Positions 1 to 8,892 of a DNA stretch of 8,892 nucleotides are shown piece by piece. The stretch is from assembly GCA_964591795.1 (NCBI GenBank), contig CAZQEL010000026.1:1-8892 (forward strand), in the 5' to 3' direction. This DNA comes from an uncultured archaeon (GTDB lineage Archaea; Iainarchaeota; Iainarchaeia; Iainarchaeales; CSSED10-239). Positions within the stretch are counted from its first letter, which is position 1; the number at the start of each line of letters is the position of its first letter. A program made the translations under genes and the position numbers. Below the pieces are notes generated by a model. It worked only from the letters and a program-made list of their open reading frames with translations. It ran no database searches and was not told the DNA's origin.

Positions 1-507
1 CTATAAATTATAATTGTTAATTAGTTTTCTTCCTATCCTGACTGATGGATGAACGATAATATTTTTAAAAAATGAAACGGCTTTTATTTTTTCAAAATTG
101 GAGTATGTCTTAATATGTTTTTTGTTCTTATCACCAATAATTTTAGCCCATGTCCCAACAGCTCCTATTTCAGGATGTTTGTCCATAAATTTGACTTGAA
201 TTCCTAATCTTTTTGGTAAACTAATATCATCAGCGTCCATTCGAGCGATATATTCACTTTGGGAAATAGATATTCCTTTGTTTAAAGATTTTGTTAATCC
301 TAAATTTTCTTTGTTTTCGATCAATTTAATTCGATGATCATTAAAAGAATTAATTATATTTTTACTATTATCTGTTGAAGCATCGTTAATAATCAAAAAT
401 TCAAAATTGGTGAAGGTTTGATTAAGAATACTTTCAAGTGCTTCTTTTAGGTATTTTTCACCGTTGTATACTGGCATTAAAATTGTCACCTTTGAGTTTA
501 TTTTCAT
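1..507 (-). CDS. Family 2 glycosyltransferase (GT-A fold), only 168 aa; apparently C-terminally truncated and possibly a pseudogene or split gene
   Basis: The N-terminus VTILMPVYNGEKYLKEALESILNQTFTNFEFLIINDASTDNS is the classic GT2 nucleotide-binding signature. ARMDADD supplies the DxD motif, and HPSVRIGRK matches the usual HPSVMIRK-type acceptor-loop region. The frame ends LINNYNL-TAG with the stop at nt 1-3, about where typical 250-330 aa GT2 enzymes continue. ATG is at 505-507. Confidence 0.8.
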   Translation of the reverse strand: MKINSKVTILMPVYNGEKYLKEALESILNQTFTNFEFLIINDASTDNSKNIINSFNDHRIKLIENKENLGLTKSLNKGISISQSEYIARMDADDISLPKRLGIQVKFMDKHPEIGAVGTWAKIIGDKNKKHIKTYSNFEKIKAVSFFKNIIVHPSVRIGRKLINNYNL

Positions 508-609
508 AATATACTTGATATATATAATTATATTAGCATGTATTTAGTTTTGATGTTTATTACATCTGATATATACTGTTTAAATGTTTCATGATTAATT
601 CTTATATTT
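508..609. promoter_or_regulatory. Divergent intergenic region between the GT2 gene and the MBOAT gene; candidate bidirectional promoter
   Basis: This is the only non-coding stretch over 25 bp in the window. It holds a 10-bp palindrome TATAATTATA (523-532) that reads TATAAT on both strands, a TAGTTTTG (545-552) matching the Bacteroidetes-type TAnnTTTG -7 box, and a 9-mer TGATATATA repeated at 516-524 and 567-575. No experimental support; the AT-rich background makes such matches easy to find. Confidence 0.35.
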
Positions 610-2061
610 ATGTTATTTAACTCTATACATTTTTTATTATTTTTTCCCCTAATAGTAGTTATATATTTTAGTCTTCCACATAAATTTAGGTGGGTGGTTC
701 TTCTAATTAGTAGTTATTATTTTTATATGAGTTGGAAGTTAGAGTATATATTAATTATAATATTTTCTACTTTAGTTAATTATGTATTAGGTTTACAAAT
801 ATATAAATCAAAAAATAATAGTTATCGTAAAAAGTTATTGTATTTAGGGATCTTTGCAAACGTTGGGCTATTGTTTGTATTTAAATATTTTAATTTCTTT
901 AATGAATCAGTTCGAGAACTGTTAGAATTGTTTAGTCTTCCCTTAAACCCTTTAACTTTGAAAATTTTGTTGCCGATCGGAATATCTTTTTACACATTTC
1001 AAGCACTGGGTTATATAATTGATGTTTATCGTAGAAAAATTGTACCAGAAAAACATTTAGGTATTTTTGCTGTTTACATATCTTATTTTCCTCAACTTGT
1101 TGCTGGTCCAATCGAAAGGGCCAAGAACCTTATCCCGCAGTTTTATGAAAAGCACTATTTTGATTATCAAAGAATAACTGATGGTCTTAAATTAATGCTG
1201 TGGGGTTTTTTTAAGAAAGTTGTAATTGCTGACAGGCTAGCTGTGACCGTTGATGCTGTTTATAATAATGTAGGGGATTATACTGGTTTAGCTCTTATTA
1301 TTGCAACTATATTTTTTGCTTTTCAAATATATTGTGATTTTTCTGGATACTCTGATATTGCAATTGGAGCCTCTCAGGTTATGGGAATTAGGCTAATGAA
1401 TAACTTTAAAAGACCTTATTTTTCACAATCAATGTCTGAATTTTGGAAAAGATGGCATATTTCTCTTTCATCGTGGTTTAGGGATTATATATATATTCCC
1501 CTTGGGGGGAACAGAGTTTCAGTTTCACGATTGTTTTTTAATTTATTAATTGTGTTTTTGATATGTGGTTTGTGGCATGGTGCTGAATGGACTTTTGTTA
1601 TTTGGGGCTTTCTTCATGGGTTTTATCTGATTTTTGGTATTTTTACTAAAAAAGTTAGACATAACTTTGTTAGAAAAATTAGGTTAAATAGATTTCCCAA
1701 ATTGTATAAAATAATAAAAATTGTGTTAGTTTTTATATTGACTGATATAGCGTGGGTGTTCTTTAGGGCAAATTCGCTATCAGATGCTTTTTATGTTTTA
1801 ATCAATATGTTTCGTGATATTTCTTTTAATATTCCCATTGTGTTTAATACTCATTTAACATGGTTGGGATTGGTTTATTGCCTTGGTATTATTGGTTTTA
1901 TGGAAGTTATTCATTTAATTCAAACACGGGTTCAGATAAGGTTCTTTCTTTCAACAAAACCCATTGTTCTTAGATGGTCTATTTATTTTATTGTGATTAT
2001 CGTGATTTTATTGTTTGGAATGTTCGATAAGAGTACAGAATTTATTTATTTTCAATTTTAA
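610..2061 (+). CDS. MBOAT-family membrane-bound O-acyltransferase (AlgI/DltB/PatA-like), probable polysaccharide O-acetyltransferase
   Basis: 483 aa and polytopic-hydrophobic throughout. It has the typical MLFNS...FLLFFP N-terminus, YFPQLVAGPIER, the hallmark FWKRWHISLSSWFRDYIYIPLGGNR block (~1441-1515) with the catalytic His, and a second conserved GLWHGAEWTFVIWGFLHG block. Confidence 0.93.
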   Translation: MLFNSIHFLLFFPLIVVIYFSLPHKFRWVVLLISSYYFYMSWKLEYILIIIFSTLVNYVLGLQIYKSKNNSYRKKLLYLGIFANVGLLFVFKYFNFFNESVRELLELFSLPLNPLTLKILLPIGISFYTFQALGYIIDVYRRKIVPEKHLGIFAVYISYFPQLVAGPIERAKNLIPQFYEKHYFDYQRITDGLKLMLWGFFKKVVIADRLAVTVDAVYNNVGDYTGLALIIATIFFAFQIYCDFSGYSDIAIGASQVMGIRLMNNFKRPYFSQSMSEFWKRWHISLSSWFRDYIYIPLGGNRVSVSRLFFNLLIVFLICGLWHGAEWTFVIWGFLHGFYLIFGIFTKKVRHNFVRKIRLNRFPKLYKIIKIVLVFILTDIAWVFFRANSLSDAFYVLINMFRDISFNIPIVFNTHLTWLGLVYCLGIIGFMEVIHLIQTRVQIRFFLSTKPIVLRWSIYFIVIIVILLFGMFDKSTEFIYFQF

Positions 2062-2064
2062 ATT

Positions 2065-3060
2065 ATGAAAAATAACAAGATAAAGTTTATTAAACAAAGT
2101 ATTTTATTTATCTGTATTTTAAGTGTTTTTATTTTTGGGTTAAATTTTATATGGTTAGAATCAATACAAAAAAGCAAGAACATCTTTAGAGGGGAAGAAA
2201 TTTATATCAACTACATTAAAACCCTTGGAGATAAAAAAATAGATTTAGCTTTTTTTGGTGATTCTCATACACAGGATGCGGTTAATCCTGATTACATTAA
2301 AAACTCCTTTAATTTTGGTTTCCCAAGCGAGAATTTTGTTGAAATTTATTATAAGTTAAAGAGAATTATAGAAGAAGATGATATTTTGATAAAAAGTATT
2401 GTTTTAGAAATTGATTGGCATATATTTTCTGATAAAAGAGCTCAGGAACATGGTCTTTTTAAAGAGATTCCATTTTATTTAAGGTTTGTTTCGTTGTTTG
2501 ATATGGCGGAATTGAAACAGAAATCTTTATTTAACATTTTTATTCAGGGATATTTTCCATTTTTAGGAAATGGAGAAAAAATGGTTAGATATTTTTTACA
2601 GGATCGTTCTAACTTAACACCTATTTATCTTGGATGGGCTGAAAAAATAGGGGATTTCTCTTTATATAAGAATAAGAAAAAAGTTGCTCTTGAAAGAGTA
2701 AACTATTTTTTTGATGATGGTATTGCTAAAATAAACGAGCAGGTTTTTGATTATTTCCTAAAATCAATTCAACTAGCAAAAGAAAATGGAATTAATGTTG
2801 TAGTTATAAAATATCCACTTTCAAAAGAATATGATGATGCTATATCAAATATTGGGATTAAGGATATAGAAAAAGATTACTATTCAAAAATATTTAATGG
2901 TATAGAATCAAAGTTAGGTAAAGATTATAGTTTACTGGATTATTACGATGTATTTTTTGATCATTCTGAATATTTTTCGAATTCTGATCACTTGAATAAG
3001 ATAGGTGCAAGTAAATTATCAAATATGATTTCTGAAGCTTTAGTATTACTAGATTTATAA
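2065..3060 (+). CDS. Membrane-anchored partner of the MBOAT; SGNH/DltD/AlgJ-like acyl-transfer protein (family not confidently assigned)
   Basis: The ATG lies 3 nt after the MBOAT stop. There is a single N-terminal hydrophobic helix (SILFICILSVFIFGLNFIWL, ~2095-2157). A FFGDSHTQ motif (GDSH at 2257-2268) resembles SGNH block I, and the C-terminal NSDHLNKIGA (DH at 2986-2991) resembles the Asp/His block of DltD/AlgJ-type proteins. The gene order MBOAT then periplasmic partner is conserved in AlgI-AlgJ, PatA-PatB and DltB-DltD. Confidence 0.6.
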   Translation: MKNNKIKFIKQSILFICILSVFIFGLNFIWLESIQKSKNIFRGEEIYINYIKTLGDKKIDLAFFGDSHTQDAVNPDYIKNSFNFGFPSENFVEIYYKLKRIIEEDDILIKSIVLEIDWHIFSDKRAQEHGLFKEIPFYLRFVSLFDMAELKQKSLFNIFIQGYFPFLGNGEKMVRYFLQDRSNLTPIYLGWAEKIGDFSLYKNKKKVALERVNYFFDDGIAKINEQVFDYFLKSIQLAKENGINVVVIKYPLSKEYDDAISNIGIKDIEKDYYSKIFNGIESKLGKDYSLLDYYDVFFDHSEYFSNSDHLNKIGASKLSNMISEALVLLDL

Positions 3061-3070
3061 GACAAAAGTT

Positions 3071-3919
3071 TTATATTCTTAACCAGCAGTTAGGTAGAAG
3101 GTCAATTGTATCTTTATTGGGTTTAATAAACCATTTTTGAGGGGAGATGATTATTTTATTCGTGTTTTGATTTAACCAAGCTGCCCACCAACTAAAAGTA
3201 CTGTTGGCGATAATGTTATGTTTACATTTACTCATTAGAATTAGTTCTTCATAATCTTTTGTATTTTCTATAAAAGTAATAGGAAATTTAATTATTAAAT
3301 TTTTTTTACACCATTTTAGATCATCAGAAAAGATAAAAAAATGAGGATTAGAAATTTTCTCAGATATTTTTTTTATAGCTTTGTTGTAGTAACCTAAAGA
3401 ACAAGAGTGGTAAACATCTTTTTTTGTTTCTATATAATCAGTCCTCCTTACGTGTAGTGAAATAGAATTATTATTGATTATTTGTTTTTTAATATTGTTA
3501 TTCAGTTTAATTTTTAAAGTGAATTCTTCTCGAATTATATTTTCAATCTCTTTAAAATATTTTTCGTTTTGCCAATGTCCATCTAAGTAGTTATTTTTTA
3601 GATTTCTTTTTTTGTTCTTTTTTGTTTTAAATTTAGATTCTTCAATGTAAATTGAATTATCAGCAAAAAATAAGTTATGAAAAAAATATTTTTTATTATT
3701 TTTAAATTCGTATTTTTTAATTTTTTTTATTTCTTCATCTGTTGCAATATTTTCAACAATATTAAAATTTCCTAAGGAGTAATTTCTAACTTCATTTTTT
3801 TGACGATAGGATGATAAATCAAGTTTTAATATAGTATTGTCCTTATAGGCCAAATTTCTTCCCATTGCGTACTGAAACATTTGATTCCCTAATCCTCCTT
3901 GTAATTTTGTTATAATCAT
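3071..3919 (-). CDS. GT11 alpha-1,2-fucosyltransferase
   Basis: All three GT11 signature blocks are present: MIITKLQGGLGNQMFQYA at the N-terminus, SLHVRRTDY (~3434-3454) and ANSTFSWWAAWLN. I place the start at the ATG at 3917-3919 (MIITKL...), which forms an ATGA overlap with the upstream stop. The ORF track's longer start at 3952 would add 11 non-conserved residues and a 37-nt overlap. Confidence 0.9.
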   Translation of the reverse strand: MIITKLQGGLGNQMFQYAMGRNLAYKDNTILKLDLSSYRQKNEVRNYSLGNFNIVENIATDEEIKKIKKYEFKNNKKYFFHNLFFADNSIYIEESKFKTKKNKKRNLKNNYLDGHWQNEKYFKEIENIIREEFTLKIKLNNNIKKQIINNNSISLHVRRTDYIETKKDVYHSCSLGYYNKAIKKISEKISNPHFFIFSDDLKWCKKNLIIKFPITFIENTKDYEELILMSKCKHNIIANSTFSWWAAWLNQNTNKIIISPQKWFIKPNKDTIDLLPNCWLRI

Positions 3920-4647
3920 TTTTTTGTAGCTAATATGTGCAATCCGAAACAAAGTAACTCTTCAGATTTTTTATTTTCTCTTGATAATTTATTTAACAAT
4001 CTTAAAATAATTTTAAAACCTATCTTATTAAAAAGTTTTTTTGATATATCCAGTTTGGTGTACTGTTTCTCTATTTTCGGAATTCGTCTAATTTCCTGAG
4101 CTAAATATTCGAAAAAGTTTCCGTTAAATTCAATTTTATTGATTTCAAAACTATTTTCTTTGAGTACTTTTTCATACCAATATTTACTGTATCCATTAGC
4201 AAAATAATAAGGGGCATAATGTGTTAAGGAACAGAAAGGGGCTGTTATGATTAATTTTCCTGTTGGTTTCAATATTCTAGAAAACTCTTTTATAGCATCT
4301 ATCGGTTTTGGGAGGTGTTCTAATACCTCAACACACATGATTGCATCATACTCTTCATTTTTCACAGGAATATCAGTGATATCTGAAATTATATCTATTT
4401 CAGTGGAGTCTCTTTTTTTGGTTTGAAGACCTTCACTGTTTCCTTTTCCGTCATATTGTCCAAAGTCTTGACTAGTATAATTAAGATGATTACAAAATTT
4501 TTTATATTGTAATTCTCCAGCCCCTGCATCTAAAATTTTGTAGTTTTTTGTGATTTGCCGAAGTGTTTTTTCTAACCATGATTCTCTAGTTTTTTTATTT
4601 TTTTTGCCGACGTCGCTGTCTATATTTTTTTTTATTTTTTTAAACAT
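3916..4647 (-). CDS. Class I SAM-dependent methyltransferase (Methyltransf_11/23-like)
   Basis: Motif I is KILDAGAGELQ (~4513-4536). The post-I/II region is YDAIMCVEVLEHLPKP, followed by LKPTGKLIITAP. Size (243 aa) and motif order fit small-molecule or sugar methyltransferases. Confidence 0.87.
   Translation of the reverse strand: MFKKIKKNIDSDVGKKNKKTRESWLEKTLRQITKNYKILDAGAGELQYKKFCNHLNYTSQDFGQYDGKGNSEGLQTKKRDSTEIDIISDITDIPVKNEEYDAIMCVEVLEHLPKPIDAIKEFSRILKPTGKLIITAPFCSLTHYAPYYFANGYSKYWYEKVLKENSFEINKIEFNGNFFEYLAQEIRRIPKIEKQYTKLDISKKLFNKIGFKIILRLLNKLSRENKKSEELLCFGLHILATKK
4625..4641. repeat. Homopolymer pair T9-A-T7 (A7-T-A9 on the coding strand) at codons 3-8 of the stand-alone methyltransferase
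   Basis: Counted directly: T run 4625-4633 (9), A at 4634, T run 4635-4641 (7). The coding strand reads ATG TTT AAA AAA ATA AAA AAA AAT = MFKKIKKN. Confidence 0.95.
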
Positions 4648-4669
4648 AATTTAAATTTAAAATTGTTTT

Positions 4670-5446
4670 TTAATCGATATCTTGATGTATTTTAAAACCA
4701 TAATATTTGCTAAAAATCGTGTTTACTATTTTAAATTTGTGGGCTAACACAGATAGAGTGGCTTGATCTTGTCTGTGATTATTTCTGTTACTTCCTTCGG
4801 GTGCAATACATTTTTTTTCTAGAGCGCATTTTTCCCATTTATATACAACATTCCTAACATTATTATTTTTGTAATTTATTGCAATGCAAGCACCATTTAA
4901 ATTTTGTTTGGAAAGTAATTTTTTAGAGATACCAATAAACTTAAGTGTTTTCGGATGAGTCCATTCAGATATCCTTCCACTAGAGTAGGGAGAATAAAAA
5001 CCAACAAGGTTCATTATTTTTTTTATAATACTTAAAGGCGATGTAATCACGTTTCCTGCATCCATCCAACAAACACTACATCTATACTCGTTTAATATCT
5101 CTATAATTATAACAGGTTTCCATGCATATTCTCCCGCATTTATATTTACGTTAAAATATTCTGGATATTTTGAATAATTGAATGACCTTATCTCTATTTC
5201 CTTAAATCTATTTTTAAGTTTATTTCTTTCTAAGAGAGTCATTCCCAAATCAAAAACAATTGTTTTTGTAAATGGTTCATGTAAATGAATACTAGATAAT
5301 AATTGCTTAAGACTTTTATAGTGAGAACTATCTGTTCCTGTTACTATTATAAATTCTTTATTGTGTATTCTTTTAGTAAAAATAAGCGAACTTAATCTTA
5401 GAGAGTGTCTAAATTTATTAATGTTTTTTTTAAAAATATTATCCAT
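4670..5446 (-). CDS. Uncharacterised 258-aa protein; possible nucleotide-sugar-transferase-like enzyme (tentatively DUF1647-like)
   Basis: The long ORF sits in operon context, 12 nt after the upstream gene and 22 nt before the next. No TM segment is obvious. It shows a Rossmann-like start FIIVTGTDSSHYKSLKQLLSSI, then GEYAWKPVII, CWMDAGNV and NHRQDQATLSVL, which I recall from DUF1647-type putative glycosyltransferases. The family call is from memory only. Confidence 0.45.
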   Translation of the reverse strand: MDNIFKKNINKFRHSLRLSSLIFTKRIHNKEFIIVTGTDSSHYKSLKQLLSSIHLHEPFTKTIVFDLGMTLLERNKLKNRFKEIEIRSFNYSKYPEYFNVNINAGEYAWKPVIIIEILNEYRCSVCWMDAGNVITSPLSIIKKIMNLVGFYSPYSSGRISEWTHPKTLKFIGISKKLLSKQNLNGACIAINYKNNNVRNVVYKWEKCALEKKCIAPEGSNRNNHRQDQATLSVLAHKFKIVNTIFSKYYGFKIHQDID

Positions 5447-5458
5447 TATTATGGTAGT

Positions 5459-7225
5459 TTAAATTCTATTCATAAAGATATTGTTATGACCAACTATACC
5501 TATATGTATAAGTTCTTTCATTGCATATTTTTTGACTACATCGCTTGGACCAGGATGGCCTGCTGATGAAAAGAAAGGGGGGATAAAAGAAGTTCCTAAT
5601 GAAGAATCATCAAAAATCAATAAACCTTTTTCTGATAGTGATTTTTTACAGAGTTTATAGTCAGCTAAAACAGTATCATAATCGTGGTCACCGTCTATGT
5701 ATATCAGATCCCATTTTTTTGATTTAATAAATTCGATTGCTTTTTTATCTGTAGATAAGGCTTTAACTAGATTGACTTCAGGTAATTTAAAATGTTTAAA
5801 TGATTTTTTTATATCCTTTTCGTAATCTATGTTTTTTATGTAAGAACTTACTGAATCCTTAGTTGATTTTAATGGTGATATTCCATTGACTTCACAATTA
5901 AACTTTAAATATTTTGCTATTAAAGTCCATAAAGAAATTACTTGTCCTCTGTAGACGCCTATTTCTAAACAGTGTTTTGGTTTAAATTCTTTTAATAAAA
6001 GCCACCACATGGAATGAAAAGAGTCCTCTCCAAATCCTCTTTTTTCTTTTTTAAAATAAGAACGATGTCGACGTATTTTTTTAGGTAATAAATGGTAAAA
6101 ATAATGATGCATAAATAAATAAATTTTATTGGGGTGTTTGAAATTTTTTATAGCATTTGTAAAGTTTAAATTAAGATTAAAATTTTTGTTAAACTGTTTA
6201 TAGGGTGTAAGTTTTTGCCTTTCATTAAGTATATTTTTATACAATTTTAATTTTAGTAAAATTTTATTTGTAAATTTATTTTTATTAAGTTTCTTTTTTA
6301 TTTTGTCTATTAGAATAGATTTATTTTTGTTGTTTAAGGATATTTTTTTTGTATTATCTATTGGGCAGTTATTTAATTTGGCTGTAGGTATACCAGGTAT
6401 TTTATAAATAGTATTATTTTTTTCTTGATTAATTATTTTTAATAGATCTTTCCTGTTCCATTTTTTTATGTTGTTTATGTTTCTTCTAATTATTTTACCC
6501 ATTTCTGGTTGGTGGGTAGTTCGAGTTCCTCCCCATTTTAGCTCTGAGTGAAATTTTAATGCAAAAACACCATTTTTAAAACCAGCTTTACGGCATCTAA
6601 TAGCATATTCTAGGTCGTCATGTCCGTATGGTGCCAATTTTTCTTCCAATAATCCTATTTTTTTTATAACATAAAAAGGAAAACATACCGGACTTTTTAT
6701 TGATATATCTCGATATGAAAAATGGTTTGGTACAAGGGTTTCTGCATAGTCTAATCCATGTCCATATATACTTTCTAGATGATCGGTTTGAGGTATAAGA
6801 TAATCAGACTTTAAAATGTTATTAGCAAAATTGGCTCCTAATCTAAAAGAAATGCATCCAAGTTTTTTTCCTCCCCATTGATATAATTTAATTATATTAT
6901 TTTCTAATTCAAGATCGTCTAAGATTACATCATCTTGTAATATTATATTAAATCCATCTCCATTTTGATTTGTTTTTTTTAATCCTATGTTTATTGATAA
7001 TAATTCATGAACATCGGATGCATATACCTTTTTTATAGGGATGTTGATATTTTTTTTAATTATTGAATCAATAATTTTTTCTGTTTTATCTGTACACCCA
7101 TCAAGTACAGGGTATATAAAACTATTACTTCTACAACTATCTAAAATAGAGGTAAGAACATTTTCAATTAAATCTTCTTTATTGTGTATTGTTATTATGT
7201 AATTAAATCTGGGAAGTTTTTTCAT
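5459..7225 (-). CDS. Bifunctional fusion: N-terminal GT2-like glycosyltransferase, Lys/Asn/Leu-rich linker, and C-terminal class I SAM methyltransferase (Methyltransf_24/CmcI-like)
   Basis: N-terminal domain (~6434-7207): YIITIHNKEDLIENVLTSIL, VLDGCTDKTEKII, the DxD motif ILQDDVILDD (QDD at 6929-6937) and YGHDDLEYAIRCRKAGF. C-terminal domain (~5462-6046): RGFGEDSFHSMWW, CLEIGVYRGQVISLW and WDLIYIDGDHDYDTVLADYKLC..GLLIFDDS (DGDH at 5684-5695). I prefer the start at ATG 7223-7225 (TGATG overlap with the upstream stop) over the TTG at 7226-7228 used by the ORF track. Confidence 0.85.
   Translation of the reverse strand: MKKLPRFNYIITIHNKEDLIENVLTSILDSCRSNSFIYPVLDGCTDKTEKIIDSIIKKNINIPIKKVYASDVHELLSINIGLKKTNQNGDGFNIILQDDVILDDLELENNIIKLYQWGGKKLGCISFRLGANFANNILKSDYLIPQTDHLESIYGHGLDYAETLVPNHFSYRDISIKSPVCFPFYVIKKIGLLEEKLAPYGHDDLEYAIRCRKAGFKNGVFALKFHSELKWGGTRTTHQPEMGKIIRRNINNIKKWNRKDLLKIINQEKNNTIYKIPGIPTAKLNNCPIDNTKKISLNNKNKSILIDKIKKKLNKNKFTNKILLKLKLYKNILNERQKLTPYKQFNKNFNLNLNFTNAIKNFKHPNKIYLFMHHYFYHLLPKKIRRHRSYFKKEKRGFGEDSFHSMWWLLLKEFKPKHCLEIGVYRGQVISLWTLIAKYLKFNCEVNGISPLKSTKDSVSSYIKNIDYEKDIKKSFKHFKLPEVNLVKALSTDKKAIEFIKSKKWDLIYIDGDHDYDTVLADYKLCKKSLSEKGLLIFDDSSLGTSFIPPFFSSAGHPGPSDVVKKYAMKELIHIGIVGHNNIFMNRI
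6125..6382 (-). other. Low-complexity basic linker (about aa 283-368) between the GT2 and methyltransferase domains of the fusion protein
   Basis: The translation reads ...KKISLNNKNKSILIDKIKKKLNKNKFTNKILLKLKLYKNILNERQKLTPYKQFNKNFNLNLNFTNAIKNFKHPNK... It has no catalytic motifs, and hydrophobic residues recur at i/i+3/i+4 spacing among Lys/Asn, which suggests amphipathic helix or coiled coil. Boundaries are approximate. Confidence 0.5.
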
Positions 7226-8217
7226 CAATTAATTATAGAATTTAAATCATTTAACCATGCTTCACATATAGTCAATTCATCACTTTTTATATAGTTATTT
7301 CTTTCAAGTTCTTTATAGATACTTTTTAGGTTTTCTTTATAATCTCCCTCTAATTTAATTTCGTCTAAAATTTTTATAATTGCTTTTATATTTAAATAAA
7401 TTTCAATCTCATCATCAAAGTCTTTCATTAAATTATGGCTATTACGGTTTTGATAAACTGTTGCTTTTGTAAAACCTAGATGTAATTGTTCCTCCCAAAA
7501 TAATCTTTGAGCAATATATCCTCTTAAGATATCAGTGAATCTAAAACTTACAGTTGAAGGTAAATACATAGAATAAAAAACTTTTTTATTCCAAGTTGTG
7601 TTTTGTGAGTTAAAAGGACAATATGTGTTTTTATTTAGAGCAATTGGTTTTTTGTTGTTAAATTTTATTTTTTTGTTGTTAGTTAATCTATAGATAGCGT
7701 CAACATCAGGATCGATATCAGCTAGTCCTTGCCAGGCTCCTATTTTTAATTCAGTTTGGTGTTCTTTTTTTAATTTTTGTATTTTGTTAATTTCATTCAA
7801 TGGATATCCTCTTGGCCATATTTTTTTTCTTGTAAAATATGTGTAAATATTAAGAAATTTGTTATTATTTTTTATTAAATTGTTTGTTTTGAATTCAGGG
7901 AAAGACCAATTATTATAAGGGGTGTTATCGTCATCAGTATCATAAATGATATCAGCACCTAAACTAATAGCGTAAAGATATCCAATATTTTTTCTTGAAT
8001 AATGGTTGTATGGTAAGTATTTTATTACTTCAAAATCTAGTTTGTTTTGATCTTTGACAGATAAAAAAATAATGTTATCCTCGTTTTTAATTTGTTTACT
8101 TTTTTTATCACCAACTAAAATTATTTTCCAATCTTTGAATTCAGAAAATTTTTTAATAGCATCAGTTTTTTTGTTTATTGTGGTTATTACTATGAATTTT
8201 TTTTGTTTTTTTTCCAT
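7225..8217 (-). CDS. STELLO/DUF288-like putative glycosyltransferase
   Basis: 330 aa. The motifs FIVITTINKKT, WKIILVGDKKS, YSRKNIGYLYAISLGADIIYDTDDDN (DTDDD at 7927-7941) match the pattern I recall for the DUF288 (STELLO) glycosyltransferase-like family, which is related to GT75-type enzymes. The gene lies 4 nt downstream of wzt, and its TGA overlaps the next ATG. Confidence 0.6.
   Translation of the reverse strand: MEKKQKKFIVITTINKKTDAIKKFSEFKDWKIILVGDKKSKQIKNEDNIIFLSVKDQNKLDFEVIKYLPYNHYSRKNIGYLYAISLGADIIYDTDDDNTPYNNWSFPEFKTNNLIKNNNKFLNIYTYFTRKKIWPRGYPLNEINKIQKLKKEHQTELKIGAWQGLADIDPDVDAIYRLTNNKKIKFNNKKPIALNKNTYCPFNSQNTTWNKKVFYSMYLPSTVSFRFTDILRGYIAQRLFWEEQLHLGFTKATVYQNRNSHNLMKDFDDEIEIYLNIKAIIKILDEIKLEGDYKENLKSIYKELERNNYIKSDELTICEAWLNDLNSIIN
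8197..8213. repeat. Homopolymer pair T8-G-T8 (A8-C-A8 on the coding strand) at codons 2-7 of the STELLO-like gene
   Basis: Counted directly: T run 8197-8204 (8), G at 8205, T run 8206-8213 (8). The coding strand reads ATG GAA AAA AAA CAA AAA AAA TTC = MEKKQKKF. Confidence 0.95.
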
Positions 8218-8221
8218 TTTT

Positions 8222-8892
8222 CTATTTTATATTTATATTTCCATCAAGTATTTGATATCCAGCACCTCTCATATCTGCTTCAAAGGTTTTTCCTTCTTGA
8301 AATGAATAACCTAGAATATTTAGATTAACAGCATTTTTAATAATAACATGACTTTCTATTCCTGGATTAGTAAGGTTAAAATCTAGTAAATACTTACCTT
8401 TATTGAGTTTTGGAAGTTTTATTTCTGCTGTTAAAAGGTGTTTTCCTGGAGAGCAAAAAAAAATGTTGTCTTCAGGTTTTGTATGGCCTGGTACACAAAC
8501 AGCTATGTGATTTCCCAGATTATCTTTTAAATGTGTTTCCAGGGTTATTTCTTCTTCTTCTTTTGTTTCAAAGTTTATTTTAATTTCTAAAGACGATGGT
8601 AATGAGGGTATTTTAACTCTTTTTTTATGAGAATCATTACAAGTTATTTTTTGTAATTTGATATTTTTATTTTTATAAAATGTATTATCAATTATTTCTT
8701 CTAATTCTTCTTCTTTATTTATTGCTTCGTTATTTAAGTATGTATCAATAACATCTTTTGTTTCACCGATCATTTTTATTTTTCCTTCTTCAATAAGAAT
8801 ACATCTTTTGCAGAGGTTTTGGATGGCGGTGAGGTTATGGCTGACGAAGAGGATGGTTCTTCCTTCTTCTCCTGTAACTTCGTCCATTTTGC
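8222..8892 (-). CDS. wzt: ABC-transporter ATP-binding protein, Wzt/TagH type (5'-partial; N-terminus lies beyond the right edge), with a C-terminal extension
   Basis: The frame stays open to the window edge (..AKMDEV..). The visible N-terminal part, GRTILFVSHNLTAIQNLCKRCILIEEGKIKMIGETKDVIDTYL, is the H-loop and C-terminal end of a polysaccharide-exporter NBD. Walker A/B and the signature motif must lie outside the window. About 165 further residues (8225-8730) show alternating beta-strand-like patterns typical of Wzt C-terminal glycan-binding domains. Confidence 0.85.
   Translation of the reverse strand, partial: KMDEVTGEEGRTILFVSHNLTAIQNLCKRCILIEEGKIKMIGETKDVIDTYLNNEAINKEEELEEIIDNTFYKNKNIKLQKITCNDSHKKRVKIPSLPSSLEIKINFETKEEEEITLETHLKDNLGNHIAVCVPGHTKPEDNIFFCSPGKHLLTAEIKLPKLNKGKYLLDFNLTNPGIESHVIIKNAVNLNILGYSFQEGKTFEADMRGAGYQILDGNINIK

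What the first reader, a model, noticed from the sequence alone, without database searches (positions are those of the whole stretch)
3071..8892. Compact ABC-transporter-dependent glycan operon: extended Wzt plus two methyltransferases, with no recognisable WbdD/WbbB-type terminator
Six co-directional genes are packed with 4, 12 and 22 nt gaps plus TGATG and ATGA overlaps, so they are almost certainly one transcript.

In the established E. coli O9a and Klebsiella O12 paradigm, a Wzt with a C-terminal carbohydrate-binding domain exports only chains that carry a non-reducing-end cap. That cap is a methyl-phosphate added by WbdD or a beta-Kdo added by WbbB, and the capping enzyme also sets chain length through a coiled-coil ruler.

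Here an extended Wzt is followed by four transferase-like proteins and two SAM methyltransferase domains. I see no kinase domain, no GT99-like module and no long canonical coiled coil. One methyltransferase may therefore supply a methyl cap that the Wzt extension reads, in a much smaller and differently built terminator system.

No Wzx/Wzy/Wzz, initiating phosphoglycosyltransferase or GDP-fucose synthesis genes lie in the window, so they must be elsewhere.
Basis: partly seen in the sequence, partly recalled or inferred. Interest (0 to 1): 0.7.

Follow-up and report, generated by a model that had tools for sequence, protein, structure and literature searches.

The report
Cell-surface glycan export operon, CPR bacterium
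This is the back end of a wzm-wzt sugar-chain export operon from a probable Patescibacteria (CPR) genome, with a real cap-reading-type domain on the transporter and a fused sugar-transferase/methyltransferase as the likeliest cap writer; it is a variant of a known scheme, not a new one.

Summary
Six co-directional minus-strand genes sit with exactly the stated junctions, and all six have homologues.

The Wzt extension is a genuine but divergent Wzt-type carbohydrate-binding beta-sandwich. Pfam scores it below threshold. An AlphaFold2 model matches only solved Wzt CBDs at the top of the Foldseek list.

No kinase, GT99 module or long coiled coil exists here or within 10 kb in syntenic loci. Those loci supply the missing wzm, and one also has gmd/fcl.

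The interpretation needs four corrections:
- The host is probably a monoderm Paceibacterota-like CPR bacterium, so the product is not an LPS O antigen.
- The "STELLO" gene resembles the GT75 GDP-L-fucose/galactose pyranose-to-furanose mutase MtdL and keeps 12 of 14 of its active-site residues. It is probably a donor-making mutase, not a transferase.
- The small methyltransferase (g5) is a window-specific insertion. The conserved candidate cap writer is the GT2-methyltransferase fusion (g3).
- Ruler-less methyltransferase-GT terminators next to wzm-wzt are already known (WsaE, the P. syringae TET operon).

Fused g3 relatives also occur in Wzx/Wzz-type loci, so a capping role remains unproven.

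The parts
8726..8892 (-). wzt, 3' part: C-terminal ~55 residues of the ABC nucleotide-binding domain. The gene continues beyond the contig end.
   Evidence: NCBIfam TagH/Wzt-type NBD hits over residues 1-74. 67% and 60% identical over the whole fragment to the full-length 427- and 422-aa Wzt of L006 and L007. The L007 Wzt hits A. aeolicus Wzt 8dku at E 2.5e-72.
8222..8725 (-). wzt, 3' end: linker helix plus a divergent Wzt-type carbohydrate-binding beta-sandwich (CBD), including the stop codon. The clade shares the C-terminal motif GAGYQ(I/V)LDG.
   Evidence: Pfam Wzt_C E 7.5e-5, 23.2 bits, below the 30.4 cut-off, covering model positions 6-130 of 143. The 8-sequence profile hits A. aeolicus CBD crystals 8dky/6o14 at E 2e-8. 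AlphaFold2 model pLDDT 76.7, with 80-92 across most of the sandwich. Top 14 Foldseek hits are all Wzt: 8dl0 at E 4.5e-9, then 6o14, 5hno and 2r5o with TM 0.58-0.66.
7225..8217 (-). g2: 330-aa GT75/STELLO-superfamily protein, a probable Mn-dependent NDP-sugar (GDP-L-fucose?) pyranose-to-furanose mutase.
   Evidence: Pfam STELLO 42.7 bits, C-terminal part only. phmmer to MtdL (7yua/7xpr) E 4.4e-18 over g2 residues 62-303. 12 of 14 annotated MtdL active-site residues conserved, including DDDN 95-98 and Arg136; His287 is replaced by Gln256 and Asp87 by Tyr73. 1,017 clusters of relatives at E<=1e-30.
6401..7225 (-). g3 N-terminal domain (aa 1-275): GT-A fold, GT2-like glycosyltransferase.
   Evidence: Pfam Glycos_transf_2 22.0 bits, cut-off 23.3. 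Highly conserved family, also found as stand-alone ~325-aa proteins. AlphaFold2 pLDDT mostly above 85. Foldseek hits GT-A enzymes: PcManGT, SpsA, WrtF fucosyltransferase, TarS.
6236..6400 (-). g3 linker (aa 276-330): about 25 disordered residues followed by short Lys-rich helices. Length varies among homologues. Not a coiled-coil ruler.
   Evidence: pLDDT below 50 for residues 283-308; the longest helix in the protein is 317-338, 22 aa. Linker columns are poorly conserved and differ by roughly 30-40 residues in length. No heptad signal in this stretch.
5459..6235 (-). g3 C-terminal domain (aa 331-588) plus stop codon: helical cap and Rossmann SAM-dependent sugar O-methyltransferase.
   Evidence: Pfam Methyltransf_24 42.6 bits; weak RMNT_CmcI 19.1 bits and NCBIfam rhamnosyl O-methyltransferase 19.5 bits. 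The closest methyltransferase fold is M. hassiacum MeT1 (6g80/6g7d), TM 0.65-0.69. The same domain exists as a ~268-aa stand-alone protein in 69 of the 91 loci scored (153 relatives found in genomes).
4670..5446 (-). g4: 258-aa DUF1647 protein of unknown activity, conserved directly after g3 in all ABC-type syntenic loci.
   Evidence: Pfam DUF1647 53.2 bits. Orthologues in L002, L006-L010, L007 and L012. No match to any solved structure.
3916..4647 (-). g5: 243-aa class I SAM methyltransferase, inserted between g4 and g6 only in this contig.
   Evidence: Pfam Methyltransf_11 47.9 bits, Methyltransf_23 40 bits. g4 is followed directly by GT11 in L002, L007, L008 and L012. The methyltransferases of those loci share only ~30% identity over ~65 residues with g5. 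No WbdD among its PDB hits.
3071..3919 (-). g6: 282-aa GT11 alpha-1,2-fucosyltransferase-family protein, last gene of the operon.
   Evidence: Pfam Glyco_transf_11 116.6 bits. HVRRTD (HxRRxD) motif at residue 156. Orthologues in L002, L007, L008 and L012.

Best explanation
Window 3071-8892 is the distal part of a wzm-wzt-led operon from a probable Paceibacterota-like (CPR/Patescibacteria) bacterium. The operon builds and exports a fucose-containing, O-methylated cell-surface glycan by the ABC-transporter-dependent route.

**Proposed pathway (inferred)**
1. The chain is assembled on a polyprenyl-phosphate carrier at the cytoplasmic face of the membrane.
2. GDP-L-fucose comes from gmd/fcl, which sit immediately upstream of wzm in one syntenic locus.
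3. GDP-L-fucose is used directly by the GT11 enzyme g6.
4. It is also probably converted by g2, a GT75-like mutase, into a furanose donor.
5. The GT-A domain of g3 transfers a sugar, and its fused C-terminal domain O-methylates a sugar.
6. g4 (DUF1647) contributes an unknown step.
7. g5 adds a strain-specific extra methyl group.

**Export (inferred)**
Wzt carries a real carbohydrate-binding beta-sandwich. By analogy with every studied CBD-bearing Wzt, export is therefore most likely gated by recognition of a non-reducing-end structure.

The likeliest writer of that structure is g3. The cap would be a methylated terminal sugar, made without kinase, GT99 module or coiled-coil ruler. This resembles WsaE in the Geobacillus S-layer glycan pathway.

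**What is shown and what is inferred**
- Shown: gene order, domain identities, the CBD fold, absence of canonical terminators, synteny and the presence of upstream wzm.
- Inferred: the mutase activity of g2, the identity of the cap, which methyltransferase writes it, gating by the CBD, and the final acceptor (wall, S-layer protein or lipid; not LPS).

**Sub-probabilities**
- The CBD is a glycan-binding, export-gating module: about 0.75.
- The cap contains a methyl group written by g3: about 0.45.
- g2 is a pyranose mutase: about 0.55.
For: - **Operon layout:**
- **CBD:**
- **Synteny:** L006/L008/L009/L010/L012 (Ca. Paceibacterota MAGs; g3 69% identical over its full length, 74% over the MT domain) read wzm-wzt(427 aa)-g2-g3-g4-GT11. 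L007 reads gmd-fcl-wzm-wzt-g2-g3-g4-GT11.
- **Co-conservation:** L002 keeps a Wzt 84% identical to that of L007, followed directly by g3-g4-GT11 without g2 or g5. So g3, g4 and g6 are what travels with this CBD clade.
- **Same CBD subfamily elsewhere:** the subfamily sharing the AGYQILDG C-terminus recurs in a cyanobacterial MAG (L030, 30% identity end to end). That locus has a stand-alone g3C-type methyltransferase about 1 kb downstream and otherwise unrelated GTs. In L094 the CBD is followed by an ORF 48% identical to the FkbM-like domain that is fused to the same GT2 family in P0108.
- **g3 architecture:**
- **g2 resembles MtdL:**, with PMC9937993.
- **gmd/fcl near the module:** they sit beside g2 and/or g3N in L003/L004, L005, L007, L011, L014, L018, L037 and L093.
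- **Precedents for methyltransferase-GT terminators:**
- **No coiled coil, kinase or large multidomain protein** within +/-10 kb in L008.
Against: - Fused g3 relatives (46-50% identical) lie in loci marked by Wzx (Polysacc_synt), Wzy_C or Wzz, where no chain terminator is expected. In L003/L004 and L005 they lie next to a g2 homologue.
- Of the 80 best genomic loci with the g3C methyltransferase, only 3 have Wzm/Wzt within 10 kb. In L062 and L092 the Wzt extension shows no similarity to this CBD.
- The clade's CBD is below the Pfam threshold. A profile built from the clade alone does not find solved CBDs.
- g2 lacks the Mn-coordinating His (Gln256 instead) and matches the Pfam STELLO model, not RGP.
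- L002 has g3 without g2.
- Chain-length control is unexplained.
- Host assignment rests on homologue taxonomy only.
Confidence: 0.55

Rival explanations
1. Both methyltransferases only decorate internal residues. g2-g3 is a mobile 'add a methylated (furanose) sugar' cassette that works with any export route. The Wzt CBD reads an unmethylated terminal sugar, such as an alpha-1,2-fucose added by GT11 or a residue added by a GT outside the window. Alternatively, it merely tethers the chain.
For: Fused g3 relatives, with a g2 homologue alongside in L003/L004 and L005, occur in Wzx/Wzy_C/Wzz loci. 77 of 80 genomic methyltransferase loci lack Wzm/Wzt nearby. GT11 is co-conserved with this CBD clade within Paceibacterota.
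Against: The same CBD subfamily in L030 has the g3C-type methyltransferase but no GT11, g2 or g3N. In L094 the same CBD is followed by a methyltransferase-like ORF. In studied CBD systems the cap is a distinct terminal modification (PMC11231755).
Confidence: 0.3
2. The small stand-alone methyltransferase g5 writes the cap that the Wzt extension reads. This is one of the two options the first reader left open.
For: It is a bona fide class I SAM methyltransferase inside the operon. The window's CBD differs by about 40% from CBDs of loci that lack g5, so co-variation cannot be excluded.
Against: g5 is absent from all syntenic loci that keep the same CBD clade. The other loci's methyltransferases are not its orthologues. 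It shows no similarity to WbdD.
Confidence: 0.08
3. g2 is a true glycosyltransferase, as its 'STELLO' name suggests, and not a sugar-nucleotide mutase. The operon would then have four transferases.
For: The only Pfam hit above threshold is STELLO. The Mn-ligand His287 of MtdL is Gln in g2 and across its family. GT75 proteins also autoglycosylate (PMC9937993). g2-like domains are fused to various GT domains.
Against: Direct similarity to MtdL is E 4.4e-18, with the DxD motif, the catalytic Arg and 10 further ligand-binding residues conserved. gmd/fcl recur next to the g2 and/or g3N module even where no GT11 is present. Fusion to GTs is equally expected for an enzyme that makes the donor.
Confidence: 0.35
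4. The operon makes a classical LPS O antigen in a diderm host, as in the E. coli O9a / Klebsiella O12 paradigm.
For: The Wzm/Wzt-CBD system is best known from LPS. Related g2-g3 cassettes occur in diderm phyla.
Against: The closest relatives of every gene examined come from Ca. Paceibacterota / Patescibacteria MAGs. CPR are placed within Terrabacteria, described as monoderm and atypical monoderm lineages (bioRxiv 10.1101/2020.07.15.205187); that CPR themselves lack an outer membrane and LPS synthesis is my background knowledge, not tested here. No WaaL- or Lpt-type gene lies in the syntenic 21-kb loci.
Confidence: 0.07

Closest known systems
E. coli O9a/O8 (= Klebsiella O3/O5) WbdD terminator with Wzt-CBD
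   Same: ABC-transporter route. Wzt carries a C-terminal beta-sandwich, and the fold matches 2r5o. Termination by methylation is plausible, and the O8/O5 cap is methyl only.
   Different: No kinase, no coiled-coil ruler and no WbdD homology. The candidate methyltransferase is CmcI/MeT1-like and fused C-terminally to a GT-A domain. The host is probably monoderm, so there is no LPS.
Klebsiella O12 WbbB (GT99 beta-Kdo terminator, coiled coil, polymerase) with Wzt-CBD (5hno)
   Same: CBD fold (TM about 0.6). The terminator and a GT lie in one polypeptide.
   Different: No GT99, no Kdo chemistry and no coiled coil. g3 has a single GT domain.
WsaE and wzm-wzt of the Geobacillus stearothermophilus NRS 2004/3a S-layer glycan cluster (PMC2943079)
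   Same: Monoderm host. Tightly packed wzm-wzt followed by a methyltransferase-GT fusion. An O-methyl cap on a 6-deoxyhexose is proposed as the export signal. [quoted passage not shown]
   Different: The domain order is reversed and the domains differ: WsaE has an N-terminal methyltransferase plus two rhamnosyltransferase domains. Sequence relatedness was not tested. Here a mutase-like gene sits between wzt and the fusion, and the chemistry is fucose rather than rhamnose.
Pseudomonas syringae CPA 'TET' operon (PMC7820976)
   Same: wzm-wzt(CBD)-O-methyltransferase-GT in one operon. The GT and methyltransferase are fused in some isolates. The methyltransferase is proposed as the terminator.
   Different: It is an LPS common antigen (rhamnan) with GT4 polymerases, in a diderm host.
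Aquifex aeolicus WzmWzt (7k2t, 8dku, 6o14)
   Same: Best sequence and structural match for both the NBD tail and the CBD.
   Different: 22-24% identity in the aligned region. The clade here has its own conserved C-terminal GAGYQ(I/V)LDG strand.
MtdL / Hyg20, GT75 GDP-L-galactose / GDP-L-fucose pyranose mutases of antibiotic pathways (PMC9937993)
   Same: g2 aligns over about 240 residues at E 4e-18 and keeps 12 of 14 active-site residues. A GDP-L-fucose supply is encoded alongside.
   Different: g2 matches the Pfam STELLO model, not RGP. Gln replaces the Mn-ligand His, and Tyr replaces Asp87. It lies in a surface-glycan locus, not a secondary-metabolite cluster. [quoted passage not shown]
Rhizobium tropici WrtF O-antigen system (PMC12595478)
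   Same: A GT-A-fold fucosyltransferase in a wzm/wzt operon with gmd/fcl and a CBM-bearing Wzt whose terminator is unidentified. WrtF is among the structural neighbours of the g3 GT domain.
   Different: The similarity is generic GT-A (14-16% identity, TM about 0.6). There is no fused methyltransferase.

Membership tests
Wzt with C-terminal carbohydrate-binding domain (Pfam PF14524 Wzt_C) | Wzt/TagH-type ABC nucleotide-binding domain immediately N-terminal to the extension | tested here: met
   NCBIfam TagH/Wzt hits on residues 1-74. Full-length syntenic orthologues match 8dku at E 2.5e-72.
Wzt with C-terminal carbohydrate-binding domain (Pfam PF14524 Wzt_C) | Pfam Wzt_C match at the gathering threshold | tested here: not met
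   23.2 bits against a 30.4 cut-off in the window. 25.7 and 28.6 bits in L008 and L007.
Wzt with C-terminal carbohydrate-binding domain (Pfam PF14524 Wzt_C) | Beta-sandwich fold superposable on solved Wzt CBDs | tested here: met
   AlphaFold2 pLDDT 76.7. Top 14 Foldseek hits are all Wzt; 6o14, 5hno and 2r5o give TM 0.58-0.66 normalised to the target. The 8-sequence profile hits 8dky/6o14 at E 2e-8.
Wzt with C-terminal carbohydrate-binding domain (Pfam PF14524 Wzt_C) | Adjacent wzm (ABC-2 permease) gene | tested here: inconclusive
   The contig ends inside wzt. wzm lies directly upstream in L006-L010, L012 and L007.
Wzt with C-terminal carbohydrate-binding domain (Pfam PF14524 Wzt_C) | Binds the non-reducing terminal cap and is required for export | not testable with these tools
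   Needs binding and export assays.
WbdD-type terminator | Kinase domain (O9a type) and N-terminal methyltransferase homologous to WbdD | tested here: not met
   No kinase family in any protein. Neither g5 nor g3 hits WbdD structures.
WbdD-type terminator | Extended coiled-coil ruler | tested here: not met
   The longest helix in the g3 model is 22 aa. No heptad signal in the linker. The other proteins are 243-330 aa and mostly filled by their catalytic domains. None in L008 +/-10 kb.
WbbB-type terminator | GT99 beta-Kdo transferase module plus coiled coil | tested here: not met
   No such domain by Pfam or NCBIfam. The g3 fold neighbours are GT-A/GT2 and small-molecule or sugar methyltransferases.
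WsaE-like methyltransferase-glycosyltransferase terminator | Methyltransferase and GT domains in one polypeptide encoded next to wzm-wzt | tested here: met
   g3 has GT-A at 1-275 and a methyltransferase at 331-588. It lies one gene after wzt here and directly after wzt in L002.
WsaE-like methyltransferase-glycosyltransferase terminator | Sequence homology to WsaE; methylation of the terminal residue | not tested
The activity needs biochemistry.
GT75 NDP-pyranose mutase (g2) | Significant similarity to a characterised member, with DxD and the catalytic Arg | tested here: met
   MtdL at E 4.4e-18. D95/D96/D97/N98, R136, D171, S204, Q205, R226, D229, R258 and H261 are conserved.
GT75 NDP-pyranose mutase (g2) | Mn2+-coordinating His (MtdL His287) and a Pfam RGP match | tested here: not met
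   His287 is replaced by Gln256. Pfam gives STELLO, not RGP; an L069 homologue hits RGP only weakly, 14.7 bits.
GT75 NDP-pyranose mutase (g2) | Pyranose/furanose interconversion activity | not testable with these tools
   Needs an enzyme assay with GDP-L-Fuc or GDP-L-Gal.
GT11 alpha-1,2-fucosyltransferase (g6) | Pfam PF01531 above threshold and the HxRRxD motif | tested here: met
   116.6 bits against 23.9. HVRRTD at residue 156.
GT2 / GT-A glycosyltransferase (g3 N-terminal domain) | GT-A fold with an acidic DxD-like motif | tested here: met
   Pfam 22.0 bits, just under the 23.3 cut-off. The model is confidently GT-A and hits GT2 structures. LQDDV and DGCTD are invariant or nearly invariant.
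LPS O-antigen pathway | Diderm host with lipid A-core acceptor and WaaL ligase | not tested
   The contig has no taxonomic marker. The closest homologues are from Paceibacterota/Patescibacteria.

The most novel reading that the evidence does not exclude
g2 plus g3 is a widespread, uncharacterised three-activity cassette: a GT75-type GDP-L-fucose pyranose-to-furanose mutase, a furanosyltransferase and an O-methyltransferase. It installs an O-methyl-L-fucofuranose (or a related furanose) on bacterial surface glycans.

In Paceibacterota this residue would be the chain-terminating cap. A distinct Wzt CBD subfamily, marked by the GAGYQILDG C-terminus, would read it. That would give a ruler-less termination/export checkpoint in monoderm CPR bacteria.

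It would also be the first role for a GT75 mutase outside plant cell walls and antibiotic pathways.
Probability: 0.2. Interest if true: 0.65.

Novelty: new variant of a known kind. Interest (0 to 1): 0.42.

Why it matters
The polymerase-terminator-CBD checkpoint is the accepted logic for ABC-transporter-dependent glycans. All biochemically defined Klebsiella and E. coli terminators sit in coiled-coil ruler proteins (PMC11231755).

This locus extends the ruler-less methyltransferase-GT type, known from WsaE and the P. syringae TET operon, to candidate-phyla-radiation bacteria. Their envelope glycans are essentially unknown, yet they presumably mediate episymbiotic contact.

The locus also points to a large family: 1,017 clusters at E<=1e-30 of GT75/STELLO-like proteins in surface-glycan loci. 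These may make furanose donors from GDP-L-fucose. That is directly testable with recombinant protein.

For annotation, the practical points are:
- 'STELLO glycosyltransferase' is probably a misleading name for g2.
- The Wzt_C Pfam model misses this CBD clade.

Tried and rejected
- **Extending the contig.** The window is the whole 8,892-bp record. The only other contig with identical g2 is 2.2 kb.
- **CBD alone against PDB by phmmer, and a 3-sequence clade-only profile.** No Wzt hit. Only the anchored alignment, the broader profile and the fold search detect the relationship.
- **Third word-indexed protein search with the CBD profile.** Only 9 hits, of little use.
- **AlphaFold2 with syntenic Wzt rows.** Rerun with permitted hits.
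- **Metagenome scans with CBD patterns.** The first found nothing and the second found one 1.3-kb contig.
- **Iterative HMM for Wzx across the 80 genome loci.** It did not converge beyond the seeds. I therefore make no count of Wzx-type contexts in that set; only Wzm/Wzt counts are given.
- **Amphipathic-helix and heptad scans of the g3 linker.** Nothing distinctive, so no membrane-anchor claim is made.
- **g5 as orthologue of the methyltransferases in L007/L008.** Rejected.
- **L011 388-aa and L002 upstream ORFs as g2 homologues.** Rejected. The L002 ORF is Wzt itself.
- **Wall teichoic acid export (TagGH).** Considered and rejected. The loci have no Pfam TagF/TagB-type glycerophosphotransferase hit, and the extension has the Wzt CBD fold.
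- **Rfam.** No RNA family in the window.
- **Promoter and terminator scans.** Uninformative at 26% GC.
- **Mann et al. 2019 survey of CBM/terminator diversity.** Could not be read because it is not held.

Full report
**1. The observation**

The window is AT-rich, with GC 0.20-0.32 throughout. Six co-directional ORFs lie on the minus strand between 3071 and 8892. I read the junctions from the reverse-complemented sequence:
- wzt ends TAG, then 4 nt, then the g2 ATG.
- g2 and g3 overlap as TGATG.
- g3 and g4 are 12 nt apart.
- g4 and g5 are 22 nt apart.
- g5 and g6 overlap as ATGA.

The TTG starts in the mechanical ORF list for g3 and g6 are upstream artefacts; homologues align from the ATG. No terminator-like hairpin exists anywhere in the window, and promoter-like matches do not exceed shuffled expectation. 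The protein search shows the window is an entire 8,892-bp NCBI contig. wzt is therefore truncated by the assembly and there is no flank of its own to inspect. The only other contig with identical g2 is 2.2 kb.

**2. What the six genes are**

Pfam and NCBIfam give:

| Gene | Size | Assignment |
|---|---|---|
| wzt fragment | 222 aa | Wzt/TagH-type NBD tail plus a sub-threshold Wzt_C match (23.2 bits, cut-off 30.4) |
| g2 | 330 aa | 'STELLO', matched only over its C-terminal third |
| g3 | 588 aa | weak GT2 at the N-terminus, Methyltransf_24 at the C-terminus, faint rhamnosyl-O-methyltransferase/CmcI signal |
| g4 | 258 aa | DUF1647 |
| g5 | 243 aa | ordinary class I SAM methyltransferase (Methyltransf_11/23) |
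| g6 | 282 aa | GT11, 116.6 bits, with the HxRRxD motif HVRRTD |

No kinase, GT99, Wzx, Wzy, Wzz, initiating transferase or gmd/fcl lies in the window.

**3. Is the Wzt extension a CBD?**

The extension searched alone finds nothing in the PDB by phmmer. A profile of only the three closest sequences also fails, so the clade is divergent.

Three other results agree that it is a CBD:
- The fragment anchored on its NBD tail aligns through the whole A. aeolicus Wzt CBD (8dku, residues 190-375, E 6e-8).
- An eight-sequence profile of C-terminal regions hits the isolated A. aeolicus CBD crystals 8dky/6o14 at E about 2e-8.
- An AlphaFold2 model (29-row alignment, mean pLDDT 76.7, with 80-92 across most of the sandwich) returns only Wzt proteins as its top 14 Foldseek PDB hits. 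These are A. aeolicus WzmWzt (E 4.5e-9) and the isolated CBDs of A. aeolicus (6o14, TM 0.66), Klebsiella/Raoultella O12 (5hno, TM 0.60) and E. coli O9a (2r5o, TM 0.58).

The extension is a Wzt-type carbohydrate-binding beta-sandwich. Within the clade the last strand carries an invariant GAGYQ(I/V)LDG.

**4. Surroundings recovered from relatives**

Several syntenic loci were found.
- Loci with g3 at 69% identity (L006, L008, L009, L010; L012 at 74% over the MT domain) come from Candidatus Paceibacterota MAGs. They read wzm - wzt (427 aa, Wzt_C weak) - g2 - g3 - DUF1647 - GT11 - GT2. A convergent block follows with a GT2, a Methyltransf_23 and four GT1 genes.
- L007 (g3 62% identical) reads gmd - fcl - wzm - wzt - g2 - g3 - DUF1647 - GT11. 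The gmd fragment scores 247 bits. fcl scores 498 bits on the NCBIfam GDP-L-fucose synthase model.
- L002 begins inside a Wzt 84% identical to that of L007, CBD included. It continues directly with g3 - DUF1647 - GT11, without g2.

None of these loci contains g5. Their additional methyltransferases share only generic motifs with it. Within +/-10 kb of L008 there is no protein longer than 593 aa, no kinase and nothing that could hold a coiled-coil ruler.

**5. Host**

Several lines point to a Patescibacteria/CPR origin, most likely Paceibacterota, although the contig carries no marker gene.
- The best matches to the Wzt NBD tail are from 'Patescibacteria group' and 'Candidatus Kaiserbacteria'.
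- The syntenic loci are from Paceibacterota.
- GC is 26%.

CPR are placed within Terrabacteria, described as monoderm and atypical monoderm lineages (bioRxiv 10.1101/2020.07.15.205187). It is established background, not tested here, that CPR lack LPS synthesis. The product is therefore not an O antigen. The apt comparison is the Gram-positive S-layer-glycan type of wzm/wzt cluster.

**6. g3, the GT-methyltransferase fusion**

The AlphaFold2 model (36-row alignment, mean pLDDT 88.3) shows:
- a GT-A domain at residues 1-275;
- a disordered stretch at 283-308;
- a bundle of short helices, the longest 22 residues;
- a Rossmann methyltransferase domain.

Foldseek neighbours of the GT part are generic GT-A/GT2 enzymes, including the GDP-fucose-dependent WrtF. 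The closest methyltransferase is the sugar O-methyltransferase MeT1 of Mycobacterium hassiacum, TM 0.65-0.69.

The linker is poorly conserved and varies by roughly 30-40 residues among homologues. It shows no heptad signal. There is no WbdD/WbbB-like ruler.

The N-terminal GT2 is a very widespread family that mostly occurs as ~325-aa stand-alone proteins. It is also fused to an FkbM-type methyltransferase domain in other proteins such as P0108.

**7. g2 is probably not a transferase**

phmmer against PDB sequences gives one family only: MtdL (7yua/7xpr), at E 4.4e-18 over g2 residues 62-303. MtdL is a GT75 Mn-dependent GDP-L-galactopyranose/GDP-L-fucopyranose mutase. It and Hyg20 are stated to be the only characterised bacterial GT75 members (PMC9937993).

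I mapped the residues that paper describes through the alignment.
- 12 of 14 are conserved in g2: the DDDN motif, the catalytic Arg159 (g2 R136), D195, S228, Q229, R257, D260, R289 and H292.
- Two are changed: D87 to Y73, and the Mn ligand H287 to Q256.

The MtdL segment matched by g2 (residues 76-335, taken from the alignment) falls in Pfam RGP. g2 matches only the start of the STELLO model, and one g2 homologue touches both models.

GDP-L-fucose synthesis genes recur next to g2 and/or the g3 GT2 domain even where no GT11 is present: L003/L004, L005, L011, L014, L018, L037 and L093. This fits GDP-L-fucose being the substrate of this module.

The g2 family is large: 1,017 clusters at E<=1e-30. 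Some members are fused to GT2, O-FucT or other transferase domains.

I rate the mutase reading at about 0.55. The missing His and the STELLO affiliation keep a transferase role open.

**8. Is one methyltransferase the cap writer?**

For g3:
- It is the only methyltransferase co-conserved with this CBD clade, in the window, L006-L012, L007 and L002.
- It follows wzt directly in L002.
- The same CBD subfamily (30% identity end to end, same C-terminal motif) occurs in a cyanobacterial MAG, L030. That locus has a stand-alone g3C-type methyltransferase about 1 kb downstream and an otherwise unrelated set of GTs.
- On a short metagenomic contig (L094) the same CBD is followed by an ORF 48% identical to the methyltransferase-like domain fused to the g3-type GT2 in P0108.

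Against g3:
- Fused g3 relatives (46-50% identical) lie in Wzx-, Wzy_C- or Wzz-marked loci (L003/L004, L005, L011, L093). L003/L004 and L005 also carry g2 homologues at 37-38% identity.
- Among the 80 best genomic loci holding this methyltransferase, 69 of the 91 loci scored have it as a ~268-aa stand-alone gene. Only three have Wzm/Wzt within 10 kb.
- In two loci that pair this methyltransferase with Wzm/Wzt (L062 Opitutaceae; L092 Bacteroidia, which also has g2 and fused g3), the Wzt extension shows no similarity to this CBD.

So the chemistry is not dedicated to termination. At best it has been recruited for it.

g5 is a poor candidate because it is unique to this contig.

**9. Comparison with known systems**

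The logic is that of the polymerase-terminator-CBD pathway: the cap is a prerequisite for export. In all biochemically defined Klebsiella and E. coli cases the terminator sits in a coiled-coil ruler protein (PMC11231755). This locus fails the WbdD and WbbB membership tests.

Ruler-less methyltransferase-GT terminators are not new, however.
- **WsaE of G. stearothermophilus.** It is encoded with overlapping codons after wzm-wzt. It carries a methyltransferase and two rhamnosyltransferase domains and makes the 2-O-methyl cap. It methylates independently of chain length in vitro (PMC2943079).
- **The P. syringae TET operon.** It is wzm-wzt(CBD)-O-methyltransferase-GT, with GT and methyltransferase fused in some isolates (PMC7820976).
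- **R. tropici.** It has a CBM-bearing Wzt with gmd/fcl and a GT-A fucosyltransferase, and its terminator is still unassigned (PMC12595478).

Three things differ here: the domain order and type of the fusion, the mutase-like partner, and the CPR host.

**10. Verdict**

The finding is a new variant of a known kind. It is an ABC-transporter-dependent, probably cap-gated glycan operon with a non-canonical, ruler-less candidate terminator, in a probable CPR bacterium.

The most interesting by-product is the GT75-like mutase/GT2/O-methyltransferase cassette, which is widespread and uncharacterised. Which residue is capped, whether g3 writes the cap, how chain length is set and where the glycan is attached all remain inferences.

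Noticed in passing
window 610-3060 (+): An MBOAT gene sits at 610-2061 (Pfam 101 bits; DltB-like 158 bits, below the cut-off). A DUF1574 protein follows 3 nt after its stop codon, at 2065-3060. This looks like an AlgI/AlgJ- or PatA/PatB-like pair for extracytoplasmic O-acylation. It converges on g6 with only 10 nt between the two stop codons. It is absent from the syntenic loci L007, L008 and L012.
   Followed up: partly
window 1-507 (-): The N-terminal 168 aa of a further GT2 glycosyltransferase (EpsE/TuaG-like, Pfam 130.9 bits), cut by the contig end. It may belong to the same glycan locus.
   Followed up: no
L011 7364-8584 and L093 4139-5359: Two loci have fused g3 and gmd/fcl but no g2. 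In both, a 407-aa FAD/NAD_binding_8 amine-oxidase-like protein lies in the same gene run as gmd/fcl and g3 (directly after fcl in L093). It has weak N-terminal similarity to UDP-galactopyranose mutase (TIGR00031, 54 bits, E 1e-14). It may be a non-orthologous replacement of the GT75-like mutase.
   Followed up: partly
L092 2293-8257 (Bacteroidia MAG GCA_026391235.1): A second, non-CPR instance of the arrangement: wzm - wzt (408 aa) - Methyltransf_21 - g2 - fused g3 (50% identical). The 160-aa Wzt extension has no Pfam Wzt_C hit and no similarity to the window's CBD.
   Followed up: partly
L030 5662-10693 (cyanobacterial MAG) and L094 106-1198: The same CBD subfamily, ending AGYQILDG, appears outside CPR. 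In L030 a stand-alone g3C-type methyltransferase follows. In L094 the next ORF is 48% identical to the FkbM-like domain that is fused to the g3-type GT2 in P0108.
   Followed up: partly
L002 4517-6292: An asparagine-synthase homologue follows GT11 directly. This recalls wsfA, the asparagine-synthase homologue in the Paenibacillus alvei S-layer glycan cluster (PMC2943079).
   Followed up: no
L003, L005, L092, L093, L002: A second methyltransferase of the FkbM type (Methyltransf_21) recurs beside the g2-g3 cassette. The window, L007 and L008 carry a Methyltransf_11/23-type enzyme instead. Two methylations per locus appear to be the rule.
   Followed up: no
L008 4619-6743 and 20510-20911: Toxin-antitoxin-like genes (Zeta_toxin, PemK_toxin) and an LDcluster4 gene flank the Paceibacterota glycan locus. 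This may mark it as a variable or mobile region.
   Followed up: no
window 8054-8305 (+): An 83-aa ORF antisense to the wzt/g2 junction. It is hydrophobic and low-complexity, has no homologue support, and is treated as spurious.
   Followed up: no

Follow-up and report, generated by a model that had tools for sequence, protein, structure and literature searches.

Organisation of the locus

The window analysed here (the whole stretch of 8,892 nucleotides) carries on its minus strand an open reading frame at 5459..7228 with a product of 588 amino acids, in which a glycosyltransferase (GT) of GT2 type is joined to a SAM-dependent methyltransferase (MT). The listed start is a TTG at 7228 and the stop codon occupies 5459-5461; the start codon is likely the ATG at 7225 (coding 7225→5462, minus strand), which overlaps the TGA of the upstream gene (TGATG). 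A run of 589 stop-free codons has a chance of ~1e-24 at the base composition of the window, and the open reading frame is a genuine gene.

All neighbouring genes described here lie on the same minus strand. Immediately upstream, and translationally coupled to the fusion gene, is a gene for a STELLO-like (DUF288) protein of 330 amino acids (7225..8217), a homologue of which adjoins members of this GT family in many phyla. It is preceded by the 3' part of wzt (8222..8887), encoding an ABC-transporter ATPase. Immediately downstream lies the gene for a DUF1647 protein (4670..5446), whose position is kept in four related loci (L007, L008, L009 and L011), followed by two genes that overlap in an ATGA, one for a Methyltransf_11 protein (3916-4647), the other for a GT11 alpha-1,2-fucosyltransferase-like protein (3071-3919/3952). 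The operon wzm-wzt-(STELLO-like)-fusion-DUF1647-GT11 is common to the window and all of its close relatives; the window and L007 show its wzt, and L008, L009 and L011 its wzm-wzt pair. The closest genome in this subclade is a Candidatus Paceibacterota metagenome-assembled genome. Most members of the GT and MT families, fused or split, are found in Wzx/Wzy clusters.

The four Wzt proteins of the subclade share a C-terminal extension of ~165 amino acids (8225-8722 in the window), with reproducible matches to Wzt_C (23-29 bits, E 7e-5 to 2e-6) that all fall below the Pfam cut-off of 30.4. The carbohydrate-binding domain (CBD) of Aquifex aeolicus Wzt binds a 3-O-methyl sugar cap (PMC9445017). The Wzt fragment of the window aligns with this protein (7K2T/8DKU) through residues 190-375, and the methyl-lid Trp of the A. 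aeolicus domain is aligned with an Ile. For the C-terminal domain of Wzt alone, a PDB search found no solved structure and a homology search returned no matches; its comparison with the A. aeolicus CBD by hhalign gave a probability of 8%, and a single-sequence AF2 model reached a pLDDT of 31.

The two catalytic domains and the segment between them

The preliminary description of this DNA had read the protein as one polypeptide with a complete GT2-like and a complete CmcI-like methyltransferase domain, a reading that AF2 and Foldseek support for both domains and Pfam for the methyltransferase. Structure prediction, which it had proposed as a check, recovered a GT-A fold and a MeT1-like fold in an AF2 model of the full protein (pLDDT 91.9, pTM 0.65) in which the relative orientation of the domains is of low confidence. 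The motifs that had been cited are all at their reported positions, namely QDD (aa 97-99; 6929-6937), HDDLEY (aa 202-207) and RCRKAG (aa 210-215) in the GT, and LEIGVYRGQ (aa 420-428) and IDGDHDYD (aa 510-517) in the MT.

The GT-A/GT2-like core comprises aa 1-262 (6440..7225, minus strand) and has a partial Pfam match, AF2 and Foldseek as its evidence. It contains a nucleotide-binding motif LDGCTD at aa 41-46, a DxD-type motif Q97-D98-D99 in which the first Asp of the canonical DxD is replaced by Gln, and H202-D203-D204 within the block at 6605-6622. The QDD residues, together with D42 and D46, are invariant across 71 family sequences, and column identity in the core averages 69% among fused homologues. 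The match to the Pfam family Glycos_transf_2 (PF00535) covers aa 10-62 only and, with 22.0 bits, stays below the cut-off of 23.3, whereas several homologues score above the threshold (among them P0042, 27.3 bits, and P0253, 31.5 bits). Sequence and profile searches of the PDB gave, for the GT N-terminus, weak matches only (heparosan synthase, TagF). A complete GT-A fold is nevertheless borne out by the AF2 model, with pLDDT >90 over aa 1-262, and by Foldseek, whose top matches are all GT-A/GT2 enzymes (PcManGT, WrtF, SpsA and TarP; probability 1.00, E 3e-9 to 3e-7). On sequence and model together, this half looks like an intact GT-A/GT2 glycosyltransferase domain.

The MT half begins with a helical N-terminal extension (aa 341-419; 5969..6205, minus strand; 62% column identity, helices with pLDDT >90). 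Its motif ..HHYF..LP..I..HR.Y....GFGE..FH.MWW is present in all stand-alone members of the family. It is followed by a class I SAM methyltransferase core of the Methyltransf_24/CmcI/MeT1 type (aa 420-588; 5462..5968, minus strand), recognised by Pfam, CmcI profile alignment and Foldseek. Pfam Methyltransf_24 (PF13578) covers aa 420-540 with 42.6 bits (cut-off 26.3, E = 1.2e-10). Motif I, LEIGVYRGQ (5942-5968), aligns with VELGVYNGG of CmcI, and E421, G423, R426 and Q428 are invariant among the 72 sequences of the MT family. The same holds for the putative metal ligands, D511 in IDGDH (5675-5698) and D539-D540 in FDD (5606-5614), which align with IFID(D/N)AH and IIED of CmcI, the second segment being weak when aligned alone (6.6 bits); their counterparts in CmcI are its metal-binding positions D160/E186/D187. 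At the position of the SAM-ribose acid, at the end of beta-2, the protein has Ser450-Pro451 (GISP) against the Asp of CmcI GID, and the family alignment shows an invariant D457 six residues beyond it.

Foldseek matches the MT half to Mycobacterium hassiacum MeT1 (6G80) with a TM-score of 0.71 normalised to the target, and the match to CmcI is by profile only (E = 1e-5), with weak hits in PDB sequence searches. Fold, motif I and acidic metal-binding positions are thus shared with MeT1 and with Streptomyces CmcI (2BM8/2BR3; Methyltransf_24 / RMNT_CmcI), but these are stand-alone enzymes with no link to a GT2, and their sequence similarity to the MT of the fusion is very low. Both MeT1 and the rhamnosyl O-methyltransferases of mycobacteria O-methylate sugars. 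A broken SAM pocket, which would have spoken against the original reading, was not seen. The MT half looks like an intact CmcI/MeT1-like, putatively metal-dependent SAM methyltransferase.

A spacer between the domains had been placed at 6125-6382 (aa 282-367). It is present, but shifted: the variable part is aa 263-340 (6206-6439), and aa 341-367 already belong to the conserved N-terminal extension of the MT. The segment is rich in Lys, Asn, Ile and Leu (71%, from DNA of 17% GC) and carries a net charge of +16. Among fused homologues it is 62 to 97 amino acids long, with a column identity of 22%, as against 62-69% in the domains; AF2 models it at pLDDT 51-75. These 78 connecting residues are under relaxed constraint.

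The first part of the segment (aa 263-317; 6275..6439, minus strand; pLDDT 51-75) is a C-terminal tail of the GT, with a short strand IYKIPG (the VPxM motif of the family) and helices predicted at aa 291-298 and 300-313. It corresponds by homology to a tail of ~62-70 amino acids in stand-alone GTs, and a profile of those tails matches the linkers of the fused proteins (aa 258-315 of the window protein, P0001, at E = 8e-5; P0005-P0009 at E 1e-10 to 4e-14). The second part (aa 318-340; 6206..6274, minus strand) comprises the fusion junction and the MT's own N-terminal helix, predicted at aa 318-343 and corresponding to a head of ~19 amino acids in stand-alone MTs. By homology, the linker is therefore made up of what each parent brought with it, a C-terminal tail from the GT and an N-terminal helix from the MT. 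No spacer was added at fusion, since the stand-alone proteins of ~327 and ~269 amino acids sum to 596, compared with a median of 587 for fused proteins.

Heptad periodicity was absent from the linkers of all 22 orthologues tested (z -2.0 to +1.3 against shuffled sequences, with controls at 3.0-4.2), and an amphipathic helix is not supported in the linker of the window protein (muH 0.43, z = -1.0). In the tails of stand-alone GTs, with a median maximal muH of 0.65, a net charge of +6 and 22% reaching z > 2, an amphipathic membrane helix is weakly supported by sequence.

Fused and split relatives

Twenty-one other full-length fused clusters were found in ENA, Logan, JGI and NCBI (571-606 amino acids, 43-69% identical), among them three relatives at 62-69% identity that share their gene order with the window. 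Fused open reading frames without internal stops are seen in L005-L011, L045 and L063. Split, adjacent and co-oriented genes are the usual arrangement and occur in many phyla; in 16 split loci the GT gene precedes a co-oriented MT gene at a distance of -31 to +49 nt. Homologues are thus both fused and split, and the situation that would have counted against the original reading, orthologues always encoded by two genes, does not hold.

An error of sequencing or assembly, in which a frameshift or a lost stop codon had joined two genes, might be suspected from the greater frequency of the split arrangement, from the six of 16 split loci in which both genes share one frame, and from the window being a single short metagenomic contig. 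However, uninterrupted fused open reading frames occur in at least nine other independent assemblies from four sources, in split loci the genes are kept apart by multiple stops plus an intergenic spacer, not by one base, and six same-frame pairs are the number expected by chance. The probability of an artefact is negligible, and the GT-MT protein is an ordinary end-to-end fusion of neighbouring genes, a known kind of event. The same frame count was also weighed as a possible sign of read-through or recoding, and this was rejected: the number is that of chance, and several different stop codons occur at the junctions.

In rough neighbour-joining trees of the GT and MT domains, which carry no support values, fused proteins fall into at least five clades interleaved with stand-alone ones, and for P0005, P0007 and P0009 the closest neighbour of the GT domain is in each case a stand-alone GT. 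As judged from the sequences, fusion arose several times independently. Nearly every GT has a methyltransferase partner of some kind, which is Methyltransf_24 in most loci; a Methyltransf_23/11 gene lies directly downstream of the GT in L004/L024, L016, L020 and L038, and in P0072 the GT is fused to an FkbM-type MT instead.

Proposed function and its alternatives

The protein is probably a bifunctional tailoring enzyme that adds a sugar to a lipid-linked cell-surface glycan and then methylates it, and that derives from the end-to-end fusion of a widespread two-gene cassette. The GT2 domain would move one sugar from a nucleotide sugar onto the growing glycan, and the CmcI/MeT1-like metal-dependent domain would then use SAM to O-methylate the transferred residue or the one next to it. 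It is gene linkage that suggests the product of the GT as the substrate of the MT. Fusion would merely fix the stoichiometry and proximity of two enzymes that already cooperate, and the tail would be a vestigial element of membrane or partner association, not a ruler. The window's subclade belongs to another pathway type (ABC transporter) than most relatives, so the role there may be more specialised. Adjacency and repeated fusion tie together two large families, a GT2 subfamily with proteins of ~327 amino acids and a Methyltransf_24 subfamily with proteins of ~269, as functional partners across many phyla. Thousands of genes that at present bear the label 'class I SAM-dependent methyltransferase' or 'GT2 family protein' thereby gain a testable annotation as enzymes that add and O-methylate a sugar. 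The practical value is modest.

The preliminary description had put forward a candidate miniature polymerase or terminator, whose basic and probably helical spacer could be a membrane-interface amphipathic helix, an oligomerisation element or a ruler, on the model of WbdD (Escherichia coli O9a/O8, Klebsiella pneumoniae O3/O5) and WbbB (K. pneumoniae O12). These proteins modify the non-reducing end of a glycan, by methylation or with a unique sugar, for export by Wzm/Wzt with a CBD (PMC3482155, PMC11231755). The coiled-coil chain terminators also include ORF7 of K. pneumoniae O4 and ORF6 of K. pneumoniae O7. The fusion resembles these as a multidomain protein of a wzm/wzt locus, and the predicted helices, the charge of the linker and the ABC-transporter dependence of the window locus are in keeping with such a reading. 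However, the extended coiled-coil ruler and the membrane-anchoring, polymerase-recruiting C-terminus of WbdD and WbbB are absent, and the families differ (kinase/MT in WbdD and GT99 Kdo transferase in WbbB, against GT2 and Methyltransf_24). The domain-coiled-coil-domain logic also fails on the linker itself, which shows no heptads, varies in length, is poorly conserved and modestly modelled, and consists of end segments from two proteins that most genomes encode separately. Its longest helix, of 26 residues (~4 nm), is far below known rulers, and the amphipathic reading of the spacer finds no support in the window protein. There is one GT module, and nothing points to polymerase activity. Nor is the terminator and ruler reading supported by the Wzx/Wzy setting of most relatives, since such clusters do without a chain terminator. 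We therefore regard a polymerase/terminator with a spacer of this kind as highly improbable. A caution follows for similar proteins, in that a basic, helical, low-complexity interdomain segment in an AT-rich genome can be drifted parental termini.

What survives of the terminator idea is a cap-forming role without a ruler, which is possible only via the wzm/wzt context of the window's subclade: the protein would add the last non-reducing-end sugar and methylate it, stopping elongation, and the C-terminal domain of Wzt would read this epitope before export. This reading is compatible with the add-then-methylate chemistry and assigns to it a specific gating role. The conserved operon of the window and its close relatives argues for it, as do the extensions of all four Wzt proteins with their reproducible Wzt_C matches and the alignment of the window Wzt with that of A. 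aeolicus. In the Paceibacterota cluster L011, moreover, the fusion is the largest protein and no large coiled-coil protein is present, and in L018 and L042 a long wzt is closely followed by a stand-alone gene of the GT or MT family. Against this, the Wzt_C matches are sub-threshold, the structural comparisons of the Wzt domain are as poor as given above and the methyl-lid Trp is replaced; every subclade locus has at least one further methyltransferase that could do the capping, most family members reside in Wzx/Wzy clusters, which have no cap, and all characterised terminators have a coiled coil (PMC11231755). The cap-forming role can be held only tentatively, as a minority possibility. Its narrower form, in which the fusion of Paceibacterota-like bacteria of the Candidate Phyla Radiation (CPR) is a minimal coiled-coil-free terminator that adds and methylates the terminal sugar, the cap being read by the C-terminal domain of Wzt, is rather unlikely. 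CPR bacteria lack LPS. If this narrower form were true, the two known capping strategies, the unique sugar of WbbB and the methylation of WbdD, would be joined without a ruler and chain length would be set kinetically; if the cap-forming role held in the CPR, Wzt-gated export would be possible without the coiled-coil ruler found in every characterised terminator.

The add-then-methylate enzyme has counterparts of differing closeness in characterised pathways. ORF6 of K. pneumoniae O7 (~1400 amino acids) combines a methyltransferase-kinase, a coiled coil and two GT2 modules (PMC11231755). Like it, the fusion unites a SAM methyltransferase and a GT2 in one polypeptide of an ABC-transporter-dependent glycan locus; unlike it, with its long DeepCoil-predicted coiled coil, its kinase and two polymerising GTs, the fusion has one GT, no kinase and no coiled coil. 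The MT of ORF6 is N-terminal and of another family, whereas that of the fusion is C-terminal, and the O7 locus encodes a Wzt with a C-terminal carbohydrate-binding module where the extension of the window Wzt has only sub-threshold Wzt_C similarity. In the 'TET operon' for the CPA of Pseudomonas syringae, a WbdA-like GT and a WbdD-like O-methyltransferase are encoded beside wzm/wzt, fused in some isolates and separate in others (PMC7820976). Fusion/fission behaviour and pathway type are the same as here, but the TET operon has a bifunctional rhamnosyltransferase of GT1/GT4 type, another class I MT, the order MT then GT, and a Gram-negative LPS host.

Methylation and sugar transfer are also combined in the S-layer glycan pathway of Geobacillus stearothermophilus. 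There, WsaE 2-O-methylates the terminal rhamnose and has an N-terminal MT followed by two rhamnosyltransferase domains that also elongate the chain. Compared by description, WsaE and the fusion are both multifunctional MT and GT proteins of an ABC-transporter-dependent pathway, the host of WsaE being a monoderm bacterium; by the same comparison, the fusion differs in its C-terminal MT, its one GT and the families of its domains.

The fusion ORF and its two domains

The fusion ORF occupies positions 5459–7228 on the minus strand (589 codons), and its ATG at 7225 overlaps the stop codon of the upstream gene (TGATG), giving a 588-aa protein. The stop-codon probability on this strand is 0.089 per codon, so an open frame of this length would arise by chance with a probability of ~1e-24. 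The motifs quoted in the preliminary description were all found where it had placed them. Methyltransf_24 matched above the Pfam threshold (aa 420–540, E = 1e-10), RMNT_CmcI matched weakly, and Glycos_transf_2 gave a short match just below threshold (aa 10–62). An AlphaFold2 model from a 143-sequence alignment had a mean pLDDT of 91.9. By Foldseek, the N-terminal half resembled enzymes of the GT-A/GT2 type (PcManGT, WrtF, SpsA, TarP and TarS), and the C-terminal half resembled MeT1 (6G80), a sugar O-methyltransferase of mycobacteria. Pfam, AlphaFold2 and Foldseek therefore bear out the observation that a glycosyltransferase (GT) and a methyltransferase (MT) are joined in one ORF, each domain being complete.

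Across 71 sequences of the GT family there is no variation at D42, D46, Q97-D98-D99 or in the W231-G232...R235 loop, and hardly any at D203-D204. Family profile alignment pairs motif I of the MT with VELGVYNGG of CmcI, and IDGDH and FDD with IFID(D/N)AH and IIED, the metal-binding positions of CmcI. At the end of β2, Ser-Pro stands in place of the usual acidic residue of the SAM pocket. Invariant in 72 MT sequences are E421, G423, R426, Q428, D457, D471, D511, G512, H514, D539 and D540. A broken SAM pocket, raised earlier as a possible objection, was not found.

Fused and split relatives, and the linker

A homology search returned 21 further full-length fused clusters (571–606 aa, 43–69% identity) from independent assemblies, which excludes a sequencing or assembly artefact joining two genes. 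The two halves each belong to far larger stand-alone families: GTs (median 327 aa) that are 46–60% identical over aa 1 to ~320, and MTs (median 269 aa; 1667 matches) that are 53–60% identical over aa 341–588. Fused proteins number ~6 among the best 150 representatives after clustering at 50% identity. In three loci (L001–L003) the stand-alone GT and MT genes adjoin on the same strand with 30–39 nt between them. A scan of one genome per GTDB species, with internal stops counted in classing loci, gave 28 loci with both domains. Orthologues are not always separate: 10 loci are fused (the window, L005–L011 and Saccharibacteria L045 and L063), 16 carry separate neighbouring genes in the order GT–MT (−31 to +49 nt apart), one has the genes 2.6 kb apart (L034), and one is reversed, its MT24 gene lying upstream of the GT instead of downstream (L026). 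Split pairs share a reading frame in 6/16 cases, which equals chance expectation. In neighbour-joining trees built for each domain, the fused proteins form at least five clades scattered among stand-alone sequences, so fusion or fission happened several times. The GT domains of three fused proteins (P0005, P0007 and P0009) each have a stand-alone GT as nearest relative.

Fused proteins are conserved to ~aa 262, variable and rich in indels over the linker (aa 263–340), and conserved again from aa 341, well ahead of the Pfam MT match. Alignment columns average 0.22 identity across the linker versus 0.62–0.69 in the domains, and linker length ranges from 62 to 97 aa. Stand-alone GTs continue for 62–70 residues past the aa-262 equivalent, with a common VPxM...W..N...L pattern and a basic terminal helix, and stand-alone MTs begin ~19 residues ahead of the aa-341 equivalent; the parental lengths sum to 596 aa, against a fused median of 587 aa. 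A profile made from stand-alone GT tails only matched the linkers of P0005–P0009 (E from 1e-10 to 4e-14) and aa 258–315 of P0001 (E = 8e-5). Judged from these lengths and profile matches, the linker is two parental termini joined end to end. In the structural prediction, helix 300–313 corresponds to the terminal helix of the GT and helix 318–343 to the first helix of the MT.

The proposed coiled-coil spacer did not hold up: none of 22 orthologues gave a coiled-coil signal in a heptad a/d test (z −2.0 to +1.3), versus 4.2 for GCN4 and 3.0 for tropomyosin. The tails of stand-alone GTs show moderate amphipathicity and are basic (median maximum μH 0.65, net charge +6); the suggested amphipathic helix was not recovered in the window's equivalent (μH 0.43, z = −1.0). 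GC content is 17% in the linker DNA versus 27–28% in that of the domains, and K, N, I and L make up 71% of the linker residues, the pattern that relaxed constraint leaves when a genome is AT-rich.

Function and family context

The best-supported account, which we consider likely, is that the protein is a bifunctional tailoring enzyme that would add a sugar and then methylate it, having arisen when a widespread GT–MT cassette was fused into one gene, with a vestigial linker. The evolutionary part of this account is established more firmly than the sequential chemistry, which we infer. A methyltransferase nearly always comes after the GT, though its family varies: Polynucleobacter, Ginsengibacter and two MAGs (Planctomycetia and Betaproteobacteria) have Methyltransf_23/11 enzymes in this position, and in P0072 (530 aa) an FkbM-type MT is fused to the same GT subfamily. 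This pairing argues that the MT acts on what the GT makes. Clusters encoding Wzx flippases, Wzy polymerases and Wzz house most of the split relatives and several of the fused ones; there, a methylated sugar would belong to the repeating unit, and the pathway has no terminator. The miniature polymerase/terminator with a ruler-like spacer, proposed by analogy with WbdD and WbbB, is essentially excluded.

GT–methyltransferase fusions are not new to glycan loci with an ABC transporter; WsaE of G. stearothermophilus is one. Others are ORF6 of K. pneumoniae O7 (PMC11231755) and fused WbdA/WbdD-like genes in some P. syringae isolates (PMC7820976). The window's fusion belongs to other, uncharacterised enzyme families and has no coiled coil.

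Other members of the GT subfamily carry an extended C-terminal region with TPR-like repeats at its end (P0042 and P0077, 769 aa; weak, sub-threshold matches) or an unannotated ~190-aa extension (P0101, L026 10686–12245, 519 aa). An FkbM-type (Methyltransf_21) methyltransferase recurs near the cassette in Wzx/Wzy clusters (L001 3140–4030, L002 6523–7416, L005 5675–6547, L010 8100–8957, L016 9145–9897), some with a faint V. cholerae RfbT-like match; this hints at multiply methylated sugars. In many phyla, a ~330-aa STELLO-like (DUF288) protein is encoded directly upstream of GTs of this family (window 7225–8217, minus strand; L001 4073–5077; L004 8930–9925; L005 8985–9998; L010 8967–9995; also L014, L015, L016, L020, L021, L026, L039 and L048), 35–48% identical to the L008 copy. 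STELLO-like, GT2 and MT genes may form a conserved three-gene unit.

The window's operon and its Wzt

The window's subclade (P0001–P0004) always has the operon wzm–wzt–(STELLO-like)–fusion–DUF1647–GT11. The best genome match is a Candidatus Paceibacterota (CPR/Patescibacteria) MAG (L011, JAGLLX010000003.1; 70% identity), with which the ~26% GC of the window is consistent, and two more fused homologues occur in Saccharibacteria. The window holds the 3' part of wzt (8222–8887, minus strand), the contig ending inside the gene. Each of the four Wzt proteins carries a ~165-aa extension at its C-terminus that matches Wzt_C reproducibly, though below threshold, and the window's fragment can be aligned with Wzt of A. 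aeolicus (7K2T/8DKU) as far as the carbohydrate-binding domain (CBD) and across it; this CBD recognises 3-O-methyl-mannose or -rhamnose caps (PMC9445017). In this alignment the methyl-lid Trp (W362, paper's numbering) is replaced by Ile, and further attempts to firm up the CBD likeness of the window's extension were without success; the extension may be a divergent CBD. As a specialisation in this ABC-transporter locus, a cap-forming role of the fusion is a live though rather unlikely prospect. The L011 cluster is complete and lacks the large coiled-coil protein present in every characterised terminator (PMC11231755). An ABC-transporter-dependent glycan pathway, perhaps cap-gated, is notable for bacteria without LPS; the exported glycan might be attached to an S-layer, pili or a wall polymer.

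Directly after the fusion in this subclade there is always a DUF1647 protein (window 4670–5446, minus strand; L007 2841–3623; L008 7586–8338; L009 6373–7155; L011 11802–12554; 59–70% identity to the window copy), whose location within a glycan operon points to a glycan-related enzyme. For the GT11 ORF, the listed TTG start at 3952 is unlikely to be correct (region 3905–3960, minus strand); the ATG at 3919 shares an ATGA motif with the stop codon of the Methyltransf_11 gene, an arrangement that indicates translational coupling of the two genes. All minus-strand genes from 8887 to 3071 appear to form a single operon. Converging on it from the plus strand are genes for an MBOAT/DltB-like membrane acyltransferase (610–2061) and a DUF1574 protein (2065–3060), a pair reminiscent of O-acylation systems of the AlgI/AlgJ or PatA/PatB type, whose substrate is probably the same glycan. 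An 83-aa Phe/Ile/Leu-rich plus-strand ORF (8054–8305) overlaps the STELLO-like gene and the end of wzt in antisense, and most likely arose by chance opposite AT-rich coding sequence.
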